Part shown: piece after piece, positions 1 to 64,000 of the stretch
How positions within the stretch are numbered: position 1 is the first letter of the stretch
Layout: each line of letters starts with the position of its first letter
Assembly: GCA_951406725.2 (NCBI GenBank)
Contig: OX597819.1
Coordinates: forward strand, 66,402,001-66,466,000
DNA length: 64,000 bases
Reading direction: 5' to 3'
Source of the DNA: Octopus vulgaris
Lineage: Eukaryota
Translations under genes and position numbers: made by a program
The notes under the pieces: model-generated
The model's input: the letters and a program-made list of their open reading frames with translations, nothing else
Database searches by the model: none
Told to the model about the DNA's origin: nothing

Positions 1-55
1 CTCTGGGTGAGACTTGGAGCCAAATTGTACAGACATAAAGCAAAAGTCAAACATA

Positions 56-100
<45 letters not shown>

Positions 101-117
101 TGATGATAATAATAATG

Positions 118-157
<40 letters not shown>
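1..157 (+). mobile_element. 3' end of R4/Dong-like retrotransposon followed by (TAA)n tract
   Basis: 1-57 (ctctgggtgagacttggagcc...) is the near reverse complement of 35152-35208; runs into (AAT)n. Confidence 0.65.
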
Positions 158-158
<1 letters not shown>

Positions 159-435
159 TTTGTGAAACTTTTCAATGATTCTCAATTTGGGGTATCTGGA
201 TGAATCGTACAACCACATGTGAACATAGAGTACATACGTCCTCACAAACATGGACACTGATGAAATGAAAACATGTTCTATTGAGATACCCAAGCCAAGA
301 AAAGTATGTTTATGTACATGAAACATAGAAATACAACACGCACCTATATATGCCTACGTCCACCAGTCCAGAGGCCCAGGAAGTAGCCAGACGAAAACAA
401 AAACGATTGCTACTTTGTTAGTGACCGGCTTGAAA

Positions 436-1241
436 TTTTCTAGTCTAGGCAGAAGGCCCGACATTTTTGATGAGGGGCCAGTCGATTAGATCGAACCCAG
501 TAGGTAACTGGTACTTAATTTATCGACTCCAAAAGGATGAAAGGCAAAGTCGACCTCGGTCGAATTTAAACTCAGAACGTAACGGCAGACGAAAGATCGC
601 TGAGCATTTCGCCCGGCGTTCTAATGTTTCTTTTCTACTCTAGGGAGAAGGCCCTAAATTTTGGGGGAATGGACTAGTCGATTAGATTGACCCCAGTACG
701 CAACTGGTAATTCATTTATTGACCCCGAAAGGATGAAAGGCAAAGTCGCCCTCGGCGGAATTTGAACTCAGAACGTAAAAACAGACGAAATACCGCTAAG
801 CATTTTGCCCGGCGTTCTGACGTTTCTCATTTCTTTATTGCCCAAAACGGGCTAAAATAGAGGGGACAAACAAGGAGAGACAAAGAGATTTAGTCGATTG
901 CATCGATCCTAGCGCGTAACTGGTTCTTAATTTATCGACCCCAAAAGGATGAAATGCAAAGTCGACCTCGACGGAATTTGAACTCAGAATGTAACTGCAC
1001 ACGAAATACCTATTTCTTTACAACCCACATGGGGCTAAACACAGAGAGGACAAACAAGGACAGACAAACGAATTAAGTCTATTACATCGAGCCCAGTGCG
1101 TAACTGGTACTTAATTTATCGACCCCGAAATGATGAAAGGCAAAGTCGACCTCGGCGGAATTTGAACTCACAACGTAACGGCAGACGAAATACTGCTAAG
1201 CATTTCGCTCGGCGTACTAAAGTTTCTGCCAGCTCGCCGCC
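436..1241 (-). mobile_element. Tandem tetramer of tRNA-derived SINE family 1
   Basis: Four units each with cgaccccgaaaggatgaaaggcaaagtcgacctcggcggaatttgaactc; complete head (ggcggcgagctggcagaa on minus) only at 1241; B-box GAGTTCAAATTCC. Confidence 0.85.
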
Positions 1242-1668
1242 TTGTGACAGGTTTGAATTCTGCGAACAGGAAAAGAAAATTAGAATATAGCGCAAAGAAA
1301 AATGCACCCACCCACAAACATGCACACACACACACGCACACACGCACATACACACGTACACACATGTCTGTGTGCATGTAAACATGCCTTCTGTTGTTTT
1401 TATTTATTTATGCAATATGGACAATCTAAAAACTGTGTTGGTGTTCCTTGGCAAGAGAACTTGGCAACAAAACTACCAACATTTCTCTGTTGTCTGAAAA
1501 ATACGTTATATGAAATACCGCTATTATATTTCTACATGCCAACAAATATGAACGCGTATACATGCATATACACACACACTTACACATACATCCACATATG
1601 CACACACTGACACAAAACACAGATATTTATATGCTTACATACCTAAACATATTTAGCTAGCTATATAT

Positions 1669-1701
<33 letters not shown>

Positions 1702-1712
1702 CTGTGTGCATG

Positions 1713-1772
<60 letters not shown>

Positions 1773-2067
1773 AGATGTATATGTATATATTAATGTACAG
1801 TGTACTGGTATACATACGAATAAATAATATTGAATAAAAAATAAAATGTAAAAATTAGACATGCATTCAGAAATAATGCACAGTTAAGTGTACAAATATA
1901 TTCATAAATAATAGGATAATACATATACATACACACGTGTGTGTATGTGTGTTGCCTGTGTGCACAAACGTGTGTATAAATGTACACATACAGATACACA
2001 CATTTAATATATTTGCAAACATACATATTGTGTATATGTTTGCCAAATATTTATATATATAAAGAAA

Positions 2068-2103
<36 letters not shown>

Positions 2104-3390
2104 ATTTATATAATACATATGATAATACATTTATACTGAAATACAATTAAACTTATAGTACATACTTACAAATGTAATAAATACGCATATATTTATAAGC
2201 AAACGTACATGCCTACATTAATTCTTAAACGAAGCTAAAATTCTATGAATAACAATTATTTGAATAAGAAAAGATTCCAAATTTGTGCGTTCTTTTATAA
2301 GATTTTATAAGATTAAATTCTGAACATAAGACGTTAATGAACAATTGAAAATTTGCCTATTTATTCCTGAGGTACGGTATGTATTTAAGTCTCCGTCCCA
2401 ACGGACATTCTTACAAGCGAATATATATAAAACCATGTTTAATGTTCACGCCATTGTATTTGGAAGTTTTCTCAGGTGTGTACTTGAAATATATTAATCG
2501 TTTAAGTTTCAAACATTATTTCTTAACGAACGGAACAAAACACAAAGGAAAGCTTTACAATGTAGCAGCCTGACCTAAATACTATGAAATGTTAGTAAAA
2601 GGAAAAAGAAGAGAAAGAAAACATTACAGATTTCTTGCAGGTATGTGTGTTTTGTATTATATACATTTAGATCTATAGAACATAGCAGTTGTGATACGTC
2701 GCTCTAACTAAGAATATTGCACACAGGTACTTGTGCGTTTTTGGTAGATTCCATTTAAACATTATACTCAAGATATGAATGTTCCAAAGTCAGTTAAAGT
2801 TTCGAGAACTTTTCGGCGTCACGTTCTAAAAAATGTTGAACATGGCATTTTTTTTTTCTTTTTGACCTTGACTTGCTTAGGTGGGTGATATCAATCAGCG
2901 TGTATCATCGTCAAACAAAGGCCATCTCGAAAGAAAGATAGTCAACAGTTAAGTGGGCTAGTCAGTAGATATGGGTGAAGAGCGACGTTAAAACCTGGTT
3001 AGAATAGTGGTGTATAGGCATGAGGCAGTTATCTGCAGAACTCCTCAGTTCATATGGTGCTAATGATCCGGAATCAAGGACATAAGGTAAAATACCAGTC
3101 AGTCGATTCGGTTACCTGTGCATTCATATAATTAAGGTGCGAACGATGAGCTATAAAGCTGCCGTGCAGAAGGTCTCGAGATGGTTTAGTCTCTCCTGAT
3201 GACCCATAAAAGCTTTTAGAACCCAGAATGTCACACTTTCGATTGACAGCACTTGCACAAGGAAGTGATATTCATATTCTTAAACAAGAGAATATAGGAA
3301 AAATTGTATTTTACATAATCATAGTTAAAAACCCTTAAAGTAACCTCTAGCACATGATTATTTTCATAAGACATTTCATAAAATATTCAG

Positions 3391-3575
3391 AAGGCAGCGA
3401 GCTGGCAGAATCATTAGCATACCGGGAAACTACAAAGCAGAATTTCATCCGTCTTCACGATCTGAGTTCAAATTCTCCTGTCGTTTATCTTTTAGGGTTT
3501 GATAAAATAAGCACCGTTGTAGTGGAGCCCATGTATCCGACTAGCCTCTCCCCACAGGCTACAGTAGAAAGAATA
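3391..3575 (+). mobile_element. SINE family 1, degenerate
   Basis: ggcagcgagctggcagaatcattagc...gagttcaaattc...gataaaataagcacc. Confidence 0.7.
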
Positions 3576-3858
3576 TTTCAATGTATATCCGTGTAACCTT
3601 TCGTAGAATTATTCACGAGTTCCTTACTTAATTTACTATTTTTTAAAATATTATTTTGCTGTTAATAAAAATTATTTAGTTAAAATTCTTGTATCTCTTT
3701 ATAAATAATTTCTATATGCAATGGTGGTCATATCAATGAAAATATTATACCTGGTTTGGCTTTGTGTTCTGTGTTATGATGGGCTGCAGATGTTCCTTGC
3801 TGAAAAATGCCTGTGACAAAAGTCGTGTCTGCTGTAACATTTTTTGTCACGCTACGAA

Positions 3859-4170
3859 GGCGCATGGCTTATTGACTAGGGTATTCGGCTCACGATCACA
3901 AAGTCGTGGGTTCGATTCCCAACACAGCACTGTGTCCTTCAACAACACATTTCACGTCGCTCTAGTGCACTTAAGTTGCAAATGTGGGTAGTACCTGTAT
4001 TTGAAGGGGCCAGTCTTGTCACATTCTGTGTCACGCTGACTCTCTCAAGGTCTACATCAAGGGCACACGTGTCTGTCAAGTGCCCAGCTACTTGCACGTT
4101 CATTTCACGACCAAATTGTTCCGCTGATCGGATGAACTGGAATTCTCTTCATTCTAACCGACAGAATGTC
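3859..4170 (+). mobile_element. tRNA-derived SINE (head A + tail X)
   Basis: Head ggcgcatggct...gggttcgattccc; 3' half shared with 15260-15612 and 52815-53185. Confidence 0.75.
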
Positions 4171-4305
4171 AGTTGTGTCACGCAGTTTACAACTTTATTT
4201 TATATAAAGTTCTATATTTCAGAGACGAGGAATTCTGTGCATTATTTTACATTATTTACATTATTTATATTTGACGGATATTTGTCCTCATCTTCTTTGT
4301 TGTCT

Positions 4306-4349
4306 ATACAACGTTTTCGCTGCTGTACTCTCCAGCCTTCATCAGGTGT
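4306..4349 (-). ncRNA. Minimal hammerhead ribozyme motif (degenerate)
   Basis: ACAC-CUGAUGA-A-GGCUG..CAGC-GAAAAC-GUU-GUAU. Confidence 0.6.
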
Positions 4350-4399
4350 CCTTGGGAGAATTTCGAACCTGGGTTTTCATTCCTAAGGTATTTTTCCGA

Positions 4400-4720
4400 T
4401 GGTTAGAGCGTCGAGCACACGATCCTGAGGTTGGGAGTTCGATTCCCGAACCAGGCTGCATGTTGTGTTCTTAAGCAAGACACTTCCTTTCACGTTGCTT
4501 CAGTTCGCTCAGCTGTAGAAATGAGTTGCAATCTCACTGGTGCCAAGCTGTATCGGTCTTAGCCTTTCCGTTGGATAACATCGGTGGCGTGGAGAGGAGA
4601 GGCTGGCTGGTATGCAGGGGTGACTACTGGTCTTCCATAAACAACCTTGTCCGGACTTGTGCCTCGGAGGTTAACTTTGCAGGTGCAATTCCATGGTTAT
4701 CCATGACTGAACAGGGTCAC
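4400..4720 (+). mobile_element. tRNA-derived SINE family 3 (head A + tail Y), 5'-truncated
   Basis: Colinear with 27769-28107. Confidence 0.8.
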
Positions 4721-4886
4721 GATTATTGTTATTATTTCTCAGGCCATTGCCTTGGAATCGAACTCGGAATCTTAAGGTTAGCAGCCCGCGCTCTTAACCA
4801 CTACGCCTTATGCCCGTTTTATATTATTATAAAACTTCGCCATAATTAAGTGGATTGTCAAATTGCTGTTTCACATTGAGAAGGGT

Positions 4887-5192
4887 GTGGAGGCACATGG
4901 CCTAGTGTTTAGAGCAGCGGACTCGCAGTCGAGAGATCGCGGGTTCGAATCTCAGAGCGAGTGATGTGTGTGTTTATGAGCAAAGCACCTAAGTTCCACG
5001 CGGCTCCGCAGAAGGTGATGGCGAACTTCTGCTGACTCTTTCACAACGACGTTATCCCACTATTTCCACCTGCATCTTGCAGCTCTCCTGCGACGGACTG
5101 GCGTCCCGTCCAGGTGGGGAACCTATACACCAAGGAAACCGGGAAACCGGCCCTAATGAGCCAGGCGTGGCTCGGGAAGGAACAAACAACAA
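4887..5192 (+). mobile_element. tRNA-derived SINE (head B) with V-domain-like 3' part
   Basis: A-box tggcctagtg, B-box gggttcgaatctc; cctgcgacggactggcgtcccgtccagg resembles the V-SINE domain. Confidence 0.7.
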
Positions 5193-5946
5193 TTGAGGTT
5201 TTTTTTTTTATCTCTGGCGTATATATAATAAATTCTACTCTATGACTGTTACCTTCCTGTTGGATGGAATTTCTGTGTTTCATACTTACCTATCTTATGT
5301 GTATGCTTGTATTTCCTGCTTTTCGGTTATCTGAATAACCTTCTCATGAACTAAGTTGTAAATAGGTGATAATTCCACAGAAACATATAGTCGTAAGAAG
5401 CAGAATCAGCGTGTTACAGTGTGTGGAAAGGCCGAATTTTTGCAATTACACATACAATCCAGGCGACCGGTCTCTATTCAGTTTCCACGAACCCTATTTC
5501 ACTCATCGAGCTAAGGCAACAAAAATGGTGCTTGCCTTATATGCCACACAAACAAAGTAGGAAGATATACAATTGAATAAATGGAAGGGAGCTGGGAGAT
5601 CTAGACTCGTAAAGATATCTTTGCTGTTCAAGCTCAGTCTTGAAAGTTATTGAGTCTGTCTATATTCAAAGGAATTCCAGTCATCAATCTACCAATTTTG
5701 AGGTAATATTCTTTTTATATATATAATACACATATTTTAGCAATCAGAGTGTGATTTGAGGCAGATTTGGCTGACATTTTTTAACATGTCCAAGACGACT
5801 GCAATAATTTTTAATCCGTCAATAGATCACTCTTCCAATTAATCGATGAATGAATGCTTGAATCTATGTATGTATGTATGTATGTATGTATGTATGTATC
5901 TATCTATCTATCTATTAATTTCTGCCTGTCTCTTGTTCTCTCTTTC

Positions 5947-6030
<84 letters not shown>

Positions 6031-6897
6031 TATATATACACATATACATGTATATAAACTCATACACACACATCTATCTATCTATCTATATATATATATA
6101 TATATCTTCTTATCTATATATTCATTCATCCATCTCTCTACGTTTCTAAGTATGAATATATGCGTGTATTGACATATCTAGCTATCTCTACATAAAGAGG
6201 GAGCTAGCTAGCTAGCTAGATAGATAGATATGTGTGAGTGCATTATTGCTTGCCTACGCATGCACGTTCGACTCTGTGTATATTACATACCTACGTACAC
6301 ATACACATTAATACACATACTTAGTTAACATACATGCCTACACACATTTACATACACATGCATAGAATGCTAAGTAATTGCTATTTATTCGAATGAGTTG
6401 CTTGCCAATTACGAGCCTAGAGAATAATCTTGGCATCGTTTAGATGCCTTATACACATTATGCAAAACCGGCATGAGAATTTAAATGAAGCATGCGAGAA
6501 ATCTTAAAACACTGAGGTTGCCAATAATTTTGTGGTTTTGTTTTTTTTTTATTGCTTCTATCCTCTGTAAAATCGTTAACACTGCAACTACGGGGAGACC
6601 CTGGCACAAAGGAGAAAATAAGAGGCTCACTGGAGTGGGAGGGGAGAGAAACGATTGTGTGCGTGTGGTAATGGTGAGGTGGTTGTTGTGTGTGTATGTG
6701 TGTGTGTGTGTGTACGTGAACGTGCGTGTGTGTGGGTGTGCGTGTGTGAGTGAGTGTGTGCTAAAGACAGAGAAAGGAACATAGACAATAACAGAAGAAT
6801 AAATTTCTTCATATGTGTATATATATATATATATACATGTGTGTGTGCTTATGTGCGTGTGTGTATACACACACACATATATATATATACGTATATG

Positions 6898-6977
<80 letters not shown>

Positions 6978-7722
6978 CATATAAAGAAGGAAAGATGATA
7001 ATGGGAAAGCAGGTGAGATATATAATAGAATAATTCTGTATATTTACATACCGACATTCATATAGTAACATTTGGTTTCATGTCAAGCTATATTAAAGCA
7101 GTTTAGGGTGACGATGAACCACTATTCAACAATTTTCTTTTTTTTTTTTGCATTTTCTGTGTTTACAAAAGATGAACACACACACACGCGTGTACATAGA
7201 CACACACACACACATACACACACACACAGACACACACACATATATATACATCGTTGGTATTATGCAAACGTGTCGTAAGACCAAAACGTTTCTTTTTCAG
7301 AAAATGAATAAATGGTTCCACTATTCCGTAGCAAAACCGTCCTACAACACTGACAATTTTTGATATCTTCGCATCTAAAGCAACTGGAGATATCATAGTT
7401 TGACAAAAAAAAAAACGGCTATTGCAAGCAAAATTGAATATTAAAAAACAACTCACTTGGTCAAATTTAGACATACGACACTTTAACATAATAGCTAACG
7501 ATATATATTCTTGAGACACTCGAAGGTTTATCAAGACTATTTTCGAAGGAAGTTTTCGTATTGTCTTTTTTAGCTGTTCATATCTCTTCTGAAAAATAAA
7601 TATTTTGAAAGTTGTAAAATGCGTTAGCACTTAGCACAAATCTTCTTCTTAAAAGCTTCATATCATTCTGTTATAAAGATTCTTGTATAATTAATAGTTT
7701 TGAATTTAAATAAAACCCTTCT

Positions 7723-8440
<718 letters not shown>

Positions 8441-8770
8441 GTATGTAGATATATATGAATAAGCGTGTGTGTGTTCGTATGTGTGTATGTATATGTATAT
8501 ATATATATATATGTATATATATATAGAGAGAGAGAGAGATAGATAGATAGGAAGATAGATAGATTAATGGAGTTAAACGCAGGTGTTATTCAAATATTTA
8601 AAGATTTGAATAACATTACACCAAAACCCGGAATTTCAACCTTCATAGGTAGGCTATTACGTCCTTGATACTTATGTGGATTTTTACAACCCTGGTAGGT
8701 ATTTATTTATTTTTTCCGCGTTATTTGCAAACATTGAAAAAATAAACACACACGCACACACACACACACA

Positions 8771-8834
<64 letters not shown>

Positions 8835-8972
8835 CATACATACATGTAGAACAATTCAAATATTTTGAGAAGTCCAAAAAGAGAGAAAGAATGATTTCTA
8901 ATAGAAATTCATCGTATTAATAAAAAAAGTTGCCAGAGCAAGTAATAAGAATATGAAAATAGTTGTTGAAAC

Positions 8973-9156
8973 ATTTCGTTATAGGTATAAATATACCATA
9001 AACAATTACAGAAAAATGGAGGAGAAAAAAGATGTTGCATCAAAATTAGATTTAATACAAAATAGGATTTTCTATTAAATCTAATTTTGATGCAACATCA
9101 TTTTCTTCTCCACTTTTCTATAATTGTTTATGGTATACTTGTACCTATAACGAAAT
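8973..9156. repeat. Inverted repeat with ~85-bp arms
   Basis: atttcgttataggta...gatgttgcatcaaaattagatttaata / tattaaatctaattttgatgcaacatc...tacctataacgaaat. Confidence 0.9.
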
Positions 9157-9160
9157 TTTT

Positions 9161-9640
<480 letters not shown>

Positions 9641-9887
9641 ACAGATAGATAATGTTTTCGAATGTCCGAGCAGCTAAATGTGATGCATATGCATTCACCT
9701 GTGCGTGTACTTCATCGTGTGTTAGAAACAGCCGTAAGTAAATTCATTAATCAATTCTTGTTCCCTTGTCATTTCTTTAATTTCATTTTGCACTTTACAC
9801 TCGACGAATGCCTCATTCTGAATCATATCATATTTATACTGAATTCTAAGGATATAGATGAGCGAAATCGTATCCATTTATGTGTGT

Positions 9888-9967
<80 letters not shown>

Positions 9968-10696
9968 TTGGCGCGTTGTGTCGTTCAACATTGCATAACC
10001 TTTGGTCCAGTATTTTTTGCTAAAATTCTACTCATTGATTGCTAGTGCAGGTTTCTGTTATTCTAACTATGAGATTTTAATGTGCCACTGGCTGTAGTTT
10101 GGGTAATTGTAGAATGTGTCTAAACATTCTGTCTACACTCGTCTATATAGGTCTCTAAACAAAAAGTGAAATCATGATAGAAACTACTAATATTGCCTCC
10201 TTCTGCTACTAGGTAACCAATAATATCTCTCTCGTGGTCGAGTGATCTGTGACGAAACCGGGTACACCATCGGTTCCGTCAGGTTCCAAGAATATTGAGG
10301 TCGTTGCAGAATTAAACAAAACATTTCACAGTATAGAAAAGTTTCTTGTTTACAAACTTACATGCATTGTGCAGCTGAGATGGCTAACTTTCATGAAAAG
10401 TAACTGAACTTCCACATCAAAGCTTGACTCTAGAAAAGACTCAATGCCGTGTGATCGTATGTTGCCCTGCTTCTCAGGGTATCCAAGCGATGAGATAATC
10501 GGAATTCAGGAACGGAGAAGAGTTATGGCTTCCTTAAGGTTTGTTGGCTGGCTGGAGGTGATGACTACGCGAGGTGATGAATGAGAAATGTAAGCTTTTT
10601 GGGTTGCGAGAAGAAGTAACAGCCAACATTCGCAAAGAATTAACAGAAGATTTAATTGCCCTCAGAGTTTATCATCTGTTTACCTTTTATATGTAA

Positions 10697-10892
10697 TGGT
10701 TTCAGAATTTGACACAAGGTCAGGTACATCGCGGGAGGAGGTAAAACGATTATATCAACACCCAGTACTCAACTGGTACTTATTTTATCGATCCCGAAAG
10801 GATAACAGGTAAAGTCGACCAACGGCGGAATTTGAACTCAGAACATAAAGACAGACGAAATGCCGGAACGCATTTCGCCCGGTGTGCTAACA
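10697..10892 (-). mobile_element. SINE family 1
   Basis: ctggtacttattttatcgatcccgaaaggata...gcggaatttgaactcag. Confidence 0.75.
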
Positions 10893-10901
10893 ACAATAAT
10901 T

Positions 10902-10948
<47 letters not shown>

Positions 10949-10951
10949 TTA

Positions 10952-10993
<42 letters not shown>

Positions 10994-11880
10994 ATTTACA
11001 CTCATATATATAATATATATATACACACACATATATATATACGTATATATATATACACACATATGTATGTATGTATATACATACATGCATACATACATAC
11101 ATACATACATACATGCATACCTGTGTGTGTATAATCAAAGCTCCTCGTAACTTCTCAATTCCTCATCAACGATGGTAAATTTAAATATAGTAATTAAAAA
11201 TTTATTTGCTGTTGGCTTGCAGTCTTATTTCGCTGAGACGAGCAAATAATGATGCTATGCCAAACATTTCTCATTTTTCATGATATCTTAGCTGTTTTTT
11301 TTGTTTATCGGAAACTTAACAAACGAGATTGAAATTTCAACATGATCGACTGCCGAAGTATGATTGAAAGTGGTAGTTGTTAATCAACTTCTATTCTACG
11401 GTGTACCCTATTTTCCTGCAAGGTATAGACACACATACTCATACATATGCACACATACACATGCACCACATACATGAACACATAAAGTATAAATATACAT
11501 ACATACATATATATGTATAATTTTCTAACGAAACACATAGATAGCATACGCGTGCTCAAGTCGAAACTGAGGAATTAGATAAGGAAACCCGATAGAATAG
11601 AAAAAGTTCAAATAAGGAAGACTAAGATCAACACATACATATAGGGGCTTATTTAAAATAAATTTAAGAATTGTCGGAACTGAAGCATACCTTGTTATAT
11701 TAGAGATATAAATAAATATATAGAAATATAAACATATGTGAATTTAAAAATATACATAGAGGACTAGGTATATATAGATATATAAAAATACTAATAATGG
11801 AATATAGATAAAAATAATAATAGAACATAGAGGAAAAATGTTTTTTTAAAAACATTATATACATAAATATGTAAATATGC

Positions 11881-11931
<51 letters not shown>

Positions 11932-13313
11932 GTTATATATATATGCATATATACATATATATATACGTATATATTTTTTTTATCTAGTTTCAGCTCACAA
12001 GCTGTGGCCATGCTGGGGCACCGCCATATATATATATATATATGTAAATATGCATGTATAAACACACACATATATGTATATGCATGCTTGTCAATATCTA
12101 TAAAGCTGAAATGCGAAAAAGTTGTTTGATTTCTTGGTTGTCTGTCTCATTTGGGGATGGGAACGGTTTAAAGGGCGGTAGATTTAGAGGGACGTGTAAA
12201 AAGAGGCGAGGAATCGACTGGACTAGGTTAGAAATCCCCCATCTCAAAAGCTGTGGTTACTCGGGCAACAAAACACAGACTTTGACACGTGTCTGTCGTT
12301 TCTCACTTTCAGATATCACTCTGTCTTCCTCCATCTCTCTCTTTCCTTCCTTCCCTCCAATTTCTCTCCATAACGACGTTTGACAGCTTCCACTCTCATT
12401 CAAGACGAACAAAAGAAGAAAGGGAAAAGGAGACAACACGCACAAAACAACACCACCACCAAAACCTGAGCGATGTACGGGTCAAAATAGCTAGTCCGTT
12501 TTTAATTATTGAAATGCTAACTGGAGGGAAGGAGCTGATCTCGAACACCACATATAAGATGCATATAATTCTCCGTCGATGGAATGTAGATAAGTAAAAC
12601 GGTGCAATTTGAGAAAAATGTTACTTATTTTTTCTATTCCGCTTACAGATTTTACTTGTAAAGTGCATGTTTGCTGATTCATTGTTCCCAAAACTCTTGA
12701 TGTTCCAGAATGTCACTTGGGCATATTTTAACAGCAGTTATTTTTAGTATAAATTTGAATTTGTCATCTAGGCATAGAAGCTGAAGCTTTTGAGGGAATT
12801 ACTTGTGGTTTTTCTCTTTCACACCGATTATCTAAGATATATATTGCCATATGTGTGTAATTATGCATTATTTATGCATTTCATTTCTCACATACCCTTT
12901 CCCATATATCCCTCTTCCCTCTCTCTCTTTCTGTATCACACACACACACACTCCTATATATGTATGTGTGTAATAAAGTATATCTCCTTCATTGGTTTGT
13001 AATGTTTAAGGAGATGATCTCGAAAATGCATATGCCGTAGGGAAGCCGAACTAAATCAGATACGCCGAGAAAGTCGAAGACTTTAAACATATCCTTAATT
13101 TAGAATTATTTCTGCTAATTTTCATCAAGAATGAAAATAAAACACATAGTTTAGCAAATCGATAAATTATCTCTAAGCGCTAAATAAGTTATTCTAAAAT
13201 ATAGTTCACCTACAGAAACTGTCTGATTAAGATAGCATCCACGATTTCAACAACAGAGAAATATTTGTGTCCTAATTAGATGGAAAAGATGGACTTCTAG
13301 TTGATGGATTTAT

Positions 13314-13579
13314 CTATTTCTTTATTGCCCGCAGGGGGATAAACATAGAAGGGAGAAACAAGTAAAAAGGGATTAAGTCGATTACATCGAGCCCAGTGCG
13401 TAACTGGTAATTATTTATTTATTTAATCGATCCCGAAAGGATGAAAGGCAAAGTCAACCTCGGCGGAATTTGAACTCAGAAAGTAGCGGCAGACGAAATA
13501 CCCATTTCTTCACTAAACACAAACAAATACGGCTACGCATTTCGCCCGGCGTGCTTGCGATTCTGCCAGCTCGCCGCCT
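13314..13579 (-). mobile_element. SINE family 1
   Basis: Full unit ending ctgccagctcgccgcc. Confidence 0.8.
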
Positions 13580-13602
13580 TTGGATACACACACACATGCA
13601 CG

Positions 13603-13699
<97 letters not shown>

Positions 13700-14028
13700 C
13701 ATGTGAATGTTATCTTTAGATGCCGATTTAAAATATATGCATTTATTTGAGTTGTATAATTTAATACGGGTTACCTTTTCTATGTTTGTTTTTGTTTTTT
13801 TTTTGTGCTGTTTTTGGTATCTTTCTTGCTTCAATAAATGGATAACGGTCTCGCTGGGAAATCGTCTTGAAAGGCTTAATCGAAAAATGGACACAAGTTT
13901 TGAAGCGTGGGTGAACAAGTTCGATGACAAAGACACACACACACGTATACACATACACATATACGTACATAAAATTATGCATAAGCACTCATGCTCACAA
14001 TCACCGACACACACACACACACATTATA

Positions 14029-14230
14029 CGAGGGGAAGCTGAAAAGTTCCTGGCTTTGGGTAACAGAAAATATAGGCGGATCAGTTAATTATGATTTTAT
14101 TCAACGTAAATCGCCAATCAGGTTCACGCACTTAATGCAGCGGTCTATCAGCTTCTCTTAGCCCTGTAATAGTACTCGGAATATTGGGCTTCCAAACATA
14201 CTCTTTAAGCCAGGAACTTTTCAGTTCCCT
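14029..14230. mobile_element. Mariner-derived MITE (~200 bp)
   Basis: TIRs aggggaagctgaaaagttcctggctt / aagccaggaacttttcagttccct, TA at left; interior reads like a mariner C-terminus on minus (KLIDRCIKCVNL). Confidence 0.7.
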
Positions 14231-15259
14231 ATATATATATATATATATATATATGACTTCATATCCAGCCGGAGGTTGGTAAACTTGTTTCTCAGCTGAA
14301 GAGAAAAATATGGCTGGAGAGGAGTTGCCTACCACTAAGTATATACAAGAAAAGATGGAAGAAATTGGGATACATGTTGAAAGTGGATGTATTCTCTTAT
14401 AGAAGAAGATAAAGTTTCTGAAATGGTCCAGTGGTGGATTGTGGCCTGTGTGGTTATAGCCTCCGTCACTTCATATTTACCATTCGTTAAATTATATATC
14501 ATACATTTTTAACTATTTCATCATTCGTTCGGCTAATCACCCCAGTCCTTGCTTGTCCCCTCTGTGTTAGTCCCTTATGGACAAATAAACATCTATACTG
14601 TCAACACCGGAATGATGAAAGGCACAGCTACCGTCGGCGGAATTAGAATATGAAGAGTAAGTAGAAATGCCAATAAGCAATTTTCTCCACCGAGCTAACG
14701 ATTCTGCCAGTTTGTTGTCTTCAACAAGGGCATATGTAATAAAGATATGATATATCTTAACTATTTAACCTCAATAAAACACTTCGGTTGTCCCTAAAAA
14801 TCTCCTGTAAAGAAATTAATTATTAAAAAAATGGAAGGAAATATTTGATTAAACAGTCCTATTTTCTATTCAAAATATTTTATAGTCACGACTGGAAATC
14901 GTTTGATTATAAACATGTTCGATCACATTTGACCCTTGGCTAAAAAGCAACAACAGTTATTTCAGTTTTAATAAAACAGGTGAGACATACATATTGTAAT
15001 GGATAATATGTCGGTTATTTCGATAATATTCCAAGATGATCTACCTAGCTATTAGTCACAGGTAGGTAAAACGAAACTATGTGGGAAAATGTGTTCAAGA
15101 TAGAAACCCGAGAAGACATCAAAAGATAAACTGAAAATCATACTAAAGAGGACATGGAGCTTTGTATCTCTGTTAGAAACCATCTCCTTCCTCACAGAAC
15201 GAATTAAAATAGATAGGAACATAAGAAAACTTACGTATACACCTAATATAAATAAATCG

Positions 15260-15612
15260 TGGAGGCGAATCGGTCGGAGAATCGCGGTTTCGATTCCCAG
15301 ACAAGGCATTGTGAGTATTTATAGAGCGAAAATACTTAAAAGCTCCACAAATCTTCGGTAGGGAATGGCGGTGAACCCGGCTGTACTCTTTCATCACAAC
15401 TTTCTCTCACTATTTCTTCCTGTTTCTCTTGTACCTGTATTTCAAACGGTCAGCCTTGTCACACTCTGTGTCACGCTGAATCTCCCCGAGAACTACGTTA
15501 AGGGTACACGTGATTGTGGAGTGCTCAGCCACTTACACGTTAATTTCACGAATAGGCTGTTCCGTTGATCGGATCAACTGCAAACCTCGCCGTCGTAACC
15601 GACGGAGTGCCA
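15260..15612 (+). mobile_element. SINE (head B + tail X)
   Basis: Colinear with 52815-53185, with deletion in the head. Confidence 0.75.
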
Positions 15613-16799
15613 CGGTAAAAAAAAGCAAATTTACAAACAATATTCGCTAGGAGGTCTCATGCCGACATCACTTTTAAAAATACAAATATGACTGTAAAAA
15701 CGAAAATCAGACGAGCAGCCTCAGACAAGAATGTTCAATGCATTTTGTCTTTTACGTAGAATGTACTCAATGACAGCCGTAAAATAAAAGAAATCCGTCG
15801 CTACAACTATAGGAAAAGTCTGTGAGCAACAACCTAGATTTTGTTGTTGTTTTTTTTTGCGATTTCTTGTAGTCTTTTGTCTCTTATTTCAAGGTTTGTT
15901 ACAACTGTGTAAATTCGATTCGCGGAGTTCAATGGAATGAAGAACTTGATGTAAAAGAGGCGTGATCACGAGTCAGTAGGTTTAAAATATAGTCCTCTTT
16001 CTAGTATTGTACTTCTATTAGCAATTAATATATCTAAAAAGGGTGCGACTGGTGGGGTTATCGTTACTGAACTTCATAGTGAATTATATAAGAGAGCTTT
16101 ATGTTGTTGACAAAAAAAAATATTTTAATTAATTCAATCTAATTTAATTGACCGAGACTCCACACGTTTGTGATTGAACACCGAACATCGTGTTTGCAAA
16201 GCGAACTATTTTACCACGCAGTCATGTCTGTAATCTCTTTCCTTTTTTTCTCTCTCTCACACACACAAACAGCGATTTGTGTTTGCTTAAATAACTGCGA
16301 ATATATTTTACATTAACTTTCACTGGCTTTCAATATACAATACTTGCTTCAGTTCCGAGTTTACTTTCCTTTCTAGCATTTGTATTAAAGTGAGTGTTTC
16401 TATGCGTGAGTTAATATCTATGTGTCTGTATTTGTCTGTGTGTCTTTTGTTGTATAATTTACGTTTGCTGCAGGGAAGTATTAAATTAAAAAATAATAAT
16501 AATGAATAAATAAATAATTTTAATATTGAAATTAAATTTTTTTTTTCACTCACAAATTAACCTTTTGTGATAATTGCATTAAAGTAAGCGATTAGATATT
16601 TACTATTGTGAGAAAAGCTATAGGGGGATTTCATCTGCAATCTCAGCATTTAATCACATCTAAGTATACTCATTACACACATGTATGTAAATGCGAAGTG
16701 ACGGGCAGAATCAATAAGATTAGATTAAACTATAAAGTACTGTATGTAATGCATTCCATTAGTTTGTATGAGGTGACTTTTCGTTCTCCGGTTCAAAAC

Positions 16800-16838
<39 letters not shown>

Positions 16839-16844
<6 letters not shown>

Positions 16845-17135
16845 AGTGTGGCTGCTTGGTAAGAAGTTTGCTTCTTAACAACATAGTTCCACGTTCTGCA
16901 ACACGGTGTGTTACCTTGAGCAAGTTCTTCTAGTACAGACCCTGCCCGTTAGAAGCCTTTTGAGTGGATTTGTATACGTGCGTAGTTGTCCTTGTCCTCT
17001 ATTAACACTTGACACCCGGTGTGTGTTTGTTCATGTCACTCTGACACAGAGGTTCGGCAGAAGAGTAGGCAAGGAGAATATGCAGGAGGCTTTAAAACAA
17101 CAAGTACTGGTGTCGATTCTTGCGAATAAGATGTA
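16839..17135 (+). mobile_element. SINE family 2 (tRNA head, CORE-like), degenerate
   Basis: gtggctgcttggtaagaagtttgc...ccttgagcaag...tgagtggatttg. Confidence 0.6.
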
Positions 17136-18660
17136 ATTCTCAATACCGAATTGCTTTAATATTATGTACAATGTATATCCATATATATATATATTCATTT
17201 TCATATAGATAGATATGTGCATACACAGACACACACAAGGTCCGAACAGTTGTTAGAAAGCGTTGGAAAGAGGTCAGATTGTAGTAAGAAATAATTTCTT
17301 CTAGCACTTAAAGTCCTCTGTTGAAATCGAATCTATCATACCGTTTTCTTTTATCCTTTAGGTATTGAAAATGTCGTTGTACCTGTGATGAGGAGGAAAA
17401 CAACATATTAAAAGATAAGACGAAAATTCCCGTTAGTGGTTTAGCAATTTTATAGTTACTCGAATGATTACTGCCAGGTCGATTTCCTTTCTTATTAGTT
17501 CTCCTGCGTGGTGTATTTGCTATGTACGATATATTCATATTGAAACCGTTTCGCTTAATACTTAACTTGTTCCCTGGTGGTAATAAGAAATTTTACGTGA
17601 TATATTTTTCCATAAAATCATATTAAAAAATCATAGGATTGCCAGAGCGTTTATTGAAGAAGTGCTCATATTAATTAGGTGTCTTCTATTGATAATACAA
17701 TTCGCTGTTTTAACTGACAACCATTTAAATTGTCTACTCTGGATTTTCTTCACATTGACGTTTATTTCAAGGTCAGTAAGTATATTATTCATAACTTCCC
17801 ATATCGGAGGCGACACATCTAACCTCAGCATGTGGTTGGCTACAAGTACACGTCATGGACAACGTCAAACGAGGCCAAATTGCATCTGGAGTGATTTTTC
17901 CTCTCACGCAGGACACCCATAAAGAATTATATTTAGGGTGAAATCTGCAATAGTTCAAGAAGATTCTAACAGTTTGAATTTATTCAATGAGTTTGGTAAT
18001 TTATTGGTAATTTATTGTTCCTTTGCAATATCTGCTTAGTCTTTCTTAATTCAAAATATTTTTCCTACTAACAACGTTTATTATACAAACCTTACGTTGA
18101 TTTACCACATACCATTAGACCTCTAAAATGTTTTCCCTTACGTCATAATGAAACGTAAGTACGTAAACATGAAGCAATTTCCTAATGTAGCCCTGCTATC
18201 TTGTCGTAGAAGATTATCCTACTCATGGCCCTACTTCCTCTGATGTTCTTCTTGATTTGAAACGGTGGTAAATTCTTCCTATACATAAGTGTTGATATTA
18301 CAAATGAAAGTGTTGATATTACAAATGATTCCCAAAACTTTTTATCCTATCCATAATTGGAAACACAATTTCATATTAATGCGCTACACTGCAACGTCTG
18401 TCATTTTCTAATGTGTGAGAGCTTATCAAACTCATTGAATAAATTTCTACTGCAATATATAAAGGCGATGGCTGACAGACGTGACTCACTGTTGATAGTA
18501 TTAGATTGATCTTTAAGATCAACTAAACACAAATTTATATTTTCGAATTCTTCGCAAAAGATGCTTGGCGCAGGTCTAACCGTTCTCTTTCATTTTTGAC
18601 ATAGATATGCGTTTGGGTATTCACGATTGCATGTATGCATTCATGCATACATACATATAG

Positions 18661-18890
18661 GCGGCGAGCTGGTAGAATCGTTAGAAGGCCGGGCGAAATG
18701 CATAGCTGTATTTCGTCTGCCGTAAGGTTATGAGTTCAAATTCCGTCGAGGTCGACTGTGCCTTTCATGCTTTCGGGGTCGATAAATTAAGTACCAGTTA
18801 CGCACTGGGGTCGATGTAATCGACTTAATCCGTTTGTCTGTCCTTGTTTGTCCCCCCTATGTTTAGCTCCTTGTGGGCAATAAAGAAATA
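18661..18890 (+). mobile_element. SINE family 1 monomer
   Basis: ggcggcgagctgg... to ...gggcaataaagaaata. Confidence 0.85.
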
Positions 18891-18919
18891 CATACATACA
18901 TACATACATAAATACATGC

Positions 18920-18964
<45 letters not shown>

Positions 18965-19759
18965 GTGTGTGCGTTTCTATGAATCATACATACATATGCA
19001 GAAATATACACACACGCACACAACAATATATCTGTTCAAATCTATAGCGATAAATCTGTGTCGCACTCAATTGCGTGTATACATACTATGCATTTACGTA
19101 TGCGTGAATGTATATACACATGTATACATATGTGTGTGTGCGTGTGTGTAAGCGTGCGTGCGGCCGTGTGCATTCACGTGATGTTAACAAGATTGTTGAA
19201 ACGAAGAAAAAACTCATTGCACACTTTAGTTCACATTTATGCTGTCTCTATTCACCACTAACCAATCGCGTTTCCTCAGATCAATAAAATGAACAGCAGA
19301 CAATCTCCTAGAACACATTCACTTGGTTATAGCAATGGAACTTAGTGGCTCAGTCCGATCGCAAAATTTATTAAATTTCAAGTGTTTAGACGCCGTAAAA
19401 TTGATATATTTCTCGCAAATCATATAATTTATATTTCAGCCAATCACGACAATATATCACTGGCCTGTGTTGATGTATAACTTTGTGTCATGAATGTACG
19501 GTTAAAATTTAATAGCTCAATAGAGAAATAAGGAATTAAATGTTTCTGCACATGTTATTACATTTGAAGAGAACGTTCGTTTATAACAAAAGAATTACAT
19601 CAATTTCAAATTAAAGAGGTCTCGTTAGACTTGGTGCGGTTGTAGCCAAGTTTGTTTTAAAAATATAGGACTTACGTATGATTGAATTCTGAGAAATAAT
19701 TTATCATTGAAAAGAATCTGGAAATCTTTGCAATTTCTGCAGCAATAATATCTTATAAA

Positions 19760-19921
19760 GACGATGGCATGGATGTCAGGTTAAGAAGCCCGCTTTGTGA
19801 GCACGTAGTTTCGGACTTTACCCCACTGCACGATACCTTGGGCAAGTGTCTTCTACTCTAGCCTTGGGCCAACCAAAGCCTTGTGAGTTGATTTGGTAGA
19901 TGGAAACTGAAAGAAGCCCGT

Positions 19922-19966
<45 letters not shown>

Positions 19967-20167
19967 TTGTGTCTGTGTTGGTCGCCCCTACCATCGGTAG
20001 AAACCGATACTTGTGTGTTTACGTCGCCGCATCTTAGTCTTTCAGCAAGAAAAGCCGATGGAATAAGTGTTCGGCTTACACAGATTAAGTCTTGGGGTCG
20101 ATTTTTTCGACTAAAGGCAGTGCTCTATCATGGTCGTAGTCAAATGACTGAAACAAATAAAAGAATG
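19760..20167 (+). mobile_element. SINE family 2 with internal (TA)n
   Basis: ccttgggcaagtgtcttctac...gaaactgaaagaagcccg (TA)n ...agtcaaatgactgaaacaa. Confidence 0.8.
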
Positions 20168-20219
20168 ACGAAATTTACTACATATAGTAAATGTTTGCGA
20201 CCATATAGGTTATCTATAG

Positions 20220-21607
20220 CAGTGGTTCTCAAACTGGGAACCGCAGTCCCCTAGACAACTGCGAAAAGATTTTAGGGGAACACAAAAGAAGGCTGAATTA
20301 TCGTGTAAACTAGGTGATTTGAGACAATTAAGTTTTAAATTTTAAGGCTTTCAATTTTTAGCTTTCTTATTTCTTTTTGCCCACAACGGTCTAAACGCAG
20401 ATGGGACAAAACAAGGACAGACAAACGCATTAAGTCGATTACATCGACCTCAGTGCGTAACTGGTACTTATTTAATCGACCTCGAAAGGATGAAAGGCAA
20501 AGTCGACATCTGCGGAATTTGAACTCAGAACCTATCTGCAGACGAAATACCTATTTCTTACTACCCACAATGAGCTAAACACAGAGGGAACAAACAAGGG
20601 CAGACAAACGCATTAAGTCGATTAAATCGACCCTAGTGCGTAACTGGTACTAAATTTATTGACCCTGAAAGGATGAAAGGCAACGTCGACCTCGGCGGAA
20701 TTTGAACTCAGAACGTAGCGGCAGACGAAATACCTATTTCTTTACCACCCACAATGAGCTAAACACAGAGGGGACAAAGAAGGGCAGACAAACGCATTAA
20801 GTTGATTACATCGACCCTAGTGCGTAACTGGTACTTATTTAATCGACCCCGAAAGAATGAAAGGCAACGTCGACCTCGGCGAAATTTGAACTCAGAACGT
20901 AGCGGTAGACGAAATACCTATTTTTTTACTGCCCCCAATGGGCTACACACAGAGGGAACAAACAAGGACAGACGAACGGATTAATTCAAATACATCGACC
21001 CCAGTGCGTAACTGGTACTTAATTTATCGACCCCGAAAGGATGAAAGGCAACGTCGACCTCGGCGGAATTTGAACTCAGAACGCAGCGGCGGACGAAATA
21101 CCACAAAGCATTTCGCCCGGCGTGCTAACGTTTCTACCAACTCGACGCCGAGTTTCTATCATCCTTTTTAGCTTTCTATCATCCATTTTCGTCGTTGGCC
21201 TCAAAAACCCATGCCACTACAACGCACTCATTTGTTAATCACAGTTGCTGTACAACAAGTGAGACTGACCAAAGAAAATATGCGTGTATAATTGGTTAAT
21301 CGTGCATGTGCTGTCAGCATCTTCTCTTCTCATTGTTTTGTTACCAATTTAATCAGCTGATTCCCTATAATTTCATGTGCTTTTATTGTATCCTAATGGG
21401 CATTTCCTGGTTTAAGTTGTGGTTTTCGGGTCTGTAAGTCTATGGGCAGTGAGGTTCATAGTCCGGAAATTACGGTACACGAAATTATTTCCTTTTTTTG
21501 TTCCATGTTGTTTATCCTGCATTTTATAGGGGACCGTGAATTGTCGAAAAAGCTGTAAGGGGACTGAACTGACATGTAATATCTTTTGAAAAGTTTGAGC
21601 ACCACTG
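20220..21607. mobile_element. Non-autonomous hAT (Charlie/Buster-like) element
   Basis: TIRs cagtggttctcaaact / agtttgagcaccactg; 8-bp TSD atctatag (20212-20219) / atctattg (21608-21615). Confidence 0.8.
20368..21150 (-). mobile_element. Tandem tetramer of SINE family 1 nested in the hAT element
   Basis: gacgaaatac recurs at 20541, 20724, 20908, 21092 (period 183-184 bp). Confidence 0.9.
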
Positions 21608-23304
21608 ATCTATTGTATTAGGTATAAGAAAAACACAACACTTCTATGCGTCTATCAGAAATATACACAAAATAACCGTATGCACATACACACACTCACA
21701 GCAGCAGCACACTACAAGATAGGAATAATGTATATACTTAGTAGCAGTTAAACACACAATTATACACAAACACAACCAAACTTATACACACCCTCACAGA
21801 CATACACGTAGAATCACAAACACACACACATGCACAATAATATTCAGACTCATAGATCTAGAGAAGCACACGGAAAACCCGTCAGTATCATGTGTCCATA
21901 ACATCCATACTGCATTTGGTCATGGAGCACAAATGGTAAAACTAAACATATAGTGTTTAACCATCGATTGCCATTGTCAGTACCAACTTAAGTTTGACTT
22001 GAATAGCGTGAATTCAAGTTTAAGTAAGATAATGCGAGCACAATACGATAAGTTATTCATACACTGCGATACCTGTAATATAATTATATACACTGAGATA
22101 TTTCTTAATCGTTGGTCTTAACAGCGAAGCATTGTGTTAGTGGATATAGGAAATATTCTATGGACAGGAAGTATTTATGCCAAATTTTTGAATGAAATAT
22201 GGTTTCGATAAGATAATTAGCGACGAAGTTGAAGAACCTCTAACGACTCAGTTGGTTGTCTGCTAATCTATTTTATCGACTTGTATATCCGCACGCACAT
22301 GCATACACATATATACACGCACAAATGCATATACATACACAGAAAGTACGGAGAGGTAAAGAAAACAAAAATAATTAGGAAGATTGCATGCGAACATTGT
22401 GAAATTTCTGACAGTAGTGCAAGATATTACGCAGATAATTAAATCTTGTGCGAGGTTCATCCGGTTACATTTATCAAACTGATTTGGTCGTGGTTTCACT
22501 CCATAACCTTCAAACACTGTAACGTTCTCTTCTCTTGTAGGTCATCTGATAAACACATTTATTGTTTGAACGGTATCATGATATCTATCTCGATACTGAT
22601 GCTATTCTTCTTCTTCTTGTAGTTGTTTTTGTTGTTATTGTGCATTTTGTTTTCTATTCGCTCAGAAAACTTTTATCTGAAATAAAAGCTATATGTCACA
22701 TTCTTGAGGCATCGATTTAATTTTGACCAGGCAAAAGGCCAAGTTTTACAAGCATATATTTTGCAGCGGTAGATCAGATTAAGATCGAAAGAAGACATTC
22801 TTAAACTTGCACGTGTGGGAGAGATATAATGGATTGAGTTTACCTGCGTACATGGACAGCAATGGCACTCATCCTTGCTGGGATTGCAAATATAAATATA
22901 TAAAACTACAAAATACAGGAATATGTTGCAACAAACACAGTACGTTCAAAATTATATTCAGAGAATTAAGCTCCGTAGCTCTGTAGTAAGAAATTTGCAT
23001 CCCAACCACGTGGTTCCGAGTTCGGTCTCACAGCATGACACCTTGCACCTTGGACAAGTGCCTTCTGCTATTGCCTCGGGCTGTCCTACTCGAATGCGGA
23101 AACTGAAAGAAGCTCGTTATATATGCCCCAGAATTTCCACAGTTTAATGACTGAAGGAAATAAAGATGCTTATTCGATCTTCACCTGTGTATTATATGTA
23201 ACATCTAAATGGCACCTTTGTGGAATTTAGATGTTACATAGATGTTATTTAGAGTAGGATTAACTCTCTCACTCTCACTGTCTTTTTCTCGCTTATATAT
23301 AAAG

Positions 23305-23455
23305 TTATAAATATTTTCAGAAAAACAAAAGACAAAGACAGGTGTATAAACAACAAGCAGGTGTATTAGTTTGACGCTTGGGAAAAATGAAAGTATTTTA
23401 CGTTTCAAACCTACGCTCTTCAACAGAGAGGAACACAGCGAAATAAACACATAGA
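23305..23455 (-). mobile_element. Penelope-like HHR-bearing repeat next to (TA)n
   Basis: Minus 23395-23430: CUGUUGA-A-GAGC-GUAG-GUUU-GAAAC-GUA; downstream part recurs inverted at 30545-30630. Confidence 0.55.
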
Positions 23456-23526
<71 letters not shown>

Positions 23527-23530
23527 AATA

Positions 23531-23995
23531 TTCTTTTATTCTATTACTTCTTTCAGACATTTCACGGCGGCCATGCTGGAGCACTGCATTAAAGAGTTTC
23601 AGCCGAAGAACTCGGCCCCAATACTTATTCTATATAAGTCAAGTACTAATTCTATCAGCCTCTTTTACCGAACCACTAAGTTACAGGAGAGATAATCACA
23701 CCAGCATCGGTTATCAAGCGATGTTGGGGTGGTGTTGGGGAGGAAAACACCGACACATAAGCACATGAATACATACATACACACACAGAGATATATATAC
23801 ATATATATATACATATATATATACATATGTATATATGTATATATATACGACAGGCTTCTTTCAGTTTCCGTCTACTCGGATGGTTTCGGTCGACCCAAGA
23901 CCATAATGGAAGACAACTGCTCAAGGTGCCAGGGAATGAACCCAGAACCATGTGGTTGGGAACCAAGCTTCTTACCATATAGCCACACCTGTGCA
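23531..23995 (-). mobile_element. SINE family 2
   Basis: ggcttctttcagtttccgtctac...agaaccatgtggttggg. Confidence 0.75.
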
Positions 23996-24358
23996 TCCCT
24001 GCCGTAAGTCTTTACTTCCCCATATGCCAGCTTAATTTAATTCATCCTTATTCGAAAGACACCTGTTGTTTGTATTTGTGTAAACTTCTCCGTTTTTTCC
24101 GTCTTGTTTTCGTATACATTCGCTGCTTTCTTCCAAGGGATCTAATGCTCTTATATTAGTTTTCCCTTGGAGCTGGCCAGATTGGAGCAATCTTGAATAT
24201 AACCAGCCGAAATTGCAAAGATAATGTGGAACTCGACCGAGGAAGGAAAGCTTCGAATGACCCGTCCTTGTTTTTTGTACCGTCTATCTGGATGTTTTGT
24301 TGTCCCTTTCTTGTGTCACCTAATTATCTAAATGTTTTGCGTTCTTGTACCATTTTGT
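23996..24358 (+). repeat. Dispersed repeat, probable LINE 3' UTR
   Basis: ccctgccgtaag...gccagctt...tcgaaagacacctg shared with 25135-25350 and inverted at 28250-28530. Confidence 0.6.
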
Positions 24359-24359
24359 A

Positions 24360-24734
24360 TCTCTTTTACGTGTTTCAGTCATTTGACTGCGGCCATGCTG
24401 GAGCACCGCCTTTAATCGAGCAACTCTACCCCGGGACTTATTCTTTGTAAGCCCAGTACTTATTCTGTCGGTATCTTTTGCCGAATCGCTAAGTAACGGG
24501 GACATAAACACACCAGCACACAGACACACAAACACACACAAGCATATATATATATATATATACATACATACGACGGGCTTCTTTCAGTTTCCGTCTACCA
24601 AATCCACTCACAAGGCTTTGGTCGGCCCGAGGCTATAGTAGAAGACACTTGCCCAAGTTGCCACGCAGTGGGACTGAACCCGGAACCATGTGGTTGGTTA
24701 GCAAGCTACTTACCACACAGCCACTCCTGCGCCT
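24360..24734 (-). mobile_element. SINE family 2, young copy
   Basis: gtttcagtcatttgactgcggccatgctggagcaccgcc...accacacagccactcctgcgcc. Confidence 0.85.
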
Positions 24735-24799
24735 ATATCGTTTATATATAAAACATATAGCGGCGTAGGTGCACGTTGGTCTCTTATATGTAAATATGT

Positions 24800-25355
24800 A
24801 TTTATGTAAATGTTGTACGACTCTATTCTTTTATTCTTTCCTTCTTTCTATCAGCCCTTTCACGCTTTCTTCGTCCATTCCCGTCTTCGTTCTTTCGTTC
24901 CCCTCTCTCACATTTTATTGCCTTCTCTTCGTGCTCACTTTCCCTCCTCTTTTCACTTCACTGTGTCCCTGTCATTTTTTCTCGCCCCTGCTTATTTTTT
25001 CTGTCTCTCTGCCGCTTTTCTCTCTCTTCTCTCCCCACGTGATCGGTGTTCGGCCAAGCCTAACCTTTCTTTCTTGGTTCGGCAGCTGTCCGTGCAACAT
25101 CTATATTCTTCCCTGTGCCTGTGAAATCTTGAATCCCTGCCGTAAGGGTTTAATTCCACACTCGCCAGCTTCATCTTAATTCGTCGTTAGTCGAAAGACA
25201 CCTGTTATTATGTCCTGTTGTTTGTATTTGTGTAGCATTCTCCGTTTTTTTCCGTCCTTGTGTTCTATGTATCGTCTATCTGGATGATTTGTTGTCCCTT
25301 TTTTGTATCCCCTAACTGTCTGGATGTTTTGCGTTCTTGTACGATTGTGCATTTT
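24800..25355 (+). repeat. Pyrimidine-rich repeat, same family as 23996-24358
   Basis: Shared gtcgaaagacacctg and gtctatctggatg blocks. Confidence 0.55.
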
Positions 25356-25462
25356 TTATATATGAAAGATATATGGGTATATATATATATTTATTTTAAT
25401 TTTAATTTTTATTTTATCTAGTTTCAGTTCACGAGCTGTGGCCATGCTGGATTACCGCCATT

Positions 25463-25501
<39 letters not shown>

Positions 25502-25541
25502 CATACATATACACACACACACACACACACATATATATATT

Positions 25542-25773
25542 GGCGGCGAGCTGGCAGAAACGTTAGCACGCCAGGCGAAATGCGTAGACGTATTTTCGTC
25601 TGCCGTTACGTTCTGAGTTCAAATTCCGCCGAGGTCGACTTTGCCTTTCATCCTTTCTGGGTTGATAAATAAAGTACCAGTTACACACTGGGGTCGATGT
25701 AATCGACTTAATCCCTTTGTCTGTCCTTGTTTGTCCCCTCTATGTTTAGCCCCTTGTGGGCAATAAAAAAAAA
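25542..25773 (+). mobile_element. SINE family 1 monomer, followed by (TACA)n
   Basis: Near-consensus head and tail. Confidence 0.85.
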
Positions 25774-27529
25774 ATATATATACATACATACATACATACA
25801 TACATACATACATACATACATACATACATACATACATACATACATACATACATACATGTATGTGTGTGTGTGTGTGCGTGCGTGCCCATTTGTATGCCTT
25901 GATATATTCATACATTTGTGTACTGAGTGGATGAATGCCGCAACACTTCAGTATAGGTTACATAGAGGCATGCCCAAATAGATGGGAACTTAAACCCCAA
26001 CTTCATCTGAGGCAAATGCCCGCGCATGATTTCAGATGAATTTTTTGTTCATTTCATAATTTCGTATTTCGTGCTCCATGTAACCTATACATTTCAACCC
26101 TGTGTTTGTCTACCTTACTACGTTTATATAAAAATATATTCATGTATGCAAAGCATATATGAGTATACAGACACACATACATCTACTTGTGTGGCTATGT
26201 ATATGTATAACCATGTTTACACAAGTGTGTTAAGTTTATGTGTGTATGCGCGTATGCAGTAGACATTGCAATTATGTGTTGGTGTGACAGTTACATATTG
26301 GCCTATTTGATAGAAGGAGGTAGTTTTGAGGGATGTTACAAGAAGGTGGTTCTTTCTTTCTGTGCCTGTGAATGTGTATGTTTAAGGACATGTACTTGAG
26401 AATGTGGTCCACCGTGTCTGTGTGTATACGCGCAAGCAGAATTTTTCTCGTGTATACATTTGTGTATGAGTGTGTGTTAGTGTGTATGTGTGTTTGCGTA
26501 TATGCCTCTGTGTGTGTGTGTGTGTGTGTGTGTACGAGTGGGTTTGATTAAATGAGGCGGTGAATTTGATTGATCAGGTCTCTAAACGTGAGGAGAATAT
26601 CTCGGTCGCATTTGTAAAGACGAAAGAATCTATCCATCATTAGCAGAATGAAATGCAGGAGTGCGGTCTAACATTCTTAGATAGTTGCGGAAGAGATGGG
26701 GAATATATAAATAGAAAGGAAGAAAGAATAACTTAGAATCAAGTAGAAAGGCAGTGAAATAGTGACCAATCTGGCGGTGGGGATCACACTATAGAAGACA
26801 GAGTTGAATAAGAAAATCGTTGTAAAATAAATGTGTGGTGGTCATGAATGCGAGGGTTGTCTTAATGATAAAAACAATCAATGCTAATGAATTATATACA
26901 GAATTAGTTTTAATGGCAAGGAGCATGAAAATTGATAATACTAATTTCAGATTTCGGCACAGGGGCAGACATTTTGATGTAAGTATGGTATAAGTCGATT
27001 ACTTCAAAACCTAGCATTTGATTGGTACTTTATTTTATCGACCCCGGTAGGATGAATGTTTTAGTTGTCCTAGCTGGGATTTCGAACCAGAATTAATGGC
27101 CAAAAAAAATGAGCATCATGCCTGAACGTACAACACCTACAGAGAACAGGCTTGACAATTCTGAGCAACTGAACTAAAACAAATACCAGGCCTTGATTGA
27201 TGAGGCAGTGGTCAAAGGATGTGACACAATCTTCTTTGCAAAAAAAGCCGGTTGCCGCTGTTTCGTAGTAAGTTCAGAACATATATTCAGGCAGAAAATT
27301 GATGTGAAAGTAAACCAGCTGAAAATCAGGATGATAATTTCTGTTTCATGTTAAGCACATGATTTATTTCAATTATTCTCAGTTAATTTTAAAAAGATAT
27401 ATCACGAAATCATACTGAGCAATATCAATTAATACAAACTAAACGATGTACGGACACACCTATTATTTCATCTATACATACATACATATACATACATACA
27501 TATACATACCCACATACTCACCCATATGA

Positions 27530-27750
27530 TGAGTTGTAGTGAAAAAAAATAAAATAAAACTGAAAATACACAGAAATTTGGAACTGAAAATATATATTTA
27601 TCAAATAAAAAAATTACATAGTCAATTGGATTACAGTTTCGCTTATGCTATTCATCAGCAAAAGAAGAAATCCACCCGACTATTTAAGTATTTTATTTAA
27701 TAATTATATTTTTACAACACCAAATTTCTCTGAATTTTCCTTCGTGATAT
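27530..27750 (-). mobile_element. HHR-bearing repeat (second copy at 30295-30515)
   Basis: Minus 27626-27662: CUGAUGA-AUA-GC-AUAA-GC-GAAAC-U-GUA; ~220 bp colinear with 30295-30515. Confidence 0.6.
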
Positions 27751-27768
27751 GCATGGCTCAGTAGTGAA

Positions 27769-28107
27769 GGCGCATGGCTCAGTGGTTAGGGCGTCGAGCT
27801 TACGATCGTGAGGTTGTGAGCTCGAATCCCGGACCGGGCTGCGTGTTGTGTTCTTGAGCAAGGCACTTTATTTCACGTTGCTCCAGTTCACTCAGCTGTA
27901 GAAATGAGTTGCGACGTCACTGGTGCCAAGCTGTATCGACCTTTGTCTTTCCCTTGGATAACACTGGTGGCGTGGGGAGGGGAGTCTGGTAGCATGGGCG
28001 ACTGCTGGTCTTCCATAAACAACCTTGCCCGGACTTGTGTCTAGGAGGGTAACTTTCTAGGTGCAATCCCATGGTCATTCATGACCGAAGGGGGTCTTTA
28101 CCCTTTA
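27769..28107 (+). mobile_element. tRNA-derived SINE family 3, full length
   Basis: A-box tggctcagtgg, B-box gagctcgaatcc; body matches 4400-4720. Confidence 0.85.
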
Positions 28108-28109
28108 TG

Positions 28110-28145
<36 letters not shown>

Positions 28146-28249
28146 GTATTAGTATATGTATTTATGCATGAGCATATAACGATATGGACATATTGAAACA
28201 CAAATATGCCTCTCTCTCTCTCTGTGTATGTGTATGTGTGTGTGGACAT

Positions 28250-28676
28250 GTACGTAACAGGCGACAATAAAACATCCGCGCAGTTAAACGATTCAAAAAA
28301 GGAAAGTCATCCGGAGCGTCCCCTCCTCAGTCGAGTTCCTGATCATCTTAGCAGTTTCGACCGGTTACACTTGATACTGTACACGAAAACAAGGATGAAA
28401 AGAAGAAACCGAGAAATGGTACACAATTACAAATATAAACAGAAAGACATTAACAAGTGTCTTTCGACTAAGGACGAATTAAATGAAGTTGGCGTGTGTG
28501 GAAGTGAGACCTTAGGCCAGGGACATAAGAGATGAAAGTCATTGGATGGAATATAAGAGATGCTATACGGTTGATAGTCGAACCAAAAATATAGGTCAGG
28601 CTGGGCGGAACACCGGTCACGTAGAAGGGGAGGAGAGAAGTATGGGGCAGAGAGATTAAAGAACTAGGGAGGGGCA

Positions 28677-28680
<4 letters not shown>
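28250..28680 (-). repeat. Third copy of the probable LINE 3' UTR repeat
   Basis: gtgtctttcgactaaggacgaattaaatgaagttggcg is the reverse complement of the 25160-25204 block. Confidence 0.6.
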
Positions 28681-28724
<44 letters not shown>

Positions 28725-28818
28725 CATTTATGTATATATATATATATATATATTTATGTATATATATAAGGTTGTCCCAAAAGTTCGTAGAAAGTCTTGG
28801 AAAATAATGGTCTTCATT

Positions 28819-28859
<41 letters not shown>

Positions 28860-28897
28860 CTGTCTGATGAACGGCAACGAGAAACTCAGAGTAACAG
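28860..28897 (+). ncRNA. Minimal type I hammerhead ribozyme motif
   Basis: CUGU-CUGAUGA-ACGGCAACGA-GAAA-CUC-A-GA-GUA-ACAG; stem I CUGU/ACAG, stem III ACUC/GAGU; module lies between two (TA)n tracts. Confidence 0.7.
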
Positions 28898-28929
28898 ATT
28901 TTGTTGAATTTTCTGCTGCTTAAAATAAA

Positions 28930-28973
<44 letters not shown>

Positions 28974-29010
28974 TTATGTATATATATATTTATATATGTA
29001 TGTATGTACG

Positions 29011-29041
<31 letters not shown>

Positions 29042-29695
29042 GACCGTGTGTATATGTGTATATAAGTTGCGTATTCTCTCATCTGTTAGATTGTTATATC
29101 TAAAATATTCTTTTCGCAGTTATAAAATTCCGATGATAAAGGAGATTTCAAACGGATTAAATATTCTCGAATAATGTAGCTGTGAATGCATAATTATAAT
29201 TTAATGCATAGGGATAGCATTTTAAAAAGAACAGTCGATCAATATACGAGTCATCGGTATGTTTTATCAAAAGATATGGAAAAGAATTACTACATTTTGT
29301 TTAAAATCCAGCTCATTTTAAAAAAATTACCACAGAGGAAATCCAGAGTTGAATTACGATAAATTTGTGTTATTATACCTACACATGCCTAATAAATGAT
29401 AATGTACCAGCTCAATCTTTCTCGGCGGTTTCGTTGACGGTTTAGCTATTTATGTTCTCATCTATGTATGCTTCTACCTGTCTCTCTTCATCTGTCTGTT
29501 TGCCAGTCTACATTCCGGTGTACAGGGCAGTCCACGTTGACTTGGCTATAAAGAGTACCTTTTGGCAGTAATAGCGCTTTCGTCTCTAATAATAATAATA
29601 ATAATTATTATTATATATACATGCACGTATTGAACTCAGAACCTCGGGATCGCAACCCTGATGCTCTACCACTAAAACATGCACCTACATGTACA

Positions 29696-30263
29696 TAGAG
29701 GTTGGCCCAAAAGTAGGTCGACAGTTATCAAGTAGGCACTTGAAATTTCTTTTAAAGCATTTTATTACATTAAAATTTCTACATTATTTACATTCGACGG
29801 ATATTTGTCCTCATCTTCTTTCTTATTAACACAAAGTTTCGGCTGATATATCCTCTAGCATTCTTCAGATGTTTTGGGAAAACTTCAAACCTGGGTTCTC
29901 ATTCCTAGGATATTTTTCGATATATTCATTATTATTATCATTATTATTGTTGTTGTTTTTTAGGTCATTGCTTGTAATCGAGCTGCGACTCATAGGGTTA
30001 GTAGCCCGCGCTCTTAACCACTACGCCATATGTCCGTGGGCATATCTGTCGAATGTAAACAATGTACATAATTCCTCATCTCTTAAATATAGGACTGTAT
30101 TTAAATTTCTATCTTACAAACTGAAAAAGGGATCTTGACAAAATTAACTAAATTAGCATAGAATAATGATTTTATATTTTTATGTAATTAAGATCTAAAC
30201 TGCTAATATGTCAATGCGAAAGAGATAGTTAAATAACTGTAAACCTACTTTTGGGCCACCCTG
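29696..30263. mobile_element. Tc1/mariner MITE interrupted by HHR-SINE
   Basis: TIRs ggttggcccaaaagtaggtcgacagttat / ataactgtaaacctacttttgggccaccctg, followed by TA. Confidence 0.7.
29775..30100 (-). mobile_element. tRNA-headed HHR SINE, copy 2, with inverted tail duplication
   Basis: Head 29960-30040 (tggcgtagtggttaagagcgcgggctactaacc); HHR 29829-29872; tail copy on plus at 30042-30098. Confidence 0.75.
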
Positions 30264-30294
30264 TATAAAGAAAAGTTTCTTGTAAAAGTTTCCA

Positions 30295-30515
30295 TGTGAT
30301 GAGTTGTAGTAAAAAATATATACAAGACAGAAAAGACAGAAATTTGGTGTTGAAAAAATATATTTATCAAACAAAACATTTACATAGTCGATTGGTTTAC
30401 AGTTTCGCTTATGCTATTCATTGGCCAAACAAGAAAACCACTTGACTATTTAAGTATTTTATTTTATGGTTATATTTTTACAACACCAAATTTCTGTGCA
30501 TTTACCTTCTTGATG
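30295..30515 (-). mobile_element. HHR-bearing repeat, copy 2 (core mutated to CCAAUGA)
   Basis: Colinear with 27530-27750. Confidence 0.6.
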
Positions 30516-30688
30516 TGTGTATATATATATATATATATATAAATATTCTCACCTTCCCCAGTGTCAAACTAATACACCTACTTGCTGTTTATACACCTGT
30601 CTTTGCCTTTCGTTTTTCAATAAATTTCAACATATATACATATGTGTGTGTGTGTGGGGGGGCGCATGCGTGAGCGTGGATGTATAAA

Positions 30689-31337
30689 AATGGCTGTATG
30701 ATAAGAATTTTGGTTTCGAACTACATAGTTCTATGTTTATTTCCACTGCGTGGCACCTTGGATAATTGTCTTCTATAGCCTCGGGCCGACTAGTGCCTTA
30801 TGTGTGTATTCGGTAGACGGAACCGGAAAGAACTAGTCTCGCATATACAGTAATCCCTTGCCTTATCGTGGTTCACGTAACGCGCCCTCAGTACATCGCG
30901 GATTTTCTGGCTAGCATATGTAAATTTATGTTGCGGACTCCTCAGTATATCGCGGGTTTCTGCAGCCGATAGGTATTTATATTTTTTTAGATTTTAATTA
31001 TTTCTTTGGTAGAATAATCATTTCAGACCTAAAACTTAATAAAGTAATAAATAAAAATAGAGTACAGTTCTGCACTGTACAACACATTAATTACAATATA
31101 TTAAAGGAAAATACGTAGTGTACCGTAGGTGAGTAAACAAAGAATCGCACATATTGTATGGAAAACGAAACGCGGGAGGCGAGTGTGTGGCATTGTTTTG
31201 CATTTGTAATAAAATAAATTTATACACATTATAGAAATTAATAAATATAATACAGTATAGTATTGTTTCTACTACACGGATTTTCAACCTACCGCGGGAG
31301 GTCTTGGAACGTAACACCCGCGATAGTCGAGGGATTA

Positions 31338-31385
<48 letters not shown>

Positions 31386-31618
31386 GTGTATGTGTGTGTA
31401 TGTGTATATATGCGTACGTGTCTATGTTTACTCCTGCCTCCCTTTTACAACAGGCGTTGGTGTATTTACCTTCCTATAATTTAGCGTTTCGGGGAAAGAG
31501 TACGATAGAATTCGTGAAGGCGTTAAAATAGAATAAGTACTGAGATCGTTTCTTCCGATTAAAATTATTCAAGTCGGTACCCCGGCATGGCGTCAGCGTA
31601 AAGCCTGAAACATATAAA
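30689..31618 (+). mobile_element. SINE family 2 split by a Tigger-like MITE
   Basis: Head/core 30689-30847; microsatellite and tail resume 31341-31618. Confidence 0.65.
30848..31340. mobile_element. pogo/Tigger-like MITE
   Basis: TIRs cagtaatcccttgccttatcg / cgatagtcgagggattactg; TA on both sides. Confidence 0.8.
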
Positions 31619-31620
31619 TA

Positions 31621-31776
31621 TGGAGTGGCTGTGTGGTAAGAAGCTTGCTTTCCAACCACAGGGTTCCGGGTTCAGTCCTACGCGTGGCACCTTGGGCAAG
31701 TGTCTTCTGCTATAGCCACGGGCCGACCAAAGCCTTGTGAGTGGATTTGGTAGACGGAAACTGAATGAAGCGTGTC

Positions 31777-31820
<44 letters not shown>
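31621..31820 (+). mobile_element. SINE family 2, 5' half
   Basis: ggagtggctgtgtggtaag...gacggaaactg, then (TA)n. Confidence 0.8.
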
Positions 31821-31824
<4 letters not shown>

Positions 31825-31964
31825 TTATTTACATATATATATAATTAAGATTCATTTGAATTAGGGGCTTCAATTGAGTCACCTTTCCAGTTCGATATAG
31901 TCTGCACAGCTCCAAGTTACGCGAACAGTATGTAAATAAGTAACAAGGAAGTCCAGGTATCAAT

Positions 31965-32048
31965 GCTTTACGGCCGTTTCGAGCGGCTCGATTTAAGCGA
32001 TCAATGAAAACATTGCATCAGTTTCAAAATAACCGCTCTCATCCGACA
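31965..32048 (-). ncRNA. Hammerhead motif with long stem II (core U>G mutated)
   Basis: CGGAUGA-GAGCGG...CCGCUC-GAAAC-GGCC-GUA; palindromic stem III ACGGCCGU. Confidence 0.6.
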
Positions 32049-32352
32049 CAGATGAACATACCGATTTCCAACATATAGGATAAACCATTTTTAACAAAAT
32101 TACATCAACACCAGAAACCAAAATAATTATATTGTTTCTTTATGTTATATTTTTGGCAGAATGGGTTTAGAAAATAATGCGTATCTTATTAATTAAGCTT
32201 TCTATAATTTAGCGAGTAACAGAGGGAAAGAGTGGGGGTTACTTATTTACATGTTTAATATATATATATATAAATTTCCCTTATGGGTCTAGATTCTTAT
32301 TATAAGTTGTTCGTATATATAACAGCATAAGTGTAATATGTACTATGTCTAA

Positions 32353-32740
32353 GGCAGCGAGCTGGCAGAAACTTTAGCACGCCGGGCGAAATGCCTAGCG
32401 ATATTTCGTCTGCCGCTACGTTCTGAGTTCAAATTCCGCTGAGGCCGACTTTGATTTTCGGGGTCGATTAAATAAGTACCAGTTACGCACTGGGGTCGAT
32501 ATAATCGACTTAATCCGTTTGTCTGTCCTTGTTTGTCCTCTCTGTGTTTAGCTCCTTGTGGGTAGTAAAGAAATAGGTATTTCGTATGTCTTTACTTTCT
32601 GAGTTCAAATTCCGCCGATTTTGCCATTTCATCCTTTCGGGGGTAGGTAAATTATGTACTAGTTGCGTTCTGGTGTCGGTCTAATCGACTGCCTCCCCAC
32701 CCCCACAATTTCAGGCCTTGTGCCTAGAGTAGAAAAGAAT
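32353..32740 (+). mobile_element. SINE family 1 dimer (two tail types)
   Basis: Junction aagaaata|ggtatttcg at ~32570. Confidence 0.8.
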
Positions 32741-33560
32741 ATGTATTATATCTGCAAAATATTGTATATATGTTGTATGTCATTTATGTATAAACTATTA
32801 TATATTATATGTGCGGTAATAAATATTAGCAGAGACTCCCATCATTTTCGCGCTGCAGAATGTTTTGAATTATTTTTTTACTAAACTTAAATTACTTTAC
32901 TTATAGTAAGATTTTATGAAGTGTGTTTTGTACGTAATTGTATTTGCATATAATGTTTTTAAAGATTGTAACATTGATACATGTCTAAAGCTGAAATTTC
33001 TAGCTTCCTATGATGTATGAATCTTTTAATATGTGTTTATTGATAATTTTAATGGTTTGACTTAAGAAAATTCTCTCTTGATGCTTTACTTTATGGTATA
33101 TTTTCTTGTAATGTAATTCTGAAATGAGATGTAACACATCGAACAGAAAGAAGTCTTACTGAAATTTTGTTTTATACAGAAAGTTATTCAACTAATATGG
33201 ACATTTTCTTCTTCTGAGGTTTACTATTTTAGTGAGAAGATATGTGCGTGTTACACCTGCCACATGATCACAAAACAGAGTAAACAGTTCAAATCTTGAC
33301 AATTTCAAGCACTAAAGCTTTTTGATGTTCTTTAATAAAAGGAAGACAATGACTCTAGAATATTAAGATGCTGCAATTAAAATGGCATATCTGATAGGAA
33401 GATATTAACGAAAACGGGGTGACAGCGATAAGTAGTGATGCGTATAAATACAAACTTGTTACCTGTTCAAATATTCTTTGGGCATATTCGAACCCGTTAG
33501 AAGGCCTTATGTAAATACATCGAGTCAAACTCACAGCGCTCCTAACTAGACTTTAGGATT

Positions 33561-34083
33561 CATGTATTTTGGAGAGGTTGTCTCCTCTGTAGGCACAGAG
33601 ACTGGAAAGGCAGACATGCATTTCGGGAGGTTATCTCCTCTATAGGCAGAAAGACCGGAAAGGCAGACATGCATTTTCGGGGAGGTTACCTCCTCTGTAG
33701 GCAGACATGCATTTCGGAAGGTTATCACCTCTTTAGCCACAGAGACTAGAGCGGTAGACTTGCATTTCGGGAAGGTTATCTCCTTTGTTGGTTCAAAGAC
33801 CAGAAAGGCAGACATACATTTCGGGGAGGTTATCTCCTCGTTAAGCACAGAGACCGGAATGGCAGACATGTAGTTCGGGGACGTTATCTGCTCTTTAATC
33901 TCAGAGACCGAAAAGACTGACATGCATTTCGGGGAGGTTATTTCCTCTTTAAGCTCAGAGACTGGAAAGACTCCCATACATTACGGGGAGGTTATCTCCT
34001 CTTTAGCCACAGGGACTGGAAAGGCAGACATGCATTTTGGGGAGGTTGTCTCTTCTTTAGGCACAGAAACCGAAAAGGCAACA
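33561..34083. repeat. 54-bp minisatellite, about 10 units
   Basis: Unit approx catgcatttcggggaggttatctcctctttaagcacagagaccggaaaggcaga; one shortened unit near 33670-33710. Confidence 0.9.
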
Positions 34084-35097
34084 CTGTGGACTGTCAAGAG
34101 AGACAGGTCCTACTTATAACTGTCTGGTCGGCGTTCAATAACTGGTTGCGCTGTTCAGCAGCACGCCGCAATTTAAATATGATGCAACAGCGCTAAACAG
34201 TAATGTGTGCATGCATCCTGCAATCTGTGTATTTTCACCCATTTGTCTACCGCGAGAAATTTTCCCATTAACAAATTACAGTGAATGGCTTTCTTACGTG
34301 TTCGAATATGTCTCAGTAAAATTTGAACTGGTAACAGGTTCGTATTAATGAATGATATTAAAGCATATTCTTAATTTTGTTCGGTTACAGAGTTTTGCGA
34401 AGCCAAATTTCTAACAACACAATAGATGTTCCTACAATTAGTTGCAGATTTTCAGAAAGAGTAGAAGGGTGAGGAGAAATGGGTAATCCTGTATCACTAA
34501 AATCAATTAAAGTGACTTGTACAATCTGAATTCAGCTAGAAGATATTGCAAGACGGTAACATAAATATTCTGCACAATGTTACCCAAGGTAGCACTGATG
34601 TTTGGAATAGTATTTTGTGATATATAATAAACCATAACTGTAATTCTAAACGCTAACGTTAATCCTAATTCTTAAGTAGTTGCTTCTAATACTAACCCTA
34701 ATCATTAAACTTAATTTTAATTGTACCAAATCCCTACTCTAACCAAATCCTATTCTTAATTATTGATGCTTTTCATTTTGTTTTCTTGGTGAGGAGTGGG
34801 AAGTTATACTTATATATAAAAATACCATTTACTGTTGCATGGGATGTAGAAAATGTATAGAGTATATATAGAAATGCCATTGATTTTTGCATGGGATGTA
34901 GCGAATAGATTTATCTGATTTGTTAATATTTTAACAAAATTTGATCTTTGAATGTTCGTAACTTTCTACTTAATTTCTACAAGAAATTCTGGCGATTGCC
35001 GTCAACAGTATGACAATGTGCGCCTATGGAAAAACCCTTCCATAAAAATCGGAAGTTTGTATTTCAAACTGAAAAGTTTCTCAATGAAAAGGAAAGG

Positions 35098-35151
<54 letters not shown>

Positions 35152-35154
<3 letters not shown>

Positions 35155-35378
35155 ATGTTTGAATTTTGCTTTAGATTTCTACAAGTTGGCTCCAAGTCTC
35201 ACCCAGAGACCTCAAGAGGCAACAGGTTGGAAGTTCATGCTGTTGTTATGCCTAGTGTACCACATATTTGGTTTTGTATTTAGTTTTGTACTAGTGAATG
35301 TCTAAAAAAGAACATACGAAAATTATGTTTGTTTTAAAACTTGAAATTACATAGAAAGTATTTTGCGTAGGATATGAG
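35152..35378 (-). mobile_element. 5'-truncated R4/Dong-like retrotransposon inside (TAA)n
   Basis: Minus strand begins HILRKILSM* (compare HTLMKVLSV at ~46050), then 3' UTR; (ATT)n on both sides. Confidence 0.7.
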
Positions 35379-35382
35379 ATTA

Positions 35383-35418
<36 letters not shown>

Positions 35419-35784
35419 GTAGTAGTAGTAGTAGTATCATTATTATTATTCTTTCCTCCCTTATACGATAATTTGTGTCGATCTAACAACTAAATTCCAT
35501 ATAACAGATACAAATGTTTCAATGACTACATTCAAAATCCTTCACTCATATGATGATGTTTGGGTGTAATGCAGTGACAGATGTGGCTCTAAGACCAGAC
35601 TACGTGTACCGAACACTGCCGCGTATTCTGAACATACACATATACATCGTACGGTTGCTACTAAAAAGAAACGGCAAGTAATGGAAAATTTTCATAACGC
35701 ACTTGAATATTAATATCAAATATCTATATCTAATATCTGTCAGGCAGAGTTTTACCATAATTTTCAGTTCTGCAAAAGCTTAAC

Positions 35785-35845
<61 letters not shown>

Positions 35846-36909
35846 GTTATTGTTATTATTATTGTTATTGTTACAGTGAAAGTATGAAAAAATTCTTTCT
35901 GCGACTTCTGATTAATCGAGATATTAATTCTGAGTTTGGGAATAGAATAAAGATAAATATTGCGATTTTTGTTTGTGTGAACACGTGGCTTCTATGGAAG
36001 AGAAAAAAAAGAACAACAATAACAACAACAATAATGGAAAGCAGCGATTGTGATACGAGATAACAACAAATGAATAAATGAATAACTATGAAAGTATGAA
36101 AAAAAAAAAATAAAAGTAGAAAATAACAAATTACCTTATCTTACTTGTTGGTTGTATTAAAACTTATCTTGTTCAAAACCTTGTAAACGCTTCAGAATAA
36201 TTTATTTCGACATCCAAATATATTTTAGTTAATAAAAAAATTTGAAAGACGTGTTTGCCGGTGGATAAAGATTATAGCTTGAAGACATCCTGAAAATAAT
36301 AATAATATTCATATTCCTACATACATATTACAATCATATTCCTATGTGGCAGCTGAATCAATTTAATTAGAACGATGTCATTTGACATATTTGGAAGAAA
36401 CTATTTGCGGAGCACATGTAGTGGACAACGTGACTCGCCTGGTAGAAACACCATTGCTGGGCACTTTGCGTCTACAGTACTATGTTCTATGACAATCATT
36501 CGAAACAAATATCAGGCTTGAGAATGAATCCCTGCATTGAATGAATCCCCATTTTAGGAGATCCTGCAATAGATCATAAACAATGCATTTCGAACTTACT
36601 AAAAGATTATAACCTCGTACGTGTGATCTCGCTTTCTAAATATTTGAACGTGTTTACTGTCCTCTTCATTCGTTCGTTACTATTAACACATCATAATAGC
36701 TTGTCACCGCAAAAGGTCAAGATAAAGGTAATATGCCCGTTGAGAGCAGACTTCCTAGTGGTTGATAAGCCTCTAATGAGGAAGAAATGAGCCCCACGAT
36801 ATGAAAGAAAAACCTGCTCTGATTTCGCCGCTTTTACTTGCTTCAGTCATTTGGCTGCGGCGATGCTGGAGCACCACCTTTAGTCGAGCAAATCGACTTC
36901 AAGCTTTAT

Positions 36910-37655
36910 GGCTCTCATCATATAATTTTTCGTCATCAATACCATCTCTGCACACATCACGTTAGGTGGAAACAATGTGGGGAATGTCATGACGCCTGTC
37001 TTTTCACAATCAAGTGTATGTCACCAGAGATATTCCAGGTAACTTGTTACAAGAGATTTCTGATAAAGTGTCCTTGGACATTTTTTTGTATCCTTCTTCT
37101 TCAAACAAGGACTATATACACTGCAGCTGTGCAGTTGGGGTTTAGCTAACATATGTTAGGGAAATATTTCTGGATTAACTGCGGAAATTGGTTTGAAGAT
37201 CAAAAGCAAGATCTGCTGGCAACTATGCTATAGATTGTTTTATGTTGTTGCTGATAGACACACGGAATTGTACAGTTGCAAAGGAGGTACCATATAAAGA
37301 ATATTCAATGCGATACGAAGTAGGTCGTTGCCTTAATCCCGGACTTGCCAAATTTATCGTGTCATGGGAGTGGTTTAAATCCACTCATAAAAGCCATTGT
37401 CTTTCCGGCCCATGTAATGTATTGCAGCTATCAGATGCTGTCTTTCAGAGACAGGTATATAAACTAAGCGATGGTAGCTAACATTGACTTTCTGAATAAT
37501 AAACCGCTTGTGACACATACAGTCTCCAGGTGAAAGTATAATTAGGCATAGGTAGATTCTAGACACGTTCGTGAACAGATCTAAAATGAACAACTGCGTA
37601 CTGGATGTATCATTCTTCAGAAGTGTGGCTAAAGAATTCACTTTATACACATGCT
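36910..37655 (-). pseudogene. Possible decayed DIRS-type retrotransposon fragment
   Basis: Scattered minus-strand motifs AAIHYMGRKDN, LYMVPPLQL, TWNISGD in DIRS RNaseH/MT order; many stops and frameshifts. Confidence 0.3.
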
Positions 37656-37699
37656 ACAAATAAACATACACACACATGTATATATAATATACTTTTAAT

Positions 37700-37969
37700 T
37701 TTTTACTTGCTTCAGTCATTTGGCTGCGGTGATGCTGGAGCACCACCTTTAGTCGAGCAAATCGACTGCAAGCTTTATTCCTTGTAAGCCTATTATTTAT
37801 TCAGTCGGTCTAATTTGCCGAACCGTTAACTGACAGAGACGTAAACACACCAGCGTCGATTGTTAAGCGATGGTGAGGCGGGGTGGGTGGGGGACAAATA
37901 CGGACGCACAAATACATTTATCTATCTCTGTCTGTCTCTCCCTCTCTCTCTCTATATATATATACATAT

Positions 37970-38014
<45 letters not shown>
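37700..38014 (-). mobile_element. SINE family 2, 3' half
   Basis: cagtcatttggctgcgg...gccgaaccg...aaacacaccagc, then (TA)n. Confidence 0.7.
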
Positions 38015-38016
<2 letters not shown>

Positions 38017-38019
<3 letters not shown>

Positions 38020-39641
38020 TGGCGGCCAAAATGTTCAGAACGGCATTGTTTTCATCAGAAAAGTAGATATAATCTTTTATCAAATTTGTTTTATATTCTA
38101 TAATTTTCACAGACAATAAATACGATATTATTTGTTACTGCCTGAGATTTTGTTGTAATTTGAGAGGATAATACAAAAGTTATGGATGATTTAGTGATTT
38201 ACTGCAAAACCCATGGCGGCCAAAATGATCAGAACGGTTGCTTTTACTCCGTGTGTTAGTATATTTAACCGGCGAACTCTAATGTTTTGAATTTGTTTAC
38301 GTGACGGTTCGTTTACTAAACATTAGTAAGAATATTTGCAGTGTACTTTGTTAATATAATGCCACTTACTCCGTTACTAATTCGTCAGCAGATTATTAAG
38401 CTTCGATGGAAGGATAATTTAAGTATTGGATCTATTGCAAAGATTGTTAACAAGTCAAAAAGTGTTGTACACGGTATTCTTAAGGTATACGATGATTGTG
38501 GTTCGTGTGAAGCAAGACATTTTACAGGTAGGCCAAGAAAAACGACCAAGAGAGAAGATCGTGCTATGGTAAAGTTGGTTAAAAGGGACAGATTTAAAAC
38601 TGCTGTTTCTCGGAAAATGAGCATTGTATTGAAGAAAACTTTATCTCGAAAAACTGTGTCTCGTCGTTTAGTTGAACATGACCTACAAGCAAGAGCACCT
38701 GCAGTGAAACCACTGATCAGCTCCAAGAATAAAAAAAGTGTCGTCTTACCTTTGCAACCGAACATGTGTTGTGGTCTCAAGAAAAATGGCAAACGGTGCA
38801 TTTCAGTGATGAATCTAAGTTTATGTTATTTAGCTCAGATGGGAAAAGGTACGTTCGTAGAAAAGTAGGTGAAAAATTGTCGCTTAAATGCCTTAAGACT
38901 AGTGTTAAATTCGGTGGAGGAAGTGTCATGGTTTGGGGAATGATATCTGGAGATGGTGTGGGCCTTTTGGTGCGATTACATGGAAAGGTAAATGCAGGAG
39001 TTTATAAACAACTTGTAAAAGATCACGTCTTGCCTGTGCTGAGAAATTCAACTAAGCGACCACCCATATTCATGCAGGATAATGCCCCATGTCACAAGGC
39101 GAAGGTGGTCATGAACTTCCTCAAGGCTGAAAAGGTTATTGTTATGGATTGGCCAGCTCAAAGCCCAGATCTCAATCCTATTGAAAATGTATGGAATATT
39201 CTAGAAGAACGTTCGAAAGCCAGAAATCCTAAAACAACTGAGCAATTATGGAATGCCCTTCAGGAAGAATGGAATAAGATCACCCAGCAAGAAATTGAAA
39301 ATTTAATTTCCTCATGCAGTCGAAGATGTCAGAGTGTAATTGAAGCTAAAGGGCTTCACACTAAATATTAAATAATTCCAGTATTCTCTGTCATTTTTTA
39401 TTATTTTGTTATTTTTTCAACCGTTCTGATCATTTTGACTGCCATGGGTTTAGCAGTAGATCACTAAATCATCCATAACTTTTGTATTATCCTCTCAAAT
39501 TACACCAAAATCTCAGACAATAACAATTCATATTGTATTTACCGTCTGTGAAAATTATAGAATATAAAACTACTTTGATAAAGACGTATACTTACTTTTC
39601 TGCCGAAAACAATGCCGTTCTGAACATTTTGACCGCAACTG
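38017..39641 (+). mobile_element. Tc1-family DNA transposon, IR/DR type, 1625 bp
   Basis: ~225-bp TIRs beginning CAGT; inner and outer direct repeats ggcggccaaaatg(t/a)tcagaacgg; inserted in (TA)n. Confidence 0.95.
38359..39371 (+). pseudogene. Tc1 transposase (DD34E) with one frameshift
   Basis: HTH region with GRPRKTT; FSDESKF, QDNAPCH, WPAQSPDLNPIE (34 residues between D and E); frameshift at A-run 38731-38737. Confidence 0.92.
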
Positions 39642-39752
39642 TGTATATATATAATATATATATATAAACATATACATATAGTAAATACAAAAAAAAAGAA
39701 GAACGAGAAACACAAAAACAACAACAACTCTCGGGGAAGGAGAGAAAAGTGG

Positions 39753-39785
39753 TTTTATGTTTCGAGCAACGCTCTTCTTCAGAAA
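39753..39785 (-). ncRNA. Minimal hammerhead motif in repeat between (TA)n tracts
   Basis: UUU-CUGAAGA-A-GAGC-GUU-GCUC-GAAAC-AUA-AAA. Confidence 0.6.
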
Positions 39786-39872
39786 CAGCGAAAAGTTCAA
39801 TGGAAAGGAAGAGGGAGGAAGAAAATCACCAACGATCAACATGTGGTTACATTTTGAGTTACATATATATAT

Positions 39873-40003
<131 letters not shown>

Positions 40004-40055
40004 TATAGGAAATGTTTGAAACAAAAAAATATAAACGGTAACAAATAATCATAAA

Positions 40056-40421
40056 GGCGCAGGTGTGGCTGCGTTGTAAGAAGCTTGCTTACCAACCACA
40101 TTCTTTTGGTTTCAGTTCCCCTTCGTGGAACTTGGAGTAACTGCCTGCTACTATAGCCTCGGCCCGAATAAAGCCTTGTGAGTGAATCTGGTTGACGGAA
40201 ACGGAAAGAAGCTCGTCGTGTATTTATATGTATATGTTTGTGTGTCTGTGTTTCTTCCGCGAACATCCGCTGACAACAGCTGTTGGTGTATTTACGTCCT
40301 CGGCAAAGGATACCGTTAGAATAAGTACTAGGCTTGCAAATAATACGTCCTGGGGTCTATTTGCTCGACTATAGGCGGTGCTCTAGAATGGGCGCAGTCA
40401 CATGATTGAAACAAGTAAAAA
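40056..40421 (+). mobile_element. SINE family 2
   Basis: ggcgcaggtgtggctg...gaaacaagtaaaa. Confidence 0.8.
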
Positions 40422-41224
40422 CTTAGAGAATATGACTTGGTACAGGCCCGTGTCCAGAAACTGGACGTTATCTGATCCCTTTTGAAGAAGAGACGACATA
40501 TGCATTACAAAATTATATTGTTTGAGTAGCAACATTAAAATTCGTTCAAAAGAAAATACAAACACAGGAAATAATACCAGAGGAAATATTTATGTCTATC
40601 TTTTAGAAAACCCTATAAATTCATAAGAAACCAGAACAATGACATTCATAGAAAATAGGGACATCTCCATGTTCAAAAGTGTAAATATGTACGTGAAGCC
40701 CCAAATTTGTTACTCTGGAAAGTGACTGACTAAAATATAGGACTTTTTCTATGTATGTACGTACGTACGTATGTATGTATGTATGTATGATTGTATGTAT
40801 GTATGTATATATGTATGCATGTATGTATTGTGTGTGTATATACATGCATTATATTTATTTGTATTTAGGGCATTACTATATACATAAATGCCTCACGATA
40901 GGTGGCTTTTATGTATAGTAATGCCCTTACATCTTTTCCCTTATAAGGTTTTTCACGCTAACTACTTGATAATTTCTGATAAAGATTTCATCCTATTTTA
41001 AAGTTATATTCGTGTATATGTATGTTTTATATATGTGTATGTGTATATTTATGCACACACACACATATAAGCACACATGCACACACACACACAAGCACAC
41101 ATGCACACACACACATTTATTGTGCGATGAGTAAATTTTCGCCATTTTATAATTTTTTATTTTGCGCATGCGCGTTTGTTTTTCTTGATTTTCTCCACTA
41201 CACAATATAGTAGGGACAGTTGGG

Positions 41225-41935
41225 CACCGTCTGTGAGAAAAGTAGCACCATGACGCAATTCACTCTGCCTGAAATTTGAAATGGACATGCAGTGATGCTT
41301 GGCATTCGCATCGGAAGCTCCAATACAAACATTTCAGAGACCTTGGATGTCAGTCTGAGAACAGTGCATCAAACATCCAGTCAACATCATGGTGTTTGGA
41401 GAGAGCACTAGTGATAGCGAGGTTATGCCTCCATTTACCTTCCTACCTACCCTCAGATTCAACACGCAGGCGTACCTGGAAGAGGTAGTGCAGCCCTGGG
41501 TGAAAATAGGACTCAGCATCATGCCACACAAGCAGGAGAACACAGTTATGGCTGTCAGACAATTTCTTGGATCACATCATCCGTAACATCTAGCCATCTA
41601 AGGCCCCAAACTACAACCTTTTTAGTCATTATGTGTGGGGCGTAGTTGCGCGAGAGACTAACAATACTCATTGTCATACCAAAGAAGAAGCGAAAGCAAC
41701 GACTATAGCAGAATTCCCAAACTTAAACAAGGAAACTGTCCAGAAGAGTTGCAGATGAGTCCGAAGTTATTTGGAAGCTGCAGTTTAAGCCAATGGTGAT
41801 TTTATTGAATAAATTAACTCTTTAGTTTTTCCAGATATTTTTATGTAATTTTGGAAAATATATCTGCTGAAATGAGATGTCAGTGTTATTTTGATTTTTA
41901 CTTAATTTAGACGACAGTTTATTCACCGCACCCTG
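41225..41935 (+). mobile_element. Decayed, internally deleted Tc1/mariner (maT/DD37D-like)
   Basis: HPVNIMVFG, VMPPFTF, YLEEVVQPW, DSASCHTSRRTQ, YVWG motifs across frames; right end ...attcaccgcaccctg+TA. Confidence 0.7.
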
Positions 41936-42172
41936 TATACATACATACATACATATAAAGTAACAATCTACGTCATATATATGCACGATCACATATTCAG
42001 CACACAAGTATAATAATTTGTGTGTGTGTGTGTGTGGATTATTAATCGACTTAACTCGAATACGAATATCTCAAAACAGTAATACACATTTAAGGAACAC
42101 TAACATATATATAAATATTTTGTATATATAAAATATAGGAACATGTAAGTATATATGTGTTTATATATCTAT

Positions 42173-42196
42173 ATAGATAGATAGATATATAGATAT

Positions 42197-42266
<70 letters not shown>

Positions 42267-42274
42267 TGATAGAT
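42173..42274. repeat. (GATA)n microsatellite
   Basis: Direct reading. Confidence 0.95.
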
Positions 42275-42460
42275 TTACGTATATTTGGTAAATAGAATAG
42301 CTCTCAAGTTAGCTAGTGCTGTGTGCAACAGGCACATTATCTTTGCCTTAATGAAGCTGTCAGAAATGTCAGCGATTATTCTTAATAGCTGTTGACGTTT
42401 TGTGTTAGAACGCTTCTAAATATGATTCCCATGCACACAGATTCCTGCTGATACACATAC

Positions 42461-42495
<35 letters not shown>

Positions 42496-42618
42496 ACAAA
42501 CACACACACATATATGTATATATGAATATATATATATATATTTATATATGTATATAGATATGTGTTTGTGTTTCTGTGGTGGCGTATGTGTAACTGTGTT
42601 CACACGTATATACATACA

Positions 42619-42697
<79 letters not shown>

Positions 42698-42906
42698 ATG
42701 CATATACATATATGCAGTCATCCGTACGTATATCATCATATTAACATATACAGTCCCATATAATAGACATATTCACACACACATACACATATATACATAT
42801 ATATAAACACACACATATATATATATATATTCATACATATACATATATATAGATATACATAACATATATATTTATATATACATATATATATATATAGATG
42901 TGTGTG

Positions 42907-42962
<56 letters not shown>

Positions 42963-43418
42963 ACCGTATATACAAAGGTTACATCTGCTATATTCGTCAT
43001 TCTGTGGCATTCATCATTCGCAAAAGCTCGTTTACGTCCTTGCTTACCCGAATATGCTTGCATTCCGTTATTTCAATGTCTTCTAGTTTTCTTTACTTTC
43101 CCAAAATCCGGCACAATTCCATTATTTTATATTTATTGCGTTAATTATAAAGAGCACAATCGTTTGAAGTTCCTCTTTGGCTCTAACAGTTGTGAATTGC
43201 AATCTCACTTTGGTAGGGATTACTTTTGACGAGTTATTCGCTTCTCAGAATATTTACTGACTCATTACTCATTTGCGTTAAGCACTCATATCTTTCGAAA
43301 TAATGATTCACTTAATTACATGAAAGTAATAATTTATTGTAAGAGATCAGCTGTTATGATATTTGTTCTTATTTTCCGTATCACAGATTGAAGCAGCCAA
43401 GAAGTTGTTGAAGAAACC

Positions 43419-43481
43419 ATGGAAGTAACAAATGAGAAACCTGAAACTATTTTGAATTCAGCAAGATTACGTCTTGTTAAG
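43419..43481 (+). CDS. Candidate first coding exon of an unknown host gene (MEVTNEKPETILNSARLRLVK)
   Basis: Acceptor ttattttccgtatcacag|43387; in-frame upstream TGA; Kozak accATGG; phase-0 donor AAG|gtaggt; unique sequence. Confidence 0.4.
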
Positions 43482-43750
43482 GTAGGTGCAACATCATTCC
43501 TCGTTGAATTTCGAACGCTCGCTTATTGAGACTTGCTGCGGGACAATGTCAGAATATATGTCGTCGGATGATGTGCAATAAGTATGACGATAATTAAATG
43601 GCAAATAAATATTTTTGATGTAACGAAAAAGAAGGCAATAAATTCCATTACAGAAGCTGCAGATATGTCTACTAGTTGGCTCTGGAAAGCGAACCTGCGG
43701 TTTGCTCCTATGTGGATCTATCAATCAATATTTATTCAAATTTCGGCAAA

Positions 43751-44155
43751 GGCGTAGGAGTGGTTGTGTGGTAAGTAGCTTGCTTACCAACCACATGATT
43801 CTGGGTTCAGTCCCACTGCGTGGCACCTTGGGCAAGAGTCTTCTGCTGTAGCCTCGGGATGACCAAAGCCTTGTGAGTGAATTTGGTAGACGGAAACTGA
43901 AAGAAGCCCGTATGTCGTATATATGTCTATATATAAATGTATGTGTGTATGTTTGTGTGTCTTTGTTTATCCCCCACAACATCGATTGACAACCGATGCT
44001 GGTGTGTTTACATCCCCGTAGCCAAGCGGTTCGGCAAAAGAGACCGATAGAATAAGTACTAGACTTACAAAGAATAAGTCCTGGGGTCGATGTGCACGAC
44101 TAAAGGCGGTGCTGCAGCATGGCCGCAGTCAAATGACTGGAACAAGTAAAATACT
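43751..44155 (+). mobile_element. SINE family 2, near-consensus full length
   Basis: tRNA-like head, ccttgggcaag core, internal microsatellite, structured tail. Confidence 0.88.
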
Positions 44156-44174
44156 AAAAAGAGAGTAAAGAGTA

Positions 44175-44600
44175 AAGAAATATTTACAACAGGGAAAGCG
44201 ACAGCCATTGACAGACATTCATTAAGGCTTTCCCACACGCTTCCATTTTCAGCCACTAGAAGTATTTCATTGAGCGACATCCTACAGTCTGTAAGAATCA
44301 TACGATGGTAAGTCGTGGTTCTTGTTCGTTTCCTCTCGCGCTTTCCACCATGTCGAGTTTTAAGTAGCAGACACTGTTCATAGCATTCATTCAGTAGGTG
44401 TCTTAGTTGGTGATCAATCTAGCTCAGTTGGCGTTCCTTTATTCTTGTACATCCTCAGCTGCTTGGTACTATGCATCAATGGAAACGTGGTCGTTATAGG
44501 ATATCTGATAAATTTTCAACTGTCTTCTTGTGTGAAAAGCGGTCACGATGGCTCTTTACCGATTAGTATTTACATCGATCACTATTGGGATACAAGCTAG
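44175..44600 (-). mobile_element. RTE-like LINE 3' fragment
   Basis: LLKTRHGGKRERKRTRT...ILTDCRMSLNEILLVAENGSVW resembles an RTE C-terminus. Confidence 0.55.
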
Positions 44601-44971
44601 GAATTGATCGATTCCCGGTTGGTGTCAATTAGGTGCGTGGTCTGACGCTGAAAGAAACGAAACCGCCTGAGATACCAGGAACATCACTGATGATGTATCG
44701 CAAAGCATACGTGAGATTTATCGTAAACTAAAGTTTAGTAACAAACGTGAGAAGTTCAGTCTCTATTGTAGCATAGTAGCACAGCAAGCGTAAGATATAT
44801 GGAATGAGCTGTTATGTCTTCTGTCTCAAATTATTACTTAGAATGTCTAATGCGATTAATATCAAATTATTGGCATCTGTCCACTGGCTGGAACGAATAA
44901 GTGGTAATTCATAATTATACCCATTCATTTCATATCTAAATGTACACATTTATTTCATATCTAAATTTCTC

Positions 44972-45040
<69 letters not shown>

Positions 45041-45363
45041 TATGTATACATATGTGTGTGTGTATCATACAAACGTTTGTTTTCCAAATAAATGTTTCCT
45101 ATATATTTTATCCAATGTATTGTATTAATGTGCCATATATCCTTTTATCGAATTATTGGTATTCATATATATTCACTTTCGTAACTAATTATTTTGCTTA
45201 TTATTGATGAGGTAACTTTCGTAATTATTCAGCCATTACATTTTAATATTCTTTAGATTAACATTCACTCAGTCTTTATCACTGTTATCATCATCATTGT
45301 CGTCATCATCGTCATCATCGCCACCACTACCACTACCATCACCACCACCACCACCACCATCCG

Positions 45364-45405
<42 letters not shown>

Positions 45406-45457
45406 TGTGACCGACGTCACAATTTTGCTTTTATTCTTGACAATATTTTCTTTATTA

Positions 45458-45669
45458 AGACGGCGAGCTGCTAGAATCGGTAGCACGCCGTCGGACGAGA
45501 TACTTAGCGGCACTTCGTCCAACATATGGTTTGAAGTTCAAATTCCATCGAGGCCAATTTTTGCCTTTCATTCCTGCCGGTGTCGATGAAGTAAGTACCA
45601 GTCTAATACTGTGATCGATGTAATTACCCATCCTTTTTCCCCAATATTGCAGGACTCTTAGCAGAAAGG

Positions 45670-45670
<1 letters not shown>
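45458..45670 (+). mobile_element. SINE family 1, degenerate
   Basis: gacggcgagctgctagaatcggtagcacgcc...agttcaaattcc. Confidence 0.7.
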
Positions 45671-45741
<71 letters not shown>

Positions 45742-45896
45742 TTACTTCTTGGTCTTACTTGCTCTGGTCAAATTTGTGAGAGCGGACACCAACCTGTTGT
45801 CAGAGGTCTCAGAGGCCCTATTCCGCAATTTTATAAGCTTTGGTACTTCGGTGTAAACTTATTGTGGAAGACACTCAACATGCAATTCCTAATTAA

Positions 45897-45969
<73 letters not shown>

Positions 45970-48870
45970 TCCTAACACAGTGTAGGCAAAATTACATCGG
46001 TGTCTTTAGTCATCTGTCAAGTTACAACAAGGATCTCGGACAGATAATACTTTCATTAAGGTGTGCGCTGTGCCTAGTAAGGCTGCTTTTTGCAAGACAT
46101 CAATCTTGCTTGGGATTTCCAGTTGCCTTAAGTAGTTTTGAAGTTTCAATGGGTTTGAGCCCAACGCTCCGATTACCACTGATATCACTTTTACATTACC
46201 CTCTCGCATCCCATACACTTCTACTTTCAGTTTGGAGTAATTGGTGATTTTTCAACCTCTTTACTCATAACATTCCATATAGTTCCACTTTCAATTCGGA
46301 ATACCAGGTGATTTTTTCAACCTCTTTACTCACAACATTCATGTAATTTAGTATGGCTACATCAATGATCTGACTGTATTTGTCTCGCTTATTCAATATG
46401 ACAATATCCGGCCGAAGGTGTTCGATTACACGATCTGATTGGAAATATTAGTCCCAGAGTATCGTTACTATTCCATCCTCTTGCATAACTTTACTTGGTA
46501 CATGCTCATACCAGTTCTCTGTTACTTTATATTGTTATTTACGGCAAAGGAGCCAATAAAAATACACACAAAATTTATCGTGGCGGGATTTGTTTTCTTT
46601 TTGTGCAAGGTTCTCAAATCCACTTACTAAGTGCGTCACATTTTCCACACTCTTTCCACAGAGCCTACATTTCTGGGTGTCTGAAGTTTAATAGATGTTA
46701 TACTTCACTGAATTGGTAGCGTGAGCCTGGTCTTGTGCAGCAATGATCAGGTTTTCAGCGGTACCCCTCAAACCATCTCACTCATGCTATGCCCATGACG
46801 CTGTATTAACCTGAAAGTCCTGTTTATTCCTTTTAAACTGTCCATGCATTCTAATTTCAAGGTCTTCTTTTCTCTTCTCAGCTCTTTGGTTAAACTCCTC
46901 CTTGCTCATCATTTCATCTGCATTTACACCCATATCTTTCGCGGCATATTTCAGCAGGTCTTCATCACTATTTATCAGACAGTCGGCAAGCGTTCTCTTT
47001 TCGCTCCTTATACAATGGTCTATAGTAATTAGTCCTCTGGCACCATTCTTTTTTCTCATATACAGTCTGTTTACATTTGCTTTCGGATGCAGCGTCATGA
47101 ACTTTCTCGTCCTTCTAGCCTGTGTTGATATTTCCTCCTTAGTCCATTCGAGGATGGACGCACTATATCTGACCACCGCAACGGACCAGATATTCATTGT
47201 GATAAACAGATTTTGGCATCCAGGTTGGATTTCAACACCATCTACACCCTTTTTTGTACGCCTCGCTGACCCTGACTTTCACTTCTCTATTTAGAATGTC
47301 ATCCAGCTCCAAAATCCCTAAATATCTATACTCACTACCGTCGGATTCACCCATGGTCTCTCCTGATGGTAACTGCAATCATCTGCAGGCTGCTTTCTTC
47401 CCTCTTTTTATATTAAGTACTCAGCATTTGGTAATCCCAAATTCTATACCTATATCCCTAACAGATATCTAGGATATTTTGGTTAAGGAACCTCTCTGTT
47501 GTTCAGGTTTCCCAAATAAATTCAGGTCATCCATAAACAGAAGGTGGTTCAATGATAGGACTTTCTTCCCACATCGGTAACCCCTCTTAACTTTCCTGAG
47601 TGTCATTGTTATGGGTATCAGTGCAATTACAAATAGTAACGGAGAAAACGAGTCCCCTTGAAAGCTGCTCCTTGTAATATTAACTTCTCCAAGGAATACA
47701 TTACTTGAGACAATTTGGTTTTCTACTCTTTCATGCTATGCATCAGAAAATTTGTGATATTGTCAGCAACACCAAACATATGCAGGCATTCAACGATCCA
47801 AGAATGAGGCATCATATAATATGCCTTCTTAAAGTCAATCCAAGCCATAGACATGTTTGCGTGGTGTTTTATACAATGCCTCAAAACTGTTTCATCGATG
47901 ACCAGGTGATCCTTGGTACCCTGTGAACTCTTTCTACATACTTTTTGTTCATTTGTAGTATTTCGTCCTGTGCCAGGAAAGTGTGTCTTTGCTGCACATA
48001 TTCCAGTTAGTATCTCCCTGATTATATTTAGGCATGCTATGGGCCGGTAGTTTCCCACAATATTCCCCTTATAAGTGCTGTCCTCCCAATCACCATTGCT
48101 CAATTTTATCTAGATCTTGCCTTGCCCGCACTATGTCCCTTTCAATCCATCGTTTCCACCATGGTTCTTTCGTTCCACCATTTTATTCTCTTAAGTTGTA
48201 ATTTCTCCTCAACAATGAGCGCAATAGCTTGTGTTATGTCCTCCGTCTGGATGTGTGATATTACAGTATTTATCTTTTGTGTTACTTTGTTTATCATACT
48301 CCTATCTACCTTTCTCATATTCATAAGGCTTTTTTTCTTCTGGATCATTTATGAAGTCGGTGAGTCGTCTTTGAACTTCAAGCAATTCATTATCTAGTTT
48401 GTTCATTCCCCCTGCATGTCCACCAACCACAGTATCAGAGTTCACTGTATAACGTTCTTGTTCATTATCCTTAACAACCGCATCACTATTTCCTTGTCCC
48501 TCCTGTCTGCTCTTTTCTCTGCTTTCAACTCTTACCTCTCTATTTTCAACTCCGACAATCCATTGTAGCCCATCCGCAGGATCTCTCAGACTCTCTCACT
48601 AATCCGAGATATTTCTACTCAAGTTAAGTAACCCTTCCTCCTAATCACTCTCACTTGGTTCATTAGTTTATTTTCTGACATTGGACACATGTCCTTTTCC
48701 ATCCAAAATTTCAGGGTACGTCGGCCTACTCCGCAACTTCTCTCCAGCTTTGCTCTTTCTATAAGTGTATCGTACTCTTCCTTCGTCCACTTACGTCTGT
48801 TTTTGCACTCACCTTGTATGTGATCTGTTGTGACATCTCTTTCGTCGCTGCCTCAGTAAATATTACTCGT
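45970..48870 (-). mobile_element. R4/Dong-clade (RLE) non-LTR retrotransposon, decayed
   Basis: N-terminal RRKWTKEE...ENKLMNQVRVIR; RT motifs NYRPIACL, AWIDFKKAY, QGDSFSPLLF, NHLLFMDDL; RLE RPDIVI; C-terminus VVIGALG...LQKAALLGTAH; 3' end abuts (TAA)n. Confidence 0.88.
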
Positions 48871-49529
48871 TGACTGCAAGGAATAATTAGTGTATCATTC
48901 GATGTAAAAACACAGAGCACACATTCCAAAAGTAGGTAGAGAAATGAAAAATAGAACAGGCGACACACAAATATATAGGAAGGTATGTGATGCAAATCTG
49001 GAGTATAAAATCGTAAGTCGCACGGAGGACAATAAAGGCAGGATAAAAGTGAATTTTCCAACCAAAGGAAAGACCAGAAAACACGCGACTAAGAGGTGTA
49101 AGGGACTTATGCTCACAATAGTCTAGCTTGGCCGAGGTATATTCAAATTTAGAATAGTTGACATCTCCCAGAATTCAACATATTCTGGTTAGTGACAGTG
49201 TTTCCCTTCAGTATGGAAGAGGCAGCTTGCATTCTGGAGATACAGAAGATACGGAAACAGAATTTGTCAAGTCAAGGAAATGTTAATAGAGACAAATAAT
49301 TGTATTGTGTTGATGTTGACGTTGTTTGGAAACTTTCAGTTGCTATTTTTGGTGATGTGGTTTTAACAGCGGTGTTTCTTTTGTTACTTTTCTAGCTGTT
49401 GCTTCCAACGTTGTTTTTATGACGTTGCTCCTTAATATAGTATTGAAAATGTCGTTCTTTTAGTCAGGGTCTGATTCTAATTCCTGATTCGAAATACTGT
49501 TACTGCTGTGATGAAGGTGAGTGGCGCAT

Positions 49530-50250
49530 GTCGAGGAGATACACAATTGGTGATACACAAACATGCCCCATCTCAAACAGATCTATCCACGACAAACACC
49601 ACTTCATGTCATACATCATAGAGAGGGACGGTAAAGAAGCTTGCTTGGGTGGGGTCCTGATCAATTTGGGTCTGTCGAAAGTCTTAGAGAAAGTTGACCA
49701 CCAACTCTTGGTTGCTGTTTAAGAGCTCTCGGTTTTGGTACCGTCCACAGTGGCTGGATTGCTGCAACGTATAATGATATCTGCTTGGTAGTTCGAATGA
49801 ATTCCTATCGGAACGATTCCATGTCATGCGCACTGTTCATCAAATGTGTGTTCACTCGTCTCTTCCATATGTAATCTATCTAGAGCCACTATTGCAGAAA
49901 CTAGACGTTGATTTGCAACCCGCGTGAACGAAGAAGTGGTAGAACTGTAGGAAAATATGTGGACGGCATCATTGTCATAGTGTAGAACACCAGCGACAGA
50001 GACCTGGTGGACCGTGCACTAAAAGAATACAAGGCAATAACTGTAGCAGAAAGAAACAAAGAATAGTCGATGGACCTGCGTATCGGTAGCTGACGAGGCA
50101 GGTCGATGCTGTCCAATAAGTTCTTAGACGCTGGGTAGAAGGACTGGCTATCCTGCTCGGAATCCGCTTTACTCCAGATCATGTAGTTGAGAAGACATGA
50201 AAGGAGTTGGCGAAAAGGGTTGCCAATATTATTCAGAAATGGGCCGAAAC
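49530..50250 (+). pseudogene. L1/Tx1-type reverse transcriptase fragment
   Basis: QTCPISNRSIHD...LINLGLSKVLEKVDH (degenerate LDxxKAFDRVDH), LEPLLQKL, YVDG. Confidence 0.65.
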
Positions 50251-50548
50251 TTTATTTGAGCTGATATTAATTTGAGATATTCATATTAACGAAATCATTG
50301 ACACACAGTCTATATCTATTAGCCTTCTGGAATCAAGGAGGTTTTGATTCAATATCATAGAATATGATTCAAAAATGCTGCAAGCTCTCATCACAGCTAC
50401 AGTCAACCGGATTATTCTCTGCAGATATTTTCATTCTATGGTTCGTCAAATGTGATGCTGTGAAATATCTTCCTTGCTTATAGACTTCAGCACAACTATT
50501 CAATTTACTTCTTTTTTCTCGTTAATATTGTAAATGATTAAAATTATT

Positions 50549-50760
50549 TTTTCTTCTCTACGGACAAGGCACAAAATTTTGGGGGGACAGGGACAGTCGA
50601 TTAGATTGACGCCAGAACCTAACTGGTACTAAATTTATCGACCCCGAAAGAATGAAAGGCAAAGTCGACCTTGGCGGAATTTGAACTCACAACTTAACGG
50701 CAGACGAAATATCGCTAAGCATTTCGCCCGGCGCGCTAACGTTTCTGCCAGCTCGCCGCC
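50549..50760 (-). mobile_element. SINE family 1 monomer (tail type B)
   Basis: Ends tttctgccagctcgccgcc. Confidence 0.85.
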
Positions 50761-51395
50761 GTAAATGATTAAAAATATTAACTTAAAGTATATTAGACTG
50801 CATTAAGTATTCACTCTTAATAGTTTCGCATGTCCTAACAACGTATTTTACGAATTTCATCTTTCATTGAAACCATTAAGATAATTAATTATCGCCTTTT
50901 AATTATTATCAGCAGCAAGGTTAACAATAATGCTAATAATAAAAATCGTGAGGGGATTTAGTCTATACCATTTAGTTCCATCTCAATCGATGACTGGTGA
51001 AGTTGCCATTTGTCAGACATATTTTTCAGTATGTAATCTCTTTCACAAAGCTACTGGTTTTAAACAAGGCAAACAAGTTTGGATCACAATGTCGTAAATG
51101 GCGTCACGCATTTGCAATTCCCGGTGGATAACGGGATTGTCGTAGGAGGAGTCATCAAGCTTTGTTCTATAGAAATTTAGTGCACAAAGGAATGCCTACA
51201 AAGATCGACTAATGACTTTTCTCAGCAGTTCATTTAGTTTAGAGATTTTTGCCAACACCAAGAGAAAATTGCTGTGTCATTAAGGCGAGAAATTCTTGCC
51301 TTAATGCATAAATTCTTCAGCAAAAAAAATCTATTTGCTTACTCGCATTATTATCTCTCTCTCCCTCTCTGTAACTCTCTCTTTCTATATATATT

Positions 51396-51455
<60 letters not shown>

Positions 51456-51523
51456 ACATGCACATGTATGTACGTATATATCTACATATGCATGTATGTA
51501 TATGTAAACTAATATATGATGTA

Positions 51524-52803
51524 CGAGGGGCGCTCAATAAGTAATGCCCTTGACCCACTTCCCATAGCAGTAGAGCAACGAAACTTGGCACAGTTATTAG
51601 TCTTTTTCTACATAGGAACCACCCAGAGTTACGCATTTCTCCCATCGTTTGATGCGGCTCTGGAGACCGTTTTTGTAGAAGAACCCAGCTTGGTCCTCCA
51701 ACCTCAACGTGACTTCAGAAATCAAGGCTGCATCATCTGGGAAAGGCTTTCCTTTCAAAAACAACTTCATGATTGGGAAGAGGTGAAAATCAGAGGGTGC
51801 AAGGTCAGGAATAGGGAGGAGTTCATAGCCATACGCCTGTGCTTCTGATCTGGCGACAAGCGAGTTGTGGACCGGAGCGTTGTCCTGCAGGAGGAGGATG
51901 CCTTTGCTGATCTTGCCCCGCCTCTTGATTTTGATAACTTCTCTTAATTTCCTCAAAAGTAAAGCATAATAGGCTCCTGCAATCGTGGTACCCTTTGCCA
52001 GAAAATCTGTCATCACTACTCCGTCCTGGTCCCAGAAGAGTGTGAGCATGACCTTGCCAGCGGAGGGCTGCACCCTTGCCTTCTTTGGAGGGGGTGAGTC
52101 ACGGTGCTTCCACTGCATTGACTGGGCTTTGGTCTCTGGATCATCGTGATGGACCCAGGTTTCATTCTGTGTAATCAGTCTTTTGAAAAATTTTGACTCA
52201 TCTTTTTGGCACATCTCCAAATTCACCCTCGAGCACTCGACGCGTTCTTGCTTCTGGAAAGGCGTGAGCAACCTGGGAATCCATCTGGCAGACACCTTTT
52301 GCATATGCAAATGGTCATGAATGATAGTTTCCACAGACCCGGTACTAAACTTGACCTTATGGGCTATTTGGCGAATAATTATGCGTCGATCTTCCAAAAT
52401 GGCAGCCTCAACTTGACGGACAGATGCCTCATCAATGGCAGAAGGGGGCGACAAGATCTGGGAGCTGTTTCCACAGAGTTCCGACCATGTTTGAATTCAC
52501 GATGCCAGCGTTTTACAAGGTCATATGATGGGGCATCATCACCATAAGTTACTTTCATTTCATCAAAAGTCTCCCGTGGTGTGCGTCCTTTCAAATACAA
52601 AAACCAGATCACTGCTCGACACTCAACAGGCTCCATTTCACACTCGACTCAGTTCAAACACCTGTAAATCAGAAACCACAATTAATTCAGAGCTGTAATT
52701 TGCCACTTACTCTTTAGAGATATAAATGATTGCACATGCAAAAGTGCAGGTAGATCAAACAACTGCAAGTGGGTCAGAGGCATTACTTATTGAACGTCCC
52801 TCG
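51524..52803 (-). mobile_element. Full-length mariner transposon, 1280 bp
   Basis: ~37-bp TIRs cgaggggcgctcaataagtaatgcccttgacccactt / aagtgggtcagaggcattacttattgaacgtccctcg; TA TSD both sides. Confidence 0.95.
51597..52636 (-). pseudogene. Mariner transposase (irritans-like), inactivated
   Basis: ARWIPRLLT, QNETW (first D>N), QDNAPVH, PDLAPSDFHLF with 4-codon deletion; frameshift at G-run 52444-52448. Confidence 0.9.
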
Positions 52804-52814
52804 TACCTATATAT

Positions 52815-53185
52815 GTGGAGGCGCAATGGCCCGGTGCTTAGAACTGCGGACTAGCGGTCCTAGGATCGCAGTTTCGATTCTCAATCCGTGCATTGACATT
52901 GTGTATATTGAGCGAAAACACCTAAAGCTCCACGAGGCTCCGGCAGGGATGGTGCCGAGCCCTGCTGTACACTTTCACCACAACTTGCTCTCTCACTTTC
53001 TTCCTGTTTCTGTTGTAGCTGTATTTCAAAGGGTCAGCCTTGTCACACTGAATCTCCCCGGGAACTACGTTAAGGGTACACGTGTCTGTGGAGTGCTCAG
53101 CCACTTATACGTTAATTTCACAAGCAGGCTTCTCCGTTGATCGGATCAACAAGAACCCTCGTCGTCGTAACCGATGGAGTCTCAC
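52815..53185 (+). mobile_element. SINE (head B + tail X)
   Basis: Head matches 4887; tail matches 3990-4170. Confidence 0.8.
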
Positions 53186-53965
53186 GACCTATTTATATTT
53201 ATATATATATACACACATTAATATTTATATAGTATTATTCATATCTCCATGTGAATGCTTTAAAATATACCTACACACCACCCGAAGAAAATCAAGAATA
53301 ATTTCACGTTCCCTAAGGTGTTTATAAATGTCTATCTTCAACAATACATACGTAGGCTCATACATATATATCTCTATATGAATGTATTTATGTATGAATG
53401 TACTATGTATTCTCATACATACATGCATACATACTTGCCTACAAACATGCATAAACATATTAGAGCGTAATGTACAGAGGTGTACTCAGTAGCTGGTGTT
53501 TTGATTTCAGTCAAGCGTTTTGTAATACGCTTTCCTATTTCTACAATGCTGTGTACGGCGAAGTTTGCAAAGAGAATATGGCAAACATTACAGTCATAAT
53601 GCATAGAGAAGCCTAACTTGTTCTTAGTTATTCCAAGAGGGATATTATCATTGATCGTTTGTCGCTGCAAAAGATTTTAGCATGTCGACAACGCCAACAT
53701 ATTTACCAGCAAGTATTTGAAAGATTTCGTAAGTAAGTGAAGAAAGCTCCATATGTAACCACAGTTATTTTGAAGTCACCAGCAGATTCGATGTGCTGCA
53801 AATTTTTATAGTTTTTAATATATGTATTTGGCAAGAAAAATATGTCGTTGGTGCGTTTCCAATCTATAATGGATTGTAGAGTATTCTATAGATATACGTG
53901 TATGCTATATAGCTTATATTTTATATACACACATGCATGCTTGCATACATATACATATATATATG

Positions 53966-54013
<48 letters not shown>

Positions 54014-54319
54014 TATACACACACATATATATATATACATACATATATAAATGCATACATATATATGTATATATATGTATATAAATATATATGTATATAC
54101 ACGCGTGACTGTAAGTGCATAAATTATTCTACTTATTTTTTGTATATCTTTCTATAGATGTTTTTATATATATATATATATATCTACATGATGTATGTGC
54201 ACACACACACACATATATATATACATATATATATATGTATATATATATATATGTATATAAAAATATATATACATATATATATATACATATATGTATATAT
54301 ATATACATATATACAAATA

Positions 54320-54352
<33 letters not shown>

Positions 54353-55342
54353 AAAATGGAGCACATATGCATATAAGAATCGATATTTGAAATATGTTGT
54401 GCCTATGAAGAATATATATGCGTAATTTGCAAGACAATATTTCATGGTATGTTCGATTATCTCCACTGCCTTTAATACATAAAATTAAATCCGTTTTTAA
54501 TTACAAAAAAAAAAAAGACACATACTTTTTTGTGTTAAGGGGAATATGTAAATATATATATAGATGAGTGTAAACGGCTTTATATATCTGCAACACTGTA
54601 GAAAATTTTAAATGCAAATAAATGAAGAGAAGTGTTTTGTATGGAGGTAATTATGACTGTAGTGCTTCAATATACATTAGTTTATTCAAATTTAAATAAT
54701 AATCTATCTTTTAGCACATTTTAAATTAAAGATAATTTTTTTTATTTCCCATTGAATTTAATTTAATTAGCAATATACTTTTCAGACCGTAATATTCGAT
54801 AACTTACAAAGAGAAAGATTGACGTTATATATACATACATGCATACATAATACATGTATTTATTTACATATATAATCATATGTATAAATACATATATGCG
54901 TGAGAGTGTGTGTGCATGTGTGTGAGTGTGCACATATGAACATTCGTACATATAGCTTTATTTATTTATGTGTGTGTGTGTGTATGTATATGCGTGTGTG
55001 TGTGTGGGTTTATTTTGTTTTCTATATGTAGAAATCTATGAGCCATATACATTTACGCGTTTTATACATGGATCTCTCTCTCTCTATTCTGTGTATGTGT
55101 ATATGCACTTATATCCACACATATATGTCCTCTCCAGCACTCGCATATATCAACTAATATTTGTTTAAGCCAATGCCAACTTTAAGATCCTTCTCGAGCT
55201 AGTAAAATATATGTACTGTCTAACAATTTCTTTTAAACAGTTCACATACATACATACATACATACACCCTAAAAGCGTATACGACAAAATTACACAAAAT
55301 TAAAAGCAAAATTACTAAGTTTTATAAGTCCCAGTAATTTAT

Positions 55343-55579
55343 TCTTTTATTCTTTTACTTGTTTCCGTCATTTGACTGCGGCCGTGCTGGAGCACTGCCT
55401 TTAGTTGAACAAATCGACCCCAGGACTCATTCTTCGTAAACGTAGCACTTATTCTATCCATATATTTTGCCGTACCGCAAGGTACGGGGACATAAACACA
55501 CCAATATCAGTTGTCAAGCGATATTGGGAGGACAAACACAGACACACACATATACATACATATCTACATACATACACAT

Positions 55580-55612
<33 letters not shown>

Positions 55613-55778
55613 TAAACGACGGGCTTCTTTAAGTTTCCGTCTATCAAATGCACTCACAAAACTTTGGTGAGCCGAAGGCTGGAGTAGAAGACACTAGCGC
55701 AAGGTGCCATGTTGTGGGACTGAACCAGGAACCATGTGGTTGAGAAGCAAGCTTTTTACCACAAAGCCACGCTGCGCC
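55343..55778 (-). mobile_element. SINE family 2
   Basis: Tail, internal (TACA)n and head all present. Confidence 0.8.
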
Positions 55779-56399
55779 TATGAATTTATGAATTTAATTG
55801 AAATATTCTCTCTAATCCTAAATTTCCTAATTTCTTACTTTCAGCTAAACGATAACTTCTATTTCTGTCCCAATCTTCAAATTACAGAAAAATAATTTAC
55901 GAATCAGAGGTTATCTTCAGGGATAATCATTGAGAAAAAATCATTGAGAAAAAAAGAAATTTAACATCCGTATAAGAAATGATGCCAAATTTGGAGACCT
56001 TTAGTATCAGGCATGCGAATTAATTTAATAGGGGAAATCCAAAATTCTCAAGAATTGGAAAGGATTGAATGCTAATGCAAAAATGAATTGGGAAACAAAA
56101 TTTTGTCAACGCTCAGAATGCGATGGGTATTTCATCCGTCACATGAGATCAAAATACACAAGAATCGGGTAAGAGTACATAAGCAACAAGTCAAAATTCA
56201 TCGCTTGCAATTATTCCCTAAAGTGAAATTTTAGATCTTCATGCAAAGAGAATATTCAAAATATTCCATTTTCTTCAAGATAAAGAAACAAAGGATCAAC
56301 TAAGAAACGCAAAAGAAGAATACGTGGACAGATCAATAAGTAACCGGACTGTAACGAAACTAAAGCACGGAGTGTAAACCCGTTTGATACAGATTAGTC

Positions 56400-57060
56400 T
56401 TGAACTCTGCTGTGAATGCAAACCAAGTTTTAACGTTCTAGCTCACTTATTTTGGTTACAGCAGTGCTTGAATGTAAGGTGTGTAGCATGCGATCGTCGA
56501 ATTAACTATGACTGAGAAAGTTGAGCAGAGTATCTGCATCAAATTTTGCCAAAAGCTTGGCGATACCTGAGACCTACGCAAACTTTTCAAAGAATTTTCA
56601 ATCGTTCCCGACACAATCAATGAGACCTTGTGCAACTGAAACCCGAGTGTCCCTTTGGTCAGCTGAAAGCAGTTTTGTTGTAAATTTGGCAGACAAGTGT
56701 CTCATACAAAAATCTTTAGTGATAATGGACTGAACTGAACCGTAACTAATCTGCACTTCCTCTCATAACTCACAGATGGTAATTACAGCTTAACGACATC
56801 TGCACTGTTTTTTCCAGTTCTGCTGGTTGCGGGTCTCCCAGAATGTGCGTCAATATCGATATTTTTCTGTCATCATGGAAACTTCTGAACCGCTCCTACA
56901 CTTGTGTGCCGCTCATATACTCCTCTCCATATACTTTCTGCAAATTTGCGTAGGCCTCTGATCAGGTATCGCCATGACAACTTTCTCTGTCATCGTCAAT
57001 GCGATGATCACATGCTACACACAATCCTTCCGAAAAATGCTGTAAACAGCGGAATGAGAT
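56400..57060 (+). mobile_element. Rearranged mariner remnant
   Basis: ATG 56508 MTEKVEQSICIKFCQKLG matches a mariner N-terminal motif; limits uncertain. Confidence 0.5.
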
Positions 57061-58884
57061 AGAACGCTAAAATTTAGTGCGTACACACAGTAGAGTGAAA
57101 GGTCAATCTTTGCGTAGCGGCTTTACTCTGCGTGCTTTAGATTTTTGGTTGCTTAAGGGTAGTGTAATCTATATTTCCAGAAATTAGAGTGGGGTGATAT
57201 AGCCAGTTATTATTGTTAGACGTTTTAGCTTTTGACCTAGTGTTATGTGTGAGTGTGGGGTTTAAGTTGCCTTAATCTGGGTTCTCCTTACATTCATACA
57301 TTTATGCGCCCACACCTGTGTGTATAGGTTGCTAGCAATGGAGGTTAAGTATATTTATAGGCGGAGAAAGAGATTAATGAATATATCCTTTAGCAAATGG
57401 TGTCATACTCACCATAGAGTACACAAATCATGATGTCTATTGTAACAGTATTAATTTGAAATTTATTATTTGACAGAACGTTTTGTCATCTGCGATAATC
57501 TTATTTTTAATGAACAAAATAGGCTGTTTTTGAAAAGCAGCTTTCTGAGAATTGTATATATATATATCATATATATAAACGTGCACGCAAACACAAATAC
57601 GCACACAAGAACATACGTTATTAAGGGCGACACTACTTGTAACTATCTATAAAGCTTTTATTTATATCTACCATTATTTTATCTATGGAAATCTAGTTAT
57701 GTTTCCGTTTTTTGTCTACGTATGTTAATAAGTATGTGAATGTTTGGAATGATTATAGAAGTAGGTGTATGGGTTTTTTCCTCTCTATGTCTATATATTA
57801 AAATATTTTACACGCAATATATTATGTTGCCCAGTTAACATTTATAAGTTTTACACAAGCCAATCTGAAGTATCATTTCCGTTTAGCAATTATGTATGAT
57901 TTTTCAAAATATTGTTTCTCTGACACTCTGTCAAGAAATCAAAGTATATCATATAATACACTGAAATATATATATATATATTTATATATTTCTTCCAAGA
58001 GAAATATTAACTCTGAAAGACCAAAATTATATTGTCAGTATATTGATGACAATCCGTGAAGAGCCAGATAAGATCTTTTTAACATTTCATTCTATGCTTC
58101 CCTCAAAAGATCACTTCTTCAATTACCATTAAATGTTGGTAACTTTCAAAATCGTTAGAGCATCGGTATGTTATTTTAATGGTTATTTAACTGATATTTC
58201 AGGCAAGGTAACTGAATACGTATGGACTGTCTTATCTAAGGCTTCACCATTGATTCTTTTTACTGCATTTGTTGTTTGGCCTCTATGCTCTTTATGCTGT
58301 GCAAATAATATGTAGTTTATAATCTAGGAATGCCCCACAGGAAGACTGATATCTAAAGCAATATGCATGTGCTTGTGAAATTAAAGCGGAGCTTACTAAA
58401 ATGTGTATTAATTTCGAGATATTTTCATTTTTATTTGTATTGCACACATATTATATACTTTCCAGCTCTGTTTTATTTTTGTGGCTTCCACAAAGGAGGA
58501 AATTCGGAGCTCGTATCACATTTTAGAGCTTCCAAGCTTTGGCGGGAAAAGTGGAACATGTTCTGAGACTGGAGTCTTAGCTTGAGAAGTTGAAACGGGG
58601 AATGGTCAGTAAACATACCCTAACGCTCGGTGGTGGTGTTCAACCAGGGAATTGATTAAGAAAATCGTTTTAAAAAAATACAGGATCCTACCTGTTGGTG
58701 GTAATAAAACAGGCAACTTGTTAACAATGTCATTTGAAAAACAAAACGACGGCATCCTTCGTATTCCCCCACGGATGCCGTTGACTAAATTTCATGGTCT
58801 ATTTTCCATACATGACAGAGATTCAGAGAAAGTCACACAGAGGTACCACATCAATTGCTATTAGTAAATTAGTTGTTTCTATCT

Positions 58885-59100
58885 GTTACTAAAAGCTCGT
58901 AAGTCTGCAGTGCGATCTTTCTAGCCAGTTCTGTTTTCTGCAACTGTTCTTGTCTCATTCCTTTCCTTTTCAATGGTTCTTCACCGTGTGGTTTTAGGGC
59001 GTCCTCTTGCTCTTTTCCCCTATGACTGCCACATTAATATCGCCCTACAGTTTCTATTAATGTATGTAATTTGGCACAGATGTAGAGCACCCACTATTGA
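58885..59100 (-). mobile_element. RTE-like LINE 3' fragment
   Basis: AILMWQS*GKRARGRPKTTR*RTIE. Confidence 0.6.
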
Positions 59101-59834
59101 AAAGGTGACTACCAGCCTGACATACGTATTAAACATCAAAGATGAGAAGATACTAAACATCAACGACGCTACAGTTATCTTGAACAACATTGCATTTGCC
59201 GTTATTGCTTGAATTCAGATTAATCCTGGTTGAGTAGGTCAATTAGTTAACAATAATGAACATCCTATCTTATTTCTGAGTACAATCGACCTAAGATTAC
59301 ATTCTCAAAACTTACACTTAAGCTTTATTCATATTTAAAAATTTGCCTGTTCTTTCCTGTAGGTCATTTGACCTCAAAAACTTTCCTACGTTGACTCAGT
59401 CATCTACTCCAATAAATGCGGCAATCGTGTATTATTAAAATATTATTCCTTGTATAGTTTATTGCTTAACAAATCTGATTAATTGGTTGTTAACTCTGAA
59501 GCAAATGATTGTTCCAAAGCTCACATATCAGTGAAATAAAGCAACAAGTGCACTATTTCGAGGTCGCTAAGCCTGGTAGGAATAACAGCCGCAATTCATT
59601 CTAAATTTCTGAAAATGGAAATTATATTTGTATGACGGAAATCTACGGAAACTATCAGAGTAGGAAAATATAACATTTCGAATTACACTATGGAGAAGAT
59701 TTTGATAACAGACGACATTAGCGCTGATCTCAATTCAAAACGACAACAACGAGAGTAAAATCAGCAACAAATGTAAATGATTTAAGAAAAGAATTCCAAA
59801 ATTCCAACTCGAATATTAGAATTTGCAAAGAAAT

Positions 59835-60030
59835 AATAGTTTGGAATTTTGGTACAAGGCCAACCAGTTCGAGGTGGGGAAAGTGGATAAGTCGATTACA
59901 AAGATCCCATTGTTCAGATAGTATTTACTTTATCGACCCCGAAAAGATGAAAGTCAAAGTCGACCCTGGTCGTATTTGTACTCAAAACGTAAAGTCGAAC
60001 GAAATACGGCTAAGCATTTGGCACAGCGTT
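59835..60030 (-). mobile_element. SINE family 1, degenerate
   Basis: tatcgaccccgaaaagatgaaagtcaaagtcgacc. Confidence 0.7.
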
Positions 60031-60688
60031 GTGATTAGCAGCAGAGTATTGCTATCTAAATATGCACGGCAAACTTCGAAACAAAAAAAGAAGAGAAAAA
60101 GAAAAAAAGAGACAATGGAAACATTGGATAATGTCTATCACACTATGATTACCATGGTCTGGACAGATAAAAGAAAGAAGGCACAACTAATGGTAGAAAT
60201 TACTTGAATCGTTGAACTGCAAGTTTACAGTTAATATAGAACAATAGAACACGGAAAAGCCTTTCTCTTTCTCTTTGAGTGTGTGTTTGTGTGTATGTAT
60301 ATATATATATATATAAAATGAGATAGGGGTTGAAAATTCAACCCACCATGGGATAATATATATCCAATATACTGCTAGATAGGTACCCAACAAAAATAAT
60401 ACATAGATGTTAAAAATTGTCAAGCAATCAGTTCATCTATTGTATTAAATGGGTAAAGGTAATAATATTACCGTAAATTAATACTACAAAATTAGAGAAT
60501 GGAGAAACATACTTAAATCAGTAAAACATCAACTATCCGATGATACTCAATCCATACTTTAATACACCATTACATATGAGTAAAGGCAATATATAAAATG
60601 AAATGAGATATACAGTAATAGTAAAAGTAAAAAGATAAAGAGATATAAGTAAAAAAATTTTCAAATATAATATGCAAATAAATCAAAA

Positions 60689-60796
60689 CTGACAGCTGTT
60701 TCGGCAGTGAGGACAGTCATACCTCATTTAACCTATAAGCCATAAAGGCAGGTATAAATGAGGCATTAACAAGGATGCCCCACGGCCTCTTCAGAG
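60689..60796 (-). ncRNA. Hammerhead ribozyme motif, left arm
   Basis: Reverse complement of 61686-61793. Confidence 0.75.
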
Positions 60797-61136
60797 AATT
60801 AAATTAAATTTGTTATAATAGTGAAAAATATTATATAATCATATACATATAAATATAAAAATATAAAAATGTAAAATATAAAAACTTATATATCATAATG
60901 CTACACTTATATAATATAATACACATTTGTACAAAAAGGAAGGTAAACAGAACAATATAAAACAAAATATATAACAGTGTATATATTAATATTAATAAGT
61001 ACCGATATTATACATATTTGGCTAATAGTTTTTTTTATAAAAAAAATTGCTAACACATATGGAGATGAAAAATAATAATTAAATCCGTGGTACAGTTCAT
61101 AAAATTCTAAAGCTATAAAAGTTAATAAAAATTACT

Positions 61137-61183
<47 letters not shown>

Positions 61184-61300
61184 TAATAATAATAAAAAAA
61201 TACTAAAAATACTAAAAATAGATACAGTTAAGTTAGCACCAAGTCCATCCTTTCAAGATCGAAATAACTGTATCTATTTTTAGTATTTTTATTATTATTA

Positions 61301-61346
<46 letters not shown>

Positions 61347-61685
61347 AGTAATTTTTATTAACTTTTATAGCTTTAGAATTTTATGAACTGTACCACGGAT
61401 TTATTATTATTTTTCATCTCCATATGTGTTAGCAATTTTTTTTATAAAAAAAACTATTAGCCAAATATGTATAATATCGGTACTTATTAATATTAATATA
61501 TACACTGTTATATATTTTGTTTTATATTGTTCTGTTTACCTTCCTTTTTGTACAAATGTGTATTATATTATATAAGTGTAGCATTATGATATATAAGTTT
61601 TTATATTTTACATTTTTATATTTTTATATTTATATGTATATGATTATATAATATTTTTCACTATTATAACAAATTTAATTTAATT

Positions 61686-61793
61686 CTCTGAAGAGGCCGT
61701 GGGGCATCCTTGTTAATGCCTCATTTATACCTGCCTTTATGGCTTATAGGTTAAATGAGGTATGACTGTCCTCACTGCCGAAACAGCTGTCAG
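61686..61793 (+). ncRNA. Hammerhead ribozyme motif, right arm
   Basis: CU-CUGAAGA-GGC-(long stem II)-GCC-GAAAC-AGCU-GUC-AG; intact core; palindromic stem III ACAGCUGU. Confidence 0.75.
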
Positions 61794-62090
61794 TTTTGAT
61801 TTATTTGCATATTATATTTGAAAATTTTTTTACTTATATCTCTTTATCTTTTTACTTTTACTATTACTGTATATCTCATTTCATTTTATATATTGCCTTT
61901 ACTCATATGTAATGGTGTATTAAAGTATGGATTGAGTATCATCGGATAGTTGATGTTTTACTGATTTAAGTATGTTTCTCCATTCTCTAATTTTGTATTA
62001 TATATATATATATATATATATGGATGGAGAGAGAGAGAAAGGGTGTAAGATAAATAGATAGATAGATAAATAGGTAGATAAATATAATAC

Positions 62091-62129
<39 letters not shown>

Positions 62130-63745
62130 TATATACAGACATATATATACACACAGGTATATATGTGTGTGTGTGTTCGTGTGTATATATATATATAAAT
62201 GTATCTACATTTTCTGTATCTCTATAAAACAGGCATATACTTATAAGTATAAAAAATTGACCCCAATCAAATATATACTATCAATCTCGATCTGTCTATT
62301 TCTCTTTTCCTCCTTTCCCCCCTCTCTCTCTTTATACATAGGCGCAAACACACATGCATACACGTGCACGCTCTCACACATACACACATACATACATACA
62401 TACATACATACATACATACATACATACATACATACATACACTCATACACACACTCAAACAGAGACATATATGTGTGAAAGGTATTTGTATATTTGTGCGC
62501 ATACACACCCAAATGAACACATATTCATAGACTCAAGTACAACTACCTCACCGAGAAGTACCTAATCTTGCGTCAAAACGGAGTTTTACGTTGTTCGTTC
62601 TAATACCTAATTCTCCATCCCCAGGCTCTAAGCCGATCAAAATCGGAGCTTGAAGTTCACGAGAATGTGTGAGAATACGTACAGATGCTTAAATACTTCT
62701 CTAAGATTATCAATTGACAACTGTTACGTTAACTAACGTAGGAGCTTTGCTAAACTCTGCGATACGTATGCAGTGTATTATTTGTATGGCGAGTGGGTTT
62801 GGTACATGGTATGAGTCAAATGATGACGCGTAGGTTGGAATGGAAAGAAATATGTTTTCTGAACTGGATTTGTTATTTCATTAATCAAAATTGATTTTTT
62901 TTCTTGTCACCAGTCACTGTAAAATCCCGCTCAATTCTCCATCAGCACTAGGTTAACATTGTTGTTCGAAAAGCAACGTATTGTACAGTGGTAGTGGGTC
63001 TCCGTCCGCTTTTTGATTGTCAGGATTTTCTCATTAGATCCACGGAATAATCTGCGCCCGAAGAAACTCGGCTTTAACGATAACGTTGGAGGGTGCGGTT
63101 AAGTATTCTGAGAGTTCTTCCAGTGTGTTTACGTTCTGAGTTCAAATCCCCTAAATGCAACGTTGTCTTTTATTTTTCTGTGGCCGGAAAAATAAATCAG
63201 TTAAGGATGAGAATAGATGATATTCATTAAAGCCTAGATTACAAAACTTCTGACTTTGCCTCTGAATTATTATATATCATATCTCAACCCTGTTCTGTTA
63301 AGCTCACTTGTAAGGGGTATTAGGGCTAGGCAGAAAACTAAAGGTGAAAATTAGTCACCTTGGAAAATGGCGCAGTTGATATTAATAAATTTTGTGCTCA
63401 GTTCTCTAGTAGGGTTCTATAATTAGTGATTGATATGTTATGCTTCAGAAAGCTTGAAATAACAGGAGGAATTTTGAAGATATCCAGCGCTTTCAAGATC
63501 ATGAATGCGGTGTACTGTCGATGGGTTTTTATAATTAATCCATGAAGACCTTGAAGACCTGAGATTTCTGCGTTTGTTATGAGAGTTATGAAGGATCAAT
63601 TGAGAGTTAGTGTTTGCACCCATATGAAATTCGTCGGCACCCTTTTTATTTAGTGTGGAAACTATCGTTCTGTTCCATAAATTTGTGTTTTCTCCACGAT
63701 GATGGATGTTAAAATTTTATACTTGGTAGACAAATATGTTTTTTG

Positions 63746-63750
63746 TTTTG

Positions 63751-63839
<89 letters not shown>

Positions 63840-63845
63840 TTTATT
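63746..63845. repeat. (ATT)n microsatellite
   Basis: Direct reading. Confidence 0.95.
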
Positions 63846-64000
63846 GAGTGAGAGAGCAGTTCATGCCATCAAAGTGACACTGGGGTAAAATATACGAAGC
63901 CCAATATACCCGTCATGACTACCCGTCTGATAAGGGTACACCAAGTATATGCATCACAACCATATGTGCCAGACATGGTGATCTCATAAAAAGATAAACA

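Follow-up and report, generated by a model that had tools for sequence, protein, structure and literature searches.

Copy 2 of a short, tRNA-headed, non-coding repeat of Octopus vulgaris arose in one insertion event, likely made by a Penelope-like element (PLE) RT-endonuclease acting on a likely Pol III transcript. The element is likely a SINE-type parasite of PLEs, not of LINEs. In copy 2 and its family, the hallmarks of PLE insertions (an inverted copy, truncated at its own 5' end, next to the element's 5' end, an optional tail with two fixed 3' ends, a junction palindrome, a short target-site duplication (TSD) and a minimal hammerhead motif) are found together with those of SINE2 elements (a tRNA-like head containing an A box and a B box, in a short, non-coding, dispersed repeat of many copies). 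The following features were located; the window is the whole 64-kb stretch of DNA that was analysed, and positions are counted from its first letter.

4205..4816, minus strand: copy 1, with a direct arrangement of head, body and tail that another repeat interrupts at ~4720-4397
29695..30266, strandless: host of copy 2, a small non-coding inverted-repeat transposon (recognised by its arms and its multi-copy contig depth)
29769..29781, plus strand: left copy of the TSD, the last 2 nt of which are in common with the element end
29780..30036, minus strand: main arm, i.e. full-length copy 2, which stops at the inner 3' end and is without the tail
29828..29875, minus strand: minimal type I hammerhead motif of copy 2 (descriptor, and majority letters read by hand)
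29925..29962, minus strand: AAT/AAC-rich spacer of copy 2
29964..30036, minus strand: tRNA-like head of copy 2 (motif scan)
30028..30045, strandless: 18-nt palindromic stretch spanning the inverted junction, with 7 of its 8 arm pairs intact in copy 2
30042..30066, plus strand: inverted copy of the 25 nt that terminate the main arm
30067..30099, plus strand: optional 33-nt tail, on this arm only, ending at the outer 3' end
30099..30111, plus strand: right copy of the TSD

Read on the minus strand from ~30036 to 29780, copy 2 consists of the tRNA-like head, the AAT tract and a body with the hammerhead motif. The element has a length of ~290 nt and the whole copy 2 unit one of 320 nt; no RT or GIY-YIG ORF was present near this unit in the window ORF list. 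The bodies of copies 1 and 2 are identical at 114 of 139 aligned bases. Head and body are joined in both window copies; the contig comparison described below skipped the AAT tract, so this linkage refers to these two. Both copies are monomers which begin at the head and lie dispersed within the window. The flanks of copy 1 are AT-rich and contain a weak candidate TSD of 7-8 nt. The element is a short, non-coding, dispersed high-copy repeat with a tRNA-like start.

In the head of copy 2, the A box is intact (30028-30018) and the B box (~29983-29974) is decayed, the latter being intact in copy 1 (4763) and in the contig majority. A sense-strand TTTT is missing from copy 1 and occurs once in copy 2, at a site where the majority letter differs. 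Based on the A and B boxes and the scarcity of T runs on the sense strand, the element is likely transcribed by Pol III.

For the contig survey, all contigs of four public runs (out of 24 listed; organism labels A, A, B and D) were compared at 80% likeness with the stretch 29640-30420 as reference (781 nt, host repeat included), on which 16,374-22,030 contigs were placed per run. Depth over head and body, counted in contigs and not equivalent to a copy number, was thousands of times that of the unique flank. The joints and loose ends given below are the best-supported ones, besides which a further 170 joints and 1,580 loose ends exist. The contigs are fragmented, and all contig frequencies represent a biased sample.

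The host transposon has inverted arms of 34 nt (29695-29728 and 30233-30266), an end pattern which we take to be Tc1/mariner-like. Within it, main and inverted arm are together bracketed by a direct repeat of 13 nt (12-13 bp) that contains a single mismatch; an equally good repeat at both ends was obtained in 13 of 200,000 random draws with local composition. Empty host paralogs were found, among the joints listed, with position 29781 joined to 30142 in four of four runs (1, 5, 6 and 6 contigs) and with 29778 joined to 30125 in three of four (2, 1 and 2 contigs). In run X11, the bridging letters at one empty site are equal to 30112-30117, and those at another agree with 30109-30123 at 12 of 15 positions. 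Among the host-repeat contig pieces listed, 9/32 start at 30099. Since the empty sites carry the target once, the 13-nt repeat is a true TSD around both arms, and main and inverted arm of copy 2 are one insertion event into the host transposon. It is highly improbable that two separate insertions of one family came to adjoin by chance. The family is indeed very abundant, as the number of contigs placed per run (host repeat included) indicates. Chance adjacency was nevertheless largely refuted by the single TSD around both arms, by the empty sites, which lack a second duplication, and by similar junctions recurring at other loci (see below); furthermore, at the junction the start of the head forms a palindrome.

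PLE copies had been expected in the first-pass annotation to be without a conventional TSD. This expectation failed, as a TSD of 12-13 bp is present here and PLEs do make TSDs. Absence of a TSD was dropped as a PLE criterion, since inverted PLE insertions in rotifers are flanked by TSDs of 8-10 bp (PMC3846280), shorter than the one found here. Because TSDs flank published inverted PLE insertions, the presence of a TSD cannot separate PLE from LINE either.

The inverted arm had been recognised as a duplicate of the element's 3' tail at the 5' end of copy 2, and this was confirmed for the 25 nt at the end of the main arm, to which plus 30042-30066 is identical at 23/25 positions (BLAST against the 64-kb window, E 1.6e-5). 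The wider claim was that the whole of 30042-30098 duplicates the copy's own tail and matches copy 1. Its second half stood as well: between plus 30052-30099 and the final part of copy 1 (4253-4205), identity is 84% over 49 columns (BLAST, E 2.5e-9). In contrast, the 33-nt extension at 30067-30099 is missing from the main arm and is present on copy 1, so that part of the arm cannot be a duplicate of the main arm's own end. The tail had no other match within the 64-kb window, LINE remnant included. At the inverted junction, the eighth pair of the palindrome is completed by the majority letter at 30033 (~95% of contig depth). The right half of the palindrome (30038-30045) equals the initial 8 nt of the head, read on the opposite strand, and the word ATAT is common to this half and the inverted arm.

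Insertions of this kind are known from PLEs. Those of rotifers show an inverted pLTR, a TSD of 9-10 bp, a single-arm tail of 31 bp and palindromic junctions (PMC3846280), and the same layout has been described as general for PLE insertions (PMC8557442). In vitro, purified PLE from an anole nicks AT-rich DNA on each strand and extends both nicked strands; it uses two RNA start sites, the spacing of which corresponds to the tail, and hammerhead cleavage is dispensable (PMC11167929).

Taken by itself, the layout of copy 2 formally also fits twin priming on one RNA. Copy 2 would then be a tRNA SINE mobilised by a LINE in the ordinary way, with a 9-nt tandem repeat at its end; the tail would be the 3' flank of a master locus, and the inversion would be due to L1-style twin priming. 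A TSD of 12-13 bp agrees with such an origin, and the inner end of copy 2 does lie within a 9-nt tandem repeat, resembling the ends of LINE-type SINEs. Twin priming on one RNA produces an equal layout with a 25-nt overlap, and octopus has active LINEs of the RTE, CR1 and L1-Tx1 types (PMC13282606).

The contigs bear on this explanation by the position of the ends. Twin priming starts at scattered sites, whereas the inner start site is fixed: loose ends at 29780 were found in 518, 360, 352 and 438 contigs of the four runs and were the commonest in each of them, with continuations which are mostly long and mutually dissimilar. Loose ends at the outer 3' end (30099/30101) were found in 128-163 contigs for each position and run listed. 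The outer end has neither poly(A) nor a repeat, poly(A) being absent from the element's 3' end altogether, and the element did not match the LINE remnant of the window. Loose ends were also observed at 29995, within the tRNA-like head. Beyond 30101, the loose ends of three runs share their first four or five letters, which hints that some copies extend a few bases past the outer end.

Inverted and tandem forms recur at other loci. Further inverted junctions, among those listed, connect 30029 with 30062 (3 and 1 contigs in two runs) and 30032 with 30067 (one run). Contigs ending at 30045 numbered 91-168 in four of four runs, and their majority continuation reads as the head on the opposite strand; longer head-to-head pairs recur, unless the palindromic contigs are library fold-backs. 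Head-to-tail joints from 30041 to 29780 and from 30044 to 29780 were present, among the joints listed, in one run each. Tandem hammerhead units are absent from the copy 2 locus, and tandem joints are rare in the contigs of the family. In run X11, 83 contigs proceed from 30042 into a common sequence (agreement 0.68), possibly a lineage-specific amplified junction.

A profile of window pieces was searched against 1.84 billion proteins. Of 44 matches, the low-complexity match P0019 was excluded. The remaining 43 are chance ORFs, 19 of which run through the element's family (by best score) and 24 through related families; three low-scoring matches assigned to the sister group may belong to the element's family. 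The last unit carries the tail in 19 cases and is without it in 18, with 6 undecidable; the corresponding numbers are 5, 10 and 4 in the element's own family (n=19) and 14, 8 and 2 in the sister families (n=24). These calls depend on score cut-offs set by the analyst, two of the cases without tail end short of the inner end, and a missing tail may reflect frameshifts or earlier truncations in what is a biased sample of ORFs. An antisense piece of the own element lies directly upstream in 5/43 ORFs (P0004, P0009, P0029, P0036 and P0039; 0-1 of 500 shuffles), a sixth antisense match of 4 residues being discounted. The frequency of inverted or tandem tail forms had been put forward as a check in the first-pass annotation; both forms recur, in the contigs as well as in the chance ORFs.

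The sister family has the same two 3' ends and a homologous tail and lacks the 9-nt repeat, and several of its matches contain two or three tandem units. P0005, P0009, P0011, P0012, P0015, P0017, P0018, P0026, P0029 and P0033 represent one or two sister families with a homologous hammerhead-plus-tail module, the units of which, ~43 codons each, are often arranged head to tail. That a family without the 9-nt repeat possesses both ends and, by the calls above, a homologous tail speaks against a SINE end defined by this repeat. Further points against LINE mobilisation are the PLE-type minimal hammerhead ~50 nt ahead of the inner end and a tail unmatched elsewhere in the window. Together with the fixed inner start site and the plain outer end, they leave mobilisation by a LINE improbable, and insertion by PLE enzymes is preferred.

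The frame starting from the ATG at 29902 crosses hammerhead and tail and is open in the Octopus bimaculoides copy P0002 (a 51-residue chance ORF). It faintly resembles the ORF start within the end repeats of PLEs. By a rough estimate, an open stretch of 52 codons in one of three frames is expected by chance in ~7 of 100 cases. The open frame was dropped as proof of a coding origin, as database matches are selected for open frames. No longer protein beginning with the read-through peptide was found in protein searches. Searches of metagenome, viral and prokaryote collections yielded neither a motif of the family nor the sister-family proteins.

The hammerhead parts of copy 2 comprise the core CUGANGA (29868-29862) and GAAA (29840-29837), with the cut predicted between 29833 and 29832. 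In this copy the motif is decayed, helix II and the palindromic position of helix III being damaged. A hand-written type I descriptor matched twice in the window (at 29868 and at one other position), compared to a mean of 0.3 in 20 shuffles; it misses copy 1 owing to that copy's own changes. Rfam reported neither a hammerhead nor a tRNA at copy 2, ARAGORN reported no tRNA, and the fold of copy 2 was no better than that of shuffles (z 0.64). The majority letters of the contigs, read by hand, give a helix I of 5 pairs, a helix II of 5 pairs preceded by a bulged base, and, where helix III would be expected, a stretch that is complementary to itself. PLE ends contain minimal hammerheads with a bulged base and palindromic positions 15.2-16.2 (PMC4209133), and the majority hammerhead of the family would, by its letters, be this minimal form. 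The term 'ribozyme-bearing', as applied to the element, refers to this putative motif. The listed hammerhead of Hydra-1_oBim is different from that of the element.

The predicted cut lies ~200 nt past the head and ~50 nt ahead of the inner end. Cleavage there would separate the promoter from the start sites, so full-length copies would need uncut RNA. This matters for a second explanation, in which the repeat is a PLE derivative or retrozyme stemming from read-through or tandem arrays via self-cleaved or circular RNA, and the head is a passenger or serves the next unit, as may be compared with SMalpha. Head-to-tail joints do occur in the contigs, sister-family matches often consist of 2-3 tandem units, and retrozymes have been proposed to be non-autonomous PLE derivatives (10.64898/2026.07.22.740005, PMC7229834). 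However, both window copies are monomers extending from the head to 50-95 nt beyond the predicted cut, for which uncleaved RNA would be required. Moreover, A and B boxes are retained, copy 1 is free of sense-strand TTTT and the single one of copy 2 falls on a site diverging from the majority, and the hammerhead is minimal, a type reported as a poor cleaver alone. An origin from cleaved or circular RNA is therefore considered unlikely.

Mobilisation by PLEs, as proposed in the first-pass annotation, is supported by the empty sites, the two fixed 3' ends 33 nt apart, the recurrent inverted and tandem forms and the minimal hammerhead. According to the mechanism we propose, the PLE protein would introduce two nicks into AT-rich DNA, one per strand and 12-13 nt from each other. 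One of them would prime cDNA synthesis at the inner start site (29780), extending to the 5' end of the RNA, and the other would prime at the outer one (30099), which lies 33 nt further 3'. Both cDNAs would then be joined head to head via the palindrome. The shortness of the second arm could be due either to a template jump at ATAT or to a later loss between two ATAT words from a full palindromic pair, and gap filling would yield the TSD. As for the hammerhead, it would have come along as a passenger when the PLE end module was borrowed, and it would be largely inactive in monomers, because a cut would sever the promoter from the start sites.

An autonomous PLE partner with the same module was not found by protein searches and the profile search, and no RT was present among the 44 profile matches (29 scanned in Pfam). 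Two short motifs of the element were absent, by exact match in which line breaks may hide occurrences, from the consensus file of Naiad, Chlamys and Hydra elements (PMC8557442).

The DNA of the window is rich in microsatellites and contains further repeats. The segment 60474-62008 consists of inverted arms of 609 nt, 99% alike, with ends near (TA)n tracts and an inner inverted repeat, and each arm has a hammerhead-like core around a long hairpin (plus strand, from ~61688). An inverted insertion of PLE type, young and unrelated to the element, is likely here, the alternative being an assembly artefact. A second minimal hammerhead-like motif, unrelated to the family of copies 1 and 2, lies amid microsatellites at 39782 on the minus strand and is likely another PLE end piece. 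A different abundant SINE-like family occurs at 480-1241, 20433-21149, 50595, 59890 and other positions, with head-to-tail runs of four units ~184-216 nt apart. In addition, a Tc1-type transposon with 236-nt inverted ends (38005-39653), a decayed LINE with an RT domain (46787-48600) and a mariner transposase remnant (51597-52496) were observed.

The element was compared with known systems. Endonuclease-bearing PLEs (Penelope/Poseidon, Neptune; PMC3846280, PMC8557442, PMC11167929) are alike in the inverted 5'-truncated copy, a tail of 30-40 nt on one arm, the junction palindrome, the short TSD, the AT-rich target, the minimal hammerhead near the 3' end and the occurrence of tandems. Unlike them, the octopus element has no RT or GIY-YIG ORF, measures ~290 nt and carries a tRNA-like head in place of the pLTR promoter. 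The schistosome elements SMalpha and Sjalpha (PMC6765202, PMC4918200, PMC8490949) share the tRNA-like Pol III promoter, the type I hammerhead and the short non-coding repeat. SMalpha differs by a canonical active hammerhead and by tandem multimers which lose the promoter on cleavage, whereas, comparing by description, the octopus motif is minimal and without a closed helix III, and the window copies are head-bearing monomers. The PLE-type insertion anatomy of the octopus element is not reported for SMalpha in the available portions of these three papers. Animal non-LTR retrozymes (PMC7229834; 10.64898/2026.07.22.740005) are likewise short non-coding hammerhead repeats and proposed PLE derivatives, with tandems as in the sister family. 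They are defined by tandem units and circular RNA, and no tRNA head is reported in the accessible parts of these sources, whereas copy 2 is a monomer with an inverted arm. Finally, tRNA-derived SINEs and the TRIMp3 elements Helenus, Ajax and Cassandra (PMC10886601) are also non-autonomous retroelements with a Pol III head derived from a small RNA. SINEs borrow the ends of LINEs and TRIMp3 elements the machinery of LTR elements, whereas the octopus family appears to borrow a PLE end. The TRIMp3 work describes Pol III-headed passengers of LTR elements, and its available text makes no mention of Penelope (PMC10886601).

The insertion scar itself is a known textbook feature of PLEs; less ordinary is a tRNA-headed high-copy SINE with a PLE end module. 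Octopus SINEs named OK, OR1 and OR2 were reportedly described by Ohshima and Okada in 1994. These SINEs are cited in PMC4758252 and PMC4824008, where OR1 or OR2 is termed a CORE-SINE. No description of a tRNA-headed, PLE-mobilised octopus SINE was found in the open literature; such a family may be catalogued in Repbase, Dfam, SINEBase or the 1994 paper. It is not described in the available text of the octopus repeat papers PMC13282606, where the word 'ribozyme' occurs 0 times, and PMC8967140. For the giant squid, 235 hammerheads are reported, with no context given in the portion available (PMC6962438).

There is about an even chance that octopus genomes contain a group of undescribed 'PLE-SINEs', in which a Pol III tRNA head is combined with a PLE hammerhead-and-tail module and which were amplified hugely by PLE enzymes. 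If true, small-RNA promoters would be known in three combinations with retroelement classes, the other two being SINE-LINE and TRIMp3-LTR, and a cis-element of <150 nt would be sufficient for two-site priming by PLEs, the ribozyme being silent in monomers. Part of the 'unclassified SINE' share of octopus genomes would in that case be mis-assigned. Thousands of short natural insertions would allow tests of the two start sites, of head-to-head and palindrome formation, of TSD length and of hammerhead cutting. SINEs are held to depend on LINEs, and a tRNA-headed high-copy family with PLE scars would broaden this rule.
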